A DNA stretch of 64,000 nucleotides. It comes from an uncultured Vicinamibacteraceae bacterium (lineage in GTDB: Bacteria > Acidobacteriota > Vicinamibacteria > Vicinamibacterales > UBA8438). This document shows positions 1 through 64,000 of this stretch, in pieces. The notes beneath the pieces were generated by a model that was given only the letters and a program-made list of their open reading frames with translations, searched no databases and was not told where the DNA came from. The position numbers were made by a program, and so were the translations under genes. How positions within the stretch are numbered: the stretch's first letter is position 1; each line of letters begins with the position of its first letter. The stretch lies in NCBI GenBank assembly GCA_964342695.1, contig CAYFFV010000003.1, positions 53,695 to 117,694 of the forward strand. The letters run 5' to 3'.

Positions 1-1
1 T

Positions 2-844
2 TTCAGAAAGGATGGACGTAATCTGAGTTATATGCTCGCTCATTACGCCTTATCGCCTGATTTCAAAACAGACGTTGGTTTCGTCCGTCGGACGAATCAA
101 CGTTTTAGCTTTACCAGTCTTTCCTATCGCTGGTGGCCTGAGTCGTGGCTCATTAATTGGGGTCCAGAGATTAGATACCACAGAAGCTATAGTTTTAAAG
201 GTCCACTAGATGATGAAAACGCGTCCGTAGGTCTCAGGGCTTCGTTTGCAAACAACATTCGATTGGACGGGGATCTTGGTCGGGAAATGGAGCGATTCGG
301 AGGTATCGATTTCTGGAAAAATCGTTACCAATTTATGGGAGTAGTAAGTTCAAGTCGACTCTTCTCGTATGGGGTGGGGGGAAGTGGTGGAGATCAAATA
401 TTTTTTGATGAACAGAATCCATACTTAGGACAAGAGACAGGGTGGAATGTATTTCTTAATCTTCGATTGTTCTCAAGACTACAGTCACGGATTAACGTGA
501 GGACCAACAAATTTGTTAATACAAACACAGACGGTAATATTGCGTTTGATGTAAACATATTTCGAGCATTGACAACCTATCAATTTAGCAAGCGATTACA
601 GTTTCGCAACATAAGTGAGTACAACAGTCTCCAAAGGTCGCTCGGCCTTAATTTTCTGTTCACATACAGGATCAATGCGGGAACTGTGTTCTATTTTGGG
701 TATGACGATCGATATCGACAAGCCAACAGGATTGACTGGGATCTAAATTCTGATTCGCTAAGCGATCCTTTTTTCCAGTCGAACCATCGTGTGCGCACTA
801 ACAGGGCTATTTTTACGAAATTACAGTACCTGTTTCGTTTCTAG
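2..844 (+). CDS. DUF5916-family putative outer-membrane protein, C-terminal part (5' truncated by window edge)
   Basis: The frame is open from base 2 (FRKDGRNLSYMLAHYALSPDFKTDVGF) and aligns by eye with FQKNGRNLTYAFGWYNLSPDFKTDVGF in the next ORF. It ends in KLQYLFRF, an aromatic C-terminus. Confidence 0.8.
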   Translation, partial: FRKDGRNLSYMLAHYALSPDFKTDVGFVRRTNQRFSFTSLSYRWWPESWLINWGPEIRYHRSYSFKGPLDDENASVGLRASFANNIRLDGDLGREMERFGGIDFWKNRYQFMGVVSSSRLFSYGVGGSGGDQIFFDEQNPYLGQETGWNVFLNLRLFSRLQSRINVRTNKFVNTNTDGNIAFDVNIFRALTTYQFSKRLQFRNISEYNSLQRSLGLNFLFTYRINAGTVFYFGYDDRYRQANRIDWDLNSDSLSDPFFQSNHRVRTNRAIFTKLQYLFRF

Positions 845-917
845 GTTGCGCAAGTATAAGACAGGTTACAATGTTGGTTTGGTGACTTCTTTTTTTTCTA
901 CTTCTTTGAGACAGCAC

Positions 918-3785
918 ATGCTCGGAGTTATTGCCAGTGTATTGCTCTGTACTGGTAGCGCTGTTGCCCAGGGTCAGCAATCGGAAGATGGTGAGCCGAG
1001 AGGGTTCCGATCGAGCACGATTGCGGTCTTACCCTTAGCAAACATCTCTAATAATCCGTCAGACGAGTCTATCGCGCTTGGTATCACAGAAACTATCGTT
1101 TCTGATCTCAAAGGATTTCCAAATTTTTCCGTCATAGATACGGCGGCATTCTTTCGCGAGGAAAATAAGAGTACAGAGTTTTGGCGGCCGTATGAGTTAG
1201 AGGCTTACGATGCCGCAAGAGAGTTCGGTGTTGGCTGGGTCGTGTCTGGAGGGATTCAGCGGCTAGGCGACGAACTGCGTGTGACGTTGCAAATCATCAA
1301 TCTAACAACACAATTGTCTTACCAGGCTGTAAAAATAGATGGTTCGGTTGACTCTTTATTTTCTTTGCAAGATGACATTGTCGAACAGTTGCGAATGCAG
1401 TTAGCAATTCTGGCTGGTTCCCCAGCTATTACTGCTGTTGAAGAGGGAGACGATCGCTCGGAGGCTGAGAACATTCTTCACACTTCCGAAACGACCATGG
1501 AGGAAAAGGCGCCTCTATTTGGAGCGGAAAAGACAGAGTTGTCTGCAACCCATGGCACTCGATCTGCCGATAGTGAGCAGTTGTACAGCCCAGCCAGTAT
1601 AAGGCCTTACCGGACAGAGATTGTTCCAGTCATCGACGGTGTTCTAGATGATAGAACATGGCAAACCGCTGTTAAGGTAACGGACTTTGTTCAGCGTCAG
1701 CCACTCGATGGGGCTCCGGCCACTGAAAAGACTGAGGTTTATCTCGCTTACGATAGCTCAACAATTTACATTGGTATACACGCGCACTATCAAGATCCAG
1801 GAATCATGCGAGCGAATCGGGCTGATCGAGATCGCCCGATTGCTGATGATGCTGTTTTAGTGTATTTCGATCCGTTTCGTGATCAGCAGCGAGCATATGT
1901 TTTTGGCGTTAATGGTTACGGAGTGCAAAGCGATTCGATTTTAAATGCACGCTCTGGGGGTGGACGTGGACCAGGCCGTGGGTTTGGTGGAATGCATAGA
2001 AACGGACCGGGTGGTGCGCCGCGTGGCGATATGTCTTGGGATGCGTTATATCACTCAGCTGGTCAGATTGTCGAAGATGGTTTCACGGCCGAGCTAGCCA
2101 TACCATTTAAAAGCCTTCGATACCCCCAACGTGGGTCTGCCGCGTTACACGAATGGGGCTTCCAAATTGCACGAACTATTCGAGGCAAAGATGAAAGCGT
2201 GGTTTGGGCACCCGTATCTCGTAATGTTGCTGGATTTTTGACCCAAATGGGAATTTTGGAAGGTATGACCGGATTATCGACGAGTCGTAATATTGAGATT
2301 TTACCGACCTTCACAGCGGTGCAGTTTGGTTCGCTCGACGCTGACTCGAAGACCTTTGTGAACAAAGATCCTGAACCGGAGGGTGGGTTCAATCTAAAGT
2401 ACGGGCTAACTTCTAACCTGACCGCTGACTTCACATACAATCCAGATTTTTCGCAGATTGAAACAGATCAACCGCAAATAGAGCTAAACCAACGGTTTGA
2501 ATTATTTTTTCCTGAGCTCCGACCATTTTTTCTTGAAGGAGCTGAAATTTTTCAATTCAGAGGACCAGTGAATCTTGTGCATACGCGGACTATCGTGGAT
2601 CCTGAATACGGCGGAAAATTAACTGGAAAAGTTGGAAATACAACCATTGGTGTGTTGTATGCCAATGACGAGGCTGCTGGAAATCTTGAAGATTCGAGTG
2701 ATGCTACATTTGGTCAAGCGGCACAGACATTTATAGGCCGACTACGTTATGACCTTTATGCCGAATCGTATATCGGTGCTTTAGTCACTGATCGAGAATT
2801 TATGGATGGGTACAATCGAGTTGCAGGAATCGACAGCAATTTTCGCTTAGGGGACACGCATTCATTTGGGGTTCGGGCAGTTGGAAGCAAGGACCGAGAC
2901 CTTCATGGTCTTGAAACGTCTGGCTATTTGCTCAATGCCAGTTTTCAAAAGAATGGACGTAATCTGACTTACGCATTTGGTTGGTACAATCTGTCTCCCG
3001 ACTTCAAGACCGATGTTGGTTTCGTAGAGCGGACCGATCAACGGTGGACGTTAGGTACAGTCTCTTATCGATGGTGGCCAGAAGGCTGGCTTATAAACTG
3101 GGGACCGCATTTCACTTACACACGGGCCAGCAATTTTGACGGTGTGTTGGAAGATGAGAGCACAAGCGGAGGATTTGGATTCCGGTTTGCCAAGAACATC
3201 ACAGTCAACACAAACATTGATCGGGTAATGGAACGATTTGGCGGTTTTAATTTTGACAAAACACGATATAGCACTTTTGCTACAGTCAGCACGAACAGGC
3301 GCATCGCTTTTGGTGGAGGTTTTAATCGTGGCGATCAAATTTTTTTTGATGAGGAAAATCCATATCTTGGGTTTGATATGGGCTGGAATCTTTTCGTCAA
3401 TGCACGTCCTTTTACACGCCTAAACTCAAATATAAATGTGTTTACAAATAGGTTTATTGACAGATTAAATAACGACACACCCGTCTTTGATGTGAAAATT
3501 CTTCGCGCCCTAACTACTTATCAATTTACGAATCGTTTACTTGTAAGAAATATTAGTGAGTACAACAGTTTTGATAAAAAGTTTGGTTTTAATTTTCTGA
3601 TTACTTACAGACTTAATGCGGGAACGGTGTTTTACGCAGGATATGATGATCGATATCAAAGGGGAAATAAAATCGAACGAGATTTAGACGGAAATGGTAT
3701 TAATGATCGGTTGTTTCAATCCAATGATCTCCAGCGAACCAACCGAGCCGTTTTCGTGAAGCTTCAGTATCTATTCCGATATTAG
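918..3785 (+). CDS. Exported protein: TolB-N/CsgG-like domain + CBM9-like sugar-binding domain + DUF5916 barrel region
   Basis: ORF 789..3785; likely start is ATG 918 with a signal peptide (MLGVIASVLLCTGSAVAQ). Motifs: TIAVLPLANIS...GGIQRLGDELRVTLQI (TolB-N-like); IDGVLDD..W, FVQRQP..G.PATEKTEV, ELAIPFKSLRY (CBM9-like); YNPDFSQIETD, FFPELRPFFLEG (DUF5916). Confidence 0.8.
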   Translation: MLGVIASVLLCTGSAVAQGQQSEDGEPRGFRSSTIAVLPLANISNNPSDESIALGITETIVSDLKGFPNFSVIDTAAFFREENKSTEFWRPYELEAYDAAREFGVGWVVSGGIQRLGDELRVTLQIINLTTQLSYQAVKIDGSVDSLFSLQDDIVEQLRMQLAILAGSPAITAVEEGDDRSEAENILHTSETTMEEKAPLFGAEKTELSATHGTRSADSEQLYSPASIRPYRTEIVPVIDGVLDDRTWQTAVKVTDFVQRQPLDGAPATEKTEVYLAYDSSTIYIGIHAHYQDPGIMRANRADRDRPIADDAVLVYFDPFRDQQRAYVFGVNGYGVQSDSILNARSGGGRGPGRGFGGMHRNGPGGAPRGDMSWDALYHSAGQIVEDGFTAELAIPFKSLRYPQRGSAALHEWGFQIARTIRGKDESVVWAPVSRNVAGFLTQMGILEGMTGLSTSRNIEILPTFTAVQFGSLDADSKTFVNKDPEPEGGFNLKYGLTSNLTADFTYNPDFSQIETDQPQIELNQRFELFFPELRPFFLEGAEIFQFRGPVNLVHTRTIVDPEYGGKLTGKVGNTTIGVLYANDEAAGNLEDSSDATFGQAAQTFIGRLRYDLYAESYIGALVTDREFMDGYNRVAGIDSNFRLGDTHSFGVRAVGSKDRDLHGLETSGYLLNASFQKNGRNLTYAFGWYNLSPDFKTDVGFVERTDQRWTLGTVSYRWWPEGWLINWGPHFTYTRASNFDGVLEDESTSGGFGFRFAKNITVNTNIDRVMERFGGFNFDKTRYSTFATVSTNRRIAFGGGFNRGDQIFFDEENPYLGFDMGWNLFVNARPFTRLNSNINVFTNRFIDRLNNDTPVFDVKILRALTTYQFTNRLLVRNISEYNSFDKKFGFNFLITYRLNAGTVFYAGYDDRYQRGNKIERDLDGNGINDRLFQSNDLQRTNRAVFVKLQYLFRY

Positions 3786-3868
3786 CTTCTTTCAAGGCAC
3801 AATGACGGATTCGCATGTTATCGTAAGGGGCTTACAGGCGGTTTAAGGTGTTGTGCGGAACCGCTGAT

Positions 3869-3961
3869 GGTGAGGTGGCCGAGCGGCTGAAGGCGGCGGT
3901 TTGCTAAACCGTTGTAGGGTTTATAGCTCTACCCAGGGTTCGAATCCCTGCCTCACCGCCA
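3869..3961 (+). tRNA. tRNA-Ser(GCT)
   Basis: Acceptor GGTGAGG pairs with CCTCACC, followed by GCCA. D arm GGCCGAGCGGCTGAAGGC; anticodon arm CGGT-TT-GCT-AA-ACCG; long variable arm GTAGGG...CTCTAC; T loop GGGTTCGAATCCC. Confidence 0.97.
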
Positions 3962-4036
3962 TATTCTTTCATTCGTAATTAATGCTGAACTTAAGTTTAA
4001 CCTGTTGAAAACCGGGCCATCGCAGGATATTGTCTC

Positions 4037-5038
4037 GTGAGATTTGGCGTATTGAAGGGAGTGATCGTGTTGACAAGGATGCTAATGACATTCGTTCTTA
4101 TCGGAAGTTTTTCAGTCTTACTCCAAGGACAGGATGGAATTCCTCGAACAGCGTGGGGTGATCCGGATTTACAAGGTATTTGGGGTGCCGGTTATATTCT
4201 GACCCCACTTGAGCGTCCAGATGAATTTGAAGGACGAGAATTCCTGACGGATGATGAAGTCGCGGCAATAGAAGGGGGTGCGGCGGGTCCGGGGCGCGAT
4301 CAACGGGCTGAAGTTGGTTCGGTAGCCGACGTAGAGGGAGCGTATAACGATGCTTACAGTGGGCGTGGAAGAAGTGTGATCCGAACAAGGCGGACTTCCT
4401 TAATCATTGATCCTCCAGATGGAAAGATTCCTTATACGCGCGAAGGCAGAGCTAAGCGTGAGGCAGAAGTTGCTGAGTTTGATCGGATCCGAGACAGGGC
4501 ACACCATCCAGAAGATCAACAAGACGATCGTTGTGAAGGGATCACGCTACCAATTGATTATGGTAGCGCCCGAGTGTCAGGTGGTCATAGCCGGGTTGTC
4601 CAAAGTCCAGGAGTAGTGTCTTTTTATCATGAATCTGGTCATCAGGGAGGTCAGTACCGTGATGTTGCGCTCGATGGCCGACCTCATCCACCCGAACACA
4701 TCCGACAATGGTTCGGCCACTCAGTTGGTTATTGGGAGGATGAAACATTGGTTGTTGACGCAACAAATTTTAGTAATAAAACGACCTTTCATGGGTCCCG
4801 CGAGGGACTTCACATTGTTGAACGTTTTACTCGCATTGAATCAGATCTTTTGTTGTACCAAGTTACCATTGAGGATCCGACCACGTTTTCTCAACCGTGG
4901 ACTATTGAGGTGCCACTTAATTTGCTTGACAACAAAATGAATCAAATTTATGAGTCGGCATGTCAGGAAGGTAATTATTCAATGACACAGATTCTTGCGG
5001 GTGAACGTGAGTTGGAGCGACAAGGGCGCGCGCGCTGA
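4037..5038 (+). CDS. Exported conserved hypothetical protein (IPRTxWGxPDLxGIW family)
   Basis: 333 aa ORF with a signal-like N-terminus; the true start may be 4067-4079. Motifs GHSVGYWEDETLVV, ERFTR, TIEDPTTFSQPWT and YESACQEGN are shared with ORF 62836..63660. Confidence 0.75.
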   Translation: MRFGVLKGVIVLTRMLMTFVLIGSFSVLLQGQDGIPRTAWGDPDLQGIWGAGYILTPLERPDEFEGREFLTDDEVAAIEGGAAGPGRDQRAEVGSVADVEGAYNDAYSGRGRSVIRTRRTSLIIDPPDGKIPYTREGRAKREAEVAEFDRIRDRAHHPEDQQDDRCEGITLPIDYGSARVSGGHSRVVQSPGVVSFYHESGHQGGQYRDVALDGRPHPPEHIRQWFGHSVGYWEDETLVVDATNFSNKTTFHGSREGLHIVERFTRIESDLLLYQVTIEDPTTFSQPWTIEVPLNLLDNKMNQIYESACQEGNYSMTQILAGERELERQGRAR

Positions 5039-5116
5039 GTCTACTGATGAAATAATTACCAGAGGGTTGGTATTGAATAATCTTGGGGTCATTGTTCTTT
5101 GCGGGAGGATTAGCGG

Positions 5117-7204
5117 ATGGAATGGCGAATATTAATGCGGTCTTTAATTTGTACAACAGTGTTAATGATTCTCTTCCCATCGATGGTTGATGCTCGCGTT
5201 GTGCGGTTTGTGGTCGAGGAGCGCCGAGTTTTTGCTGAGGGAAAAGAGTTTGGTACGGTTGGTCCATATGAGCGACTGGACGGCACTGTATATATGGAGG
5301 TGGATCCAGATGATCCTCTCAATGCGGTCATTGTAAATTTGGATAAGACCGTTCTGAACGAGCGTGGGAACGTTGAATTCAGCACAACGTTTTACATGCT
5401 CAAACCAGTCGATATTGCGCGAGGTAACGGGAAGATCTTTTACGGAATTAACAATCGCGGTAATAAACTTGAAAGTGGTTTACGATGGCATTACGTGCCG
5501 GCAAGCAACGATCCGATTTCTTCTGAAGATGCTGGCGACGGTTTTCTATTTCGTCTTGGCTATACTATCGTTGACGCAGGATGGCAGGGAGATGTAGCAG
5601 AGGGGAACGACCGACTTTTCCCCGATTTGCCTATTGCCCGAGCCGCGGATGGATCTCCTTTCGTTGCATCAATCCGGGTAGAACTATCTGATCGGGGAAT
5701 TCCGGAAGAAGGAACGTTTACACTGCCCTTAAAGGGAAGTCCTCGTTTTCGTTCCTATCCCACAGCCGATTTTGATACGACGAAATCTTCATTGACTTTT
5801 CGAACGGAGGTTGATGGTTATAAAACCATTATTCCATCCGATCAGTGGGCGTTTGGTCGTTGTCCTCTTGGACGGAGCAGCCTGGAACCATCGGAGACTG
5901 ATATTTGTGTGTTTGACGGGTTGCGGCCAGATCGATTGTACGAACTTATCTATCCTGCTAAGAATCCAATGGTCATGGGTTTAGGATACGCGGTTACCCG
6001 TGATGTGGCATCGTTCCTTCGGAACCGAACCGTTGATGACGCAGGTAATTCAAATCCGATTGCTCGAGATTCAACAGAGGTGGGAATATCTAGGGTGTAT
6101 GGATCGGGCTCCTCTTCCACCGGAATGTATTTACGTGATTTTCTCTATCTTGGTTTTAATGAAGATGAGCAACATAGAAAAGTCTTCGATGCGGTCAACA
6201 TTCAAATACCTGGGTCACATCGGCTATTTGCAAATGTAGCATTTGCAGATCCAAATACATATTCCAGACAAGATGATAGGCATCATTTTCTGTCGACTTC
6301 ATATCCTCCCATGCAATATGGAGTAATTACTGATCCCTTAACAGGTATTCGAGACGGTATTTTAAAGCGGCCAGAAACTGACCCACTTGTTTTTCACACT
6401 GACACTGAAAATGAATTCTGGACAATGAAAGCCTCGCTCAATATTCATGATGGTCTTGGTCGGCCGATCTTTGTTCCGGATAATGTACGCCTCTATTTAC
6501 TTTCTAACTTTCAACATAGCGGTGGTAATCCTCATCTAAGAGTGCCCGGACCACCGGGAATGTGTGCAAACCCCACAAATCCAAACTATAACGGGCCGAC
6601 CAATCGCGCGTTGTTGATGGCGCTAGATGCTTGGGCTGATCGTGGCGTAGAACCTCCACCAAATCGTTATCCTCAAGTTGAGAACGGCACCTTGGTTTCT
6701 CTAGAGGAATATTTGGACCGTTTTCCTGAAATTCCTGGAGCAGCATTGACCGGAGTTGTTACTGAATTATCATTGCTCAATTTTGGTCCATGGTTTGGCT
6801 CAACCGGAGGAATATTGACCCAGCTTCCACCCGGGCTTGGTCCTGCGTATACAGTTCTAGTGCCGACCGCGGATGCAGATGGACTGAATCCCGTTGGTAT
6901 TCGTCCCATGGAAGTCCGAGCACCTTTGGGTACTAACGTTGGCTGGAATGTGCGCGCTACAGGTCGGAGGCAGGGAAACTTGTGTGGCTTAGCCGGGTCG
7001 TTTTTTCCATTTGCTAAGACAAGAGCGGAACGACAAAGGACAGGTGATTCCCGTCTTTCATTAGAAGAGCGTTATTCTAATCATCAAGGGTATGTTGATG
7101 CAGTTAGACATGCAGCTGAAGAACTTATGCAAGAGAGATTTCTATTGCAAGAAGATGTTAATCGTTTTATTCAAAGCGCCCAGGAAAGTGATGTTCTAAG
7201 ATAA
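5117..7204 (+). CDS. Exported alpha/beta-hydrolase domain protein (tannase-like / Abhydrolase_10 type)
   Basis: 695 aa ORF with a signal peptide. Family motifs: FGTVGPYERL, GNGKIFYGINNRG, GYTIVDAGWQGD, GLGYAVTRDVASFLR, PTADADG, SLEERY. Confidence 0.7.
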   Translation: MEWRILMRSLICTTVLMILFPSMVDARVVRFVVEERRVFAEGKEFGTVGPYERLDGTVYMEVDPDDPLNAVIVNLDKTVLNERGNVEFSTTFYMLKPVDIARGNGKIFYGINNRGNKLESGLRWHYVPASNDPISSEDAGDGFLFRLGYTIVDAGWQGDVAEGNDRLFPDLPIARAADGSPFVASIRVELSDRGIPEEGTFTLPLKGSPRFRSYPTADFDTTKSSLTFRTEVDGYKTIIPSDQWAFGRCPLGRSSLEPSETDICVFDGLRPDRLYELIYPAKNPMVMGLGYAVTRDVASFLRNRTVDDAGNSNPIARDSTEVGISRVYGSGSSSTGMYLRDFLYLGFNEDEQHRKVFDAVNIQIPGSHRLFANVAFADPNTYSRQDDRHHFLSTSYPPMQYGVITDPLTGIRDGILKRPETDPLVFHTDTENEFWTMKASLNIHDGLGRPIFVPDNVRLYLLSNFQHSGGNPHLRVPGPPGMCANPTNPNYNGPTNRALLMALDAWADRGVEPPPNRYPQVENGTLVSLEEYLDRFPEIPGAALTGVVTELSLLNFGPWFGSTGGILTQLPPGLGPAYTVLVPTADADGLNPVGIRPMEVRAPLGTNVGWNVRATGRRQGNLCGLAGSFFPFAKTRAERQRTGDSRLSLEERYSNHQGYVDAVRHAAEELMQERFLLQEDVNRFIQSAQESDVLR

Positions 7205-7288
7205 ACATCTCTCGCGTTTATCCTTCATTTGTTAGGTGTTTTGCTTTGCCGATCCAGAATAGGTGGTATGCGAAAGGGAGGAATTGAC

Positions 7289-8449
7289 ATGCGTTACAGA
7301 CTCGAACAATTTATGATGGGCTTGTTTATTGTTTTTTTAGCTACTGGTTCTCTGACAGCACAGACTTCTACAGCAAGTTCTGGCGTGGGACCAACATTAC
7401 AGTATTTATCCCCGATGAGTTTTGGTCCGGATGCTGTTTTATTTGCAGCCGATGCACAAGAAGTATTCATTTACGCTCTTGATCTTAGTGAACATGTCGT
7501 AGGCGGTGTGGCTGGTACTCAAAGTGTTCCGGATATAGATAAAAAAATTGCAGACCTGTTAGGCACTACCACAGGCAACATTGTCCTGACGGATTTGGCA
7601 GTGTATCCGAACACGGGCAACACCTTTATTTCTCTTATGCGAGGCAGTGATCCTGTTCTATTACGCGTGGACGGTAGTGCGGATATTACGGTTGTTCCGC
7701 TTGATCAGGTTTCTTACACCAGAATCGGGCTGCCTAACCCTCCGGGTGAAACCACAGACATGCTTCTTAAAGGCGGTCGGGGTATGCCTATTCCGAATTA
7801 TCCGTCTAACCAAGTCGCGGAATATCCAATGAATTTATTTGGAGTCCAGACTATTACCGATCTCGCCTATGTTGATGGACGTTTGTATGCGGCAGGTCTG
7901 TCCAATGAAGAATTCGCATCGAAATTGCGCTCAATCGCGTATCCCTTTACCAGTGTTGACGAAGGTACGAGTGTAGAAATCTGGCATGCACCGCATGATC
8001 AATTTGAAACTCGTTCACCTATCTATACTTTTGTTCCATATGAAATTAATGATGAACCACATCTCATCGCGTCGTACTTATGTACACCATTAGTAAAGTT
8101 CCCAATTTCAAGTCTTCAACCTGGTGCAGATGTAAGAGGAGAGACCATTGCAGAGTTTGGCAGCGGGAACAGACCGCTGGACATGATTGTGTACCAGAAA
8201 AATGGCCAAGATTATTTACTAATGTCTAACAACAGGCATGGAGTCATGAAAATTCCGACGCAAGATTTTGGTTCCACCGAGAATTTGACAGGTATTGTGC
8301 CGGATGGTGCGACAGCGGGTGTTCCTTTTGAAAAGATCGATGCTTTACAAGGTGTTGAGCAACTCGATCGTCTCGACATGGATCATGCGATTGTGCTTAT
8401 TCGTTCAGACACTGATGTGCTAAGACTTGAAGTGGTAGATTTACCGTAA
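7289..8449 (+). CDS. Exported conserved hypothetical protein (probable beta-propeller-like)
   Basis: RBS GGGAGG before ATG 7289; signal peptide; motifs MSFGPDAVLF, ITDLAYVDG, HAPHDQFETRSPI, YLCTPLV, GSGNRPLDM. Confidence 0.65.
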   Translation: MRYRLEQFMMGLFIVFLATGSLTAQTSTASSGVGPTLQYLSPMSFGPDAVLFAADAQEVFIYALDLSEHVVGGVAGTQSVPDIDKKIADLLGTTTGNIVLTDLAVYPNTGNTFISLMRGSDPVLLRVDGSADITVVPLDQVSYTRIGLPNPPGETTDMLLKGGRGMPIPNYPSNQVAEYPMNLFGVQTITDLAYVDGRLYAAGLSNEEFASKLRSIAYPFTSVDEGTSVEIWHAPHDQFETRSPIYTFVPYEINDEPHLIASYLCTPLVKFPISSLQPGADVRGETIAEFGSGNRPLDMIVYQKNGQDYLLMSNNRHGVMKIPTQDFGSTENLTGIVPDGATAGVPFEKIDALQGVEQLDRLDMDHAIVLIRSDTDVLRLEVVDLP

Positions 8450-8494
8450 CACCTCTGAAATAGATTTTTTGAGGTTATCGTTAAGTATGCGAAG

Positions 8495-9700
8495 GTGGCT
8501 GTATTGTTGAGAGCCGTCCTACTTTTAGTTTGTGTTTCTGCTGGCAGTTTAGGTCAGGGTTTTTTCAGTTCTGTGCAGGCTGCCAGATCGGAAATATGGT
8601 TGGAGTTTGTGTCAGAAGATTCTGGCACGAGCATGGTGGAAGTGGCTGGCCTGAACCCAGCTGATCTCGTCGTGCTGGATCACGCTTCTCTATCGAATAC
8701 TGAATGGCAACAAGTTTTTCGAGTTTTCATTGCCGATGATATTGATTCGGATCGGTTGCCAGTATTAGGCAAGTATTCGATTACTAATTTAACGATTCGC
8801 TTTACTCCCCTTTATCCTTTCGATCTAGGTCAGGATTACGATGTTGTCTTTAATCCGGCTGGATTTGTTTATCGAAAAGGTCTAAGTGTTGAATGGCCTA
8901 CCGATACTTTGGTGAAAAGGTTTCATGTAAAAACGAGCGTTACAGTTCCATCTACAGCAATTTTGGGTGTATTTCCTTCCGCCAAGGAGCTTCCTGAAAA
9001 TCAGCTTAGGTTCTATGTTTTCTTTTCTGCTCCTATGGGTTTCAAAGGAGGTTCTGCCCACGTTTCGCTTTTAGATTCCGATGGAAGTGTCATTCCTAAC
9101 GCTTTTCTTCCTTTGGATGTTGCTTTGTGGAATAACGAACGCACTCGATACACGATGCTTTTTGACCCAGGTAGAGTCAAGACTGGCATCTTTCCCAATC
9201 AACAAGATGGTCGCCCACTTCAATCGGGAGAAAACTATACCTTAGTTATAGATCGGCACTGGGCAGATTCGAATGGAATTCCTTTAGTTGAGTCATATAA
9301 GAGAAGCTTTCAGGTTGTTCCTCCGGAGAAACGTCCCATTGTGCCGTCAGCTTGGAATCTAGAGGTGCCGAGGGCAGGTTCCGTTGATTCGCTGAAAGTA
9401 TCATTTCTTAGATCTCTGGATTATGCGCTATTGCACCGTGCATTAGTGGTAATAAACAGTCACGGAGAGGCAGTTCAAGGTGAGATGTTTGTTCAGAAGA
9501 ATGAGACAGAGTGGTATTTTACTCCTGTCACACCGTGGTCTTATTCAGAATATCGACTGCTCATACTTCCCGTACTCGAAGACCCGAGCGGTAACAGAGT
9601 TAATCGTTCCTTTGAGGTTGAGTCGACGCAATCGATAATTGATAAACATGAAAGTTCTAGTCATCTTGCTTTTAGGCCGCGCCTAACGCAAGAACCCTGA
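8495..9700 (+). CDS. Exported hypothetical protein with Ig-like (SbsA/Big-type) domains
   Basis: 401 aa ORF with a signal peptide. Motifs PENQLRFYVFFSAPM, LFDPGRVKTG, F...LDYALL..., LEDPSGN resemble bacterial Ig-like repeats. Confidence 0.6.
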   Translation: MAVLLRAVLLLVCVSAGSLGQGFFSSVQAARSEIWLEFVSEDSGTSMVEVAGLNPADLVVLDHASLSNTEWQQVFRVFIADDIDSDRLPVLGKYSITNLTIRFTPLYPFDLGQDYDVVFNPAGFVYRKGLSVEWPTDTLVKRFHVKTSVTVPSTAILGVFPSAKELPENQLRFYVFFSAPMGFKGGSAHVSLLDSDGSVIPNAFLPLDVALWNNERTRYTMLFDPGRVKTGIFPNQQDGRPLQSGENYTLVIDRHWADSNGIPLVESYKRSFQVVPPEKRPIVPSAWNLEVPRAGSVDSLKVSFLRSLDYALLHRALVVINSHGEAVQGEMFVQKNETEWYFTPVTPWSYSEYRLLILPVLEDPSGNRVNRSFEVESTQSIIDKHESSSHLAFRPRLTQEP

Positions 9701-9916
9701 GGTCAAATTTTTGTTGTGATGATTTTTTTATTTCCAGAAAAACAGTGAAGAATTTCAAGTATTAGTAGAACTGATATTAATCCAAATATCTGCAAATAAA
9801 ACAATTACTTAGTCTTTGTTCCTCCCAGTCTTTACGGTGCATCATTACCAGGCGTGTCTTTCATTTAAATCCCGTATAAACTAGTCTCCTTAGTTCATTT
9901 ATTCACATAAAAAAGT

Positions 9917-11329
9917 ATGGACGATAATAAATACGTACCAATCGATCTCCGTAACATAGTTGATACGCCGCAATGGGAATTGCTTTCACCGGATATTCAA
10001 GAAACAGTCAAGGTGGTGGGAGAGGTCCTGCCATTTAGGACCAATAAATATGTTGTAGAAGAGCTGATTGATTGGTCAAATATTCCTGCTGATCCTATTT
10101 TTCAATTGGTCTTTCCTCAAAATGGGATGTTGGCACCTGAGGATTACCAAGCCGTAAAAACCATTTTAGGCACTGGTGATAGAAGTGCTTTGTTAAACGA
10201 AATTGAACGAATAAGACGCAGTTTAAATCCTCATCCAGCCGGTCAGCTTACGCACAATATTCCAGAAGACCAAGGACAACAAGTCCAGGGTTTGCAGCAC
10301 AAGTATCGTGAGACCGTACTGTTCTTTCCCGCTCCGGGCCAGACGTGCCACGCCTATTGCACGTATTGTTTTCGATGGGCCCAGTTTGTCGGACTTCAAG
10401 ATCTTAAGTTTCAAACGAATGAATCCGATGGATTAGTTAATTATCTGAAGTCGCATTCTGAAATCACGGATGTCTTAATTACGGGTGGAGATCCGATGAT
10501 CATGCGGACTAAAGTGCTTCAACGATACTTGGAACCACTTCTTGCAGAGAGGTTGGAGCATGTCCAAAATATTCGTATCGGGACGAAGGCGGTCGCATAT
10601 TGGCCCCAACGATTTGTGTCTGATACTGACGCAGATGATTGTTTACGATTGTTTGAAAAGGTCGTTAATTCTGGTCGACATCTCGCAATTATGGGTCATT
10701 ATTCCCATCCGGTTGAGCTGGAATCCAAGGTGTCAAGATTGGCGATCGAGAGAATTCGCAGTACGGGTGCTCAAGTACGCATGCAAGCTCCACTGATCAA
10801 ACATGTCAATGATGATCCAGCAATATGGGCAGATTTGTGGAGAACAGGTGTGCGATTGGGGCTCATTCCGTACTATATGTTTGTTGAGCGAGATACAGGA
10901 GCACGAAAGTATTTTGAAGTGCCCTTGGTTCGGTGCTACGAGATTTTTAAAGAAGCTTATTCTTCGGTGTCTGGTCTGGCACGTTCAGTGCGTGGGCCAT
11001 CGATGTCTGCGTTTCCTGGTAAGGTCAGGATCTTAGGTGTTGTCCGATTGCGTGACATAACCGATTCTAATGTACTGGAACTACTTCGCGAGACCGTTGG
11101 CTTTGACGTTCTTGGTGATCCCGACAAACCATTTCTGGTTTGCGACTTTATCCAAGCTCGAGATCCATCATGGGTAAGAAAGCCATTCTTTGCTGAATTT
11201 GATGAAGGCGCTTCGTGGTTTGATGATTTAAGACCGGCGTTTGGTAAACGGCAGTTCTATTTTGAAGAGCAGGCTGATGATGTCGATCCCTACCCGCTTT
11301 TTCAGTTAACCGAAATGTTGCTAGATTAA
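9917..11329 (+). CDS. KamA/lysine 2,3-aminomutase-family radical SAM protein
   Basis: CxxxCxxC motif (CHAYCTYC), DVLITGGDPM, IRIGTK, HYSHPVEL, QAPLIKHVND, PYYMF, and a Lys in PGK at the approximate PLP-lysine position. Confidence 0.85.
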   Translation: MDDNKYVPIDLRNIVDTPQWELLSPDIQETVKVVGEVLPFRTNKYVVEELIDWSNIPADPIFQLVFPQNGMLAPEDYQAVKTILGTGDRSALLNEIERIRRSLNPHPAGQLTHNIPEDQGQQVQGLQHKYRETVLFFPAPGQTCHAYCTYCFRWAQFVGLQDLKFQTNESDGLVNYLKSHSEITDVLITGGDPMIMRTKVLQRYLEPLLAERLEHVQNIRIGTKAVAYWPQRFVSDTDADDCLRLFEKVVNSGRHLAIMGHYSHPVELESKVSRLAIERIRSTGAQVRMQAPLIKHVNDDPAIWADLWRTGVRLGLIPYYMFVERDTGARKYFEVPLVRCYEIFKEAYSSVSGLARSVRGPSMSAFPGKVRILGVVRLRDITDSNVLELLRETVGFDVLGDPDKPFLVCDFIQARDPSWVRKPFFAEFDEGASWFDDLRPAFGKRQFYFEEQADDVDPYPLFQLTEMLLD

Positions 11330-11340
11330 AATAGAGCCAT

Positions 11341-12690
11341 TCACTGAATTTTCATCGGGATACGAAGAGAGGGGCTTCCCGCGTCGCTGTACCAACATTT
11401 CGATTCTCTCACCATATCGATAGCAAGTAAGTACTGTCCTGGTTCAGCAGGGGTTTTAATCTTCAATGCCGCATCAATTTCTTCACCGGGGAGAATCGTT
11501 CGCGGCAAAGCAGTTCTCAAACCATCAAGTAAAATAATGGCTCCGTGGCGGTTGAGCCAGTGGTAGCTCAAGAAATCAGGAGCCTTATCTAGCTCGCTGG
11601 ATAACATCCGCCAGCTTTCATTTTTAAGACGCACGGATGCGAGAAATTCTTGTTCTACCGACCCTTTGTGCGGGCCATCGTATGCTAGGTACCGAACGTC
11701 ATAGGTCCCGCGCACTTCTCTTGTCCAAGTTATACCAGCAATCGGAGCTTTGGGAGGCGAGCGGTCAATAATAGGGTTCTGTAAACTCTTTGTGTCGGCT
11801 AGCCGGTCGGCAAAGATGACGAGATGTTTGGCTCTGAGGTCGAGGTCCCGATCTTGAAGAAGCTCGTCTATGTCTTTATAAAGTTCATAGGCAAGTTTGC
11901 CGAACTTAAGACGGTCAGGAGATTGTTCTTCTGCCTCAGGTGGATAATTCTCTAGTCCGGCAATTGTTCCTTGAATCTTAAGTTCATATCCCTTAAAAAA
12001 TTTTTTAAAATCGTTCACGGTGTAACGATGCTCGATGGGTTCTTCCCTTTGTTTGTAAACTATTTCTGACACGTTTTTAGTTGTGTTGTTCTCGTTTCCC
12101 GTGGCATACGCGATGCGAGTTCGAATTGTGTCAAGGTCGTGAGCAAGCCAATCGAAATTTATTTCTCTATTCCAACTTCCCTTCCAGTCTCCTTGAGGCT
12201 CGATTAGAAGGAAACGACTGACGATTTCTCCAAGTTGTTTAAGGAAGTGTGCCGGCTTAGTCATATGATGAAATGAATCAAACATCACAATTAAGTCGCA
12301 CGATTCGTCTGGAATAAAGGTTTCGATGTTTTGAGTTCTGAATGAAATATTCTTTAATCCGAGTCTCTGTACATGAGTTTCTGCGCGAGCAATACCGGCG
12401 CTACTATGGTCAATGCCCTCAAATCTTGTTTCAGGACACCGCTTCGCAAGTTCACAAGTTATTTCTCCTGTACCACAACCTAAATCAATTACATGTTTGC
12501 TTTCTCGCACAAAGGGTAACGCTAGGTCTCCAAAGCGACGAATTGTGATATTTCCTGGATACGAAAAAGAAAAAGGATCGACGACTTGTGTACCAAATAG
12601 TGAGTCGTGATAAATACGATCTCTTTCTGGAGACCATTGATAATAAGATGTGCGAAGGTAGCGCAGAAGTTGTCGAAATCGATTTAACAT
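11341..12690 (-). CDS. Class I SAM-dependent methyltransferase with C-terminal Ig-like domain
   Basis: Motif I VIDLGCGTG, motif II EGIDHS, DLIVMFDSFHH. The C-terminal beta-rich region reads LSYHW...RTALPRTILPGE...PAEPGQYLLAIDMV. Start taken as ATG 12690 (the ORF extends to 12768). Confidence 0.75.
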   Translation of the reverse strand: MLNRFRQLLRYLRTSYYQWSPERDRIYHDSLFGTQVVDPFSFSYPGNITIRRFGDLALPFVRESKHVIDLGCGTGEITCELAKRCPETRFEGIDHSSAGIARAETHVQRLGLKNISFRTQNIETFIPDESCDLIVMFDSFHHMTKPAHFLKQLGEIVSRFLLIEPQGDWKGSWNREINFDWLAHDLDTIRTRIAYATGNENNTTKNVSEIVYKQREEPIEHRYTVNDFKKFFKGYELKIQGTIAGLENYPPEAEEQSPDRLKFGKLAYELYKDIDELLQDRDLDLRAKHLVIFADRLADTKSLQNPIIDRSPPKAPIAGITWTREVRGTYDVRYLAYDGPHKGSVEQEFLASVRLKNESWRMLSSELDKAPDFLSYHWLNRHGAIILLDGLRTALPRTILPGEEIDAALKIKTPAEPGQYLLAIDMVRESKCWYSDAGSPSLRIPMKIQ

Positions 12691-12807
12691 CTTATTGCCA
12701 ATTTTAGAATGAATTTCAAAAACATTTGAGTGTCTTATTAAAAATTTGTAACTGTCTTTTGTATTCACGAAACCTGTTCAATTAAAACAGATACAATCGA
12801 AAATATC

Positions 12808-13227
12808 ATGACAGGATTACTCTTCCTTTGCGTTGCGAATAGTTCTAGAAGTCAGATGGCTGAGGGCTTAGCCAGGGCCGAGTTCGGAGATCGAGTCTTT
12901 GTGCAAAGTGCAGGTTCTAAGCCATTAAGTGTTAATCCACTAGCTGCTGAAGTCATGAGTGAGATCGGTATTGATATTTCAGGACAGTTTTCCAAGAGTG
13001 TAGAGACCGTGAATCCATCGACAGTCGATCTGGTTGTGACGCTATGTGCTGAGGAGACATGTTCGACTTTTCTGGGCAACGCTCAGCACATTCACTGGCC
13101 TCTATCTGATCCCGCAGGAGCAATTGGATCGCATAAAGAGCGTCTCGAAAAGTTCAGAAATGTTCGTAATAAACTTGCCGTGAAGATGAAAGATTTGCAT
13201 TCTACGTTAGATAGTCTGACCAGCTAA
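12808..13227 (+). CDS. arsC: Thioredoxin-coupled arsenate reductase (LMW-PTP fold)
   Basis: P-loop CVANSSRSQMAEG, SAGS, VTLCAEETC, HWPLSDPA, FRNVRN. Confidence 0.85.
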   Translation: MTGLLFLCVANSSRSQMAEGLARAEFGDRVFVQSAGSKPLSVNPLAAEVMSEIGIDISGQFSKSVETVNPSTVDLVVTLCAEETCSTFLGNAQHIHWPLSDPAGAIGSHKERLEKFRNVRNKLAVKMKDLHSTLDSLTS

Positions 13228-13298
13228 AGTATTCGTTCTGCTGAGGTGGATGCTTCCGTGTGTGTGATTTTGAAAATGTAATGACAGGATCGATTTAA

Positions 13299-14501
13299 GT
13301 GTTTTTACCTCTCGGTGACGAACCGAATCCCCGTGGAGTACCAGTTGTAACCTATGGTCTCATGGCCGTAAATGTGCTCGTGTATCTATTTGTATCGTTA
13401 CCGTTAAGTTCAATGCAACCTCATGTTACTGATCCGGCACTGAGTCAATATATTGCGGTGTTTGCAGAAAGATATGAGGGTTTACTTTCGCTAGATCAAC
13501 TAGTGGAGAGCGTTAGCGCTTATGACTTGGTTGTCTTTAATTATGGTTTTCGACCCGCTGCTCCGACGGCAATAGCTCTTTTTACCTCGATGTTTCTACA
13601 TGCAGGGTTTTTGCATCTTGTCGGGAATATGCTTTTCTTGTGGATCTACGGTGATAACGTAGAGCATCGTCTTGGACGAGGTCGTTTCCTGCTGGCTTAT
13701 CTTGTAACGGGTTTAGCCGCAACACTATTTCACACGGTTTTCGCTCTGGAATCGCCAATTCCCCTAGTTGGAGCATCTGGCGCCATTTCCGGTGTGCTTG
13801 GGTTTTATTTTCTTTGGTTTCCGCGCAATAGAATTAGATTATTGATTGCGTTTTTTCCTTTTTTTATGCGCGTAGTCCGTTGCCCGGCTCGCCTAGTGCT
13901 CGGTGTGTACCTAATTTTTGACAATATTATGCCACTTGTTATTGGCCAAGCGATTGGAGGAGGAGGAGTGGCCTACGGAGCCCATATCGGAGGTTTTGTA
14001 GGGGGGGCGTGTTGGGCGTGGTGGGCAGATCGGAGACAATTTGCTCCTGGTTCCGCTACTTATCCTTCTGTTGAGCAGAAGACACAAAAGAAAGCGGTGG
14101 TACCGGGTCAAAAAATTGCTGATTTAATCTATCGGAATCTATTTGATCAGGCAGCAGGAGAGTACTTTCGGTTAACAGGCGAAGAATCTCGACAGGTGTT
14201 GACGCCGACACACTCGATCGCACTTGGAGATTGGTTGTCCGCGAACCATTATGCGGAGGCGGCATTGATTGTGTACCAGCGACATTTGCGAGATTATCCC
14301 ATTGGTTTGTGGGCGGCCGAAGCGCATCTTGGCGCCGGACTTATTCAGTTAAATGTTTTAAAACAACCGACCGCCGCTTACCAGCATTTCATTGAAGTGT
14401 TTGATCTCAATCCAGGAGCCGCTACTGGAACCGCGGCTCGGAAAGCCTTGGCTGAAATTTCTGCGTTACAGAAATTTGAAGTACGTGACTCGTGGAGCTA
14501 G
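13299..14501 (+). CDS. Rhomboid-family intramembrane serine protease with C-terminal TPR-like region
   Basis: FTSMFLHAG.LHL.GNMLFLWIYGDNVE, catalytic GASGA and AHIGG. The helical C-terminus contains A..HLGAG.I...A...Y. Confidence 0.9.
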   Translation: MFLPLGDEPNPRGVPVVTYGLMAVNVLVYLFVSLPLSSMQPHVTDPALSQYIAVFAERYEGLLSLDQLVESVSAYDLVVFNYGFRPAAPTAIALFTSMFLHAGFLHLVGNMLFLWIYGDNVEHRLGRGRFLLAYLVTGLAATLFHTVFALESPIPLVGASGAISGVLGFYFLWFPRNRIRLLIAFFPFFMRVVRCPARLVLGVYLIFDNIMPLVIGQAIGGGGVAYGAHIGGFVGGACWAWWADRRQFAPGSATYPSVEQKTQKKAVVPGQKIADLIYRNLFDQAAGEYFRLTGEESRQVLTPTHSIALGDWLSANHYAEAALIVYQRHLRDYPIGLWAAEAHLGAGLIQLNVLKQPTAAYQHFIEVFDLNPGAATGTAARKALAEISALQKFEVRDSWS

Positions 14502-14566
14502 TCCCTTATTTATTGCATTGCCTGCTGGTTTTTGGTCAAGCGTTAAATCTCTATTTATAAATTAAA

Positions 14567-16069
14567 CTAACGATTCTCAAGCGATACCGATTCTGTTAGG
14601 TAGCCCATTAATTCTCTTTTCCACCAATGCTTTGTTCTATTCCTTTCCACTGGTGTTGTGTATCGGTATTGGTAAATTGCTAATCGGACATAACGTGGTG
14701 CAGTGCTAGGCGACGAGCGTTCTCCTAGTAGTGACACGACAGCCGTAGAATCAGTGAGCAATCTATCCATCAATGTTCTGAGCCAATGTTCGTTGCCCGC
14801 CGGGTCAAGGGCGGCAAACCACATTTGCCAATCAAGACGTGGCATGTGGGGTTGAGCAAGGCGAGGACGTTGACTGGGATCTGTTGGTTTCCAACGAAAT
14901 TCCTGCTCATGCCAGGAAACTTCATCTTGGCTAACCTCAACAATAATTTCCGGCCGAGTTGTTGTCATGACCCGAAACAATCCATATCCATTAATTGACC
15001 TGATTGGCCGGACGGCTTGCACTATCTTGTATGAGCGATTCTCGCTGAATGGCCGGGTGTCGATTTCTTCCAAGATGGTCAGGAAGCTTATGCAGGCAAT
15101 AACAGGTGTCACAGTAATTAAGGTAATACGCCAGATTTTCGGTGCGATCACTGAAAGTGTTTCATCTTTCTTAAGGGTTCTACGGAAGGATGGTAAAAAT
15201 TGACGAAGGGACGCATCGTCAAGAAGTGACAAGTAAAGAGCAATCGTTAGCAGGTTGAAGAAACCATAGTTTCCAGTGGAGGCGATTGCGATCTGGAGGC
15301 TACATAAAAGCAGACAGGCGATTCCCCGTATGCGGCGCAGTCGGCTGGGTACGAGAATAATGAATGGTACGATCAGCTCGATAAAAAACATGAACACGGT
15401 TATGCCGATATGTACCCAGGATGGTAGATGGTGCGCGTACCATCCAAGTGATGTCGGTAAAGGTTGGGTTTGATAATGAAACGTAAGAGCTGTTAATCCA
15501 GACCATGTCGGATCGCCACTCACCAGTTTAGTGATACCCGAGAGAAACGTGAGTTTAAACGCTAATGCCCAGACAAGCCAACGAACAATTCCTGAAACAT
15601 TACTATCGCTTCCTGGACGTGGCCACCATCCCCATGGTGAGTACAGGCACGCAATTAACCCTGTTTCTAGAAGCAAGATGTCCCATTGAAATGCAAGGAA
15701 TGACTGTCCGGCGATCGTTAGTGATAGATACAACATCCAGAGTAAAGCAAAGAGTCCGATTGGAAACACTCCGAGAATGACAAGGGTTGAAGCGATAATT
15801 CCTGTCCATGTAAGGACAAGAACGGCCGTATCGCTGGCGGATAACCACAGCAAGGTCGGGAACTTATAATACGCATCTGAGCCAAAGAAGTCGTGAGACT
15901 GCGAAAGGTATTCTTCAACAGGTAAAAGACCTTCTGTTCCTATAAGTCCCAAAATTTGAGGCAATAGGGAGATAAAGGCAATGAGGTAGGTGACCCCAAT
16001 TAATCTCAGAAACACCCGCCGGGAAAGTTGAAAATTCTGTGGCTTTGACGATGAAACCTTACCGGTCAT
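14567..16069 (-). CDS. Lipase maturation factor (LMF) family membrane protein
   Basis: FQWDILLLETG, HYQTQPLP, GNYGFFNLL, NGYGLF, PHMPRLDWQMWFAAL. Confidence 0.9.
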   Translation of the reverse strand: MTGKVSSSKPQNFQLSRRVFLRLIGVTYLIAFISLLPQILGLIGTEGLLPVEEYLSQSHDFFGSDAYYKFPTLLWLSASDTAVLVLTWTGIIASTLVILGVFPIGLFALLWMLYLSLTIAGQSFLAFQWDILLLETGLIACLYSPWGWWPRPGSDSNVSGIVRWLVWALAFKLTFLSGITKLVSGDPTWSGLTALTFHYQTQPLPTSLGWYAHHLPSWVHIGITVFMFFIELIVPFIILVPSRLRRIRGIACLLLCSLQIAIASTGNYGFFNLLTIALYLSLLDDASLRQFLPSFRRTLKKDETLSVIAPKIWRITLITVTPVIACISFLTILEEIDTRPFSENRSYKIVQAVRPIRSINGYGLFRVMTTTRPEIIVEVSQDEVSWHEQEFRWKPTDPSQRPRLAQPHMPRLDWQMWFAALDPAGNEHWLRTLMDRLLTDSTAVVSLLGERSSPSTAPRYVRLAIYQYRYTTPVERNRTKHWWKRELMGYLTESVSLENR

Positions 16070-16119
16070 GATTTGCCTGTACTATAATTATAGATTTGAA
16101 GGTTAGTTTCCCTCCATGC

Positions 16120-16193
16120 TGGGAGGTCGTTCAATGGTAGGACACGTGGCTCTGACCCACGGTATCGGGGTTCGAATCCCTGCCTCCCAGCCA
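16120..16193 (+). tRNA. tRNA-Gln(CTG)
   Basis: TGGGAGG pairs with CCTCCCA (U1-A72), followed by GCCA. D arm GTTCAATGGTAGGAC; anticodon arm CGTGG-CT-CTG-AC-CCACG; T loop GGGTTCGAATCCC. Confidence 0.95.
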
Positions 16194-16274
16194 AACACAA
16201 AGACTCCGACCAAGGTTCGTCCATAAATGGGAAGTTAAAAATTAAGATAAATTCAAATAAAATTATAAAAACTA

Positions 16275-16304
16275 TTGACCGACCAAAAAGGTCGGATATA
16301 TACT
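16275..16304 (+). promoter_or_regulatory. Sigma70-type promoter upstream of porin-like gene
   Basis: TTGACC (16275-16280), 18 nt spacer, TATACT (16299-16304), in an AT-rich intergenic region. Confidence 0.65.
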
Positions 16305-16307
16305 ATT

Positions 16308-16326
16308 GCTAATGAGACTCATTCTC
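16308..16326. promoter_or_regulatory. Fur-family operator (Fur box)
   Basis: GCTAATGAGACTCATTCTC matches 15 of 19 positions of the classical GATAATGATAATCATTATC. It contains the perfect inverted repeat AATGAG-A-CTCATT and overlaps the expected transcription start. Confidence 0.65.
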
Positions 16327-16483
16327 AATTTTTTTTATATAAAAAGCCCGCTGATGCTGCTACACCAGCGGGCAAGTTAACAACGACTTTATCAGTGCTA
16401 TTAACCAATGCTTTAGTAGTCGCGTTAACAAGAGCATTTTACTCTCGTTATCGTGAGAAACAATAAGAAAGGGACAACGAGAG

Positions 16484-17830
16484 ATGGTTAAATTAATTTT
16501 CAAGATAATTCCGATACTGATTTTTTCGGTAGTCAGTATTTTTTCTCCAGTCGATGCGAAGGCTCAGTCTGGGCCGAATGCCACCGAGCTTGCAACTTCT
16601 CCGGCAGCAGTAACTTTACCGGCGGAAGAAAATGAGGAACAAGAGTCCGATATTGAAGAGCTCGAGCGCCGTATCGATGTGCTTGCTGAAGAGATCGAGC
16701 GGCTCCGAAGTGGAGAGCCAGAGATCGAAGTAACGGACGATCGTGCTCGAGCATTGGGTGTTGCGCCCTCCGCTGCTGGGGTCTACCGAACGGAAAGCGG
16801 TTTTTCAATAGCTGGATATGGCGAAATGTTGATTGAGAACTATGCTGACGCGAGGCAAAATGGTTCTCCCTCAGGCGCAACCACAAAATCTGATTTCCTA
16901 CGCCACATCATTTACACAGGATATCGTTTTAATGACAAGTTTCTTTTTAACTCTGAAATTGAAATCGAACATGCCAAGGAAGCGTACGTCGAATTTGCTT
17001 ATTTGGATTATCAAATGAACGAGAACTTTGGTCTAAGAGGTGGTATGTTGCTTATCCCTATGGGATTGGTCAATGAATTCCATGAACCAACAGTCTTTCT
17101 CGGCGCAGAGCGACCGGTAACAGAACAGAAAATTATTCCTTCTACCTGGCGTGAAAACGGTGGTGGTTTCTACGGTGCATTCGAGAAGGTGAATTTCCGT
17201 GTGTATGTTGTGAACGGTTTCAATGGTGCCAAGTTTGCATCCAGCGGTCTGCGCGGTGGTAGGCAAAAAGGCGGCAAGGCGAAATCCGAAAACATGGCTA
17301 TTACGGGGCGTCTTGACTTTGCTCCAACACCGGGTGTCTTTTTGGGAGGAAGCTTCTATTCTGGTGGTTCTGCTCAGGGCCAGGTTGAAGATAAGAGCGT
17401 AAATGTTTCAATCTTTGATGTGCATGCACAGGCACAAATACGTGGTTTTGACGTCCGCGCACTCTACGCAACTGCCAATCTTGGAGATATCGTACATCTC
17501 AATGATAGCCTCGGGCTTGTAGGCTCAGCGGCTGTTGGGGACAAAATGCAAGGTGGCTACTTTCAGGTTGGGTACAATCTTTTGTCGCAGATACCTGCGG
17601 CAGGAAATGTAGCGTTGACCCCGTATGTTCGACTTGAGAAGGTGGACACCCAAGCGTCGATGCAATCTGGCTATAGCCGAAGCCTTTCGACCAATAACAG
17701 ATACACAGTGCTCGGGATCGAACTAAAACCTATTTCTAATATTGTCCTAAAGGTCGATCACATGTGGGTCGACAATGAAGCGCAATCCGGTATTAATCAA
17801 TTTAATGTCAACTTAGGGTATGCATTTTAA
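16484..17830 (+). CDS. Outer-membrane porin-like beta-barrel (OprO/OprP-like superfamily) with N-terminal coiled coil
   Basis: Signal peptide; coiled coil IEELERRIDVLAEEIERL; motifs IAGYGE, GYRFNDKF.FNSEIEIEH, EFAYLDY, GLVNEFHEPT, IIPSTWRE; C-terminal NLGYAF. Confidence 0.75.
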   Translation: MVKLIFKIIPILIFSVVSIFSPVDAKAQSGPNATELATSPAAVTLPAEENEEQESDIEELERRIDVLAEEIERLRSGEPEIEVTDDRARALGVAPSAAGVYRTESGFSIAGYGEMLIENYADARQNGSPSGATTKSDFLRHIIYTGYRFNDKFLFNSEIEIEHAKEAYVEFAYLDYQMNENFGLRGGMLLIPMGLVNEFHEPTVFLGAERPVTEQKIIPSTWRENGGGFYGAFEKVNFRVYVVNGFNGAKFASSGLRGGRQKGGKAKSENMAITGRLDFAPTPGVFLGGSFYSGGSAQGQVEDKSVNVSIFDVHAQAQIRGFDVRALYATANLGDIVHLNDSLGLVGSAAVGDKMQGGYFQVGYNLLSQIPAAGNVALTPYVRLEKVDTQASMQSGYSRSLSTNNRYTVLGIELKPISNIVLKVDHMWVDNEAQSGINQFNVNLGYAF

Positions 17831-17892
17831 AGTCATTTCAAAGTTGCAACATATCGTTGTTCACTAACTCACTCACCGTAAGTGAACCCGAT

Positions 17893-17934
17893 AAAAGCTC
17901 CCAGATGATCCTAGAGCGTCTGGGGGCTTTTTTT
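17893..17934. terminator. Rho-independent (probably bidirectional) terminator
   Basis: AAAAGCTCCCAGATG...CGTCTGGGGGC followed by 7 T, with an A-tract on the 5' side. It lies between the convergent porin and cytochrome genes. Confidence 0.75.
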
Positions 17935-18191
17935 ATCTAAGGTAACCAAACGATATTAATTCTTGGAGATCGGATTCCGGTAGATTGATTTCTTCACAGC
18001 GGAATTTTCTTACTTTAAAAATAAGTTGGATTGCTAAACACCTTAGAATTTTAAGTGCAGTTTGAATGTTATATCTAGAGGATTTCCCATTAGCCCTAGA
18101 AGTGTTTGTGAAGTAAAGAGATCTTAAAAATTAGAGAGACAGTTCATTAAATAAAAAATAGAAAGAATCTTGAATAATCTGTTCTTCTTCG

Positions 18192-18773
18192 TTAAAACCC
18201 AGCTCTTAATGTTCCTTTTTCTCGCGCTATCGGTAAAAGCGTCGGGTAGAACTGCACGAACGTACGCTCTACTGCTCCGTGTTCCGTATGGCACTTAATA
18301 CACCCAGCTTCAATTTCTCCGCTTAGTGGTTCAGCAAGAGAAGAAAGTCCAAAATTAAAATAGCCCCATTTTTTGGGAAGTCGTGAATCTTTGACTTCTG
18401 CCTCGAGAGCAACGAGGTCACTTTGAAACTGTCCTGCCCCACTAATCTTTGCATCAGTACTGGACTGACGTGCTTCAAGGATAAAAATAGTCTTATCTGG
18501 CCACTGCCCCGTTTTTCTAAACGAAACATAGGATGAAGGGTTGACAAAAACGTTCGTAAACAATTCTGGAGAGTTTGATTGAACACCCGGTCCTGAGTCG
18601 TATGTCATACCTAACCCTGATCCTAAAAAAGGCCACAGACGAAAGTCACTCGGAAGAACCAGTTTGTTATCGGTGGTGTATTGTGGTTCCTCATCTATTT
18701 GTGATTGGGCCGGTATTAATGTTTGCGTTGCGATCATAAACCCGATCATCGCAAGTAAAATGTTCATGATCAC
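18192..18773 (-). CDS. Cytochrome P460 / cytochrome c'-beta family protein
   Basis: Signal peptide; LVLPSDFRLWPFLGS, FTNVFVNP, WPDKTIFILE, EAEVKD, WGYFNF; a single C-terminal CIKCH heme c motif; FVQFYP. RBS AAGGAG upstream. Confidence 0.85.
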   Translation of the reverse strand: MIMNILLAMIGFMIATQTLIPAQSQIDEEPQYTTDNKLVLPSDFRLWPFLGSGLGMTYDSGPGVQSNSPELFTNVFVNPSSYVSFRKTGQWPDKTIFILEARQSSTDAKISGAGQFQSDLVALEAEVKDSRLPKKWGYFNFGLSSLAEPLSGEIEAGCIKCHTEHGAVERTFVQFYPTLLPIAREKGTLRAGF

Positions 18774-18939
18774 TCCTTAAATTATTGAGAAGCCTCTTAA
18801 CATATCTTAAGGTGGTCACGAGTTTAGAGAAAGATTCTCGAAGAGCATAGGTTTAGAGTCTAAGAATTACCAAAGCTATAGTATTACGGTTACCTAAGTG
18901 TGGGAACGCGAGGTTCAACTAGAGTTTAAGGAGAGCCAC

Positions 18940-20175
18940 ATGTACTGGCTTAAATGGGCAAGGCGATCGATTCGATTTGTTTCGCTTTTTCAATTTTTAA
19001 TCATCATAAGTGTTATGTGCGGTTTTTCCGTGTTGGTGTGTGCCGAGCAGACAGATAATCCTTCTCTTCCGGCCCTCGATTTACCGGATGAACCTGTTGT
19101 CGTTGACACCGCTGAGATGCAGATCCGGGTCGAAATTATTACAGAGAAACTTTCCCACCCCTGGGGCTTAGCTTTTCTTCCGGATGGTGGCATTTTGGTC
19201 ACGGAGCGCGATGGACGGCTTCGGCTTGTTCGGGGAGATCGATTGAGCGACGAGGTCATTAAAGGACTTCCACAAGTACATGCTGTCGGCGTTGCGGGTT
19301 TAATGGACATCGCGTTACACCCTTTGTTTAGGGAAAACCGCTGGTTGTATTTCACCTACTCAAAACCAGAAGCTGATGAAGTACGAGTTGCACTTGCACG
19401 CGGGCGTTTAAAGGGCCTGAGGTTGTCGAATGTCGAAGATCTGTTTCTCTCGGATATTCTCGGAGGGAGTGGAGCGGCGGCTTCACGGATTGTGTTCGGG
19501 AAGGATGGCAGTCTATATATGACGGTGGGTGGTGCGTTTGGTGAAGAATTTGGTAAACGTGCCCAAGATTTGACAGATACCGTTGGCAAGGTGATCCGCC
19601 TAAATGCTGATGGCAGTATCCCCGAGGACAATCCTTTTGTGGATCAAGATAATAGCAAGCCTGAAATATATTCGCTGGGGCATCGTAATCAACTTGGTTT
19701 GGCTGTTCATCCTGAAACGGGTGAGGTCTGGGCGAACGAAAATGGACCTCTTGGTGGCGATGAAATTAATGTCATTACTGCTGGTGGAAATTATGGATGG
19801 CCGCTCGTTTCTTATAGTCGGTACTATTCTGGACCAAGAGTCGCTGCGAGGTCTTGGCAACAGGGAATCGAAGAGCCAGAAATAGTGTGGCTGCCGTCGA
19901 TCGCACCTTCGGGGATGACGTTTGTCACGAGCGATCTGTTTCCGAAGTGGAAAAATAATATTTTTGTCGGTTCTTTGAGAACTGGAATGATTAGGAACAC
20001 GGGACATTTAGAGCGCATAGTTTTAAATGATGATGGTCAAGAGCAGCATCGCGAATGGATTCTTTCTGAATTTCGACAACGGATTAGAGATGTTCGACAG
20101 GGACCGGACGGATTATTGTATGTATTAACAGATGCAGATGATGCGGCTCTGCTGAAACTTAGTCCAGCTCAATAG
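18940..20175 (+). CDS. PQQ-dependent soluble sugar dehydrogenase family (sGDH/YliI-like), paralog 1
   Basis: PWGLAFLPDG.ILVTER.GRL, GLMDIALHP, IPEDNPF, GHRNQLG, GGDEIN, GGNYGWP, RIRDVRQGPDG. Start at ATG 18940 after AAGGAG. Confidence 0.9.
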   Translation: MYWLKWARRSIRFVSLFQFLIIISVMCGFSVLVCAEQTDNPSLPALDLPDEPVVVDTAEMQIRVEIITEKLSHPWGLAFLPDGGILVTERDGRLRLVRGDRLSDEVIKGLPQVHAVGVAGLMDIALHPLFRENRWLYFTYSKPEADEVRVALARGRLKGLRLSNVEDLFLSDILGGSGAAASRIVFGKDGSLYMTVGGAFGEEFGKRAQDLTDTVGKVIRLNADGSIPEDNPFVDQDNSKPEIYSLGHRNQLGLAVHPETGEVWANENGPLGGDEINVITAGGNYGWPLVSYSRYYSGPRVAARSWQQGIEEPEIVWLPSIAPSGMTFVTSDLFPKWKNNIFVGSLRTGMIRNTGHLERIVLNDDGQEQHREWILSEFRQRIRDVRQGPDGLLYVLTDADDAALLKLSPAQ

Positions 20176-20192
20176 ATAGTATGGAGGTTTGG

Positions 20193-21434
20193 ATGAAAAC
20201 CTTTCTGGCTTGCTTAATGTTTGGCGTGACGTTTCTGTCGCTGGCGATCGATGCGCAACGCCCCATAGGATTGTCTGCCGAACCTCAAGTGTTCAATGCG
20301 GACGGACAAATGATTCGCGTGGTAGCAATCGAAGGTTTGGTGCGGCCGTGGGCACTAGCAAATCTTCCGAATGGCGATATTTTAGTTACTGAAAGAGAAG
20401 GGCGACTGCGGATTATTAGAGGTGACGTTCTGGATCCGGAACCGATTACAGGGTTGCCAATTATTAATACAGGAGCTGTGAATTCAGGCTTAATGGATAT
20501 TGCTTTACATCCAGACTATGCATCGAATCAGCTTGTTTATTTCACCTATTCGAAACCTATGGAAGGGAATCCTCACGAGGATTTTGAAGGGGAACGCGAT
20601 GCGGCAACCTGCACTTTGGCACGCGGGCGTTTTGATGGTGGACATCAACTTCTCGAGGTTGAAGATGTTTTCGTTGCAGACGCGTGGTCGCAAGGTACTT
20701 CCGGTGCCAGAATTGCATTTAGTCGAGATGGAAAAATCATTATGAGTGTCGGTATGCCGACACGACACAAAATTGGCACAGCTGACGATGCGCAGAATCC
20801 AGCTAACCATGCTGGAAAAATTCTACGACTTAATGATGACGGTAGCGTGCCGCATGATAATCCCTTTGTTGGTTACGATGAGTATCGGCCTGAGATTTAT
20901 GCGTTAGGCATTCGAAATGCTCTTGGCCTATTTGTGCACCCAGAAACTGGTGAAATTTGGGAAACTGAAAATGGTCCTATGGGAGGCGATGAACTTAATA
21001 TCATTAGGCCTGGTCGTAATTACGGATGGCCCATCATCTCGTACGGTACCGACTATACAGGCAACAAACTTGGTGGACTATCTGGGACAACGTCGGAACA
21101 GACGTGGGCACCAGGTATGGAGGAGCCGTTCATGTTCTGGATGCCATCACCAGCGTTAACTGGTCTCATTATTTATACCGGCGACAAATTTCCTAGGTGG
21201 AAAGACCAAGTGTTTATCGGGGCGCTGGGTGGTGCAAATTTAGGATCTCGACAATTACATCGGATTGTTTTGAATACGGATGGAGAAGTACAACGACGAG
21301 GTAACAATACGCTGCTAGGAGAGTTAAAACAGCGAATTCGTGACGTACGACAAGGACCAGATGGTTTACTTTATCTCACTACAGATGAGCCGGATGGCGC
21401 TGTTCTACGGATTGAACCGGTCGCTGTCGACTGA
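20193..21434 (+). CDS. PQQ-dependent soluble sugar dehydrogenase family (sGDH/YliI-like), paralog 2
   Basis: PWALANLPNG.ILVTEREGRL, GLMDIALHP, VPHDNPF, GIRNALG, GGDELN, GRNYGWP, RIRDVRQGPDG. Signal peptide MKTFLAC. Confidence 0.9.
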   Translation: MKTFLACLMFGVTFLSLAIDAQRPIGLSAEPQVFNADGQMIRVVAIEGLVRPWALANLPNGDILVTEREGRLRIIRGDVLDPEPITGLPIINTGAVNSGLMDIALHPDYASNQLVYFTYSKPMEGNPHEDFEGERDAATCTLARGRFDGGHQLLEVEDVFVADAWSQGTSGARIAFSRDGKIIMSVGMPTRHKIGTADDAQNPANHAGKILRLNDDGSVPHDNPFVGYDEYRPEIYALGIRNALGLFVHPETGEIWETENGPMGGDELNIIRPGRNYGWPIISYGTDYTGNKLGGLSGTTSEQTWAPGMEEPFMFWMPSPALTGLIIYTGDKFPRWKDQVFIGALGGANLGSRQLHRIVLNTDGEVQRRGNNTLLGELKQRIRDVRQGPDGLLYLTTDEPDGAVLRIEPVAVD

Positions 21435-21492
21435 TACGCAGGAAATAAAACAGGAAAAAATTTTTCCGGGATAAATCATAGGAGACGCAAAC

Positions 21493-22923
21493 ATGGAGCG
21501 TTGTTTTGCAAAGATTACGGTTACTGTGTGGTTCACGGCCTGTGTTGTAACAGCTCAGTTGATTGCGGGTGAAACAAAAAACTGGCCAGCGTTTCGAGGT
21601 GAGAAAGCACGGGCAGTTGTTGAGGATGATCAGCGTTTACCGATGACCTGGAGCACAACGGACAATGTTGTGTGGAAGGCTCCTGTCGAAGGGTTGGGTT
21701 GGTCTTCGCCGATTGTCTGGGACGATCTCATTTTTCTGACGACCGTTGCTTCGGAAGGTGAAACCGCTGAGCCACGCATGGGGCTTTATTTTCCTTTTGG
21801 CACGCCTAGATCTGATCCGGGGCTTCCAGCACCTAAGGAAGGTGAACGTATGGAGCAGTCAGCGGATGTTCATTCTTGGCTAGTTTATGCGTTTGATATC
21901 AATACGGGTGCTGTGGTTTGGAAAACGGAGGTGCATCAAGGTGTGCCAGGATTTGATCGCCACCTCAAGAATTCGTACGCCTCTGAAACCCCGGTAACTG
22001 ACGGACACAGGATTTATGCATACTTTGGAAACGTCGGTGTTTTTGCGCTTGATATGACAGGTTCGGTGGTATGGGAACGGCGTGTCGAAATCAGTAGTAC
22101 ACGAATGGGATGGGGAACAGCGTCGTCTCCTGTGCTCTTCGAAGATCAATTATTTGTTGTAAATGATAACGATGATCAGTCGTATGTCCTTGCGCTGGAT
22201 GCCGCAACGGGAGATGAAAACTGGCGTGTTAACCGAGAAGAGGGCACCAATTGGGCTACGCCGTTTGTGTGGCAGAATCAGTTACGAACGGAATTGGTGA
22301 CTGTTGGCACTGGTGAAGTGCGTTCTTATGCTCTTGATGGAAGTCTGCTCTGGAATTTTAAAGGTCTAAATTCAATTACGATTCCACAGCCTTTTAGTGA
22401 GCACGGCATGCTTTATGTAACTTCTGGTTATCTTGGGGATGAAATAAAACCTGTATATGCTATTCGTCCTGGGGCTTTTGGGGATATCACCCTAGTGGAT
22501 GGTCAGAACAGCAATGATTATATTGTCTGGTATGCTGATTCTGCGGGTCCATACCACCCGACGCCTTTGGTCTATGGAGATTATTATTTTACGCTCTTAG
22601 ATCGTGGGTTTTTTACCGTGCACGATGCACTGACGGGTGAAGAATTGTATTTCACAGAACAACAAATCCAGAACAATGAAGTGCGTCGTCGCGTTGCTCG
22701 TGGCGCCAGTGGTTTTACGGCTTCTCCGTGGGCTTATAACGGAAAGATTTTTGTGATGAGCGAAGACGGTGACACATACGTTCTGGATACCACTGATAAT
22801 TTTAGATTGGTTGGAACCAATTCGTTGGACGAAGTAGCGATGTCAAGCCCAGCCATCGTCCGAGGGAGTCTGTTTATTAGAACACGGTCACACTTGTGGC
22901 GACTAAGCGATGCTGCCAGATAG
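21493..22923 (+). CDS. PQQ-binding-like (BamB-type) beta-propeller repeat protein
   Basis: NWPAFRG, P.TWS...NVVWK, G.GWSSPIVW, NSYASETPVTDG, WGTASSP, ASPWAYNGK, SSPAIV..LFIRT. Confidence 0.85.
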   Translation: MERCFAKITVTVWFTACVVTAQLIAGETKNWPAFRGEKARAVVEDDQRLPMTWSTTDNVVWKAPVEGLGWSSPIVWDDLIFLTTVASEGETAEPRMGLYFPFGTPRSDPGLPAPKEGERMEQSADVHSWLVYAFDINTGAVVWKTEVHQGVPGFDRHLKNSYASETPVTDGHRIYAYFGNVGVFALDMTGSVVWERRVEISSTRMGWGTASSPVLFEDQLFVVNDNDDQSYVLALDAATGDENWRVNREEGTNWATPFVWQNQLRTELVTVGTGEVRSYALDGSLLWNFKGLNSITIPQPFSEHGMLYVTSGYLGDEIKPVYAIRPGAFGDITLVDGQNSNDYIVWYADSAGPYHPTPLVYGDYYFTLLDRGFFTVHDALTGEELYFTEQQIQNNEVRRRVARGASGFTASPWAYNGKIFVMSEDGDTYVLDTTDNFRLVGTNSLDEVAMSSPAIVRGSLFIRTRSHLWRLSDAAR

Positions 22924-22998
22924 TGGCAGAGCACCGTTAGCCTGCCGGCAAGACTTTTTCTAACATGTAATTAAGTACTAGGTATACACTCCACGACT

Positions 22999-23904
22999 AT
23001 GAGTTATTTCGATCGTTGGGTACAGCACCCACAGACTGTTTGGTTACGTAAAGCGCTCTTTCAAGTTCACTTATGGTCCGGTATTGGCGTCGGTTTGTAT
23101 TTGGTCGTCATTAGCGTGACGGGAAGCATTTTAGTTTTTCGTAGTGAACTCAGACAAACGTTTATGCCGCAACCGGTGTTTGTTGAGGCAGTTGGGGAGC
23201 GCATGGATTCTGACCAAATTCTTGTCGCTGCCGAACGGGTTTACCCAGATGGTGATGTCTCCATTTTTGCTGAACGCGACATCCCGACACAGGCAGTCAC
23301 GATTTCGGTCAACCGAGAGGGTGAAGTTCAACAAATGTTGCTTGATCCTTTTACCGGAGCTGATTTAGGTCATGCCATGCCTGCTGGGTGGCGAGCGACC
23401 ACTTGGTTGTTGGATCTTCACGACAATTTACTTTCCGGGGAGACGGGCCGAAAATTTAATGGGTTTGGTGCGATCTTAATGACCTTGCTTAGTGTGACGG
23501 GGATCATCATCTGGTGGCCTGGCGCTGAAACATGGCGGCGGAGTCTTACAGTCGATTTTCGTGCTAATTGGCGACGTTTAAATTGGACTCTCCATAGTGC
23601 GATTGGATTCTGGACCTTACTCTTTGTGTTTATGTGGGGCTTTACCGGAATCTATTTGTGCTTTCCCCAGGTTTTTACGGCGTTTGTAGATTACGTCGAG
23701 CCTTTTAACATGGAAACATTTGAGGACCGTGTAGGAGACGCAGTGTTGTACTGGTTGACAAGACTTCATTTTGGCCGGTTCTCTATGGCAACGAAGATCC
23801 TGTGGTCCATTCTTGGTCTGGTGCCCGTCGTTATGTTTGTAACCGGTTCGTTAATGTGGTGGAATCGGGTGATCAGACCTCGTGGAACTAGGGTGGCGCA
23901 ATGA
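22999..23904 (+). CDS. PepSY-associated TM-helix membrane protein (putative di-heme b, FoxB/PiuB-like)
   Basis: QVHLWSG, SVTGSILVF, LLDPFTG, LDLHDNLL, GIIIWWP, LHSAIG, RLHFG, VTGSLMWW. Four TM His residues. Confidence 0.85.
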   Translation: MSYFDRWVQHPQTVWLRKALFQVHLWSGIGVGLYLVVISVTGSILVFRSELRQTFMPQPVFVEAVGERMDSDQILVAAERVYPDGDVSIFAERDIPTQAVTISVNREGEVQQMLLDPFTGADLGHAMPAGWRATTWLLDLHDNLLSGETGRKFNGFGAILMTLLSVTGIIIWWPGAETWRRSLTVDFRANWRRLNWTLHSAIGFWTLLFVFMWGFTGIYLCFPQVFTAFVDYVEPFNMETFEDRVGDAVLYWLTRLHFGRFSMATKILWSILGLVPVVMFVTGSLMWWNRVIRPRGTRVAQ

Positions 23905-25112
23905 TTACAGTGTCGAGATCTTTTCTCTTAGGCGCGCTCATTTTTGTTCAGAGTTCGGTCGTTATGGACGCGCAAGCCGTGCGAGGCGTGCCTGCTCTTC
24001 CAGGGACACAAACGGTTTCTCCCTTAACTGAAGCCAGAGTGTCTCCGTTGCCAAGTATCGAATGGACGGACGAGCAACGGGTCGTGTCGGAACTCTATGC
24101 GCAAACCGGAGATCTGGGAAATGCCTTTAGTACGATGCTTCGTGTTCCGGAACTTGCTGAGGTCGTATATCCCTTTCTTAAGTACACTTCGTATGATTCG
24201 ACACTTGACCCACGGCATCGTGAACTTCTTATACTGCGGGTTGCATGGTTAACCCAAAATGCCTATATCTGGGCGGATCATGCCCAAGTAGCGCAAGAAG
24301 TTGGTCTCGATTTAGCAGATATTTACCGCATTGCACTTGGGCCAGGTGCCGATTGGGATGACGCATCTGAGAAACTCTTACTTCAATTTGCAGACGAGCT
24401 TTTTCGCAATTCTTCTGTGACGGATGCTACGTGGACAACGCTGTCAGAGAAATTTGATCTTTACAACATGATGGATGCTGTGATGACGGTTGCGGAATTT
24501 ACGACTTTGTCGATGTTGTTTAATTCCCTTGGTGTACAACCAGATTCTAGCGCCACAAATCGACTTCCGTCCGACGTACCCTACAGCGTAGTTGTTCCCG
24601 ATAGAGAACCCCCGCTTACCCGCCCGCGCATTGCACCTGAGGAAGGTGACAGTCTCAGAGTGGTACGTACCATCGCTCGACATCCTGAAGTTTTTCGAAC
24701 GTGGGGGGGGAACACTAGTTTTGTGAATCGATTGTCTTCCCTGACTCCACATGACCGTGAGCTGCTTATTCTACGCATAGGATGGAACTGCCAAGCAGAA
24801 TACGAGTGGGCGAAACATGTTGGAACAGTCGGACGAGCCCGTGATCATGGTTTAGAACCGCGATGGATTGCCGAAGGTCCGGAGTCACCTCGCTGGGAAC
24901 CATGGCAAGTCCAGCTATTGACAGCGACCGACGAGTTATTCCGAGATGCGGTTATTTCTGATAAGACCTGGAAAGAATTGTCGGAGTTGTATAACACTCA
25001 TCAGATGATGAGTATCGTAATGACCGTTGGAACTTATCGTTTTGTTTCCATGGCCCTCAATGCTTTTGGCGTGCAACTGTTGCCGGACGATGAACGATTT
25101 CCAGTATTTTAA
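23901..25112 (+). CDS. Tandem carboxymuconolactone decarboxylase (CMD/AhpD-like) domain protein with signal-like N-terminus
   Basis: Two repeats: RELLILR.AW....YIWADH and RELLILRIGWNCQAEYEWAKH, each followed by DELF....V.D.TW..L. ATGA overlap with the upstream gene. Confidence 0.8.
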   Translation: MITVSRSFLLGALIFVQSSVVMDAQAVRGVPALPGTQTVSPLTEARVSPLPSIEWTDEQRVVSELYAQTGDLGNAFSTMLRVPELAEVVYPFLKYTSYDSTLDPRHRELLILRVAWLTQNAYIWADHAQVAQEVGLDLADIYRIALGPGADWDDASEKLLLQFADELFRNSSVTDATWTTLSEKFDLYNMMDAVMTVAEFTTLSMLFNSLGVQPDSSATNRLPSDVPYSVVVPDREPPLTRPRIAPEEGDSLRVVRTIARHPEVFRTWGGNTSFVNRLSSLTPHDRELLILRIGWNCQAEYEWAKHVGTVGRARDHGLEPRWIAEGPESPRWEPWQVQLLTATDELFRDAVISDKTWKELSELYNTHQMMSIVMTVGTYRFVSMALNAFGVQLLPDDERFPVF

Positions 25113-25192
25113 ACAGTTTCTGCGTATCGCTTGACTGTGGTTGTGTCCACTGCTAGCTTGGCTAACTCAGAACCTTCACTTGGAGGGACGAC

Positions 25193-25681
25193 GTGGCATC
25201 TAATTGTAAGTTACTGGCGGGCTTAGTTCTTAGCATGCTCTTGATGATTTTCGGGACGGCAAGTGCGCAACTGGGAGCACCTTTTTCTGGAACACTCGAA
25301 CCGATTAATGTTGGAGGGGGAGTGACGGGAACAGGGTTTCTGTATTCGGTGCTTGATTACTATCCGGAAGGACCGAAGCTCATGGTCAACGGGACGTTCG
25401 AAGGAATGCGTTCCGCAGCTACGGTCGCACATCTTCATCGAGCTACAGTCGGGCCGGATGATCCCGACGGGCCAACTCCTGGACCTAAGGTGTTTGATTT
25501 GGTTGTGTCTGCGGATGTCCATGGGACAGTAAACGGCAGTTTCTGGATTTCTGAAGACCAGGCAGAAGAATTAAAACAGGGTTGGTACTATGTGCAGGTT
25601 CATTCTAAGGATCAACCTGCCGGAGCTTTACGTGGGTGGTTGATACAAGGGTTTCTGCACAATCCTGAAGATTCACCTTGA
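25193..25681 (+). CDS. Exported CHRD domain protein
   Basis: Signal peptide; ATVAHLHRA, G.FWIS..Q.EEL..G.YYVQVHS...P.G.LRG. RBS GGAGGG before GTG. Confidence 0.85.
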   Translation: MASNCKLLAGLVLSMLLMIFGTASAQLGAPFSGTLEPINVGGGVTGTGFLYSVLDYYPEGPKLMVNGTFEGMRSAATVAHLHRATVGPDDPDGPTPGPKVFDLVVSADVHGTVNGSFWISEDQAEELKQGWYYVQVHSKDQPAGALRGWLIQGFLHNPEDSP

Positions 25682-27030
25682 GGGTGGTGAACATCATGAC
25701 TCAGCAAGTATGTGTCTTATTTAAATTTAGTATTTGTATAGTTACTATTATTTTCCTGATCCCTTTTGAGGGATTAGCCCAGCAAGGGTCGGCTGAAGAT
25801 TTCTGGCCTCAGTGGCGTGGCCCACATCAGAACGGAGTGTCACTGACGGCGACTCCTCCAGTGGAGTGGAGCGAAACCAATAATATTAAGTGGAAGACTG
25901 AAATTCCCGGTCTTGGTGCTGCAACGCCCGTAGTGTGGGGTGATCGTATATTTCTTTTGAGTGCTGTACCGGTCGGTGTCTCAAAAGAAGAGGAACACGA
26001 ATATCGAGGTGCACTTCCAGAACGAGACATCCATCGCTATGTCGTGGTTGCTATTGATCGACTCGACGGAGAGATTGTGTGGGAGCGTGTGGCAGGTGAG
26101 CAAAAGCCTCACGAGGCTACCCATGCGACGGCGGGTACCTATGCATCTAGTTCCGCCATTACTGACGGTGAACATGTGGTTGCTTTCTTTGAATCGAACG
26201 GCTTGTACGTCTATGACATGCTAGGCAACCTTGTGTGGAATACTGATCTTGGTGACAAGCGCGTTCTTACAGAAGGTGGTGAGGGGACAACTCCGGCTCT
26301 TTACGGGAATACTCTTGTTTTAGTATGGGATCATAATGATCAATCGTTCATCGTTGCTTTCGACAAACGGACTGGTGAAGAGTTGTGGAAGACCGATCGA
26401 GACGAGTTGGATACATGGGCAACACCCATCATTGTTGATGACGGAAGACGCCCACAGGTCATCACGAACGGATGGAGTCGTCTTCGGAGTTACGATCTTC
26501 AAACTGGTGAAGAGATTTGGTACACCACTGGCCTGACTCCCCTGACGATACCTTCTCCTGTTGCGGGTGATGGAATGGTTTACGCCATGAGTGGTTTCAA
26601 CGGTGCTTTTCTTAAAGCAATCAGTTTAGTGGATGCCCGTGGTGATATTACTGGCACAGGAGCGATTGCATGGTCCCACAACCGAGACACTCCTTACGTG
26701 TCTTCCCCGTTACTGTACGACGGAGCTTTATATTTCACTAAGTATGTTCACGGCATTCTATCGGTCTTTGATGCGAAAGAGGGCAAGGCACACTATGGTC
26801 CTCAGCGTGTGGAAGGTTTGCGTGGTGTTATGGCTTCTCCCGTCGGAGCCGACGGGAGAGTCTATTTAACTGGCCGTGATGGAACAACTGTCGTAATTCG
26901 CCACGGAACGACCTATGAGGTGTTAGCGACAAATAAACTCGATGATCAATTTAGTGCGTCGATGGCGTTAGTAGGCGATCAGATTTATATGCGCGGCGAT
27001 TCGTATCTGTACTGCATTTCTGAAAATTAG
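25678..27030 (+). CDS. PQQ-binding-like beta-propeller repeat protein
   Basis: FWPQWRGPHQNG, WSETNNIKWK, ATPVVWGD, YASSSAITDG, SSPLLYDG, ASPVGADG. Confidence 0.85.
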   Translation: MRVVNIMTQQVCVLFKFSICIVTIIFLIPFEGLAQQGSAEDFWPQWRGPHQNGVSLTATPPVEWSETNNIKWKTEIPGLGAATPVVWGDRIFLLSAVPVGVSKEEEHEYRGALPERDIHRYVVVAIDRLDGEIVWERVAGEQKPHEATHATAGTYASSSAITDGEHVVAFFESNGLYVYDMLGNLVWNTDLGDKRVLTEGGEGTTPALYGNTLVLVWDHNDQSFIVAFDKRTGEELWKTDRDELDTWATPIIVDDGRRPQVITNGWSRLRSYDLQTGEEIWYTTGLTPLTIPSPVAGDGMVYAMSGFNGAFLKAISLVDARGDITGTGAIAWSHNRDTPYVSSPLLYDGALYFTKYVHGILSVFDAKEGKAHYGPQRVEGLRGVMASPVGADGRVYLTGRDGTTVVIRHGTTYEVLATNKLDDQFSASMALVGDQIYMRGDSYLYCISEN

Positions 27031-27085
27031 AGCAGGACTTCCAAAGATTTCGCCAATTTAAATATTTACGCCGATACTCCCATAT

Positions 27086-28105
27086 TTAATTGCTGATCCT
27101 CTCCCATGTGATTGAGGACTGCACTTCTTGCCCGTCAGTGGTTCTTGGCGGTGGTCGCAAAGTGAGGGTCGTATCTGTCAGTTCAAAGAATCGTTGTGCG
27201 TCGGTTCCAGCTTGTCCTGGATTAAGATTCCCAATACGGTGATGGATAAAATAGCTCTCCGGCTCGTTCACAGAAAATGGCCCAAAGTAGCTTCCATAGG
27301 TTTGTATGGCTTGGCGTGCTTCTTCGGGCGTGGGTGAGCCGCTGTAAACTGGTCGGTTCGGTCGTGATATGTGCACGGCCATATGACCGGATCGCATGTA
27401 ACTGATGAATGCATTGTCCCATTGTTCTGTCGGAATAGAGGAACCGTCCGAGGTCACACGTTCGATTTTTGTAAACCGGTAAAATCCAAATAACCGACGA
27501 TGGGTATCTGTCAATTCAGCTTCCGGTAGATCCGGTACTCGCTTCCATACGATGCGTCGCTTAATACCAGAGTCGTCTTCAGGGGGCATCAGAATTAGCT
27601 GGTCATCAATAAATTCGTAAAAGCGTTGGTTGTCATTAGCTGAATCTGGTGGTCGCACGTTCCCCTGTAAATGATGTGTCAGAAAGCCCTCGGCTTCGTT
27701 CACAGTGTAAGTACCAAAGTAAGAGGTGTAAGTTCCTAGGGCTCCTACCGCTTCTTCCCCACTTGGTGTGGCTGTTGCGTATGCTGGACGTTCGGGTGGC
27801 ATAATCACGACACCCATATAACCCGCTGGGTCGTACATAATGTATCCAACTTCCCCTGCGGCCCCCGGCGATGGAGCTTCGGGCAAGGGAAGGATGCTGC
27901 CATCAGCTGCAATGCGTTCTCTTCTCACCAACTCCCAATTTCCAACAAATTGTAATCTTGGATCCGGAGAAACCTCTTCAATGGGTGCGGCGTCTATGTT
28001 TTCCGATATAGATGATTCTTGTTCCGCTTCAGAACAGGCAGTTACGAAAAGGGTCGGTGCGAGAATCAGCAGAAAAAAATATTTTTTTATCATTATCTCC
28101 TCCAT
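27086..28105 (-). CDS. Lipoprotein with two lipocalin-like domains
   Basis: Lipobox LFVTAC; two repeats FVGNWELV...G.I.Y...G.M.V...Y.SYFG.Y.V.E....HH..GN..P....QRF.E.....L.L. Confidence 0.8.
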   Translation of the reverse strand: MEEIMIKKYFFLLILAPTLFVTACSEAEQESSISENIDAAPIEEVSPDPRLQFVGNWELVRRERIAADGSILPLPEAPSPGAAGEVGYIMYDPAGYMGVVIMPPERPAYATATPSGEEAVGALGTYTSYFGTYTVNEAEGFLTHHLQGNVRPPDSANDNQRFYEFIDDQLILMPPEDDSGIKRRIVWKRVPDLPEAELTDTHRRLFGFYRFTKIERVTSDGSSIPTEQWDNAFISYMRSGHMAVHISRPNRPVYSGSPTPEEARQAIQTYGSYFGPFSVNEPESYFIHHRIGNLNPGQAGTDAQRFFELTDTTLTLRPPPRTTDGQEVQSSITWERISN

Positions 28106-28271
28106 AACTTAGTGCCCGAATACCGCTCACAGCATTGCCTTGTGTGGCGTTCAAATCGAGAAATTACCGAGAGCGAAGCATTAAAACAATAGACTTATGC
28201 AGCTTTTCCAAGTATTCGTGTTGCAGTTCAGCATAGACTAAAGGTGCATTGATAGGAAGGGAGTTCGAAAA

Positions 28272-29648
28272 ATGAAGTTTTTTAATGGTAAGGCAATCTT
28301 ACAGGTCATGTATACCGCTGTTTTTCTTGTGGGAAGCATATTATTTGTCGGCACATTGCACGCTGAAGATTGGCCTCAGTGGCGTGGAGAAGGCCGCATG
28401 GCTGTCTGGCAGGAAACAGGCGTTCTAGAAACATTTCCAGAGACTGGCTTAAAGGTTGCATGGAGAGCTCCCGTACGATCTGGGTTCGCCGGGCCTGTCG
28501 TTTCGAATGGCAAAGTTTTTGTTCTCGATTGGCAAGAGGATCCGGAGTCGCGCACCATGGATGGAACGGAACGTCTTGTTGCGCTAGATGAGGAAACAGG
28601 CGCCGAATTATGGATAAACGAATGGGCTACGAGCTACCGGATGCTCCAGGTTTCCTATGCCATTGGTCCGCGTGCGACTCCCACCGTGGATGGCAATCGT
28701 GTCTATGCTGTTGGTGCTTCTGGTGTATTACGGTGCGTGGACGCTGAATCCGGTGAGTTAGTTTGGGAAAAAAACTATATCGACGACTACGATACCAGCG
28801 TAGCAACATGGGGAATCGCGAGTTCTCCTTTAGTGGATGGGGACCGATTGATTACCGTTGTCGGCGGTGAGCCTGATGCGTTGGTCATGGCATTTGATAA
28901 ACACACAGGGGATGAAATCTGGCGTGCCGTAGAAGTCGTTGGAGAGATGGGATATGGTCAGCCCATGATTTATAGAGCGGGAGGCGTGCGACAATTGATT
29001 GTGTGGCATGCCGCGGCCCTCGTGTCCTTGAACCCTGAAAATGGTGAAATTTACTGGGAACAGGAATGGGAAGTTGGCTCGGGAATGAGTGTAGCCACAC
29101 CAGTCAGAGATGGGAACTTTCTTCTGGTCAGTCAATTTTATAATGGGTCCATGATGATGAGGCTCGACACAGACCGCCCGACGGCATCGATGGTATGGAA
29201 AGGATCAAGTCGAAGTGAGATGCCAGACGAGACAGATGGGTTGCATTCAATGATTACGACGCCAATCGTTCAAGGTGACTATGTGTATGGAGTTGGGAGC
29301 TATGGAGAACTTCGAGGACTTAACGCTAGGACCGGCGAACGCCTTTGGGTGAGTGATCAGATGACAACGCAGGCCCGCTGGGGCACAGCCTATATGGTGC
29401 AGCATAACGATCGATTTTTTGTTGCGAGTGATAACGGGGATTTAATCATTGCCCGTTTTACCCCTGAGGGCTATGTAGAAGTCGATCGAACAACGCTTAT
29501 TGAGCCGACAGCACATTCTGGTTACGGTCCGCGAAGGCGATTTGATCGCATGGTGAGTTGGGCTCATCCGGCCTATGCGAACCAACATGTTGTTCAGCGA
29601 AACGATAAAGAAGTTATCCGTGTTTCACTAGCGGCTTCTGACTATTAA
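28272..29648 (+). CDS. PQQ-binding-like beta-propeller repeat protein
   Basis: DWPQWRGE, GPRATPTVDG, WGIASSPLVDG, AFDKHTG.EIW, WAHPAYAN. RBS GGAG. Confidence 0.85.
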   Translation: MKFFNGKAILQVMYTAVFLVGSILFVGTLHAEDWPQWRGEGRMAVWQETGVLETFPETGLKVAWRAPVRSGFAGPVVSNGKVFVLDWQEDPESRTMDGTERLVALDEETGAELWINEWATSYRMLQVSYAIGPRATPTVDGNRVYAVGASGVLRCVDAESGELVWEKNYIDDYDTSVATWGIASSPLVDGDRLITVVGGEPDALVMAFDKHTGDEIWRAVEVVGEMGYGQPMIYRAGGVRQLIVWHAAALVSLNPENGEIYWEQEWEVGSGMSVATPVRDGNFLLVSQFYNGSMMMRLDTDRPTASMVWKGSSRSEMPDETDGLHSMITTPIVQGDYVYGVGSYGELRGLNARTGERLWVSDQMTTQARWGTAYMVQHNDRFFVASDNGDLIIARFTPEGYVEVDRTTLIEPTAHSGYGPRRRFDRMVSWAHPAYANQHVVQRNDKEVIRVSLAASDY

Positions 29649-29662
29649 TTGTAAAGAGACGC

Positions 29663-30298
29663 TTGAGGTTGAGATATTTCTTAGGGTTAGCGTGTGCAGT
29701 ATTAATCTGGATGCAGGCAACCAGCCATGCTCAGAATCGAGCTGCGGCGGAAGCACTCTTTGAACGAGCTGTTTTTCACTTCGAACAGGGACAAGTTGTT
29801 GAAGCCGCACAGGAATTTGATAAGGTTGCTGACCTTGCACCTGAAGAAGCCCCACATTTATGGCAACGGGGAATCGCTCTTTACTATGCGGGTCGGTACG
29901 AAGATTGTCGAACGCAGTTTGAATCCCATCGAATAGTTAATCCTAATGATGTCGAAAATGCCGTTTGGCATTTTCTTTGTGTGGCGCGAGTTGAATCGCC
30001 AGCTGCGGCACGCGAGGCATTACTTCCGGTGGGACCTGATCGTCGAGTCCCGATGCGACAGGTCTATCAGATGTTTGATGGCAGTGTGGCACCCGTGCAG
30101 GTGTTGAATGCTGCGGGTGAGTCGCGGTCAGGAAAGTTTTTTGCGCACTTATATTTAGGGTTATATTTTGAGTCGCAAGGTCAGGATCAAAAAGCTCTGA
30201 AACATATCAAACTTGCGGCGGCCTCCAGATATGCTCGCGCCGGTGGATATATGCACATGGTAGCCACGGTGCATCTTAAACTGCTTGAAAAACGGTAG
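29663..30298 (+). CDS. Exported tetratricopeptide-repeat protein (NlpI-like)
   Basis: LWQRGIALYYAGRY, QFESHR.VNPNDVENAVWHFLC, DRRVPM..VY.MF.G, FFAHLYLGLY. Confidence 0.8.
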   Translation: MRLRYFLGLACAVLIWMQATSHAQNRAAAEALFERAVFHFEQGQVVEAAQEFDKVADLAPEEAPHLWQRGIALYYAGRYEDCRTQFESHRIVNPNDVENAVWHFLCVARVESPAAAREALLPVGPDRRVPMRQVYQMFDGSVAPVQVLNAAGESRSGKFFAHLYLGLYFESQGQDQKALKHIKLAAASRYARAGGYMHMVATVHLKLLEKR

Positions 30299-32633
30299 GT
30301 TTCTTGTGTCGGCGATAACGTTGTCAGGGTGTGCCCGCTGTTCCATTGTCCTATTAAAATGTGTAATCCTGAGCGTTTGTTTTCATTTTAATGGATATAC
30401 AGGTATAGCCCAGGGCACTTCTGATGATATTAAAGGTACATCTCAAGTGTCATTACCAGTCCCTCCGGCTGTTATTACCAGAGATCCCTCTGGGCATGCG
30501 ACGATTCGTGCGCACCGGTTAGTAACTCCTCTGGACATTGATGGGGTGCTTGACGAATCTGTATATACCACGGTGCCGTCTATTTCAGATTTCATTCAGA
30601 CGGAACCGACCGAAGGAGCGCCCGCCAATGAGAAAACAGAAGTGTGGGTGTTCTTCGATGACGAACACATTTATGTTGTTGGACGTTGTTGGGAGACCCG
30701 TCCCGAACGTTTGGTCGCGAACGAAATGCGGCGTGACAATTTTGGTATTGTCCGCAATGACAACTTTGCCTGGAGTTTTGATACTTTTTTTGACAAGCGC
30801 AACGGTGTGATTTTTGAGGTTAATCCGATAGGTGGGCGTCTCGACGGGCAAGTGACTGATGAATCACAGGTAAACACCGATTGGAATCCAATTTGGGATG
30901 TTCAGACCCGTTTGTTTGATGGAGGGTGGGTCGTAGAAGCGGCGATTCCCTTTAAGTCGCTTCGGTATCGCCCAGGGCTAGATCAAACGTGGGGCCTTCA
31001 GGTGCGAAGACGTAGTCGCTGGCGAAACGAAATTTCATATCTCACACCTATTCCTGTGTCATTTGGTGGGCGCGGGCACTTTCGAGTGTCTATGGCGGCG
31101 ACGCTGGGAGGGTTTGAAGCGCCGTCGGGATCACGCAATCTTGAAATTAAACCGTACGCGATTGCTGCTCTGACAAGTGATGCCACCGCCGACCCGGTGA
31201 TCAGTAATAATTTTGGGGCAGACGTTGGGGTTGATTTGAAGTACGGTCTCACCCAAAATTTAACTACTGATCTAACTTTTAATACAGACTTTGCTCAAGT
31301 TGAGGCGGATGAACAACAAATTAATTTAACGCGCTTTAGTCTGTTCTTTCCTGAGAAGCGAGATTTTTTTCTCGAAAACCAAGGGTTGTTTGCTTTTGGT
31401 GGTGCGAGTACGGGTCCATTTGGTGGTGGTGGAGAGATGCCGGTGCTTTTTTATAGTCGCCGGATTGGCCTGAACGCCGGTAGAGAAGTTGACATTGATG
31501 CGGGTGGTCGACTTACGGGGCGTGTCGGAAAATTCAGCATAGGAGTCATGAATATCCAGACTGACGATGAACCTATTTCTAGTTCACAGGCGACAAATTT
31601 TTCTGTCCTTCGAATCAAGCGCGATGTGTTGGCTAACAGCAGTATTGGAGCGATGTTTACGCGGCGGTCGATTTCCACAACTGCGAATGGGGCCAATGAA
31701 GTTTATGGCGTTGATGCAAGATTCGCGTTTTTTGAAAACTTGACCATCAATTCGTATTGGGCGACCACCGAGACTCAGGGTCTAATCGGCGATGATAACA
31801 GTTATCGCGCACAGGTCGATTATTCTGGCGATCGGTATGGGTATGAGTTCGAGCGTCTCGTAGTTGGATCCAACTTTAACCCAGAGATTGGATTTCTCCG
31901 CCGGGAAGAGTTTGAACGCAGTTATGGTGCTTTTCGGTTTAGTCCGCGGTTGCATCAGGTGGCTGCAATACGAAAAGTGTCGTGGGTAGGGCGCTTTGAT
32001 TACATCACTGATCGTACTAACGTGCTTGAAACTCGTAAGATTCAAAATCGGTTTGGTATCGAATTTGAAAATAGTGATGAATTACAAGTCGAATACACTC
32101 GGAATTACGAACTTGTAGATCTACCGTTCGATATTACACAGGAGGTTACGATTCCCGTGGGTGGATTTACCTTTGACGATGTTTTGACTACTTATGAACT
32201 TGGGCGCCAACGGCAATTGTCCGGACGATTCTCGTTTCAGCACGGTGGGTTTTATGGTGGTAGCAAAACTAGTGTAGGGTTCGGTCTTGGCGGTGGTGGC
32301 ACAAGTGGGCGTCTCGAGTTAACCTCAAAATTTTCACTTGAGCCAGGCTTGTCTGTTAACTGGATCGATCTTCCGCAAGGACGGTTTACGACCAATCTAA
32401 TCACGACGCGTACGACCTACACTTTTACCCCGTTAATGTTCTTTAGTGGGTTTCTGCAGTACAACTCCGGTAGTGACAATGTGAGCGCGAACCTTCGATT
32501 TCGGTGGGAGTACAAACCCGGAAGCGAACTATTTGTTGTGTATAACGAGCAACGTGACACCTTGTCGCCACATTTCCCTCGGTTTGAAAATCGTTCAGTT
32601 ATCGTAAAAATAAACCGGCTATTTCGCTTTTGA
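30285..32633 (+). CDS. CBM9-like + DUF5916 putative outer-membrane protein
   Basis: IDGVLDE..Y, FIQTEP.EG.PA.EKTEV, EAAIPFKSLRY, NTDFAQVEAD, FFPEKRDFFLEN, FYSRRIG; C-terminal NRLFRF. The exact start is uncertain and may lie downstream. Confidence 0.85.
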   Translation: MKNGRFLVSAITLSGCARCSIVLLKCVILSVCFHFNGYTGIAQGTSDDIKGTSQVSLPVPPAVITRDPSGHATIRAHRLVTPLDIDGVLDESVYTTVPSISDFIQTEPTEGAPANEKTEVWVFFDDEHIYVVGRCWETRPERLVANEMRRDNFGIVRNDNFAWSFDTFFDKRNGVIFEVNPIGGRLDGQVTDESQVNTDWNPIWDVQTRLFDGGWVVEAAIPFKSLRYRPGLDQTWGLQVRRRSRWRNEISYLTPIPVSFGGRGHFRVSMAATLGGFEAPSGSRNLEIKPYAIAALTSDATADPVISNNFGADVGVDLKYGLTQNLTTDLTFNTDFAQVEADEQQINLTRFSLFFPEKRDFFLENQGLFAFGGASTGPFGGGGEMPVLFYSRRIGLNAGREVDIDAGGRLTGRVGKFSIGVMNIQTDDEPISSSQATNFSVLRIKRDVLANSSIGAMFTRRSISTTANGANEVYGVDARFAFFENLTINSYWATTETQGLIGDDNSYRAQVDYSGDRYGYEFERLVVGSNFNPEIGFLRREEFERSYGAFRFSPRLHQVAAIRKVSWVGRFDYITDRTNVLETRKIQNRFGIEFENSDELQVEYTRNYELVDLPFDITQEVTIPVGGFTFDDVLTTYELGRQRQLSGRFSFQHGGFYGGSKTSVGFGLGGGGTSGRLELTSKFSLEPGLSVNWIDLPQGRFTTNLITTRTTYTFTPLMFFSGFLQYNSGSDNVSANLRFRWEYKPGSELFVVYNEQRDTLSPHFPRFENRSVIVKINRLFRF

Positions 32634-32661
32634 AAAATCTACAATATTTAAGAGGACGCGC

Positions 32662-34158
32662 CTAAGCTTCAATGGTTCGGTCGGCAAAATGGTTCCAGCC
32701 AAAAACTTCTTTAATGGCCATTACCAAATCGAAACCGTCTTGTTGCATTTCTGGAAGGGAGAAGTTGAAACTAGCGGGCAACACCGCGTGCCCTTCGAAT
32801 TCTTCGTTCCACGAGCCAACAATATATATGGGAGCTGGCATGAGCGGTGTACCGACAATGTTCTGCCATGTGTACTCAGAGAGTAAATCTAGATGAGTGT
32901 GGCGCATTGCTTTCATGAAATCTGCATAATCACCACGACCCATCTTGAGCACTGCTAAGCCTGGTTTTGCAAATCCAGGTGATAAATTTGGAATCACTGG
33001 TACGCGGTTTCCTGTATACCGATTTCGTAAAGTGCTGGTCATGTCGAAGTTCTGTCGCAAAATTGCACGCTGATGATCTAAATAGAAATCGTCATAAACC
33101 AGTGTCACCCCTTCTTCAGCTGAAGATGTAAATGGTTTGAGTGCAGCATGGTGATACACATAAATTGCATCGAAACTGGTAATTCTCCGAGCCCGATCTT
33201 CATAGAGCGGGATATCAGGTGATAAGTTCATCTCCTCTCCCACGAGAAAAGGTGATTCGCCATAGGCAACGCGAAAGGCTTCTCGCGCCATATCGAGTGC
33301 AATTTCAAGAGTTGTAGTTTCTGTTGCGCGATACGGAAGTTGGCCCCACGTATGGGAACCAAAGAGAAAGACGACGGGCCGTCCATCGAGAGTAAATACT
33401 TTTCCTCCTTGTTCTTGTCCTTCGGCAAGGAAGCGTCCCATCTGTTCAAAATCAGTTTGGAGTAGTTCAGAAGCCGAAGGGTCTAAGAAATCAACACGCG
33501 CACCATCGTATGGAAGTGCGATGGTGCTTTCATATAACAAAGCCAGATGTCGAGTATCGAGATTGTGTGTGCTAAATAGTCCGCGCCGATAATTATCCAG
33601 CATGTCTTTATTTTCACGTTCTGGAATCCAGCTTAAGGCGTCGACGCTGATACCAAATTCATTCTTTTGTTCATTAAAAATACTCTCGATTTCAGAGTCT
33701 CGTGAACGGTAGTCCCCGCCTTTGAACTGGACTGTTTGCATTCCAGGAGGACGCTCTTCAAGGTTGTACCAACCATAATGCCAGGCGATCGTGATGGGCC
33801 GCGGTTCTCTTTCTATTAACCCAGACTCCAATGCGTTGACCGTATAGATGACAGAGTCAACAGACTGTTGGTCGACAATACCACGGCCAAAAACATCAGC
33901 TTTGTAATTGAAATTTTCTCGTGAAATTAAACCGCGTCCACGGGTGGTGAGTAGTGCATCTTGCACAACTCGTTTGTCAACTGCACCTAACCAACCATTC
34001 CCATTCACATCAGCGACAAAAGAGGAAAGTAAAATGGGATCGACACTTTGGCCGCTAAGAAACTGTTGTGGGCGAAAAACTCCCAAACTTCCAGCGGCTA
34101 ACGCACCAGTTTTAAGAAATCGTCGTCGTGAAAAGCGAGGTGGGTAGTCGCGTGCCAT
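32662..34158 (-). CDS. Tat-exported glycoside hydrolase (GH99/GH71-like) with N-terminal dockerin/EF-hand-like module
   Basis: Tat motif SRRRFLK; DVNGNGWLGAVD and ADVFGRGIVD loops; AWHYGWY, LDGRPVVF, SWNEEFEG (ExxE). Confidence 0.65.
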   Translation of the reverse strand: MARDYPPRFSRRRFLKTGALAAGSLGVFRPQQFLSGQSVDPILLSSFVADVNGNGWLGAVDKRVVQDALLTTRGRGLISRENFNYKADVFGRGIVDQQSVDSVIYTVNALESGLIEREPRPITIAWHYGWYNLEERPPGMQTVQFKGGDYRSRDSEIESIFNEQKNEFGISVDALSWIPERENKDMLDNYRRGLFSTHNLDTRHLALLYESTIALPYDGARVDFLDPSASELLQTDFEQMGRFLAEGQEQGGKVFTLDGRPVVFLFGSHTWGQLPYRATETTTLEIALDMAREAFRVAYGESPFLVGEEMNLSPDIPLYEDRARRITSFDAIYVYHHAALKPFTSSAEEGVTLVYDDFYLDHQRAILRQNFDMTSTLRNRYTGNRVPVIPNLSPGFAKPGLAVLKMGRGDYADFMKAMRHTHLDLLSEYTWQNIVGTPLMPAPIYIVGSWNEEFEGHAVLPASFNFSLPEMQQDGFDLVMAIKEVFGWNHFADRTIEA

Positions 34159-34428
34159 GGTTTCAAGCGATTTGTTGAGTGCTAGCGGCGTGATCGTTGG
34201 ATCTGCTCAGGGAATCAAACGCCTGCGTTAAATTTATTGACCAAGATAACTCGAATGAAATAATCAGCCTTCCTACTAAACTCCGATACACCAATACTGA
34301 AACAGACCGAATATTTTACATTGGATGTCAAAGGATATCTGATGATTTCTTTGACGGAATCAAAACTTGGAGGCCTCGAATCTTCTCAAAGGCAGTTACT
34401 CAGATGGGAGAAGAAAGACCTCCACAGC

Positions 34429-35127
34429 CTATTTATTCCATTGCTGCTTCATCCATTGACCAGCCGTTTTGAGTGGTTCAATATATCCGCCCATAGCATA
34501 ATGTCCGATTCCGGTAAGTTCAGTGTAACCAACGGTAAAATCCTGATCTTCCAGGAAAGAGGCTGCTTCTCGTGCAGGACCTACGGGAACCCGTTCATCG
34601 TCTGCACTGTGAATAATATGCACAGGCATCAGTCTGAGGTGAGTAAGCGGGTTTTCCCGCGGCGAACCTGCAATAGGAATGGCACCATCAAAACGGTCTG
34701 GATGGTGGGTGGCCATAAACCAGGTTCCGGAACCCCCCATACTAAAACCAGTCACCAGTCTTTGATTCTGATCGATTGGATAACTGGAAAAAAGTTCATC
34801 CAAAAGAAAAAGAACAGATTCTTCGGCGGATTTCACAGACCATCGTCGGTTAGGAGAATCCGGTGCGACGATTATCGCATTCCAGTCACGAAGCGCAGGC
34901 GCTACAATTTGAGTAAGAAAAGGACCGCCACGACTGCCGCCCCCTGGGTGCAGTGCGAGCACAAGAGGACGGGGATTGTCGTCGGTGAGGTCTCTAGGAA
35001 TTGCAATTGTATAGCCCATTTGTCCATGACCAGGCACATCGATGACGGCAGTCTGGATACGGGGATTATTGGCAGGTTGCCCAAAGACAAGTGCCGTTGC
35101 TGTAAAGAACGCCAAGATAAGTTTCAT
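34429..35127 (-). CDS. Exported alpha/beta-hydrolase (phospholipase/carboxylesterase, PHB-depolymerase-like)
   Basis: PLVLALHPG, IIVAPD, nucleophile elbow GFSMGG, IHSADDERVP, GIGH. Confidence 0.8.
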   Translation of the reverse strand: MKLILAFFTATALVFGQPANNPRIQTAVIDVPGHGQMGYTIAIPRDLTDDNPRPLVLALHPGGGSRGGPFLTQIVAPALRDWNAIIVAPDSPNRRWSVKSAEESVLFLLDELFSSYPIDQNQRLVTGFSMGGSGTWFMATHHPDRFDGAIPIAGSPRENPLTHLRLMPVHIIHSADDERVPVGPAREAASFLEDQDFTVGYTELTGIGHYAMGGYIEPLKTAGQWMKQQWNK

Positions 35128-35200
35128 GACGGCTGATGATAGTCCATAATTCACTGTTGTTTATAGAACTTCTTTTTACCCGAACGAATTTGAGGTCCAG

Positions 35201-36772
35201 GTGATGATCCGTACACGTTTTGCACCAAGCCCGACGGGTTACCTCCATATTGGTGGTGTTAGGACAGCTCTATTTAACTGGCTTTTTGCGAAACATCACG
35301 GCGGTCAATTTCTTCTAAGGATTGATGATACCGATCAACAGCGTAATCTTCAGGAGACGCTTCAACCGATTTTGGATGGATTTCGGTGGTTAGGGCTGCT
35401 CTGGGACGAAGGGCCAGAGGTTGGTGGTCCTTACCAATCCTATTTTCAGTCAGCCAGGAAGGAGCAGTATCAGCGCGCTGTTGATGAACTGCTCCGCGCG
35501 GGTTTTGCTTATCGTGATTACGCAACTGCCGAGGAAATACAGGAAGAACGCTTAAAGGCTCAAGAGCAGAAAGCACGTTTCGTTTATAGCCGACGCTGGA
35601 TGGCAGAAACTGATTCTCAAGCGAAGGAATATGAAGCCGAGGGGCGGCAAGCGGTCGTGCGTCTCAAAATGCCCAGAGAAGGCGTTTGTATTTTCAAAGA
35701 TGAAATTCGTGGGGAGGTAGAATTTGAGTGGGCTTTGGAACAGGATCATGTCGTACAACGGGCAGATGGAAGTTGTCTTTATCACCTTGCCAGCGCCGTT
35801 GATGATCATGATTTTAAGATTACTCATGTTATTCGCGCCGTGGAACATTTACCCAACACACCGCGACAGATTTTCATTGCACAATGTCTTGGCTATAGGA
35901 TTCCGGTTTACGCGCATTTACCGTATGTGGCTGAGCCCGGCAGTGGCGAGAAACTCAGTAAGCGCAAGATTAACTCTTATCTCAAGCATCAGGATTTTGC
36001 GAAACTTTTCAATCACGGTCAAAAGATTGCAAAAGCGCTCGGTAAGGAGGCGCGCACCGAAACGTTTAGCCCTGTCATTGTTGATTTCTATCGTTCGGTT
36101 GGATATCAGCCCGAGGCATTACTGAATTATTTGTTGTTGTTGGGCTGGTCTTTAGACGACAAGACAGAAATGTTTTCAACTAAGGAAATGATTGCCCATT
36201 TTACGCTTTCACGCGTCAATAAGTCGCCGGCAAGTTTTGATCCCATCAAACTCCTTGCATTTGAGGAGCGATATATGCAGAAGTTGTCGGCAAAGGAAAA
36301 AGTTAAGCGAGTATTACCTTTTCTTGAAAACATTATGGAACAAGAGAAGCATATTTTTTTGCCGCTGGATGAGAATCGTCTTAGGCAGGTTGTGGAAGCA
36401 GCTGGTGATCGCCTGAAGGTTGCTGGTGATATCGTCAACTATGTTGAATTTTTCCAACATGATGCTGCTGTGATGTTTGAAGCTAAAGCTTTTAAGAAAA
36501 GATTGCAGGCTCCTGGTGCAACGAAACGATTACAGCTATTTCGCGAAGAACTTAGAATGGTCGGGTCGTTTGATGCAGTGACGCTTGATGAGATGTTGCA
36601 CCAGTTTATTGAGAAACATGAGATGAAAATCGGAGAAATTATTCATGCCCTGCGGGTTGCGATAACTGGAAAAGCTGTTGGATTTGGGATTTTTGAGAGC
36701 TTGGCGATTCTTGGTCGTTCGTCATGTATCAAACGTATCGATCAGGCAATTGCGCGGACTACGGCTGAATAA
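35201..36772 (+). CDS. gltX: Glutamate--tRNA ligase
   Basis: RTRFAPSPTGYLHIGG, LRIDDTD, WDEGP, VDDH...ITHVIRA..HL.NT, KLSKR, LRVAITG. Confidence 0.95.
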   Translation: MMIRTRFAPSPTGYLHIGGVRTALFNWLFAKHHGGQFLLRIDDTDQQRNLQETLQPILDGFRWLGLLWDEGPEVGGPYQSYFQSARKEQYQRAVDELLRAGFAYRDYATAEEIQEERLKAQEQKARFVYSRRWMAETDSQAKEYEAEGRQAVVRLKMPREGVCIFKDEIRGEVEFEWALEQDHVVQRADGSCLYHLASAVDDHDFKITHVIRAVEHLPNTPRQIFIAQCLGYRIPVYAHLPYVAEPGSGEKLSKRKINSYLKHQDFAKLFNHGQKIAKALGKEARTETFSPVIVDFYRSVGYQPEALLNYLLLLGWSLDDKTEMFSTKEMIAHFTLSRVNKSPASFDPIKLLAFEERYMQKLSAKEKVKRVLPFLENIMEQEKHIFLPLDENRLRQVVEAAGDRLKVAGDIVNYVEFFQHDAAVMFEAKAFKKRLQAPGATKRLQLFREELRMVGSFDAVTLDEMLHQFIEKHEMKIGEIIHALRVAITGKAVGFGIFESLAILGRSSCIKRIDQAIARTTAE

Positions 36773-36789
36773 GAGAGAAAATTTGACTT

Positions 36790-38517
36790 ATGAAGGAAGA
36801 TTCTGAACCAAAGGCGGTTAACAAAAACTCAATGGAAGTAATAAAAGGTCAGGATTTTGTCCGACAGATTGTGGAAGCTGATCGCGAGTGTGACAAGTAT
36901 GGCGGACGAGTGCATACCCGATTTCCTCCCGAACCTAACGGATATCTGCATATTGGCCATGCGAAGGCTATTTGTTTGAGTTTTGGTATTGCACAAGAGG
37001 TTGGAGGTCTTTGCAATCTTAGGATGGATGATACGAATCCTGAAACAGAAAACGAAGAGTACGTCAGGGCCATTCAAGAGGACGTTCGGTGGCTGGGTTT
37101 TAAGTGGGAAGATCGTTTTTTTTGTGCATCGGATTACTTTGATCGTCTCTATGAGTGCGCAGTGCAACTCATTAAAAATGGAGACGCTTATGTCGATGAT
37201 TTACAGGGAGACGCTGTTAGTCAGTATCGAGGACGGTGGAATGAGCCAGGTCGTGATAGTCCGCATCGTGAACGGTCGATTGCCGAAAACTTAGATCTAT
37301 TCAATCGGATGCGAGAGGGTGAATTTCAAGACGGTAGTCGGACTCTTCGAGCAAAAATTGATATGGCATCTCCTAACATGAACATGAGAGATCCAACCAT
37401 TTACCGTATTCGAAGGTTTCCACATTATCGAAAAGGGGACAAGTGGTGTATTTACCCTCTGTACGATTTCACCCATCCACTCTCGGATGCGTTTGAAGGT
37501 ATTACTCATTCGCTGTGTACGTTGGAATTTGAAGATCATCGTCCACTTTACGAATGGTTTCTTGAAAAGTTGGCATTTCCACTTCCACCTAGGCAGATAG
37601 AGTTTGCTCGTCTTAACCTGACGCATACCGTTCTCAGTAAGCGAAAATTACTTGCACTGGTTAAGGATGATCATGTTAACGGCTGGGACGACCCTAGGAT
37701 GCCAACCTTGGTAGGGATGAGGCGGCGAGGTTATCCACCTGCGGCTCTGCGTGAGTTTTGTGAGCGTATCGGTGTCGCGAAATCGAATAGTGTGGTTCAA
37801 ATAGCACAACTTGAAGACAGTGTCCGTCAAGAACTGAATCAAACAGCAAACCGTGTCATGGGTGTCCTTCGTCCGCTGCGCGTTGTAATTGAAAACTATC
37901 CAGAGGGAAAATCTGAAACACTGGAAGCGATTAATAATCCTCAAGAGACAGCGGCTGGAACCCGAGATTTACCTTTTTCGCGGGTCCTATACATTGAGCA
38001 AGATGACTTTCGAGAAGCGCCTCCCAAAAAATTTTTCCGCCTTGGACCTGGTCGAGAGGTGCGGCTGCGATATGCCTACTTTATTAAGTGCACCGATGTG
38101 ATTAAAGATTCGAAGACCGGAAAGATTACAGAACTACGGTGTACTTATGATCCTCAGACCAAGGGAGGACAGGCTCCGGATGGGCGCAAGGTTCGGGGCA
38201 CGATTCATTGGGTTTCGGCAGAAGATGCGATTGAGTCTGAAGTGCGTATGTATGAACATCTCTTTACTAAAGAGAATCCAGAAGACACTTCCGAAGGACA
38301 AGACTACATGGATTTTCTGAATACTGAATCCATGAGTGTTCTGACAGGATGCAAGGTTGAACCTAGTCTGGCCCATGCTTCCCATGGCGCACGGTATCAA
38401 CTCGAGCGCCAAGGGTACTTCTGTGTTGATGCTGATTCGGCTGACGATAAGCTAGTTTTAAACCAGACTGTCAGTTTACGAGATACGTGGGCAAAGTTGG
38501 CAAAATCTAAGTCATAA
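36790..38517 (+). CDS. glnS: Glutamine--tRNA ligase
   Basis: [69 protein letters not shown], FERxGY-like LERQGYF. No YqeY tail. Confidence 0.96.
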
Positions 38518-38531
38518 CCTCAAGAAAACAT

Positions 38532-39023
38532 CTAATTTCTAGGCGCTGCTCCTAAACCCATGGCTCGTCGCCAAGCTGCTAATTGTCCGAGATGATCCAT
38601 TTCGTGTGAAGTCATCAAGAAAATTGCCAGAGCACCAATAGTTGGAAAATGTTTTCGTAATTTTTCATTGGGATGCGGCTGGTCAAGAAAAGCGAGATCG
38701 GTAGTTTCCAGAGCTGTAGTGTTACGGTCGTGCGCAGCGCTTAAGTTTGATAGTAGTTCTTCTTTAGTAGGATAGTCAGCCGCACTTCCCGAGGGTATGC
38801 TTCCTGTGACAAAAATTTTATCCCATCCCTCAGGAATATTGGCGTCCAGTCCGATCAGGGTTGTGAGCCCGTTAGCGGTCATTACAAGATGTCCGAGAGT
38901 CCATGCCGGATGATTAACGACGTTGTGAGGTTGTTGCACCATCTGTTCTAGTGAGATGTCTTTAACAAGCGAATGCGCGAAATTAAGATTAAATCGGTAA
39001 AGATCGATAACATGCTTGATCAT
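38532..39023 (-). CDS. DinB-superfamily protein
   Basis: NHPAWTLGHL and HEMDHLGQL (metal-binding His triad); all-helical, 163 aa. Confidence 0.85.
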   Translation of the reverse strand: MIKHVIDLYRFNLNFAHSLVKDISLEQMVQQPHNVVNHPAWTLGHLVMTANGLTTLIGLDANIPEGWDKIFVTGSIPSGSAADYPTKEELLSNLSAAHDRNTTALETTDLAFLDQPHPNEKLRKHFPTIGALAIFLMTSHEMDHLGQLAAWRRAMGLGAAPRN

Positions 39024-39099
39024 TGTTGTCTCCTTTGTATGTGATGTCGCGCAACAGTATTGTTTAAAAAGTATGACTGTATGAAATTATACTGAGACT

Positions 39100-40137
39100 G
39101 TGATGACAGAATGGAACCGTCAGATTACTTTGGTTGCTCGACCAGAAGGATCTCCTAAAAGCACCGATTTTAAACTCGTTGAGACTCCCGTGCCGACCCT
39201 TGGTTCAGGGGAATTGCTTGCCCGCACAATTTATTTGTCTCTCGATCCCTACATGAGAGGGCGCATGAATGAGACACGAGGTTACGCAGATGGAGTGAGA
39301 CTTGGAGATGTCATGGTGGGAGGAACCGTGTCAGAGGTTGTTGAGTCAAACAATACGGAATATCAAAGCGGAGATCTCGTGCTTGGAATGGGGGGATGGC
39401 AAGAATATTCTGTCTCGAATGGGGTCGGTTTAAAAAAACTTAATCCTGATGATGCACCTATTTCAACTGCGCTTGGTGTGCTTGGGATGCCTGGTCTTTC
39501 CGCGTACGTCGGGCTTCTAGATATTGGGAAACCGATGCGAGGTGAAACCGTAGTGGTATCAGCAGCTTCTGGGGCAGTTGGTGCCGTTGTGGGGCAAATA
39601 GCGAAAATCAAAGGATGCCGAGTGATTGGTGTGGCCGGGGCACCCGAGAAATGTGATTACGTCGAGAGACAACTTGGTTTTGACGTTTGTGTTAGTCGTT
39701 TCGATGACGCATTTCCAGTGGCTCTCAAAGAAGCCTGTCCTGACGGTATCGATATTTACTTTGAGAATACTGGCGGAAAGATTTTTGAAGCAGTTCTGCC
39801 TTTGTTAAATACTTACGCTAGGGTTCCTATCTGCGGACGAATTGCAGGTTACTCCGGCCAAAACACAGATAGACCCAACTTGACTTCATATGTCATGTAT
39901 CTGGCAATTGTGAAACGGTTAACATTTCAAGGTTTTCTAGTTTTCGATCATTACGATCGGGAATCTGATTTTTTGCGTGATGTTCAGTTATGGATCCGTA
40001 AAGGTCAGCTTGTTTACCGGGAGGACATTCTTGATGGACTTGAACATGCGGTCAAAGGTTTTCAGGGTTTGCTGCAGGGTAAGAATTTTGGCAAGTTGCT
40101 TGTACGTGTTTCCGAAGACCCAACGTCTAAACAATGA
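39100..40137 (+). CDS. NADP-dependent oxidoreductase (CurA/prostaglandin reductase-like MDR)
   Basis: LSLDPYMRGRM, LGVLGMPG..AY.GL, VVSAASGAVG..VGQIAK..G, GIDIYFEN.GG, GKNFGK. Confidence 0.92.
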   Translation: MMTEWNRQITLVARPEGSPKSTDFKLVETPVPTLGSGELLARTIYLSLDPYMRGRMNETRGYADGVRLGDVMVGGTVSEVVESNNTEYQSGDLVLGMGGWQEYSVSNGVGLKKLNPDDAPISTALGVLGMPGLSAYVGLLDIGKPMRGETVVVSAASGAVGAVVGQIAKIKGCRVIGVAGAPEKCDYVERQLGFDVCVSRFDDAFPVALKEACPDGIDIYFENTGGKIFEAVLPLLNTYARVPICGRIAGYSGQNTDRPNLTSYVMYLAIVKRLTFQGFLVFDHYDRESDFLRDVQLWIRKGQLVYREDILDGLEHAVKGFQGLLQGKNFGKLLVRVSEDPTSKQ

Positions 40138-41507
40138 CTAAGGTGCGTCCCGTTGATGCCGGGCGTTTTCCCGACTCTCTTGTCCTCTTATTTGTGCTGA
40201 TACTTCTTGCACAGGTGGCAACCTATTTTCTTCCGGCGGGTGAGTTTGAACGCGATGGTTTGCGAGTTGTTAGTGGAAGTTTTCATCCGGTTAATGCGGA
40301 TCCTCTTCCATGGTTCAGCTTTTTGACCTTGATTCCTGTTGGCTTATCTGCAGCACAAGAAATCATTTTTTTTGTTTTTATTGTCGGCGGTGTGATTGCG
40401 GTTGTCCGTGCCACGGGTGCCATTGATGCTTTGATTGGAGCTTGTATCAGAAACTTGGGATCGCGGCCACATTTTCTGGTTGGTGGAATGGTGGCTGTAT
40501 TTGCACTTGGTTCCTCAACAATTGGTATGGCCGAGGAGTATGTAGCGTTCGTGCCAATATTGGTTGCGATGTGTTTGTCCATGAAGATGGATGCGATGGT
40601 GGCCGTTGCCATTATCTATGTAGGTGCCGGCATTGGTTATGCATGTGCAGCGCTTAATCCGTTTACGGTGTTAATCGCCCAGGAGATAGCCGGAGTACAG
40701 CCCACGTCAGGACAAACGGTAAGGTGGATCTTACTCCTACTCTGCGCCGGAATTGGTGTACACCATATTGTGAGTTATGTCCGTAAATTAGAGCGGACCC
40801 CAGAGCCGGATCTAGTTAATGAAACAGTTGCAGCTGGTGATACTAAGGCCTTAGAGCTTCGGTTTTTAGAATTTAAACATATTTTCGTGCTTCTCATCTT
40901 TGTTGCCGGTGTAGGCCTATTTCTTTTTGGAGCGATGTTTTGGGCGTGGTACTTGGCAGAACTAACAGCGATGTTACTTGGGTTAGCATTGGTTATCGCA
41001 GTTGTTAGCAAACTAAATTACAACCTCGTAGCAACAGCTTTTTGTCGAGGTGCGGCAGGATTAACAACGACAGCATTACTTATAGGCTTTGCGCGCACGA
41101 TTCAGGTGATATTGTCTGAAGCTCAAGTTATCGACACCATCATTTATAGTGTTGCGCAGTCTATAAATGGTTTGCCTTCTGGAGTAGCGGTGTTAGGGAT
41201 GTTACTAGTGCAGACAGTGTGCAATTTTTTTGTTCCCTCTGGATCCGGTCAAGCTTTTATCACAATGCCGATCATGGCACCTCTTGCGGACCTCACAGGA
41301 ATTAGTCGACAGACGGCGGTTTTGGCCTATCAGTTTGGCGACGGTTTTACGAACATGGTTGTGCCCACGAATGCTGTGTTAATGGGCATACTTGGATTGG
41401 CGCAAGTTCCCTATCATGCTTGGTTACGATTTATTGTTCCCTTACTCGGTAAACTGTATGTTGTGGCTATTATTGTCTTGCTAATGGCGGTAGAGTTTGG
41501 ATACTAG
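40134..41507 (+). CDS. YfcC-family (DcuC-like) membrane transporter
   Basis: LPAGEFER, G.AEE, NPFTV.IAQ.IA, VPSGSGQA..TMPIMAPLADL.G..RQ.AVLAYQFGDG.TN. Confidence 0.88.
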   Translation: MTKVRPVDAGRFPDSLVLLFVLILLAQVATYFLPAGEFERDGLRVVSGSFHPVNADPLPWFSFLTLIPVGLSAAQEIIFFVFIVGGVIAVVRATGAIDALIGACIRNLGSRPHFLVGGMVAVFALGSSTIGMAEEYVAFVPILVAMCLSMKMDAMVAVAIIYVGAGIGYACAALNPFTVLIAQEIAGVQPTSGQTVRWILLLLCAGIGVHHIVSYVRKLERTPEPDLVNETVAAGDTKALELRFLEFKHIFVLLIFVAGVGLFLFGAMFWAWYLAELTAMLLGLALVIAVVSKLNYNLVATAFCRGAAGLTTTALLIGFARTIQVILSEAQVIDTIIYSVAQSINGLPSGVAVLGMLLVQTVCNFFVPSGSGQAFITMPIMAPLADLTGISRQTAVLAYQFGDGFTNMVVPTNAVLMGILGLAQVPYHAWLRFIVPLLGKLYVVAIIVLLMAVEFGY

Positions 41508-41606
41508 TGATGTTGGAAGTCATTCTATGTATAGTAAATCTCATGGAACCATAGCCTCAATTGGAAAATTATGGGGTGTCCTTAAGGGAAGGCTAATTGC
41601 GAGAAA

Positions 41607-42449
41607 TTGATGCACTTTAATGTTTTTCGGTACCGACTACCTGTTTTTTTTCTGATGGGGCTTCTCTTGGTTGGCTGTGATCAATCGAGCACCTTAGTTG
41701 ATCTTGGTGGAAATGTACCCGATCCTATTTATGAAGTGGAGCCGGGTTCTATGACCATCCAATTGCTCCGTGAACCTGTTGCCATTTCTCCGGTGAGAAT
41801 GACGAGTCTCAATGGGAACACCTTTTCCACAACTGACTGGCTTGGCAAGGTGACCTTGGTGAATTTTTGGGCTACTTGGTGTGGACCATGCAGAGAGGAA
41901 ATCCCTGATCTCATTCAACTACAAGAACGCTATCCAGATCACCTCCGCATCATTGGCATTTCGACTGATGAAGGCACTCCGGAGATGGTTAAGGCGTTTT
42001 CAGAACAGATGGGCATTAATTATCCCGTTGTTATGGCAACTCCAGAATTAAACAGACAGTTTCCTGGTGTATTTGCCTTGCCGACATCATTTATTGTCGA
42101 TCCGAGAGGGCACATTGTGCAGACGCACGTCGGCTTGATCAACCCGGCTGTTTTTGAACAAGAAGCGCGGCACTTAATGTTGTTGCCGACCATGGTAGAT
42201 GTCGAATTAGTGGATAGCAATGATACGACGCGCTTAGTAAATGCGGCGCACGCTACGGAGATTCCTGGGTTGGATCTTTCAGAACTAACTCCGACTCAGA
42301 AAGAACAAGTTCTCCAGCGACTTAACGAAGATGGTTGTCCTTGTGGGTGTTCTTTAACCCTTGCTCAGTGCCGGATCAATGATTCTTCTTGTGGTATTAG
42401 CCCGCCATTGGCACAAAAAGTAGTCGACGAAGTGATTAGCTCGAATTAG
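41607..42449 (+). CDS. TlpA/ResA-family thiol-disulfide oxidoreductase lipoprotein with C-terminal Cys-rich domain
   Basis: Lipobox LLVGC; LVNFWATWCGPCREEIP; ALPTSFIVD..G; C-terminal CPCGCSLTLAQCRINDSSC. Confidence 0.85.
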   Translation: MMHFNVFRYRLPVFFLMGLLLVGCDQSSTLVDLGGNVPDPIYEVEPGSMTIQLLREPVAISPVRMTSLNGNTFSTTDWLGKVTLVNFWATWCGPCREEIPDLIQLQERYPDHLRIIGISTDEGTPEMVKAFSEQMGINYPVVMATPELNRQFPGVFALPTSFIVDPRGHIVQTHVGLINPAVFEQEARHLMLLPTMVDVELVDSNDTTRLVNAAHATEIPGLDLSELTPTQKEQVLQRLNEDGCPCGCSLTLAQCRINDSSCGISPPLAQKVVDEVISSN

Positions 42450-42511
42450 TGCCACGTATTGCTACGGCTGACTTCTAGTTTTTCCTCATAGACCATACCA
42501 AAAAGTAATCG

Positions 42512-45500
42512 CTATGTTGCTGAAGGAGCAGGATCGTTGGTAATAGGTGTGGAGTTTCTGTCGTTGGTGTTATTACTTCGAAAAATTAAATTGAACACTA
42601 AACGAATATCTTCAAGTACAAAGTAAGAGGTTGGTACCAAAATTAATGTAATAAAGGTGGCAAATATTACCCCGAATGCTAGAGAAACTGCCATCGGCAC
42701 AAGGAAAGCGGCATCAAAGCTTTTTTCAAGCATTAAAGGCGCTAGTCCTAAGAATGTAGTTAGGGAGGTTAAGAGGATTGGCCGAAAACGCGAAACCCCC
42801 GCTTCGCGAACAGCGGAAGCGATGTCTTCATGTAAGAGCCGTTTTCGGTTAATAAATGTGACCATCACTAAGCTGTCATTGACAACTACACCAGTTAGAG
42901 CGACTAGCCCGAACATCGACATCATTGTTACATTTAATCCCATAATAATGTGTCCCCAGATCGCGCCAACAAGACCGAATGGAATTGCACTCATGATGAT
43001 AAGAGGTTGGACATACGACTTCAATGGAATGGCAAGCAATGCAAAGATCATAAACAAGGCGATTACGTATCCTGTTTGTAATCCCCCGATTGCATCATCT
43101 TGTTCGGCTTGTACCCCTTCCATCTCGTAGGAAATACCAGAATAACGAGCGAGAATATTTGGAAGAACGTTTTGTCTAAGATCGGCGATCACTTCACCAC
43201 TTGTTGTGAAGTTTTCATCTACGCCGGCAGTAACATTAATTGCTCTCCTCCGGTCCACACGTTTGATTGATGAGAATCCTCGGCCAGGGTCGACAACGGC
43301 AACTTGCCCAAACGGGACTTCACCGCCACTTGGAGTTCGAATGCGCATCTTCTCTAGGTTGCCGAGCGATTTACGTTCATCAGCGGGATACCTCACCATA
43401 ACTCGTATATCATCTCGGCCACGCTGAATCCGCTGTGCTTCTTCTCCATAGAACGCCTGTCGAACTTGTCGGCCAAGATCCTGAAGTGTCACGCCTAATG
43501 TTTCAGCAGTTTGTTTAATGCCGAGTTTCATTTCTCGTTTTCCCGGCAGAAAAGAATCACTTATGCCGAAAACACCAGTATAGTTTTCAAGGTGAAGCTT
43601 GATTTCATCGGCGGCCAGTTGCAGTTGATCTATATCTCGGCCAACAAGCATCACATCAACATCTTCTCCTGGTGACATCACAGAAGAGTTAAATTTCAGA
43701 CCTGTGGCTTCCGGAATGTCTCCAGTGATGGCTCTCCATCGGTTTCCCAAGGCTTCGCTGTTGTAGATTCGATTTTGAGAAGGCGCCAGTTCTAACATGA
43801 CTTCGCCAAGATGAGCCGCTGATCGGTTGCTAACTGGTCCGATTGGCCCTCCGTCCCGAGAAGCGATCGGTTGATCTCCAACGGCGGCAAAGATATGCGG
43901 GATGTAATCCTCACCCGTTTCATCAATCAGATCCTGTCTTAATTGTGCGGCCGCGGTTTCGAGTTTTCGGACGGCTTTAGCTGTTTCAGAGACCGGTGTA
44001 CCTTGAGGCATAGTGATTGACGCCGCCATAAAATCAGCTTCAATGCTGGGGAAGAAATGAAAATTTGTCCATCCACCCAGCACCATGCCGACTGTTAGAA
44101 TAAGCGTTGCTAAGCCTGTAGACAGCGTGAGATATCGCCATTTCAAACAAACTTCTAATGTTGGTTTGTAGACACTGTGAATAAACCGTTGCAGTCCGTT
44201 TGTAATTAGCTTCCGGAAAGATCGTAAGGGCCCTTTTCTAGGTTTCTTTTGAGGAATATAAGAAAGATGGGCCGGTAGGATCTTGAGAGATTCAACTAAT
44301 GAGAAGACAAGACAGGGAATTACAATTAACGGGATAATCCGAAACATTTTGCCCATCATGCCAGGCACAAACATTAAGGGCAGAAAAGCCGCAACAGTAG
44401 TTAAAACTGCAAAAATGACGGGTGTTGCTATTTCCTGTGCACCTTCGATGGAACCTTTAAGTCCTTGGCCGTGACGTTCTTGGTGTGCATAAATGTTTTC
44501 TCCGACGATGATAGCGTCGTCAACAACAATCCCGAGTACAAGAATAAAAGCGAACAAGGATAGAACGTTTATCGTAGCATCGAGTCCAGGCATCAACATG
44601 ATGGCACCAAGAAACGAGATCGGGATACCAAGGCTCACCCAAAACGCGAGTCTAATTTCAAGAAAGATAGCGAGTACTAGAAAAACCAATACGAAACCAG
44701 ATAGGCCAGTGCGCAACATGGTGGCAAGTCTAGTGGTCAGCATTTCGGCTTGATCCATAAGAATGGTAAGTGACACCCCGGCTGGAAGACCTGGCTGGGT
44801 GTCGCCAACATAGTCATAGATTCGATTCGCAATACTCAGTGCACTTTGATCGCCAGTCCGAAACACCGAAACCAAGACGGTGGGTTCGAGATCGAAGCGG
44901 GCGGATTGATCCGTTTCTGCAAAGCCATCTACTACATTCGCGACTTCGCCCAACAGAAGACGAGTACCGTCCGTGCGGGTTAACAACACGATATTTTCGT
45001 ACTCTGAACCACGATAAGCTTGTCCAATAGTCCGAAGGAGAATTTCCCCGCTGTCACTTCTTACTGATCCGCCCGGAAGATCTAGAGATGAACGACGAAC
45101 AGCATTTGCCACCTCGTCAAATGTTAAACCGTGCCGACGAAGTGCTGTTTCTGAAATTTCGATTGAAATTTCGTATGGGCGTGCACTACTAATCTCTACA
45201 AGAGAAATTTCTGGAAATGAAGACAGTTCAAGACGAATGTTATCTGCGATTGTCTTCAGTGTCTCTTCGTCAGTTTGTCCAGAAATTGCAAGATCGATCA
45301 CTGACTCACGACCAACCAATTCACGGATAATTGGTTTTTCAGTTTCCTCTGGAAATGTGTCGATAGTATCGACACGACTTTTTATGTCATCGAGAACGCG
45401 TCGGGCGTCTGCACCGAGCTCAAGTTCTACCATAACAGTTCCAAAACCTTCACCAGCGTTAGACGTTACGTGTTTCATTCCATCGACGCCTTGGATTGCT

Positions 45501-45709
45501 TCTTCAATGCGCACACAGATAGCTTCTTCGACTTCTTCAGGGGCAGCTCCGAGATAGGGCACCTCGATCATGATTCGATCGAGCGTGATCTCTGGAAACA
45601 CTTCTGATCTGACGTTAAATGCCGCGATGAGGCCACTTGCGACAATGAACACCATAAGTAAATTGGCTGCGACGGTGTTTTTTGCGAACCAGGAAATAAT
45701 GCCGTTCAT
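42512..45709 (-). CDS. RND efflux permease (AcrB/HAE-type)
   Basis: 1065 aa; ANLLM, GIVVDDAIIVGENI, GVVVNDSLV, RFRPILLTS, A.SLAFG..FAT..TL.LVP. Confidence 0.95.
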   Translation of the reverse strand: MNGIISWFAKNTVAANLLMVFIVASGLIAAFNVRSEVFPEITLDRIMIEVPYLGAAPEEVEEAICVRIEEAIQGVDGMKHVTSNAGEGFGTVMVELELGADARRVLDDIKSRVDTIDTFPEETEKPIIRELVGRESVIDLAISGQTDEETLKTIADNIRLELSSFPEISLVEISSARPYEISIEISETALRRHGLTFDEVANAVRRSSLDLPGGSVRSDSGEILLRTIGQAYRGSEYENIVLLTRTDGTRLLLGEVANVVDGFAETDQSARFDLEPTVLVSVFRTGDQSALSIANRIYDYVGDTQPGLPAGVSLTILMDQAEMLTTRLATMLRTGLSGFVLVFLVLAIFLEIRLAFWVSLGIPISFLGAIMLMPGLDATINVLSLFAFILVLGIVVDDAIIVGENIYAHQERHGQGLKGSIEGAQEIATPVIFAVLTTVAAFLPLMFVPGMMGKMFRIIPLIVIPCLVFSLVESLKILPAHLSYIPQKKPRKGPLRSFRKLITNGLQRFIHSVYKPTLEVCLKWRYLTLSTGLATLILTVGMVLGGWTNFHFFPSIEADFMAASITMPQGTPVSETAKAVRKLETAAAQLRQDLIDETGEDYIPHIFAAVGDQPIASRDGGPIGPVSNRSAAHLGEVMLELAPSQNRIYNSEALGNRWRAITGDIPEATGLKFNSSVMSPGEDVDVMLVGRDIDQLQLAADEIKLHLENYTGVFGISDSFLPGKREMKLGIKQTAETLGVTLQDLGRQVRQAFYGEEAQRIQRGRDDIRVMVRYPADERKSLGNLEKMRIRTPSGGEVPFGQVAVVDPGRGFSSIKRVDRRRAINVTAGVDENFTTSGEVIADLRQNVLPNILARYSGISYEMEGVQAEQDDAIGGLQTGYVIALFMIFALLAIPLKSYVQPLIIMSAIPFGLVGAIWGHIIMGLNVTMMSMFGLVALTGVVVNDSLVMVTFINRKRLLHEDIASAVREAGVSRFRPILLTSLTTFLGLAPLMLEKSFDAAFLVPMAVSLAFGVIFATFITLILVPTSYFVLEDIRLVFNLIFRSNNTNDRNSTPITNDPAPSAT

Positions 45710-45716
45710 GTTCGAA

Positions 45717-47930
45717 TTACTCTGAGGTGACTTCTGCGATTGCGGCTTCTAGATCACTGTAAATGGTCGACACCATTTGTTCGCGTAGTTGTTTGACATT
45801 ATTTGTCGAACCGTCAATTTTCGCAGAAGAGACAACGACGCCATCTTTTTGTCTGACCACTCTCGCGGTCACACGAACGGTGTCCCCCACGCGTTGGATA
45901 CCACCAGTGACCACGAAAGTCGCACCTGTTGGTTCGTCGACAAAAGTCGATGTTTCGTTAAGAGTAATTTGCGTGAACAGTGCCTCGTTAATGCCTTCAA
46001 CCAGTAATGTATCTTCCGGGTTCTGGGTGAGATTAATGAATGGTTTCATCGAGATGGTAATGCCAGTTGATGTGGGGATACTAGGCGTTTCAACTGGTGA
46101 GAAGGCCGGCGGTCTCATTGCCGGTTCTGCTTTTGGTAATTCATTAACAGTGCGGACTTTAAGAACAGCTTGAAGGCTTTTTCGAACAGTCTCTGCAACT
46201 TCTTCTTGAACATTTGATAAGCGGTCAAGGTGTCCGTCTACCTTAATAACGTCGATCGTTCTACTGTCTTCTGACTGTACGATCCGGGACGTTATTTTTA
46301 GTCTTTCACCTTCTTGCTGAACAGCGCCTCCAACGACCCACTGAGCTGTGGTTGTGTCTGGTACGATTGTTACCGTTTCAAGATTCTCGAACTGCTCCGA
46401 TACAAGTTGAGCAAGCGTTTCACCGAGACGGATCGTTTCAGTTTGCTGACTCAGGTTCGTAAACGGTAAGACCGCGACGGTGGGTTCCCCTTTTGGTTTG
46501 GCTACTGTTTCAAGGTTTTCAGGTGCCGTGTTAGCGTCTTCCTCAGGTAAATTTGAAGTTAAAACGACCGGAGGCACATTTAGATCTTGGGTTGCTTGTT
46601 GTTTGTCTATTGATTTAATTTTTGTTTCAGAAGTTCTCGCCACAACTGCTTGTAGCCAAGCAGGAGATTCTTGTGCAACTCTCTGGTTGGAAAGCGGATC
46701 CAGAATTTCTGTTTCAATTGGTTGTGGTTGCACAGCGTCCTGCAAGTCAATCTGTAAGTCAATAATTTCACTGACCTGCACCTGCATTCCATCAGTCGGG
46801 CTATCAAGTGTTGATATCGTAACTTGGTCGCCGGTTTCGAGCCCTGCTTCGATAAAGAGTGACTCTGTTGTCATTCGAAGAATATCTACGTCACGGAAGC
46901 GGAGTCTGCTTTCCTCATCAACTACCATCACTTGATTGCGGCCACGAAGAGCCGAACGGGGGATCGAAGCAATTTGACTGAAGCGACGTCCTGCGATCTG
47001 TGCGTCAACATACATCCCCACCGCGAGAGGAGGTCTGGTTGGATCCGAGCCTACCCCATAGGGATCTCTGATTTCAGCAATTACATTCACCATTCTGCTA
47101 ACAGGGTCGATCTCGCTTTCTGTTCGTACAATGCTTCCCGCCCATGCGTAAGTTTCACCAGCAAAAGTAGTGCTGACTGTTACTTGAGGTCCTTGAGAAT
47201 TAGTTTGGCCTCGATAAGACAAAGGTAAGTCCAGATAGGCCAAGTCCTCGTCGGGTAGCGGTAATCTTATTTCTGCGACGTCGACGGCGTAGATGGTTGC
47301 TATAGGGTTTCCTACGGTGACAAATTGACCAACATCAACACTCTTACGGCGCACCCGCCCCGCATATGGTGCACGAATTTCTGCGCGCTCAAGATCGCGT
47401 TCTGTTCGAACAAGGTTAGCTTCGGCAGCCGCGACTGCTGCGCGTGCATCTTCAAGTTGTGGTTTTCGAAGTGTTAGTTCACGTGGGTCACCTTGGCCAA
47501 GTTCGTCCCATTCACGTTGCGCAACTTCTGCTTCGGCCTCTTCTTGCGCTAAACGTAATCTTGTTTGTGCCAGTTGTGCCCGCGCACTTATAACGGCCTG
47601 ACGATAATCAAATGGATCAATAGTGACCAGAACGTCGTTAGCTTCAAAAAAACCACCTTCTGCAAAAGAAGGTGCAATGGATGTAATACGACCAGAAATT
47701 TCTGGAACAAGTTGACTTTCTGTGCGAGGCTGGACGGTCCCTTCACTTAAAACAGAAAGCTCAGTATCTTCGAGGCGAACGACATGCACACGCACGCCAG
47801 GTGGAGCAATTCGAGGCGCCTGTGTTTCCACCGGAGGCCGACTATTTATCATGGTCATCGTGGCAAAACCTGCCAGCCCCAAAATACCTAGTGGAAGAAT
47901 CACTTGTAATAAACGGATAGCTATACGCAT
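45717..47930 (-). CDS. RND membrane-fusion (periplasmic adaptor) protein with about 350 aa C-terminal extension bearing two TolB-N/CsgG-like domains
   Basis: MFP motifs LVPEISGRI, F..G.FF, IRAPYAGRV, V.VGQFV, IPRSAL. Then PTVAVLPFTNLS...GAVQQEGERLKIT and MKPFINLT...GGIQRVGDTVRVTARV. Confidence 0.88.
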   Translation of the reverse strand: MRIAIRLLQVILPLGILGLAGFATMTMINSRPPVETQAPRIAPPGVRVHVVRLEDTELSVLSEGTVQPRTESQLVPEISGRITSIAPSFAEGGFFEANDVLVTIDPFDYRQAVISARAQLAQTRLRLAQEEAEAEVAQREWDELGQGDPRELTLRKPQLEDARAAVAAAEANLVRTERDLERAEIRAPYAGRVRRKSVDVGQFVTVGNPIATIYAVDVAEIRLPLPDEDLAYLDLPLSYRGQTNSQGPQVTVSTTFAGETYAWAGSIVRTESEIDPVSRMVNVIAEIRDPYGVGSDPTRPPLAVGMYVDAQIAGRRFSQIASIPRSALRGRNQVMVVDEESRLRFRDVDILRMTTESLFIEAGLETGDQVTISTLDSPTDGMQVQVSEIIDLQIDLQDAVQPQPIETEILDPLSNQRVAQESPAWLQAVVARTSETKIKSIDKQQATQDLNVPPVVLTSNLPEEDANTAPENLETVAKPKGEPTVAVLPFTNLSQQTETIRLGETLAQLVSEQFENLETVTIVPDTTTAQWVVGGAVQQEGERLKITSRIVQSEDSRTIDVIKVDGHLDRLSNVQEEVAETVRKSLQAVLKVRTVNELPKAEPAMRPPAFSPVETPSIPTSTGITISMKPFINLTQNPEDTLLVEGINEALFTQITLNETSTFVDEPTGATFVVTGGIQRVGDTVRVTARVVRQKDGVVVSSAKIDGSTNNVKQLREQMVSTIYSDLEAAIAEVTSE

Positions 47931-47944
47931 TTTAAAAGAAATAA

Positions 47945-49393
47945 TTAATTAAAAAACCCGCCCGAATTTTCCAACATGAAAGGCGATTCGATTTGTTCGA
48001 AACCCCCTCCTAATGCAAGGTAGAGGTCGACACGGTTTTCCAGGCGAAGTCGCTTGGCGGCGATTAATTCTCCTTCAACCTGCACTGCAGATCTCTGTGA
48101 GTCAAGTACAGTAATGTAGCTTTCAAGGCCGGCTCGGTAGCGTTCTTCCGAGAGTGTCTCAGCAGCCCTTGCTTGTTCAGCAGAGATTACGAGATGTTTT
48201 TCCCGGTCTTCCAAGAATTGTTCGGCCGCCAACGCTGTTTCCACTTCTGCGTAAGCGATGAGTGCCGTGTTTGCATACGAGGCTAATGCTGTTGCGCTTT
48301 CCGCTTCCGCGCGACCAATATGTGCCCCAAAGCGACCTTTTCCCTGCCACAAGGGTGCTGTTACATCTGCAAGAAGGCTCCAAACGCTGAAATCTCCGTT
48401 AATGAGAGAACGGAGTGCATCGGTGGCCGTTCCACCACCTGCCGTTAGCCGAATACGCGGTAGTCGTTCCTTCCGCGCAACACCAACTCGAGCTTCGGCG
48501 GCAGCAAGTTGTCGCTCGGCAGCCACAAGATCAGGTCGACGAGCAACAAGATCTGCAGGCAACCCACTTGGTACGTGCGGTGCTACAGTGGGGAGCGAAG
48601 CGGGTGGTTCAATGGTCCCGTCCGCATATTCGCTCAGCAGTACTTTGAGTTGACGTGTGGCGGAATCAAATTGTTGTAATCGTTGTTCCAACAATGCTTC
48701 TGCATTCGACAAATTGAGTAACGCAAGTCTCAGATCAAGTGACGGTCTAATCCCTGCTTCAAACCGCTCTCGGACTCTGTCGGCCGATTCTCTAAAACTA
48801 GTTACAGTCTCGCGGGATAAATCTATTTGTTGTTGCGCTTCGGCGATGGCAAACCAAGTCTTCACGGTCTGTCCAGCAATTGATAATTGGGCGCCTCTAA
48901 AGTCTGCTGCCGAAGCTTGTAAGTTTGCTAGCGCTGCTTGGGTACTCGCCCGTAGCCGTCCCCATAGATCAAGTTCCCATGAAACATCTAGAGAAATACC
49001 GTGATTGGTGGAAACAGTGCTCAAAACCTGGTCTTCTGCTCCAGGAATCGGAAAGCCCACAAAGTTTTGTTTACGTTGATAGCGCGTATACGATGAATTT
49101 ACCGTTGGTTGTAAATCAGCCGATGAGATTGTTGCTTCTGCGGCCGCCATTTCTAAGCGTGCCGCAGCGCCTTGAAGATCGAAATTGCGCTCTAAGGCCA
49201 TCTCTACCGTCTTTACAAGGTCGGCATCGGCAAAGTCCTCCCACCATCGGACTGCAACTTGCCCAGTTTCTGTGGTCTTTGCCGTCCAGGTCTCTGGAAT
49301 ATTGACTCCAATGTCTGGAACTTGTACCGGTGGCGCCGTCGCGCAGCTACAGACAATTACGGAGACAAGGGAGATTATTATTTGCCTACTCAT
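47945..49393 (-). CDS. RND outer-membrane factor lipoprotein (OprM/NodT family)
   Basis: Lipobox VCSC; WWEDF.D..L..., SWELDLWGR, P.GLPADL..RRPDL.AAE, RYRAGL..Y..VLD.QR, V.LY.ALGGG. Confidence 0.93.
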   Translation of the reverse strand: MSRQIIISLVSVIVCSCATAPPVQVPDIGVNIPETWTAKTTETGQVAVRWWEDFADADLVKTVEMALERNFDLQGAAARLEMAAAEATISSADLQPTVNSSYTRYQRKQNFVGFPIPGAEDQVLSTVSTNHGISLDVSWELDLWGRLRASTQAALANLQASAADFRGAQLSIAGQTVKTWFAIAEAQQQIDLSRETVTSFRESADRVRERFEAGIRPSLDLRLALLNLSNAEALLEQRLQQFDSATRQLKVLLSEYADGTIEPPASLPTVAPHVPSGLPADLVARRPDLVAAERQLAAAEARVGVARKERLPRIRLTAGGGTATDALRSLINGDFSVWSLLADVTAPLWQGKGRFGAHIGRAEAESATALASYANTALIAYAEVETALAAEQFLEDREKHLVISAEQARAAETLSEERYRAGLESYITVLDSQRSAVQVEGELIAAKRLRLENRVDLYLALGGGFEQIESPFMLENSGGFFN

Positions 49394-50070
49394 TGTTGTT
49401 TGTCTTTTTTGGAAAGAGTCTTCTTGCTAGTCGTTTGTAGTTTAGATGTTGAAAAGCCAGCCGCTGCGAAACGAATTAGAGATTCAAAAAGCTGCTTAGG
49501 GGTTTCCTGGTCACTTTCGTTTGTTGCCGTCAATTCGAACAAAATCATTGTGTGGGACATGGCCCCAAGGGTAAATTCCATGCGGCGTTTTACTTCATCA
49601 GGTTCAAGGTTGGGTAAAGCTTTCTGCAGGGCTTCTGTATACCGCACTACAACTTGATCGAATTGATTAAAAAGCGAGGCTCTTACCTCTTCGCTGGCAG
49701 AATGGCATTGCCCAAGGAATCTTAAAAATTTGAGACCCTTTTGTTTTTCCTCGGTAGTGTCAAGTGCAGCCCATGCATAAAATGGTGGACCAAGAAAAGC
49801 AGAAAGGATGTCTTCGATGGCAGGACTTGTCCCTTCGTTTTTATTGTGTAGTTTGTCAAGCAGTGCGATGCGCTCATTGTTGATGGGGCGCAAATTTCGT
49901 TCAAGGATGGCCTTCAACAGTTCTTCTTTTGAACCGAAATGATAATTGACCGCCGCAAGATTCACTTCGGCTTCTTTGGTGATATCACGCAAAGACGTCA
50001 CTCCGACGCCTTCATCGGCAAACAATCGCTGTGCTGTGTCAAGAATCCGATCTTTAGTGTTAGGGGTCAT
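49390..50070 (-). CDS. TetR/AcrR-family transcriptional regulator
   Basis: TKDRILDTAQRLFA..G...TSLRDIT..A.VN.AAVNYHFGSKEEL. ATGA overlap with the OMF gene. Confidence 0.93.
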   Translation of the reverse strand: MTPNTKDRILDTAQRLFADEGVGVTSLRDITKEAEVNLAAVNYHFGSKEELLKAILERNLRPINNERIALLDKLHNKNEGTSPAIEDILSAFLGPPFYAWAALDTTEEKQKGLKFLRFLGQCHSASEEVRASLFNQFDQVVVRYTEALQKALPNLEPDEVKRRMEFTLGAMSHTMILFELTATNESDQETPKQLFESLIRFAAAGFSTSKLQTTSKKTLSKKDKQQ

Positions 50071-50105
50071 TAAAATTTAATCTGGATAGTCGCGAAATTA
50101 AAATA

Positions 50106-50149
50106 AAACGTTCGTTTAAATCATACGTATGATAAAAACATGGTGTCAA
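50106..50149 (-). promoter_or_regulatory. Promoter and tandem palindromic operators for the tetR-RND operon
   Basis: Minus strand TTGACA (50149-50144), N18, TATGAT (50125-50120). The perfect palindrome ATCATACGTATGAT (50120-50133) overlaps the -10, and a second AAACG-TT-CGTTT lies at 50106-50117. Confidence 0.7.
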
Positions 50150-50378
50150 GACTGATTTTCACGTTTTTACATTGTTTTTTAAGGCCCTGAAAAAATCGTA
50201 TAGCAATTTGGTGTCAGTTAACCTAAATGCCCGAGAACGCTACTTTTATCAACTTCTTTTTCTGAGCTTGTCTAGTCCATGGTAAGCTGTGCTTTCGTGA
50301 GTGCTTTACACTTTTGATTTAAGCACTTTTTTGAAAGAATTTTTTTAAGTTCTGAACTTTAGCTGAGGAGGGTGTCTC

Positions 50379-51023
50379 ATGGGCGACGTGGGACAGTTGG
50401 ATCATCACGAGGAAAAGCCAACAGAGCAAGATGGCTTTTCGCGGCGAAGTTTTATTAAAGGAGTAATTGCGACTGGCGCTACGGTTTCTGCCACCAGTTA
50501 TGTGTATAAGGGTGGAACCATGGTGCGGGCGCAAGCACCTGGGTCGGTGGAACGCTTGATCACGCTTTCAGTTAACGGTCAGCAACGCCGGGTCGATGTG
50601 TTGCCTCATGAAACGCTCGCAACGACCTTACGTTACAAGCTGGGATTAACGGGAACGAAAATCGGGTGTGACCGCGCTGAATGCGGAGCGTGTACCGTCT
50701 TGGTTGATGGAGTGCCACACTATGCCTGTTCAATGTTAACGCACCAGGTTCGTGGTCGTACAGTGCAGACAATTGAAGGGCTTGAAGCAGCAGATGGTAC
50801 ATTGCATCCTGTTCAGCAGGCTGTCGTGGATGAACAGGGTTTTCAATGTGCATTTTGTATGCCTGGCTTCGTCATGAATATGGTCGCGATGGTTGATGAG
50901 AATCCAAATCCGACTCGAACGGAGGCAGCGCAATATCTTTCCGGAAATTTATGTCGCTGTGCGGACTACAACAAAATTTTAAATGTTGCGTTGCGGGCTG
51001 CAGAGTATACGCGGAGGGGTTAA
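50379..51023 (+). CDS. Xanthine-oxidase family 2x[2Fe-2S] subunit with Tat signal (PaoA/YagT-like)
   Basis: Tat motif SRRSFIKG; GTKIGCDRAECGACTV...C; QCAFCMPG; GNLCRC. Confidence 0.92.
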   Translation: MGDVGQLDHHEEKPTEQDGFSRRSFIKGVIATGATVSATSYVYKGGTMVRAQAPGSVERLITLSVNGQQRRVDVLPHETLATTLRYKLGLTGTKIGCDRAECGACTVLVDGVPHYACSMLTHQVRGRTVQTIEGLEAADGTLHPVQQAVVDEQGFQCAFCMPGFVMNMVAMVDENPNPTRTEAAQYLSGNLCRCADYNKILNVALRAAEYTRRG

Positions 51024-51024
51024 C

Positions 51025-53448
51025 GTGGCTGACTATAAACTAATTGGTAAAAACTATACGCCACAAGATCTAGTTGCCAAGGTCACAGGACGCGCAAAGT
51101 ACGCGGAGGATTTTCGGGCGGAAGGAATGCTTTTTGCGAAACTGCTTTCTAGTCCGATGCCCCACGCGCGCATCCGAAGTATCGATACCAGTGTTGCCGA
51201 GGCAATTCCAGGTGTTGAGGCCATCCTTACTGCCGATGATTTACCACCTGTTGAAGCTCCCAACGAAGCAGGGCTTACGAATGAGCCGATGTACGAAGGC
51301 GAACCGATATTGGCGGTGGCCGCTGTTGATGAAGCTACGGCTGCGGACGCGATTGAAGCAATTCAAATTGATTTTGAGCCGCTACCCTTTTCTGTGGATC
51401 CCCTTGAAAGTCTGCGTCCTGGTGGGCCTAATGCCCGCCTCGACGGAAACACAATTTCTGGCCGGGAAATCACTACGATTAAATGGGACAATGTTGATTG
51501 GGATGCTATCGATCGGGGTGAGGCCTTACCCACCGATGCACCCGTAACGGACGAATGGGAACTGGGGAATGTTGAGGCAGGGCTCGATGAAGCAGATCTT
51601 GTACTTGATGAGACTCTGTTCCACCAGTCTATGGGGCATCAGCCGTTGGAGACTAGGACGTCGATGGCTTACTGGCAGAATGGTAAATGCCATTTGTATA
51701 CATCCACACAGAGCACTGCTCGCACGCATGGTGCTGCGGCTCGTGGAATTGGAATTGCACCCGAGGATTTAGTGCTTGTTTCAGAGTACTGTGGCGGTGG
51801 TTTTGGTAGCAAGATAGCAGGCTCTGTCCAAATGCGTATTCCCGCTCTTCTGTCGCAGAAGGCAGGCAAACCGGTAATGATGCGTATAACCAGGCAAGAA
51901 GAGCACGCTATTGGGCGTGCGCGACCAGGGTTGCAAGGGAGAGTAAAGATAGGTTTCCGCAGTGACGGGCGCATTACAGCGATGGATTTCTTTTTTGTGC
52001 AAGATGGTGGTCCTTACGGACGCTCCACTGATTTTATGAACGCCGTCGATCAGGCTTCATTAATGTATCAACCGTTGAGTCATCGTTTGCGCGGGATATC
52101 GATGTATACCAATACACCTCCCCGGTCAGCGCAGCGGGCGCCAGGTGGACTCCAGATTGTTTCGATGCTTGCACCGGTTATGCAGAAGGCAGCCAAACAA
52201 CTCGGACTCGATCCACTTGAGGTTATTCGAATTAATGCTCCAGAAGGTCAGGCAAAAATGGGCCGTCCCCAAGATGGCGTTCAGGGTCATTGTTCGAGTG
52301 CGTTTGTAAAGGAAGCACTTGATAAAGGCGCCGAGGTTTTTGATTGGCAGGCGATGCGAGCCAAGAGTGGTCAGCGCAATGGGTCAAAGATTACTGGTGT
52401 TGGGGTTGCGCTTAGCTCGTTTAATGCTGGTGCGGCAGGCATGGACGGTCTGCTGACGATTCGTCCTGATGGCAAAGTTTATATCCAGCAGGGGATCGGT
52501 AATCTTGGAACAGAATCTGTCTTTGATACGGCGCGTGGCGCGATGGAGGCTCTTAAAACAGATTGGGAACAAGCTGAGGTGGTTTGGGGAAATACCAGTA
52601 AGCATCTTCCGTGGAGTTCGGTGCAGGCCGGTAGTATGACGACACATGCTCATACCCGAGCCAACTATGCAGCTGGAGAAGACGCCGTTCGTAAACTCCG
52701 CGAGGTCGCTGCCAGAGCTCTCGGTGGTTCACCTGGAGATTATGATGTTGAAAATGGATGGGTGTTTCGCCGAGGCAATCGATCCAGTGGCCTAAGTTTT
52801 GCGCAGGCAGCTCAACAGGCGATCGAGCTTGGTGGAAAGTACGATGGGCATGAATTACCCGAGGACATCAATAGCATGACCGTCAATTCGGCAACTGCTT
52901 TGGCTGGTCTAGGCCTGATGGGAGTCGCAAAAGATAATTACCAGACTGGCGGACGTGTAATTTCACATTGTATTGGTTTTGCAGAGGTGGAAGTTGATGT
53001 TGAGACGGGAGCCATTAGACTTGCTGATTATCGAGTGTCCACAGATTGCGGAACGATTCTGAACCCGCGAGGGCTTGAAGGGCAGCTTCATGGCGGAGGT
53101 ATTCAGGGGTTTAGTGCCGCGCTTGGTCAGAAGTGGATTTATGATAGGCGCTGGGGACTCCAGGTAACAAAGCGATTCTATTCGAATCGACCGCCAACGT
53201 TGTTGGATGTTCCGCATACTGATTCAATGCAGTGGGTCGCCCACAATGAAGCGGACCCATTTAACCCACTTGGTGCGAAAGGTATTGGAGAAGCTGCAGA
53301 GGGTGCTGGTTCGGGGGCTGTTTTGTGTGCCATAGCAGATGCTATCGGGGATGGGTACTTTAATCGAACTCCCGTGATGAGCGATATGATTTTGGCAAAA
53401 GTAGAAAATCTGCCTGCGGCAGTAGGGACGCTCACGGCGCACGCCTGA
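51025..53448 (+). CDS. Xanthine-oxidase family molybdopterin-binding subunit (PaoC/YagR-like)
   Basis: GTG start 1 nt after the previous stop. KVTGRAKY.ED, LSSPMPHARI, GGGFGSK, QRAPG, QGIGNLGT, GQLHGG..QG, catalytic GAKGIGE. Confidence 0.92.
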   Translation: MADYKLIGKNYTPQDLVAKVTGRAKYAEDFRAEGMLFAKLLSSPMPHARIRSIDTSVAEAIPGVEAILTADDLPPVEAPNEAGLTNEPMYEGEPILAVAAVDEATAADAIEAIQIDFEPLPFSVDPLESLRPGGPNARLDGNTISGREITTIKWDNVDWDAIDRGEALPTDAPVTDEWELGNVEAGLDEADLVLDETLFHQSMGHQPLETRTSMAYWQNGKCHLYTSTQSTARTHGAAARGIGIAPEDLVLVSEYCGGGFGSKIAGSVQMRIPALLSQKAGKPVMMRITRQEEHAIGRARPGLQGRVKIGFRSDGRITAMDFFFVQDGGPYGRSTDFMNAVDQASLMYQPLSHRLRGISMYTNTPPRSAQRAPGGLQIVSMLAPVMQKAAKQLGLDPLEVIRINAPEGQAKMGRPQDGVQGHCSSAFVKEALDKGAEVFDWQAMRAKSGQRNGSKITGVGVALSSFNAGAAGMDGLLTIRPDGKVYIQQGIGNLGTESVFDTARGAMEALKTDWEQAEVVWGNTSKHLPWSSVQAGSMTTHAHTRANYAAGEDAVRKLREVAARALGGSPGDYDVENGWVFRRGNRSSGLSFAQAAQQAIELGGKYDGHELPEDINSMTVNSATALAGLGLMGVAKDNYQTGGRVISHCIGFAEVEVDVETGAIRLADYRVSTDCGTILNPRGLEGQLHGGGIQGFSAALGQKWIYDRRWGLQVTKRFYSNRPPTLLDVPHTDSMQWVAHNEADPFNPLGAKGIGEAAEGAGSGAVLCAIADAIGDGYFNRTPVMSDMILAKVENLPAAVGTLTAHA

Positions 53449-53473
53449 TTTCAATTAAGAGGAGAACGATACA

Positions 53474-54475
53474 ATGGCCGTTATTCGAGACATGATGCCG
53501 GCGTTCGATTTGTTTCAGCCGACTACTACAGATGAGGCGTTAGGCTTGCTCAGCGAGCACGGCGAATCAGCTTGGGTGCTGGCTGGTGGTTTGGACACTT
53601 ATGATTGGTTTAAAGACCGAGTCAAGAGACCGACTGCAGTGGTTGATCTCGGAGGTGTTGAAGAGCTGCATGAGATCCGGTCGTTACCGGAGGGACTTGC
53701 CATTGGCGCTATGGCTAAACTGACTGAAGTCGTACGCCATCCTGAGGTGAAACAGAGCTACCAACTTCTATCAGATGCTGCAGCGCTAGTAGCCTCCCCG
53801 CAGATTCGTAATCAAGGGACACTCGGTGGAAATTTAGGTCAAGATACACGCTGTTGGTATTACCGAGACGGATGGAATTGTTATCGAGCTGGTGGGAATA
53901 TTTGTTATGCAGATACGCCTACAGCAATGAATCGGGAACATTGTATTCTTGGCGCGAGTCGCTGTGTAGCCGTTAATCCTTCCGACACAGCTCCGGCTCT
54001 TATCGCGTTAGATGCTCAGTTTGAAATTCGAAATGGCAGTGGAACACGAACCGTTTCAGCCGAAGAGTTTTTTGTGGGACCAGCAGTTGACATTGAACGC
54101 ATGACTGTTCTTGAAGCGGGTGACTTGTTGACGACGATACAGCTGTCTCCAAAGTGGGCGGGGGCACGTTTTTACTTTGAGAAGAGTCGAGATAGAGCTG
54201 TCTGGGATTTTGCACTGGCCAGTGTCGCATCTGCTGCCGTAGTGACGAATGGGGTTGTTGAAGATATTCGGATTGCTGTAAATGGTGTTGCGCCGACACC
54301 GTTGCGTCTTCGCGCGGCAGAAGATTTGGTGCGAGGTCAGAGTATGAATAACGATTTGGCGAAACGTGCTGGAGAAGCTGCTGTTGAAGGAGTTCGACCG
54401 TTGGCACATAACGGATACAAGGTCGCACTTCTGAGAAATTTAGTTACACGATCTGTACGAGGTGGTGAGGCCTAG
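53474..54475 (+). CDS. Xanthine-oxidase family FAD subunit with [4Fe-4S] insertion (PaoB/YagS/HcrB-like)
   Basis: LAGGLD, ASPQIRNQGTLGGNL, Cys-rich insert RCWYYR...NCYRAGGNICY...HCILG..RC..V.PSD.APAL, YFEK...R...DFA. Confidence 0.92.
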   Translation: MAVIRDMMPAFDLFQPTTTDEALGLLSEHGESAWVLAGGLDTYDWFKDRVKRPTAVVDLGGVEELHEIRSLPEGLAIGAMAKLTEVVRHPEVKQSYQLLSDAAALVASPQIRNQGTLGGNLGQDTRCWYYRDGWNCYRAGGNICYADTPTAMNREHCILGASRCVAVNPSDTAPALIALDAQFEIRNGSGTRTVSAEEFFVGPAVDIERMTVLEAGDLLTTIQLSPKWAGARFYFEKSRDRAVWDFALASVASAAVVTNGVVEDIRIAVNGVAPTPLRLRAAEDLVRGQSMNNDLAKRAGEAAVEGVRPLAHNGYKVALLRNLVTRSVRGGEA

Positions 54476-54476
54476 G

Positions 54477-55316
54477 ATGCAAATATTTGAATGGGGTGTT
54501 GATCCGTGGGGGCAGGAGATGCTCGTTCGGATCTCATGGGATTTGCTCTATTTAGCATTTTGGACGGGCATAGCGTTTATCTTATTTCACATTGTTTATG
54601 CCGCTGTTTGGTTGCCAAAATTAGTTCGAGCTAAACATAGTAACAATACTGACGCGACGGTTTCGGCGAATCTTCCCGAGCGAATAACCCGGCACACAGG
54701 TGCAGCCAGATTTTTTCATTGGATCATGGCGGCCTCCATGATTGTTCTTCTCATTACAGGATTTTTTCCAGTTATCGGTGTGCAATTTCCATGGCTCACT
54801 TTGCATTGGGTGTCTGGCTTGTTCCTGACCGTCTCAATCGTTTACCACATATTACACGCCACGTTTTTCTTAGATTTTTGGTCTATTTGGATCCTTCCTG
54901 TTGACTTACAGGAGGCGTGGAAACGAATTCGGCATCAGATGGGAAAATCTTCTGACGATATTCCTAAGCACGGCAAGTATCCTCTTGATCATAAGCTTTA
55001 TCACCTAGCGGTCACCCTCGGAGGACTGGCGGTTATCGGAACCGGTCTATTTATGATGTTGCGGATAGAGACTCCATTATGGGCACGGAACGCGTATTTT
55101 CTTGAAGATGCAACGTGGGGATTAGTTTATGCGCTCCATGGTTTTAGCGCGGTTTTTTTTGTGACGTTAACGCTTACTCATATCTACTTCGCTGTCCGAC
55201 CTGAGAAATTGTGGCTGACCAAATCAATGGTGTTTGGATATGTCGAACGCGATCGATATCTTGAACATCATGATCCAGATCGTTGGGTCGTGTCCGAGGA
55301 ATCTTCAAAACAGTGA
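54477..55316 (+). CDS. Cytochrome b/b6-domain membrane subunit (FdnI / formate dehydrogenase gamma-like)
   Basis: RH...RFFHW, LHW..G, GKY...HKLYH, LHG..A, HIYFA, SM..G.V. Four TM His for two b hemes. ATG 54477 is 1 nt after the FAD subunit stop. Confidence 0.85.
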   Translation: MQIFEWGVDPWGQEMLVRISWDLLYLAFWTGIAFILFHIVYAAVWLPKLVRAKHSNNTDATVSANLPERITRHTGAARFFHWIMAASMIVLLITGFFPVIGVQFPWLTLHWVSGLFLTVSIVYHILHATFFLDFWSIWILPVDLQEAWKRIRHQMGKSSDDIPKHGKYPLDHKLYHLAVTLGGLAVIGTGLFMMLRIETPLWARNAYFLEDATWGLVYALHGFSAVFFVTLTLTHIYFAVRPEKLWLTKSMVFGYVERDRYLEHHDPDRWVVSEESSKQ

Positions 55317-55744
55317 CAACGGCTGACGAGCTCCAAGCTCGTATAAATTCTATTGAGGAAAGTTACGAATTTTTTCTAGCTTATGCCGCGCAGGGTGTTG
55401 CCGGCGGTGATGCCGCAGCAGCATCCGGACAGGCTAGAGATTTTCTCGATCGGATGGAGCACGCCCTTGAGAGCCTTGCCGATTTATTTTTAGAGGTTGT
55501 CGAGCGAAATGCTCAGGATGATCTGAGCAAGTATCGATCCTTTATTGACCTGCTACGACAGGATGCCAACAATTCGTTGGCGGCAGTAAAGATGGTATCG
55601 GCTCAGCCGGCCATTAGTTCACAAATGATAGACAACCTTAATGCTTTGATTCATTTACGCGCATTGCTGACTGATGTTTTCTTGATTGACGAAATATTGA
55701 ATCCACGTATTCCTGCTCCTCACAAAAAAGAGGCTGATTCGTAG
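55313..55744 (+). CDS. Conserved-looking hypothetical all-helical protein
   Basis: The GTG start overlaps the cytochrome b TGA (GTGA). Sequence IEESYEFFLAYAAQG...IDNLNALIHLRALLTD.FL.DE. Confidence 0.65.
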   Translation: MTTADELQARINSIEESYEFFLAYAAQGVAGGDAAAASGQARDFLDRMEHALESLADLFLEVVERNAQDDLSKYRSFIDLLRQDANNSLAAVKMVSAQPAISSQMIDNLNALIHLRALLTDVFLIDEILNPRIPAPHKKEADS

Positions 55745-55828
55745 CATCATTCCGGTCTTACATTCGAAGCCGATCCATATGGGTTTCACTAATCAATATT
55801 AAAGCGGGACACATATCTTATCTGTGCG

Positions 55829-56587
55829 TTGGATTTAACTAGGTTTATGGTTCTTGAAAATAAAGTAGTTCTCATTACGGGAGCACGTCGCCTTGGAAGT
55901 GCTGTTGCTGGTGCTGTGGCGCGCCGAGGGGCAGATGTCAGTTTGTCATTTCGACGGTCTCGGAACGATCTTCATAGAGCCGAAAATTTAGTCAAACAAG
56001 CAGGGCGAGATATTTTGGTGACAAAGGTTGATTTGCGTTCTCCTGACGAGTGTCGCTACTTGATTCATGAGACCGTAGAGACATTTGGGCGCCTTGACGT
56101 ACTGATTAATATGGCTTCTTCCTATGAACAGAATGCGGTCGATAATTTAACAGAACTAGATTGGGACAAGGCCTTATCGGTTGACGCAAGGGCAGCGTAT
56201 ATTTGTGCGTTAGCAGCGATACCGCATCTTCGTAGTGCAGGTGGCGGTCACATCATCAACTTTTCTGATTGGACTGCTGCTAGCGGACGTCCTCGATACC
56301 TCGGTTATCTTCCTTATTACGTGGCCAAAAGTGCGGTTATTGGATTAACGGAATCTCTGGCTCTGGAATTGGCGGGAGAAGGAATATTGGTAAATGCAAT
56401 TGCGCCGGGTCCGATAGAGGCTCCCCCAGGCACCTCGCATGAGGAGATACAAGCTGTCGAACAGACAACTCCTTTAGGCCGGTGGGGTGGCGAGGACGTA
56501 ATCGCAAGCACCGTTGTAAGTCTACTTGAGTCAGAGTTTGTGACTGGTGAGACCATTCGAGTGGATGGTGGGCGACACATCAGATAA
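55829..56587 (+). CDS. SDR oxidoreductase, pteridine reductase/FolM-like subfamily
   Basis: ITGARRLG (TGxxRxG), DVLINMAS, IINFSD, YYVAK (YxxxK), VNAIAPG, FVTGETIRVDGG. Confidence 0.85.
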   Translation: MDLTRFMVLENKVVLITGARRLGSAVAGAVARRGADVSLSFRRSRNDLHRAENLVKQAGRDILVTKVDLRSPDECRYLIHETVETFGRLDVLINMASSYEQNAVDNLTELDWDKALSVDARAAYICALAAIPHLRSAGGGHIINFSDWTAASGRPRYLGYLPYYVAKSAVIGLTESLALELAGEGILVNAIAPGPIEAPPGTSHEEIQAVEQTTPLGRWGGEDVIASTVVSLLESEFVTGETIRVDGGRHIR

Positions 56588-56608
56588 ATTCAGCATTGTG
56601 GAGAAAAA

Positions 56609-56980
56609 ATGCCTCAGTTAATTACAAAACCTGCCGTGATTGAAGCGGTCGGTAATAAACCGAAACTCATTCAGGAATTTGTTGGTGGGGTTAACACGGG
56701 GCATACTAATGTTAGTGTGGCGAAAATGACCTCGTCCGAAGGGTGGAAGGAACCTGGTCAACGCCCTGATTTTGAAGAAATTACTCTGGTGCTGAGTGGG
56801 ATGGTACGCGTGGAACATGAACACGGATCTATTGATGTTCACGCTGGGGAAGCCGTTTTAGTGAAGCCAAAAGAATGGGTTCGTTACAGCACTCCTGATA
56901 TTGATGGTGCTCAATACATCGCCGTTTGTATACCAGCTTTTTCTCCCGACACCGTGAACAGAGAGTTAGAGAAAGAATAA
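56609..56980 (+). CDS. Cupin-domain protein (EutQ-like)
   Basis: KPKLIQEFVG.VN, GWKEPGQRPDFEE.T.VL.G, V.AGEAV, WVRYSTP, Y.AVC.PAFSP.TV.RE. Confidence 0.8.
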   Translation: MPQLITKPAVIEAVGNKPKLIQEFVGGVNTGHTNVSVAKMTSSEGWKEPGQRPDFEEITLVLSGMVRVEHEHGSIDVHAGEAVLVKPKEWVRYSTPDIDGAQYIAVCIPAFSPDTVNRELEKE

Positions 56981-57036
56981 GGAGAGGACCAAGATTTTCT
57001 GAAAAACTTCTACCGCTGCGGAGCCAGCTACAATCT

Positions 57037-57357
57037 TTAGTGTATAACGACGGCAGTGCCGCTCACGCTTACCATCAACATTGAGCTTCCCTGCCCAACG
57101 ACTTCGTAGTCAAGATCAATACCGATGACGGCATTCGCTCCGACCTTCTCGGCTTCTTCCTCGAGTTCTTTCAATGCGATTGCTCGTGCTTGATGAAGTT
57201 CTTTTTCGTATGATCCAGAACGCCCTCCGACAATATCACGGACACCGGCAAACAAATCCTTAATAATATTCGTTCCCAGAATTGCCTCGCCTGTTACAAG
57301 CCCACAGTATTTGGTGATCGTTTTACCTTCTACAGAAGGTGTTGTAGTTACAAGCAT
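57037..57357 (-). CDS. YbjQ/UPF0145 family protein
   Basis: [52 protein letters not shown]. Confidence 0.92.
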
Positions 57358-57406
57358 AATGGCATTTGTCCCTTCACTAGTTTGATTCCTAATCATATAC
57401 CTAGAA

Positions 57407-58270
57407 TTAAGAATCTTCTAAATCATTAGCAGCAAGATTGAGAATGGTATTTAAAGTGGAAGGAGCTCGATCGACGGGTAGGTTGCTAATATAAAAGTGC
57501 TTGATACCGATTCTGCGAAGTGTTTGAATCGAGCGCGCACAAATTTGTTCGGCGGTGAGGCCAGATGAAAATTCTTTGATAAGTTGAGTGCGAGGTACAG
57601 GGAGAAACTGAGACAGTAAATTTAAGGTTTGTTGGTTTCCGCTGCGATAGTAGAACACACCGAACACACCAGGCATCTTCAATGAGTTTTTCGCGGATGT
57701 AATAAGAAAGTTTTCAATTTTTTCAAGATGATGATGTGAAACGACCTGCGTAAGATAAAAATCAGTCACTGCGCTAGCTTGCATTAAATACTCAATTTGT
57801 TGTTGGGTATCCTTTGTTGGGTTGACCCACCCACCTAATTCTAAATGCGGTTGCCGTTTTCGAATCAGTTCTCTTAATTGCCAGCCATGTGCTACGCACC
57901 TTGCGGGACCAACGGCGTTGTCCCCACCTACTACTACGAGAGTCCGAAAATTATTCTCTGATGCTCGGTCGGCGTAACCTAAACAGTAGTCAAGAGAATG
58001 CTTTGCTGTAAGAAAGGGAATCACACGTTCGCGAGGAGCATCATCGCCAAGATTAGTGACAAGGTGTCTAATCGAATGTTCTTCGCGTTGACCGATCGCG
58101 CTATCTGTTAGAAACACGTAACGATTTTTACTTGTGACCCCATAAACTGCATGATAGGTGTCGATCCAGGCGTTGATACTGTCGACTGCATTCAGTTCAA
58201 TCAATGGGGGTCTCAGTTCGATGGCCGTTGTAGACGAGGCGCTAGCCAGAGTTTTAAGGAGGCTTGTCAA
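57407..58270 (-). CDS. Methylenetetrahydrofolate reductase (MetF)-like TIM-barrel protein, divergent
   Basis: IELRPP (the MetF Glu-x-x-PP motif), FLTDS, LVVVGGD, FYLTQ, HFY..N at the C-terminus. Confidence 0.6.
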
Positions 58271-58283
58271 AAAGAAATATTTC

Positions 58284-60557
58284 CTATCGATCTAAGAGGT
58301 TCTCGCGAAGGAAAGACTGTCCTGGTTTCAAATGACGAATACTGAAATCAAGCATCGTTTTATGACGATGGTGTTCAAGCTCCAAGCTTCCGAGCCGGTG
58401 GCGGGATTTAGGGTAGAGCATCATTTCAAATTGTTTTCCCGCTTTTTGAAGTTCGTGCGCAAGTTGTAACGTGTTCTGCATGTGTACGTTTTCGTCCATC
58501 GTTCCGTGGATAAGAAGCAGGGATCCTTCTAAATTATGGGCAGCAAAACGCGGTGAACTCGAAGAATAACCGTCTGGATTGTTTTCTGGAGTCAACATAT
58601 AGCGTTCTGTATAAATCGTGTCGTAATCACGCCAGTCGGTGACTGAACCACCAGCGATCCCCATTTTGTAAATTTGGCTATGGGTAAGTGCATAGTTGAC
58701 CATGAAGCCACCATAACTCCAGCCTTCAAGTCCTATACGAGTAGAGTCAACATATGGTTGCTCTTTCAGCCAGACAATGCCATCCTCAAGATCCTGTAAC
58801 TCAAGGGAGCCAAAATTCTTATACACCGGCCATGTTGAGATGGCTCCTTTCCCACTAGCGGTACGGTTGTCGAGAACCCAGACAATAAAGCCATGTTGGG
58901 CAAGAAGTTGCCAGTAAATATAGGTTGAGCCAGACCATCGGTCGAGCACGCGTTGTGTATGTGGTCCTCCATAGACGTGCTGGTAAACCGGATAGCGAAG
59001 GGACGGATTAAAATCAGGTGGTTTAATCATTAGAGCTTCCATGACAAAACCGTCTCGGGTGGTCACCTGCAAAAATTCAGGTTCGGATAATTTGTAATTG
59101 TTAAGTGTGGTTGGTTGATTACGATCAATAAAACGGACCCTTGTTCCATTTGATTCGTGCACGGAGACTTGAGGAGGTAATCGAAGTGAGCTGTATGTGT
59201 TCAGATAGTGGCTAAAAGACGGATTAAAAACCGCTCGATGGGTGCCTTCTCGCTCTGATAATCTAGTCAGATCAGACCCATCAAACCGAACTCGATAAAC
59301 GTCTCGTCTGATAGGGCTATGTGCGGTTCCTGACCAGTAAATCCATCCATTTTTTTCGTCTAAGCCATGGAGATTTCGCACTTCCCAGTTGCCGTCGGTA
59401 ATTTGCAGAATCAATGATCCATTTGCACGGTAGTGATATATATGTTTCCACCCAGATCGTTCGCTCAGCCAAAGAAATGTCCCATCTTTCATCCATACTG
59501 GTGGACCATTAACATTGACCCAAGCGGGTGTTGTTTCTCTTAAAAGTTGAGTGGTATTGCCAGAGGATGGATCCGCTAAATTTAGATCAAGCCAGGTTTG
59601 TTCACGATTTTGAACTTGAAAAACAAGATGGTCACTGTTTGGTGACCATTCGACCCCGACAATCAAAGTGTCGTTAGGGGAATATTTATTGAGATTCGCC
59701 CATGTAACATCGCCTCCAACGCTAGAAACGATACCAAGTTTAACTACGGGGTTGGGGTCGCCCGCCTTTGGATATGCCCAAGTTTCAAGATTTGGGTGAT
59801 AGTCCATCTGATCTAGGATTAAAAAATTTGGAACATCCGTATCGTTTAATTGGAGAAATGCAATTGTTTGTGAATCCGGACTCCACCAGTACCCGCGAAA
59901 ATTTCCGCGGCCATAGATTTCTTCCTGATAGACCCAATCAAGGATTCCATTGCGCAAGGATTCAGTTCCACTTGTTGTTAATAAGCGCTCGTGACCTTCT
60001 TCAATATCGACGATGTGTAAATTGTGTTCTCGGATAAACGCAATCAGTGTTCCGTCCGGACTAAATGAAATTTCTTGTTCTTCTTCAGCCGGATTTGTTG
60101 TCAAGCGGGTGACAGTTGTATTTTGCAGATCGTAGTAATACAGGTCGTTGTTCAAGCTAATTACTAACGCCGTGTAGTTATTATCTAGAATCGGATTTCG
60201 TGTTTGGCTATCCCACTGTATTTGGTCAAAGCCAAGATCGGGAACATTTCTAAATACTGCTTCCATACGGTCAAGATCCAAGAAAGGTTCTCGATGCCCG
60301 GAATCTGCATTAACCTTCCAGAATAGATTGCTCTGACGACTGGTTTCAGAAACTTTTTCAAGATAATGGTTGTCGTCAATCCACCGCAGTCCTCTGGGTG
60401 GCTCTCCATCGAAATCCACACGGTTTGTGGGCGAAAAAATATCGTCTATCGACAGGCGTTGTTGTGCCCATAATGGACCAACTGGCCATGCGATGGTCAT
60501 TATTATGATCAGCAACGGAATACGGGTAATCAGATGCAAAATCATGTATATAATCAA
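58284..60557 (-). CDS. S9B dipeptidyl peptidase IV-family protein (exported)
   Basis: DWVYQEE, YPKAGDPNP, VYGGP, DNR..GKG, GWSYGG nucleophile, WRDYDTIYTERYM, HGTMDENVH, SRH. Confidence 0.93.
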   Translation of the reverse strand: MIIYMILHLITRIPLLIIIMTIAWPVGPLWAQQRLSIDDIFSPTNRVDFDGEPPRGLRWIDDNHYLEKVSETSRQSNLFWKVNADSGHREPFLDLDRMEAVFRNVPDLGFDQIQWDSQTRNPILDNNYTALVISLNNDLYYYDLQNTTVTRLTTNPAEEEQEISFSPDGTLIAFIREHNLHIVDIEEGHERLLTTSGTESLRNGILDWVYQEEIYGRGNFRGYWWSPDSQTIAFLQLNDTDVPNFLILDQMDYHPNLETWAYPKAGDPNPVVKLGIVSSVGGDVTWANLNKYSPNDTLIVGVEWSPNSDHLVFQVQNREQTWLDLNLADPSSGNTTQLLRETTPAWVNVNGPPVWMKDGTFLWLSERSGWKHIYHYRANGSLILQITDGNWEVRNLHGLDEKNGWIYWSGTAHSPIRRDVYRVRFDGSDLTRLSEREGTHRAVFNPSFSHYLNTYSSLRLPPQVSVHESNGTRVRFIDRNQPTTLNNYKLSEPEFLQVTTRDGFVMEALMIKPPDFNPSLRYPVYQHVYGGPHTQRVLDRWSGSTYIYWQLLAQHGFIVWVLDNRTASGKGAISTWPVYKNFGSLELQDLEDGIVWLKEQPYVDSTRIGLEGWSYGGFMVNYALTHSQIYKMGIAGGSVTDWRDYDTIYTERYMLTPENNPDGYSSSSPRFAAHNLEGSLLLIHGTMDENVHMQNTLQLAHELQKAGKQFEMMLYPKSRHRLGSLELEHHRHKTMLDFSIRHLKPGQSFLRENLLDR

Positions 60558-60615
60558 GAGCTTAACAGATTAAGGTCCTTCTTTAATGGTTCAGATCAAT
60601 AAAGGAAAGCTAGTG

Positions 60616-62646
60616 ATGACTTTAAGGGGTTTAGGTGCGGTAATAGTAATTTCCGCGTTCGTTTCATGTGGTGCGCAGGACGATGGGAATGTGGGTGATA
60701 CGACCATGCAGGAACCTGCCCACTCAGAATCTGAGCGGCGGTACTTACTCGAGCGCGTTGATGATGCGGCGGTTGTGCAGTTATACGCGGATGGGTTTGA
60801 ACGACTTGCTTTGAATGAAAAAATTTTGGTTTGGCATCTATATCAAGCTGCAATAGCCGGGCGGGATATTTATTATGATCAGCGCTATGTTCACAACCTT
60901 GAGATGCGTGAGGTGCTGGAAGAAATTCTTACGCATAGCGATGGAGTCGAAGAGCAAACACGAGCAGCCGTGCACAAATACGCGAAGTTGTTTTGGATTA
61001 ACAGCGGACCCTTTAATAATCAAACAGCAAGAAAATTTGTTATGGAGACTACTCCAGAAATGTTTGGTGACGCCGTAAGGGCAGCGGCGGTAGCCGGTGC
61101 GCAATTTCCATTACAGGACTCAGAGACCCTAGAGCACTTTATTACTCGATTTAAACCGTTATTTTTTGACCTAGATGTAGATCCGATTGTGACCAATAAA
61201 ACCCCTAGGGATAATCAAGATATCTTGCTAGCTAGCGCGAACAATTTATATGACGGCGTATCTATGGATGACCTTTCTGGTTTTGAAGAACGCTATAGCC
61301 TGAATTCTAGGTTGGTAAAACGTGGCGGACGTTTAATAGAGGAAGTCTATAAAGTTGATGGTCGCTACGATTCTCAAATTCGGGAGATAGTGACACATCT
61401 AGAAGACGCTCTACCCTATGCGACCGAATCCATGGCGCACTCTTTAAAAGCGTTGATCCAATGGTATCGCACTGGCGAAGCGGTTGATCAGCGTGCTTAT
61501 GATATCGCATGGGTGGCCGATCGAGATTCTCCGGTCGATACGATTAATGGATTCACAGAAGTGTACATGGATGCTCGTGGTGCAAAAGGCGCTTGGGAGG
61601 GACTTGTTTTTTACGTTAATCAAGAGAAGACAGAGTCGATGCAGACAATTGCAGAACATGCCCAGTGGTTTGAAGATCATATGCCTTGGGATCCCAAGTA
61701 CCGTAAAGAAGGGGTGAGAGGGATTCTCGCAAACGCTATTGAAGTGGTTGTTGAAATAGGAGATGCTGGCCCTGTGACTCCTATCGGGATCAATCTTCCT
61801 AACGATCAGACGGTCCGCGAAGAATATGGTAGCAAGTCAGTTTCACTTACCAATGTTACTGAGGCGTATGACCGGTCTCGACCGGTGACTTATCGCAACG
61901 AATTTACTTGGACCGAAGAGGAGGCTGCACGTGCTGAGGCTTGGGGGAGTTTTGCGGGGGATCTGAATACTCATATGCATGAAGTAATTGGTCATGCTTC
62001 AGGTCTTGTTTCTGATCGTTTGGAAGGGAATCCACAGACGTTTCTCAAAGAGCAATATTCTGCACTTGAAGAGGCTCGGGCTGATTTGGTGGCCCTGTAT
62101 TTTATTGCAGATCCCAAGTTGGTCGAAATTGGTATTGTGCCTTCTGAAAATCATGAGGACATCATCCGTGCACAGTATGAGGGTTACACGCGAAATGCTT
62201 TATTACAATTACGTCGTGTGCGCGAGGGATCCCAAATTGAACAAGATCACATGCGTAATCGGCAAATGGTTGTTCACTGGATCATGGAAAACACCGATGC
62301 TATCGACGTTCATGAGCGTGATGGTAAAACTTTTTATGTGATGACGGACTGGAAGATGTTCCGGGAGGGTGTTGCTGAATTGTTGGCAGAAGTTCAGCGA
62401 ATTAAATCTGAGGGCGATTATGATGCGGCTGTCGAGCTGTTTGAATCGTACGGCATTCATTTTGATCCGATCTTAAGGGACGAAATTCTTGAGCGTGTCG
62501 ATCGAGTAGCCTTGCCAGCCTATTCAGGGTTTGTGATGCCGAAATTGACCGCAGTGCGAAATGCGAACGATGTGATAGAAGACGTTACGATTTCATATCC
62601 TATGGATCTCACTTCTCAGATGCTCGAATATTCTGGAAAGCGCTAG
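60616..62646 (+). CDS. Peptidase M49 (dipeptidyl peptidase III-like) lipoprotein
   Basis: Lipobox FVSC; INGFTEVY.D..G.KG.WE, PIGINLPN, HEVIGHASG (HExxGH), EEARADL.ALY. Confidence 0.9.
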   Translation: MTLRGLGAVIVISAFVSCGAQDDGNVGDTTMQEPAHSESERRYLLERVDDAAVVQLYADGFERLALNEKILVWHLYQAAIAGRDIYYDQRYVHNLEMREVLEEILTHSDGVEEQTRAAVHKYAKLFWINSGPFNNQTARKFVMETTPEMFGDAVRAAAVAGAQFPLQDSETLEHFITRFKPLFFDLDVDPIVTNKTPRDNQDILLASANNLYDGVSMDDLSGFEERYSLNSRLVKRGGRLIEEVYKVDGRYDSQIREIVTHLEDALPYATESMAHSLKALIQWYRTGEAVDQRAYDIAWVADRDSPVDTINGFTEVYMDARGAKGAWEGLVFYVNQEKTESMQTIAEHAQWFEDHMPWDPKYRKEGVRGILANAIEVVVEIGDAGPVTPIGINLPNDQTVREEYGSKSVSLTNVTEAYDRSRPVTYRNEFTWTEEEAARAEAWGSFAGDLNTHMHEVIGHASGLVSDRLEGNPQTFLKEQYSALEEARADLVALYFIADPKLVEIGIVPSENHEDIIRAQYEGYTRNALLQLRRVREGSQIEQDHMRNRQMVVHWIMENTDAIDVHERDGKTFYVMTDWKMFREGVAELLAEVQRIKSEGDYDAAVELFESYGIHFDPILRDEILERVDRVALPAYSGFVMPKLTAVRNANDVIEDVTISYPMDLTSQMLEYSGKR

Positions 62647-62835
62647 TTCTCGGTTATGAGGGGGGTGCATGGTGTAAGATTGTGACTTCTCACGAATGCA
62701 TATTTCTACTCGGATATGTTATGAGAAAGCTCATGTTTAATGGCACTTTTGTGTAGAACGGCGTTACTATTTTGTTGCGAAGATTTTTAGATACGGTCAG
62801 TACTTAACAGAGGTTTTTGAAAGGAGATTGGTCAG

Positions 62836-63660
62836 ATGCAAAATCGGTATCGAGGCACTGCGATTACAGCCTTTTTTGTGGTCGGTGTGGTCCTCTTCCT
62901 GACGGTTGGTCAGGTGTTCGGCCAATCATCTACTTATGAAGCAGAGCGCACTACGGACGGAAAACCGAATCTCAATGGAATTTGGCAGGCTGTAAACACA
63001 GCCAACTGGGATTTGCAAGATCACCCAGCTTATCCAGGACTGCCGATAGGTGGAGCCATTGGAGCTGTTCCCCCTGGACAAGGTGTGGTTGTAGGAAACG
63101 ATATTCCCTATCAAGACTGGGCGATAGAGCAAAAAGAGGAAAATTTTACCAATCGGTTAACTGAGGATCCAGAGGCGAAATGTTATCTGCCTGGGGTACC
63201 GCGAGCGACTTACATGCCTTATCCATTTCAAATTATTCAGGGAACGGAAAAGATGCTAATAGCTTATGGGTACGCAGAGGCGGTTCGGACCGTTCATTTG
63301 GACAAGGAAAATCCTGAGCCAGCTCCAATCGACTCCTGGATGGGACGATCACACGGAACGTGGGATGGTGAAACTTTAGTAGTGGAGGTTGCGGGCTTCA
63401 ACGGTGAAGCATGGCTCGATCGCGCAGGGAATTTTCATAGCGCTGGTCTTCGTGTTACCGAACGTTATACTCCTATCAGTCCTAACGCGTTGATGTATGA
63501 GGCAACGCTTGAAGATCCAGATGTTTACACTAGGCCGTGGACAATTAAAATGCCGCTGTATCGCCGACTTGAGGAGAATGCCAGGCTTATTGAGTATAAA
63601 TGTATAGAGTTTTCCGAAGAATTGCTTTATGGACATCTTCGGAAGGAGTCCGGCCAGTAA
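62836..63660 (+). CDS. Exported conserved hypothetical protein (RTxDGKPNLNGIW family; paralog of 4037..5038)
   Basis: Signal peptide; DPEAKCYLPGVPR, SWMGRSHG.WDG.TLVV, ERYT, TLEDPDVYTRPWT, EYKC.E. Confidence 0.78.
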   Translation: MQNRYRGTAITAFFVVGVVLFLTVGQVFGQSSTYEAERTTDGKPNLNGIWQAVNTANWDLQDHPAYPGLPIGGAIGAVPPGQGVVVGNDIPYQDWAIEQKEENFTNRLTEDPEAKCYLPGVPRATYMPYPFQIIQGTEKMLIAYGYAEAVRTVHLDKENPEPAPIDSWMGRSHGTWDGETLVVEVAGFNGEAWLDRAGNFHSAGLRVTERYTPISPNALMYEATLEDPDVYTRPWTIKMPLYRRLEENARLIEYKCIEFSEELLYGHLRKESGQ

Positions 63661-63687
63661 GGACGCACCAAGAGGAAGGTTGATCTG

Positions 63688-64000
63688 ATGATGATTTCTA
63701 GAAACATTATTTCTGGTCTATTTGTGTTTAGCCTCATTGCATCTCCTGCGGTGAGCCGTGCCGCTGACTATCACCATGTTCACGTGACGGCTTCAAGTCC
63801 TGCCAAGGGCGTGGAGTGGTACACGGAACATATGGGCTGTGAGCCTTTAGCTGATCGTGATGATGCTGCTAATTGTGATGGAGTGGAATTGGTTTTCGTG
63901 CCCCAATCGACCAGTGGGGGAAGTCCTGGAACCGGTGTGAATCACATAGGTTTTTCCGTTCCTGATCTCGATGCAAGAATGGCTGAACTTGAGGCAATCG
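63688..64000 (+). CDS. Exported VOC/glyoxalase-family protein (3' truncated by window edge)
   Basis: Not in the supplied track. My translation is MMISRNIISGLFVFSLIASPAVSRA-ADYHHVHVTASSPAKGVEWYTEHMG...GVNHIGFSVPDLDA, containing the VOC HxHx and NHIGFxVxD motifs. Confidence 0.8.
   Translation, partial: MMISRNIISGLFVFSLIASPAVSRAADYHHVHVTASSPAKGVEWYTEHMGCEPLADRDDAANCDGVELVFVPQSTSGGSPGTGVNHIGFSVPDLDARMAELEAI

Follow-up and report, generated by a model that had tools for sequence, protein, structure and literature searches.

Tripartite efflux pumps have been described as three-component machines, and the extras known from their periplasmic adaptors are metal chaperones only. According to a 2015 review of adaptor architectures, the only extensions of these proteins are metal-binding, and among RND adaptors an additional folded C-terminal domain has been described for the SilB class only (PMC4446572). 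The adaptor described here is encoded in a window of 64,000 nucleotides (the whole stretch of DNA analysed) from an uncultured Vicinamibacteraceae bacterium, and consists of a transmembrane anchor, an RND adaptor core, a disordered linker and two homologous modules, D1 and D2, with a second linker between them (Table 1). A C-terminal arm of this type, of approximately 350 aa, is not among the reviewed adaptor architectures (PMC4446572), and the combination of an adaptor with TolB-N-type modules was found neither there nor in the literature searched, in keeping with an earlier, sequence-only reading of the window, to which no described extension of this type was known.

Table 1. Features of the adaptor locus and of the DUF5916 gene (nucleotide positions count from the first letter of the window; residues are those of the adaptor)
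Feature	Position	Strand	Basis
Adaptor gene with tethered modules	45717..47930	(-)	open frame, 737 aa
N-terminal transmembrane anchor, residues 2-29	47844..47927	(-)	AlphaFold2 full-length model helix 2-29; sequence
RND periplasmic adaptor (MFP) core, residues 45-389	46764..47798	(-)	TIGR01730, HlyD_3, HlyD_D23
Disordered linker 1, residues 390-483, about 93 aa	46482..46763	(-)	pLDDT <50 over 391-423 and 431-480
Short predicted helix inside linker 1, residues 423-432, PAWLQAVVA	46635..46664	(-)	model helix 424-432
Module D1, residues 484-590, short-type TolB-N/PelC/FlgO fold	46161..46481	(-)	AlphaFold model; Foldseek; module tree
Disordered linker 2, residues 591-623	46062..46160	(-)	pLDDT <50 over 596-621
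Module D2, residues 624-737, same fold, ends protein	45720..46061	(-)	Pfam FlgO 5.8e-9; D1 similarity
RND permease, 1065 aa	42512..45709	(-)	NF033617 RND_permease_2 2.6e-136, below equivalog cut-offs
Outer-membrane factor (OMF), NodT-type, 482 aa	47945..49393	(-)	TIGR01845 6.9e-89; synteny
TetR-family repressor, PsrA-like, operon head	49390..50070	(-)	NF053516 8.8e-38, below cut-off
Canonical long-type TolB-N-like module of CBM9/DUF5916 protein	1005..1433	(+)	blastp vs D1/D2; TolB_N 0.0017

The adaptor core is complete, comprising a membrane-proximal (MP) domain, a beta-barrel, a lipoyl domain and an alpha-hairpin, and is modelled with a pLDDT of mostly 85-95. Residues 47-386 match positions 2-321 of the 322 of the TIGR01730 (RND_mfp) model (E 1.7e-43) with 148.8 bits, as compared to a trusted cut-off of 94.9, which assigns the protein to the RND adaptors and sets the end of the core at approximately nt 46770, close to the 46780 proposed from the letters. 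An inner-membrane anchor and flanking genes for an OMF and an RND permease are likewise those of an RND adaptor, and inspection of the sequence revealed no lipobox cysteine at the N-terminus. The tetR-OMF-MFP-RND operon proved to be as intact and tightly spaced as had been claimed, with a 4 nt overlap between tetR and the OMF gene, followed by gaps of 14 nt (OMF-MFP) and 7 nt (MFP-RND), and the RND permease is retained in synteny in all 65 related loci whose sequence extends beyond the adaptor gene. Among NCBIfam models the permease is best matched by that of a multidrug-type RND subfamily, and the repressor of a close relative (L087) carries TetR_N and TetR_C_30. The pump to which this adaptor belongs is of the ordinary tripartite RND type under TetR control, the adaptor having a C-terminal arm in addition.

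The fusion is a genuine and conserved adaptor architecture. In independent assemblies of seawater metagenomes, dated 2019 and 2025, the gene is uninterrupted and differs only by substitutions and by one in-frame 12-nt indel, located in linker 1 at 46739/46744, while three more assemblies hold 733-aa versions and a metatranscriptome contig crosses the linker/D1 boundary. Among 80 related species loci, 48 carry one to three modules in frame, and orthologues with one to three modules in a tetR-OMF-MFP-RND operon occur in at least 48 Vicinamibacterales species genomes; the score of none for locus L063 in the core tree is an artefact, as the reading frame of this MAG contig is broken between the core and the modules. 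The assembly artefact that the sequence-only reading had wished to see excluded was rejected, as the same open frame recurs in independent assemblies, samples and runs.

Phylogenetic analysis of the core established a single gain of the fusion, in a clade of 59 members (support 100/99), and the fusion is confined to one GTDB family. In the module tree the 'first' modules form one clade (99/91). The lineages of D1 and D2 were kept separately, modules 1 and 2 displaying position-specific orthology, and each has been retained since before the family radiated. The dN/dS ratio is below 1 in every segment of the adaptor gene, at 0.054 for the core, 0.26 for linker 1, 0.16 for D1 and 0.55 for D2, the last of which is fast-evolving in the lineage of the window and has long branches. 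The number of modules per adaptor ranges from 0 to 3, and the core tree contains several losses, including two clean secondary losses of the arm (L033 and L053). Proteins of 416-530 aa which might be taken for a separate, stand-alone 'FlgO-only' family were rejected as such, being internal-deletion derivatives of the adaptor which retain the transmembrane anchor, the tail of the MP domain, the linker and two modules; the one copy examined lies among transposases. The clean losses, the occurrence of this deletion derivative in one lineage and the high D2 ratio are what would be expected if the appendage were a neutral or decaying passenger, or the outcome of mis-assembly or mis-annotation joining two genes. 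Such an explanation is largely refuted and may be regarded as very improbable in view of the shared open frame, the retention of one to three modules in 48 of the 80 loci, the preserved invariant motif residues, the long persistence of the D1 and D2 lineages, the dN/dS values and the metatranscriptome contig.

In the structural model the arm takes the form of beads on a string, with linkers of pLDDT below 50 and modules of approximately 90. Linker 1 of the 737-aa protein is enriched in Q, E, L, A and P, and across the family this linker spans 54-171 aa (median 101 aa), linker 2 has a median of 11 aa, and the linkers are Ala/Pro-rich, with alanine and proline making up 41% of residues. The conserved motif of the helix within linker 1, P-x-W-[LV]-x-x-[VL], is shared by 30 of the 51 members of the family, deeply diverged ones included. 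The two homologous domains of about 105 aa that had been noted beyond the linker are borne out by D1 and D2, each of about 108 aa, which share 30% identity (blastp E 5e-18). The D1 model (pLDDT about 90) has the topology beta-alpha-beta3-alpha and matches PelC and the TolB N-domain at E of about 4e-6. Foldseek searches with the modules returned matches at a probability of 1.00 and E values of 3.5e-6 to 1e-4, the PelC dodecamer being the best (E 3.5e-6) and the others the TolB N-domain, FlgT, LpoB, GNA1162 and XCC0632/DUF330, and these predicted structures place the modules in the TolB-N/PelC/LpoB/FlgO/CsgG fold group.

At the sequence level, Pfam FlgO (PF17680) is matched by the protein with 36.3 bits, as compared to a gathering score of 22.6, over a stretch that lies in D2, and it is matched in 28 of 35 orthologues, over which matches to FlgO, LptE, TolB_N and CsgG are spread, those to the LptE family being weak and present in 13. 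The match to the solved FlgO of V. cholerae is marginal (E 0.014), and the modules are FlgO-like in fold only. FlgO proper, of the flagellar H-ring, is a separate outer-membrane lipoprotein with a lipidated N-terminal Cys that works with FlgP and FlgT, and was rejected since the modules form an internal part of an adaptor, follow a linker instead of a lipobox and are encoded in an efflux operon. TolB proper, in which a six-bladed beta-propeller that binds Pal follows the N-terminal domain, was rejected as no C-terminal propeller was matched and family proteins end 0-7 residues past the last module. A metallochaperone extension of the SilB/CusF type, with its Met/His/Trp metal ligands, was also discounted, the fold being alpha/beta rather than a CusF barrel and the permease being nearest to multidrug-type RND proteins.

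The sequence-only reading had considered, besides docking or tethering to other envelope machines, a role of the arm in ligand capture and substrate delivery. In such a scheme the tethered modules would bind a pump substrate, a lipid or an LPS-like molecule and pass it to the RND permease, similar to the CusF-like domain of SilB. This has a precedent in the chaperone domain at the C-terminus of that adaptor, and both the weak LptE-family matches and the PsrA-like repressor, which hints at lipophilic effectors, could be accommodated. The invariant residues of D2 (G676, Q679, R680, G682, R686, T688, K704, D706 and G707) and the other invariant module columns contain no cluster of Cys, His or Met that was noted, however, and the conserved residues are common to the whole family, some 55,000 representatives, regardless of the context in which the module occurs. 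The characterized structural relatives, LptE apart, are protein-protein scaffolds that act in docking or ring formation, and the replacement of the modules by an AMIN-like domain (see below) is hard to square with a substrate-specific role and points to anchoring instead. Substrate capture is less likely than anchoring, is judged improbable, and this part of the earlier proposal is not upheld.

The same module had also been read on a CBM9/DUF5916 protein (ORF 789-3785, with a likely start at Met44, nt 918) that matches DUF5916 (1.5e-14), CBM9_1 (6.7e-5) and, weakly, TolB_N (0.0017). It is indeed of the same domain family, as D1 and D2 align with its residues 73-215 (blastp E 8e-12 and 6e-15, respectively), but it represents the longer, canonical subtype and falls in another clade. 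The canonical unit is about 125-135 aa long and includes a beta2-alpha2 segment (VIARxSxFxYKG...LGV), whereas the adaptor modules, at ~108 aa, are without the ~25-aa beta-strand/helix segment that the DUF5916 copy keeps, and do not belong to the canonical COG5616/TolB_N-like modules. In the module tree the adaptor clade is separate from canonical modules (99/95) and the DUF5916 module groups with TPR-type modules. Within the family, the adaptor modules represent a short subtype that is derived. A recent copy of the DUF5916 module was rejected on account of the separate clades and the absent segment. The idea of a reusable periplasmic module holds, with 55,381 representative proteins matching at E<=1e-3 and DUF5916 proteins carrying the same family. 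The further idea of a specific interaction network between pump and DUF5916 proteins is weak, owing to the separate module clades and to gene adjacency in just 1 of 80 loci (L010, where a DUF5916 gene directly follows the RND gene), and conserved gene linkage was rejected on the same count. No solved relatives of the DUF5916 body were found, and the literature searched for COG5616 and DUF5916 yielded nothing relevant.

The nearest non-adaptor relatives of the modules are proteins that combine the module, often repeated, with TPRs, and in a sample of 44 such proteins Guanylate_cyc was found in 17 and BTAD in 7, while one giant relative matches CadC_C1. In these TPR proteins with adenylate/guanylate cyclase or BTAD/CadC-type regulator domains, a context that is counted against an anchoring role, the module may be a sensor domain. 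By extension, the adaptor modules could act as a periplasmic sensor or regulator through which an envelope cue gates assembly or activity of the pump. The adaptor protein has no output domain besides the adaptor itself, its long disordered linker makes conformational coupling to the core implausible, and the function of the module in the cyclase, BTAD and CadC-type precedents is itself putative; there is thus little likelihood of a sensory role.

In a nested group of orthologues (five protein clusters at 90% identity) the modules are replaced in place by an AMIN-like domain, as evident from a Pfam AMIN match (E 0.014), phmmer matches to AMIN-amidases and an hhalign probability of 91.7% (E 8e-7), an assignment which is below the Pfam gathering score and is based on profile comparison. 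AMIN binds peptidoglycan, as known from work on AmiC and PilQ. What has been put forward by de Souza et al. (2008) is only a prediction that the domain localises or targets periplasmic complexes in the envelope, and its fusion to an OMF is noted there. The swap, at the same C-terminal position, suggests that the arm serves in anchoring.

We tentatively propose, at somewhat less than an even chance, that the arm is a periplasm-spanning tether whose docking or oligomerising modules anchor the pump, or position it, at the level of the peptidoglycan and outer membrane. In one family of Vicinamibacterales (Acidobacteriota) the adaptor acquired a tether that is disordered, rich in Ala and Pro and 54-171 residues long, followed by one to three modules of the TolB-N/PelC/FlgO fold. 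As the C-terminus of the adaptor emerges from the MP domain close to the inner membrane, and as the adaptors are presumed to be hexameric like those of AcrA/MexA-type pumps, each pump would bear 6-18 tethered modules which could reach the peptidoglycan and outer-membrane level, acting as docking or oligomerising units rather than as substrate-binding sites. Their targets may be the cell wall, the surround of the outer-membrane channel or an outer-membrane-proximal partner, by analogy with PelC on PelB, PqiC on PqiB and the AMIN domains of PilQ and AmiC. This anchoring reading is drawn from the complete core in a conserved operon, the beads-on-string model and the long Ala/Pro linkers; from fold relatives that assemble as rings or collars on machines spanning the envelope, with FlgO a C58 ring and PqiC, XCC0632 and PelC toroids; and from the single gain, the separately kept D1 and D2 lineages, dN/dS values of 0.16-0.55 and the AMIN-like swap. 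The copy number of 0-3, the losses in L033 and L053 and the fast evolution of D2 are counted against it. The copy number and the clean losses indicate that the arm is dispensable for basic pump function, and they make a fixed closed-ring stoichiometry unlikely.

The ring-forming habit of the fold relatives raises the alternative that the modules of the six adaptors self-assemble, as a ring of the PelC/PqiC kind that encircles the OMF tube, or that they join with the modules at the N-termini of DUF5916 proteins so that the pump and the expanded DUF5916 outer-membrane barrels are physically coupled, which is unlikely though not negligible. It would fit the distribution of the module, which in the 2.07-Mb genome of the window is confined to the adaptor and four DUF5916 proteins and in other genomes of the same family numbers 6-40, mostly in tandem frames of ~1000 aa, as well as the gene order of L010. 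The adaptor and DUF5916 modules fall in separate clades, however, and differ by the ~25-aa segment, the genes adjoin in that one locus of 80, and 6, 12 or 18 modules per hexamer misfit one closed ring, just as a copy number of 1-3 speaks against one fixed collar of the PelC type, a lipoprotein that closes into a 12-mer beneath a partner porin; the AMIN swap is better matched by wall anchoring. The fuller version, in which 6-18 modules form a PelC/PqiC-like collar round the OMF at the peptidoglycan/outer-membrane level, possibly co-assembling with DUF5916 modules, while the sister lineage anchors via AMIN, is held to be somewhat less probable again.

The finding is built from known parts and its hosts are uncultured marine and soil Acidobacteriota, of which a whole family keeps a flexible adaptor arm with envelope-scaffold domains and one sub-lineage has swapped these for an AMIN-like domain. 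Should the arm anchor or clamp the pump, it would bear on the question of how pumps are held in place and kept stable with respect to the cell wall and the outer membrane, and would provide a first functional handle on a very large periplasmic domain family of ~55,000 representative proteins; should the collar exist, the pump would have a clamp of its own close to the outer membrane, a kind of structure that is not known from any efflux pump.

The adaptor shares with AcrA/MexA-type adaptors (TIGR01730) the four-domain core, the N-terminal membrane anchor, the OMF and RND neighbours and the TetR repressor, and differs from them by the ~350-aa C-terminal arm of linker and two TolB-N/PelC-fold modules. 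Like SilB of Cupriavidus metallidurans it bears extra folded material at its C-terminus; in SilB this is a CusF-like metal-binding beta-barrel metallochaperone of a heavy-metal pump, whereas here one to three alpha/beta modules of the TolB-N/PelC fold, with no metal-ligand cluster noted, are attached to a multidrug-like RND pump. The alpha/beta fold is that of PelC, PqiC/XCC0632, FlgO/FlgP, LpoB, CsgG and LptE, outer-membrane lipoproteins that are periplasmic and outer-membrane-proximal and serve trans-envelope machines as collars, plugs or docking units. All of these are separate, lipid-anchored proteins, while the adaptor modules have no lipobox and would hang by a flexible tether from an inner-membrane anchor, the reverse of the polarity of LpoB. 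The motifs LPF-N-S, GG-Q/R-x-G-x-x-R-[IV]-T-A and [KY]-[VD]-[DR] are shared with the canonical COG5616 module known from TPR, cyclase, BTAD/CadC and DUF5916 proteins, from which the adaptor copies are set apart by the missing ~25-aa segment and by a clade of their own. Finally, the nested sister group, whose adaptors have an AMIN-like domain in the C-terminal place of the modules, resembles the AMIN fusions of AmiC, PilQ and an OMF, whereas the protein encoded in the window is without AMIN, which is a different fold.

The minus-strand frame of the adaptor is an uninterrupted 737 codons, and residues 47-386 of the product are an end-to-end match to NCBIfam TIGR01730 (RND_mfp; 148.8 bits, cut-off 94.9 bits), which places the end of the core near nt 46770, next to the position near 46780 proposed in the sequence-only reading. 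The coordinates of the tetR-OMF-MFP-RND operon agree with its description there as intact and tightly spaced, and the proposed in-frame linker with two homologous domains, a module also placed on the DUF5916 protein (1017-1410), was recovered: the core is followed by a 93-residue linker and two segments of approximately 108 residues (D1 and D2), which share 30% identity (blastp E 5e-18) and both match the N-terminal part (residues 73-215) of the CBM9/DUF5916 protein 789-3785 (E 8e-12 and 6e-15). AlphaFold2 modelled the two-module region at pLDDT 90 from a 35-sequence alignment, each module folding as beta-alpha-beta-beta-beta and then a long C-terminal helix, and the full-length model has the appearance of beads on a string. 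Across the adaptor family linker 1 spans 54-171 aa (median 101) and linker 2 a median of 11 aa, Ala and Pro account for 41% of the linkers, and 0-7 residues follow the last module; both modules have an acidic pI (~4.4 and 5.0). The short helix of linker 1 contains the pattern P-x-W-[LV]-x-x-[VL], which recurs in 30 of 51 family members, deeply diverged ones included, and is a candidate short linear motif for docking.

Coordinates of the pump operon, the adaptor segments and associated features (window positions unless a locus, contig or residue range is named)
Feature	Position	Strand	Remark
tetR	49390-50070	-	PsrA-like repressor
OMF	47945-49393	-	NodT-type; 4-nt overlap with tetR
Adaptor	45717-47930	-	14-nt gap after OMF
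RND permease	42512-45709	-	7-nt gap after adaptor; generic multidrug-like RND
TM helix	residues 2-29		full-length model
Adaptor core	residues 45-389		full-length model
Disorder	residues 391-423		full-length model
Short helix in linker 1	residues 424-432; 46635-46664	-	full-length model
Disorder	residues 431-480		full-length model
D1	residues 484-590		full-length model
Disorder, linker 2	residues 596-621		full-length model
D2	residues 624-736		full-length model
Linker indel	46739-46750	-	one IDLQ repeat copy more or less in environmental populations
Metatranscriptome contig	46427-46621		crosses linker/D1 boundary
YfcC-like and TlpA/ResA-like genes	40134-42449	+	convergent to pump operon
CBM9/DUF5916 array	2-844; 789-3785	+	genome contig C3:48503-57476
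L028 adaptor	L028:7992-9617	+	541 aa
L039 first module	L039:9891-10259	+	canonical insertion kept
L063 core and modules	L063:3-2304	+	different frames
L085 derivative	L085:8001-9365	+	internal deletion

The tetR-OMF-adaptor-RND order is kept across related loci, with TlpA-like and YfcC-like genes on the opposite strand. In the window the latter encode a TlpA/ResA-like thiol-disulfide oxidoreductase, Cys-rich in its C-terminal tail, and a YfcC-like putative antiporter, and their convergent arrangement is retained in most related loci. The TetR protein most resembles PsrA, a fatty-acid-responsive repressor (score below the equivalog cut-off), and this similarity hints at lipophilic compounds as candidate inducers of the operon.

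As regards a possible assembly artefact, a concern raised in the sequence-only reading, the same open frame was found in Logan contigs and in three other assemblies. The Logan contigs, from seawater metagenomes of different studies (2019, 2025), cover 45600-48000 without stop or frameshift and depart from the window by substitutions and one in-frame 12-nt linker indel only, and the three assemblies hold 733-aa proteins in the same operon with 79-97% identity over the C-terminal region. Metatranscriptome contigs map to tetR, the OMF, the adaptor core and the RND gene, and one reaches from linker into D1, although this evidence is weak, since carried-over DNA could account for it. When one genome of each prokaryotic species was scanned, 187 relatives were obtained, nearly all from Vicinamibacterales/Vicinamibacteria MAGs with many closed long-read chromosomes among them, and an HMM of the module applied to the 80 loci kept detected modules in frame behind the core in 48 (one module in 10, two in 34 and three in 4). 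The adaptor-module architecture is real, conserved and lineage-restricted. The frame break between core and two modules in one MAG contig (locus L063) is probably a sequencing frameshift or a pseudogene. In comparison with the 79% relative, dN/dS was 0.054 for the core, 0.26 for linker 1, 0.16 for D1, 0.41 for linker 2 and 0.55 for D2, and within the family, pairs of sequences were on average 77% identical in the core and 53-54% identical in the modules. The arm is therefore subject to purifying selection, yet evolves much faster than the core. That it is a neutral passenger or an artefact we regard as very improbable.

In the adaptor-core tree every module-bearing protein falls in one clade of 59 (support 100/99), and the successive outgroups, other Vicinamibacteria and other Acidobacteriota (for example Marinacidobacterales, Bryobacterales and Polarisedimenticola), carry no extension, a topology which indicates a single gain of the fusion. 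In the module tree the adaptor modules form one clade (99/95), with the DUF5916 and TPR-type modules outside it, except for the first module of locus L039, which groups with DUF5916 modules, either as a retained ancestral condition or because the module was replaced secondarily. As 'first' modules constitute a separate clade (99/91), the D1/D2 duplication is older than the radiation, and modules at the same position are orthologues in different species; where there are three modules, the middle one arose by duplication of the last type. Proteins with a single module retain the first type in some cases (L014, L019, L021, L022) and the last type in others (L052, L056, L059, and also L017 and L035, placed beside last and middle modules), implying independent losses, and the whole arm was cleanly lost in two cases, L033 and the paralogue L053. 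In whole-genome searches, modules of the short adaptor type were confined to the GTDB family to which the window belongs. Several closely related genomes encode an internal-deletion derivative of 416-492 aa (P0044-P0068, locus L085) that consists of the TM anchor, the last strands of the MP domain, the linker and two modules, with transposase and integrase genes around it at the one locus examined.

By sequence family and by fold group alike, the adaptor modules are of the TolB-N/FlgO type. Foldseek against the PDB retrieved the PelC dodecamer (E 3.5e-6), together with the TolB N-terminal domain, FlgT, GNA1162, LpoB, HpaA and XCC0632/DUF330, Pfam matches in 35 orthologues were to FlgO (28), LptE (13), TolB_N (12) and CsgG (10), and a profile search of PDB sequences returned V. 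cholerae FlgO alone, marginally (E 0.014). The module profile matched 55,381 representative proteins at E<=1e-3 (10,521 at E<=1e-10), the best non-adaptor matches being proteins of module+TPR units, often repeated; adenylate/guanylate cyclase domains were present in 17 and BTAD in 7 of a 44-protein sample, and one giant relative matched CadC_C1. A sensor role, as the module perhaps has in such cyclase and regulator proteins, is quite improbable for the arm. The canonical consensus holds a ~25-residue segment (VIARxSxFxYKG...LGV) that is kept in the DUF5916 copy and absent from the adaptor copies. In the window's own 2.07-Mb genome the adaptor and four DUF5916 proteins are the sole carriers of the module; three of the four lie in a tandem array running into the window start and the fourth on contig C25, and genomes of the GTDB family contain 6-40 modules, mostly in tandem ~1000-aa frames of the DUF5916 type. 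The arrayed CBM9/DUF5916 paralogues (~1000 aa) each begin with a canonical TolB-N-like module and have an aromatic last residue (LQYLFRF, LQYLFRY), resembling an outer-membrane beta-signal.

A different tail is borne by the adaptor of locus L028, which is nested in the module-bearing clade within a subclade of 10 whose members include one-, two- and three-module forms. Pfam AMIN was the sole match of this tail scanned alone (E 0.014, below the gathering score), and a database search added four adaptor clusters that share it (P0223-P0227 in all), the next-best relatives being AMIN proteins, AMIN-Amidase_3 enzymes among them. A second search confirmed the AMIN relatives, and when the five adaptors were compared with one AMIN-Amidase_3 enzyme by hhalign, the tail aligned with the second AMIN domain of that enzyme (probability 91.7%, E 8e-7, 36% identity). 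By sequence comparison, the TolB-like modules are replaced in these orthologues by a C-terminal domain of AMIN-like type. The AMIN domain of AmiC and PilQ binds peptidoglycan. AMIN has been described as targeting periplasmic proteins to specific envelope regions, and an AMIN-OMF fusion is on record (PMC2572700); literature searches found no description of an adaptor+AMIN architecture. Of all the observations, this same-position replacement by a domain with a putative envelope-targeting role says most about function.

AcrA/MexA-type pumps contain six adaptors each, whose C-termini lie at the membrane-proximal domain, and an Ala/Pro-rich tether of ~100 residues could reach peptidoglycan and the outer membrane. 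Relatives of the module fold with solved structures serve trans-envelope machines as collars, plugs or docking units: FlgO builds a lipoprotein ring of C58 symmetry within the Vibrio H-ring (bioRxiv 10.64898/2025.12.02.691832), and PqiC, XCC0632 and PelC are toroids (PMC10897342). From these relatives together with the AMIN swap we infer a function for the arm, tentatively favouring that it may anchor or position the pump. A self-assembling collar, or a network with the DUF5916 proteins, appears unlikely. Substrate capture, as with the CusF-like domain of SilB, has a low probability, as no metal-ligand cluster was noted in the modules and the AMIN swap is hard to reconcile with it.

The statement in the sequence-only reading that no TolB-N-type extension had been described holds against full-text literature searches, which returned neither the adaptor-module fusion nor anything on COG5616 function or DUF5916. 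The core belongs to the RND adaptor family, for which a 2015 review of adaptor architectures has only metal-binding extras, N- and C-terminal (PMC4446572). The modules are ruled out as FlgO, TolB or PelC proper, from which they differ in being without a lipobox, a propeller, or a flagellar or pel setting.

Follow-up and report, generated by a model that had tools for sequence, protein, structure and literature searches.

A transcribed operon in a marine acidobacterium encodes a Tat-signal xanthine-oxidase-family enzyme and an FdnI-type cytochrome b

In E. coli the periplasmic aldehyde oxidoreductase PaoABC does not use NAD+, reacts slowly with O2 and has an unidentified electron acceptor (PMC3958847); therefore such enzymes need a partner. 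The window (the whole stretch of DNA that was analysed, 64,000 nt) contains five plus-strand genes at 50379-55744, spaced 1, 25, 1 and -4 nt, and the open reading frames and junctions agree with the layout described in an earlier note on this DNA (Table 1). Metatranscriptome contigs from the same sample, which are assembled contigs in which DNA carry-over is possible, are 100% identical to the window, cover 50323-55446 and end ahead of the SDR gene, and the junction between the cytochrome b gene and the fifth gene is bridged by a single RNA contig. RNA coverage was absent from these contigs at 50047-50293, as were contigs on 55481-56962, the region of the SDR and cupin genes, and no convincing match to the sigma-70 consensus was found on the plus strand. 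All five are thus active in situ, as one transcribed operon in a marine acidobacterium. Their arrangement, which is seen again in dozens of species-level genomes, is not due to chance.

Table 1. Features of the operon and its flanks, with positions in the window
Feature	Position	Strand	Details
TetR-family regulator	49390-50070	-	Divergent; Pfam TetR_N and TetR_C_30
5' leader	50323-50378	+	First RNA contig starts at 50323
Subunit A, small subunit, 2x[2Fe-2S], twin-arginine signal SRRSFIKGVIATGATVSA	50379-51023	+	ATG start, RBS GAGGAGG; Pfam Fer2_2, Fer2, TAT_signal
Subunit C, Moco catalytic subunit, xanthine-oxidase family	51025-53448	+	GTG start, 1 nt past TAA, RBS GGAGGGG; Pfam Ald_Xan_dh_C, MoCoBD_1, MoCoBD_2
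Subunit B, FAD subunit with Cys-rich insert	53474-54475	+	25-nt gap before, RBS AGGAG; Pfam FAD_binding_5, CO_deh_flav_C
FdnI-type di-haem cytochrome b, five TM helices	54477-55316	+	ATG start, 1 nt past TAG; Pfam PF01292 (Ni_hydr_CYTB)
Fifth gene, 143-aa soluble helical-bundle protein	55313-55744	+	GTGA coupling, 4-nt overlap with cytochrome b gene
SDR, pteridine-reductase-like but below cut-off	55829-56587	+	Pfam, NCBIfam
Small cupin protein	56609-56980	+	Weak Pfam matches

The first three genes share their order with those of PaoABC (YagTSR; 5G5G/5G5H) and of the Methylobacillus periplasmic aldehyde oxidase (5Y6Q), and as in both of these systems the Tat signal is confined to the 2x[2Fe-2S] subunit and the FAD subunit contains a four-Cys [4Fe-4S] insert. 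The Pfam TAT_signal match of subunit A is weak; the motif SRRSFIKG is plain, and SRRxFIKG is present in 55/56 small-subunit homologues, unlinked and distant ones included, in keeping with the Tat-signal 2Fe-2S subunit proposed earlier. The best PDB matches of this subunit are 1rm6_C, 5y6q_A and PaoA (5g5g_A), and those of the Moco subunit are 1rm6_A, 4zoh_A and PaoC. The Moco subunit, for which the motifs QRAPG and catalytic KGIGE had been reported, indeed contains them as SAQRAPGG and GAKGIGEAAEG, and a KD scan detected neither a signal peptide nor a TM segment in it. It is encoded by the sole XO-family Moco gene of the 2.07-Mb genome, which also has one XdhC gene, TatC and MocA-like genes. 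In the FAD subunit, C127, C136, C144 and C164 match the [4Fe-4S] sites in PaoB and in 5y6q_B (PDB alignments with 5y6q_B, 5g5g_B and 1rm6_B) and do not vary among seven divergent homologues, which bears out the Cys-rich [4Fe-4S] insert that had been claimed. A periplasmic location reached by hitchhiker export is predicted here, as PMC4273604 describes for PaoABC. The earlier description of the enzyme as PaoABC-like thus holds for architecture and location but not for orthology: all NCBIfam equivalog cut-offs are missed (PaoA, 134 bits against a cut-off of 322; PaoC, 225 against 1180), and assignment as a PaoABC orthologue was rejected. Unlike that of PaoABC, the operon has no XdhC/PaoD gene, and it supplements the trimer with a membrane cytochrome b of its own and with the fifth protein. 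Among solved structures, HcrCAB (4-hydroxybenzoyl-CoA reductase, 4-HBCR; 1RM6) matches the Moco and FeS subunits best; the [4Fe-4S] insert in its FAD subunit forms the gate towards an external redox partner. HcrCAB differs in being cytoplasmic, ferredoxin-driven and reductive and in lacking a Tat signal, and it was likewise rejected as an equivalog, its three NCBIfam cut-offs being missed by a wide margin. A hydropathy scan revealed no membrane anchor on any of the three XO subunits, unlike FdnH or HyaA, and docking on the cytochrome b would therefore need another interface.

The membrane protein scores 71.9 bits against Pfam Ni_hydr_CYTB (cut-off 30.1) and 55 bits against TIGR01583, which is below the cut-off of 115.85. 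Only one structural relative reaches significance, the gamma (cytochrome b556) subunit FdnI of E. coli formate dehydrogenase-N (1KQF chain C): 1kqf_C is the best match of the family profile (E 7.6e-5) and is also matched in Foldseek by the AF2 model (pLDDT 82; E 9e-6, TM 0.72). The earlier reading of an FdnI-like protein with four TM His therefore survives in its first part, by profile and fold, but not in its count, since seven His are invariant down to ~30-40% identity; the hydrophobic helices number five, not four. Conservation of the presumed ligands was confirmed, H81, H110, H221 and H235 being invariant and H81, H221 and H235 aligning with FdnI H18, H155 and H169. The predicted haem pairs are H110/H221 on the periplasmic side and H81/H235 on the cytoplasmic side, and charge bias places the N-terminus and the H110/H221 pair outside. 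The predicted topology is likewise that of FdnI, and GKYPLDHK aligns with the FdnI menaquinone-site motif GKYNAGQK (common pattern GKYxxx[Q/H]K). Unlike FdnI, the protein has an extra N-terminal helix, TM0 (~residues 19-50), which carries the invariant H38 and in one lineage is encoded as a separate small gene, and three more invariant His in all (H38, H124 and H176), positioned level with the cytoplasmic haem. The protein also differs from FdnI in its partner, an XO-family enzyme in place of FdnGH. The FdnI analogy leaves these three His and the fifth protein unaccounted for. A role as a formate dehydrogenase subunit was rejected because a canonical FdnG(Sec)-H-I-FdhE operon is located elsewhere in the same genome, in which no real NiFe hydrogenase was found.

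On balance, we think it probable that the product of the operon is a periplasmic molybdenum hydroxylase:quinone oxidoreductase, and the linkage described below and the His conservation support the earlier proposal of an XO-family enzyme that feeds the quinone pool. The folded trimer would leave the cytoplasm through Tat, with the small subunit carrying the other two as hitchhikers by analogy with PaoABC, and would dock at the periplasmic face of the cytochrome b, where TM0 and a conserved periplasmic N-terminal peptide may replace the FdnH membrane anchor or aid docking. The substrate, perhaps an aromatic aldehyde or N-heterocycle in view of the TetR/efflux neighbours and, in other lineages, aromatic-catabolic ones, would be hydroxylated at Mo, and electrons would pass from Moco through 2x[2Fe-2S], FAD, [4Fe-4S], haem bP (H110/H221) and haem bC (H81/H235) to quinone at a putative cytoplasmic-side site, homologous to that of FdnI and marked by the GKYxxx[Q/H]K pattern. 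Protons would be released outside and taken up inside, and the reaction would therefore be electrogenic, as is that of formate dehydrogenase-N. Our literature search found no description of a gene set comprising an exported molybdenum enzyme, a cytochrome b and the fifth protein. The membrane-bound aldehyde dehydrogenase of acetic acid bacteria (8GY3), composed of Moco large, 2Fe-2S small and cytochrome c subunits, is alike in outline, being an XO-family enzyme that sits at the membrane's outer face and delivers electrons to the quinone pool. In sequence, its Moco and FeS subunits match those of the operon weakly. That enzyme has a multi-haem cytochrome c outlet and no FAD subunit, whereas the operon described here provides an integral FdnI-type cytochrome b as outlet and retains the FAD/[4Fe-4S] subunit.

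The same complex could also operate in reverse, with quinol being oxidised by the cytochrome b and the XO-family enzyme reducing (dehydroxylating) a periplasmic substrate, which would make it a terminal reductase or a detoxifying reductase; we regard this as unlikely. The best solved matches (1rm6_A and 1rm6_C) are to 4-HBCR, which works in reverse, and the title of the paper on its structure names an additional [4Fe-4S] cluster and inverted electron flow (reference in PMC3958847). However, identity to 4-HBCR is just ~30% with all equivalog cut-offs missed, the hydroxylase motif GIGE with its catalytic Glu is present at a position where the 4-HBCR alignment is gapped, and the predicted quinone site is on the cytoplasmic side, like that of the quinone-reducing FdnI. 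Thiosulfate-reductase PhsC-type cytochromes b do serve reductases, and a relative of the cytochrome b at the distant locus L098 has the JGI name 'thiosulfate reductase cytochrome b subunit', but 4-HBCR itself requires a low-potential ferredoxin, for which quinol is no substitute.

The enzyme and the cytochrome b are strongly linked, as checked in a tree set made up of the window, the 80 closest species-level loci and 8 distant relatives (83 rows assessable). XO genes lie directly 5' of the cytochrome b gene in 59/83 rows and are divergently adjacent in one more. In an even sample of 151 genomes of the order, where co-occurrence counts ignore kinship, the cytochrome b and the Moco orthologue are both present in 61, the cytochrome b alone in 1, the Moco orthologue alone in 3 and neither in 86, and the presence of the two modules is patchy inside families. 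The two genes are adjacent in 39/62 of the cytochrome-b-carrying genomes, and 22/23 of the non-adjacent genomes have kept both modules. Adjacency has also outlasted rearrangement in distant lineages, at 35-46% identity of the cytochrome b: XO genes are adjacent in 6/8 assessable cases, with the triad on the opposite strand in 2/6 (L098 and L100 same strand; L102 and L104 divergent). Across one order of Acidobacteriota and in distant relatives, gain and loss of the two modules go hand in hand, and mostly so does their position. These data, together with the 1-nt and 4-nt junctions, the common RNA coverage and the match of the cytochrome b in sequence and fold to FdnI and not to other solved cytochromes b, make it quite improbable that the cytochrome b forms with the fifth protein an independent membrane unit under TetR control (such as an oxidoreductase of quinone or superoxide with a role in stress, comparable to E. 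coli CybB), with the XO enzyme using O2 or a soluble acceptor. In favour of such independence, the XO subunits lack a membrane anchor and the pair has no XO genes beside it in a clade of at least 22 species, in one family of the order (f12), in L097 and in L106-108, the last three having a PQQ quinohaemoprotein as neighbour. The loci without adjacency among the 80 closest form one derived clade, in which the pair stands alone beside TetR and efflux genes; 15/15 genomes of this clade carry the Tat-signal A-C-B triad elsewhere.

The fifth protein, called unknown in the earlier note, has no match in Pfam or NCBIfam, its 2328 homologues are all unnamed, and its AF2 model (pLDDT 88) gave no match at E 0.05 or better in a PDB fold search. 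It has no Cys, no cofactor motif, no signal peptide and just one invariant His. Its gene is present in 80/80 loci and also adjoins distant cytochromes b. The tightest pair, and the invariant core of the system, is that of cytochrome b and fifth protein, which also occurs where XO genes are not adjacent. Most likely the fifth protein serves the cytochrome b from the cytoplasm, as an accessory subunit or an assembly factor. That the cytochrome b is instead a transmembrane electron wire to a cytoplasmic partner via the fifth protein, on the model of MsrQ/MsrP and with H38, H124 and H176 holding a further cytoplasmic-side cofactor, would fit the depth of these unexplained His, the strict coupling of a soluble signal-less protein and the separable TM0 with its His, but is very improbable given the conserved FdnI quinone-site motif, the features and folds that the fifth protein lacks and the finding of no conserved reductase gene beside the pair.

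The divergent TetR-family gene, a candidate regulator of the operon, has a divergent counterpart just upstream in 28/48 linked and 8/22 unlinked loci that could be assessed; in others the counterpart lies further upstream. An SDR gene lies downstream in most loci of the 80-locus comparison, although here it is probably outside the transcription unit of the operon, and a cupin gene is found, on either strand, in ~30/80 loci.

The earlier note had described five same-strand genes at 50379-55744 with junctions of 1, 25, 1 and -4 nt, and re-reading of the open reading frames and their junctions bore this out, with a plausible ribosome-binding site before each gene. A hydropathy scan detected five membrane-like segments in gene 4 and none in A, B, C or gene 5. 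The sample that gave the best DNA holder also has a metatranscriptome, in which 13 contigs were found, all in the class of at least 99% identity, and the eight listed of these 13 fall within 50323-55446 with no differing letters; this RNA evidence consists of fragmentary contigs, and DNA carry-over is possible. RNA depth peaks over gene A, one RNA contig bridges the junction between the cytochrome b gene and gene 5, and no metatranscriptome contig was found at 50047-50293 or at 55481-56962, where the SDR and cupin genes lie. Overall, these results fit a five-gene transcription unit starting near 50323, and scans for promoters and terminators gave no result above shuffled expectation. The SDR and cupin genes are unlikely to be members of the operon, since they follow after an 85-nt gap, vary in presence and orientation among relatives and are without RNA contigs.

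Features of the window, of the second contig of the same genome (L109) and of loci in relatives
Feature	Coordinates	Strand	Length	Description
HlyD-type adaptor gene	45717-47930	-		upstream of the operon
TetR gene	49390-50070	-		divergent
Gene A	50379-51023	+	214 aa	two [2Fe-2S] domains after the twin-arginine signal SRRSFIKGVIATGATVSA
Gene C	51025-53448	+	807 aa	XO-family hammerhead and both Moco-binding domains
Gene B	53474-54475	+	333 aa	FAD subunit
Gene 4 (cytochrome b)	54477-55316	+	279 aa	PF01292 matched along the full profile
Gene 5	55313-55744	+	143 aa	no Pfam or NCBIfam match
SDR gene	55829-56587	+		
Cupin gene	56609-56980	+		
Formate dehydrogenase-N operon	L109:1-5233	-		FdnG, FdnH-sized ORF, FdnI, FdhE
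Separate TM0 gene before cytochrome b	L106:6708-9196			also in L107 and L108
DoxX-family gene	L057:9363-9824			unlinked locus
Lone Moco paralogue	L081:6001-8427			unlinked clade
Most distant cytochrome b locus	L097:1928-4036			cytochrome b, fifth protein, NTP_transf_3 gene
Second cytochrome b paralogue	G098:C1:1887194-1888015			example from the window's family

By its profile matches the enzyme part (A, C and B) is a member of the xanthine-oxidase (XO) or molybdenum hydroxylase family. The Moco subunit C scored 80 bits with PF01315, 179 bits with PF02738 and 144 bits with PF20256, and subunits A and B matched PF01799, PF00111, PF00941 and PF03450 (two [2Fe-2S] domains, FAD_binding_5 and CO_deh_flav_C), all above the cut-offs. 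The C-terminal part of C reads GAKGIGEAAEG (a G-x-G-E motif), of which the Glu is predicted, on the pattern of the family, to be the catalytic base. The claim of a Tat-signal 2Fe-2S subunit was upheld: the twin-arginine motif SRRSFIKG is present in A only, B and C being without signal or transmembrane segment, and SRRxFIKG is kept in 55/56 homologous small subunits. The Cys-rich [4Fe-4S] insert proposed for the FAD subunit was likewise confirmed, as C127, C136, C144 and C164 of B align with the insert Cys of PaoB (5g5g_B) and of the Methylobacillus aldehyde oxidase (5y6q_B) and are invariant in seven homologues with identity down to 51%. None of A, B and C reached an NCBIfam equivalog cut-off, the best scores being to 4-hydroxybenzoyl-CoA reductase (4-HBCR), XdhABC, glyceraldehyde dehydrogenase and PaoABC, and the nearest solved relatives are spread over 1rm6_A, 4zoh_A and PaoC for the Moco subunit, 1rm6_C and 5y6q_A for the FeS subunit, and 5y6q_B, PaoB and 1rm6_B for the FAD subunit; together, this argues for a distinct XO subfamily. 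A function as xanthine dehydrogenase (XDH) is unlikely, since every XDH equivalog cut-off was missed. The Moco subunit has Ile directly after its GGGFGSK motif, at the position where bovine XDH carries its substrate-binding Glu.

The product of gene 4 scored 71.9 bits with PF01292 (cut-off 30.1) over profile positions 1-179 of 179, and a profile of its family, which comprises about 3000 clusters at 90% identity, matched E. coli FdnI (1kqf_C) at E 7.6e-5 and HyaC at 0.035. An AlphaFold2 model (pLDDT 82) had 1kqf_C as its sole significant fold match in Foldseek (E 9.1e-6, probability 1.00, TM 0.72 over 225 columns), followed by HyaC at E 0.13. Four His, H81, H110, H221 and H235, are invariant in the family, so that the predicted haem ligands, whose conservation had been set beforehand as a test, are retained. 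H81, H221 and H235 align with the FdnI ligands H18, H155 and H169, and H110, like H57 of FdnI, lies at the periplasmic end of TM2, although the alignment near H57 is imprecise; the FdnI pattern of haem-ligand positions on TM1, TM2 and TM4, with two on TM4 that are 14 residues apart, is thus present. The segment GKYPLDHK aligns with GKYNAGQK of FdnI, in which the menaquinone-site residues lie. Positive charges are gathered in the TM0-TM1 loop, the TM2-TM3 loop and the C-terminal tail, which predicts an FdnI-like topology with the N-terminus and H110/H221 outside and H81/H235 and the quinone motif inside. Therefore, the description of this protein as FdnI-like held for fold and profile, whereas 'four TM His' proved too few: five helices were found and more than four His are conserved, H38, H124 and H176 being likewise invariant down to about 30-40% identity. 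In addition to these three His, the protein differs from FdnI in missing TIGR01583 (55.1 bits against a cut-off of 115.85), in adjoining XO-family genes rather than FdnG/FdnH, and in having an extra N-terminal helix, TM0, preceded by the conserved peptide MELFQWGxxPWGQE. In one distant lineage (L106-L108) TM0 and its His are encoded apart, by a gene of about 50 codons (MEIFRHSRDVWGQE...AGHAIY) that precedes the gene for a four-helix cytochrome b.

The genome itself (assembly of 2.07 Mb, 92% complete) served as a control, since it contains two PF01292 genes. The other belongs to a canonical formate dehydrogenase-N operon on contig 2, in which FdnG has one in-frame TGA (selenocysteine) and scores 1368 bits with TIGR01553, the FdnH-sized ORF encodes 287 aa and the true FdnI scores 186 bits with TIGR01583. 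No real NiFe hydrogenase was found in the genome, the sole NiFeSe_Hases match scoring 29.7 bits over 77 positions. The separate operon and the lack of a real hydrogenase rule out the window cytochrome b as a formate dehydrogenase or hydrogenase subunit, and it thus belongs to neither classical partner. The operon's Moco gene is the only one of the XO family in the genome, which also has one XdhC-type chaperone gene (XdhC_CoxI, on another contig), TatC and MocA/MobA-like genes.

We propose that the operon probably encodes a periplasmic molybdenum hydroxylase:quinone oxidoreductase, a reading that rests on which genes are present and conserved, on their co-occurrence, on topology signals and on the homology of ligands and quinone motif. 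The exported trimer would dock onto the cytochrome b at its outer face, and electrons would pass from Moco through the two [2Fe-2S] clusters, FAD and the [4Fe-4S] cluster to the outer haem, the inner haem and a quinone at the cytoplasmic side, the outcome being, by analogy with formate dehydrogenase-N, an electrogenic half-loop. The [4Fe-4S] cluster of B would be the natural gate to the cytochrome b, as the same cluster is common to 4-HBCR and PaoABC, XO-family members that have an external protein partner or an unidentified acceptor. The same chain of cofactors might instead run in the reverse direction, as a quinol-driven reductase, which we consider unlikely.

Slightly less likely still is that the two modules are mere neighbours, a reading on which the linkage of the cytochrome b to XO genes bears directly. 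In a scan of one genome per species that returned 190 relatives, gene 5 follows the cytochrome b gene in all of the best 80 loci, and A-C-B precede it in the majority of them. Most of these 80 are labelled Vicinamibacterales or Vicinamibacteria, the rest carrying broad Acidobacteria-type labels apart from two Chloroflexota and one 'uncultured bacterium'. The Chloroflexota-binned contigs (L014 and L035) are short, carry cytochromes b nested tightly inside Vicinamibacterales clades and are probably mis-binned. A maximum-likelihood tree of the cytochrome b groups the 22 loci that lack XO genes upstream into a single clade (100/100). This clade branches from within linked clades, and the outgroups too are linked, which indicates that among these closest relatives the ancestral state is linkage, with a single break. 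An order-wide sample contained a further lineage without adjacency, family f12. Unlinked loci often keep their surroundings, HlyD-OEP-TetR followed by cytochrome b, gene 5, DoxX and SDR genes; in L057 the DoxX-family membrane protein is encoded between the fifth protein and the SDR gene. All 15 of the 15 unlinked-clade genomes tested have Tat-signal A-C-B triads elsewhere (62-66% identity). Five members of this clade (L081, L082, L083, L085 and L087) also carry a lone Moco paralogue, 63-65% identical to that of the window and lacking any gene for an FeS or FAD subunit within 6 kb; the L081 copy comes after FMN_bind, MoxR-AAA and DUF58 genes and before a gene for a DAO-type FAD oxidoreductase.

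In the order-wide sample, an even set of 151 genomes, 61 genomes have both the cytochrome b and the Moco orthologue, 1 the cytochrome b only, 3 the Moco orthologue only and 86 neither (Fisher's exact p = 2e-37, uncorrected for phylogeny), the four discordant genomes being fragmented or incomplete MAGs. Presence of the modules is patchy inside families. The two are adjacent in 39 of the 62 cytochrome-b genomes, and of the 23 genomes without adjacency 22 retain both. When 1.84 billion representatives were searched, the family proved to be narrow (628 matches at E <=0.001, 67 at <1e-30), and among its distant relatives (35-46% identity) XO genes adjoin the cytochrome b in 6 of 8 assessable lineages, on the same strand in four (L093, L094/95, L098/99 and L100) and divergently in two (L102 and L104/105). 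The synteny survey thus bears out the expected linkage to XO-family genes in other genomes, and the link is real. The exceptions are L097 and L106-L108. L097, the most distant relative (29-32% identical), has no XO gene on its 6-kb contig, and the MocA/MobA-like NTP_transf_3 gene in its neighbourhood hints at a link to Moco maturation. L106-L108 have no XO gene within 7 kb; after the fifth protein come another PF01292 gene and one for a cytochrome c', and a PQQ quinohaemoprotein dehydrogenase gene lies divergently upstream. That the cytochrome b is a transmembrane wire to a cytoplasmic partner appears the least probable of the alternatives.

Gene 5 has 2328 homologues, all nameless except for one doubtful DUF86 label (a JGI name). 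Neither a signal peptide nor a transmembrane segment was found in it, and its AlphaFold2 model is a helical bundle (pLDDT 88) for which Foldseek returned only generic four-helix or designed bundles, all at E >0.05. A DUF86/HEPN identity is not supported, as there is no Pfam or NCBIfam match, R-x(4-6)-H was not seen by eye in the conserved columns and no significant fold match was obtained. The invariant residues form a polar patch (E15, Y18, E19, Y24, D84, S103, D107, N108, N110, H114, R116, T120, D126 and E127). Since gene 5 accompanies the cytochrome b even at loci where XO genes do not, we infer that its product serves the cytochrome b, as an accessory subunit or assembly factor in the cytoplasm, rather than acting on the enzyme as a Tat chaperone.

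XO-family enzymes are described as mostly cytoplasmic and soluble (PMC7759655), and for PaoABC the export of a ternary complex through Tat by hitchhiking is documented (PMC4273604). Resemblance to PaoABC, as the earlier note proposed, stood for the architecture and the Tat-exported location, given the twin-arginine signal on the FeS subunit only and the four-Cys [4Fe-4S] insert in the FAD subunit. It did not extend to orthology: the PaoA (NF008514) and PaoC (NF041671) models were both missed (133.7 against a cut-off of 322 and 224.9 against 1180), and the operon is without an XdhC-type chaperone gene (paoD). The window enzyme also differs from 4-HBCR in its Tat signal and in missing TIGR03193, TIGR03194 and TIGR03195 (152 against 258, 305 against 995 and 171 against 405). 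Conceptually closest is the membrane-bound aldehyde dehydrogenase of acetic acid bacteria (8GY3), in which a cytochrome c subunit is the electron outlet; however, the operon has no cytochrome c gene, and its Moco subunit matches 8gy3_C with only 62.6 bits over a short stretch. The window system is therefore formate dehydrogenase-N-like at the membrane and PaoABC-like at the enzyme, and profile assignments place it in the XO family and PF01292 and in no named equivalog family. Literature searches, among them one for the acetic-acid-bacteria comparator, turned up no account of an XO-family enzyme paired with a cytochrome b of FdnI type, and the operon apparently represents a recurrent, undescribed system that combines known redox modules in a new way.

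A bolder version of the periplasmic oxidoreductase, which we put forward tentatively and hold to be possible rather than probable, is an undescribed, environmentally abundant, energy-conserving respiratory dehydrogenase. In it the exported XO hydroxylase would sit straight on a modified cytochrome b of FdnI type, with no membrane-anchored FeS subunit in between, TM0 (its own gene in some lineages) and the three extra His would provide a further cofactor or a proton/quinone site, and gene 5 would encode an obligate cytoplasmic subunit whose fold represents a new family. If true, this would supply the missing type of physiological acceptor for PaoABC-like periplasmic enzymes; the terminal electron acceptor of E. 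coli PaoABC is unidentified (PMC3958847), and the pairing of an XO enzyme with an FdnI-type cytochrome b in a conserved operon offers, for a large group of homologues, an answer that is concrete and testable. Such a pairing would also add a point of entry into the quinone pool for electrons of organic substrates, possibly aldehydes or heterocycles, and entry at this point could, on the model of formate dehydrogenase-N, conserve energy. The cytochrome b is present in 62 of 151 genomes sampled from one Acidobacteriota order, and since in a streamlined marine genome of 2 Mb the operon has been retained as the sole XO enzyme and is expressed in situ, the system likely matters for carbon turnover by abundant uncultured Acidobacteriota. 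The operon further singles out two uncharacterised components for study, the fifth protein and the His-bearing TM0.

Two further observations concern paralogues and surroundings. In 9 of the 12 other genomes sampled from the window's family (f1) there is a second paralogue of the cytochrome b, 41-46% identical, and none of those on complete or long contigs is near a Moco orthologue. The HlyD-type adaptor encoded upstream of the operon has a C-terminal extension with TolB_N/FlgO-like matches, and the same extension is found in two related loci, L057 and L070.
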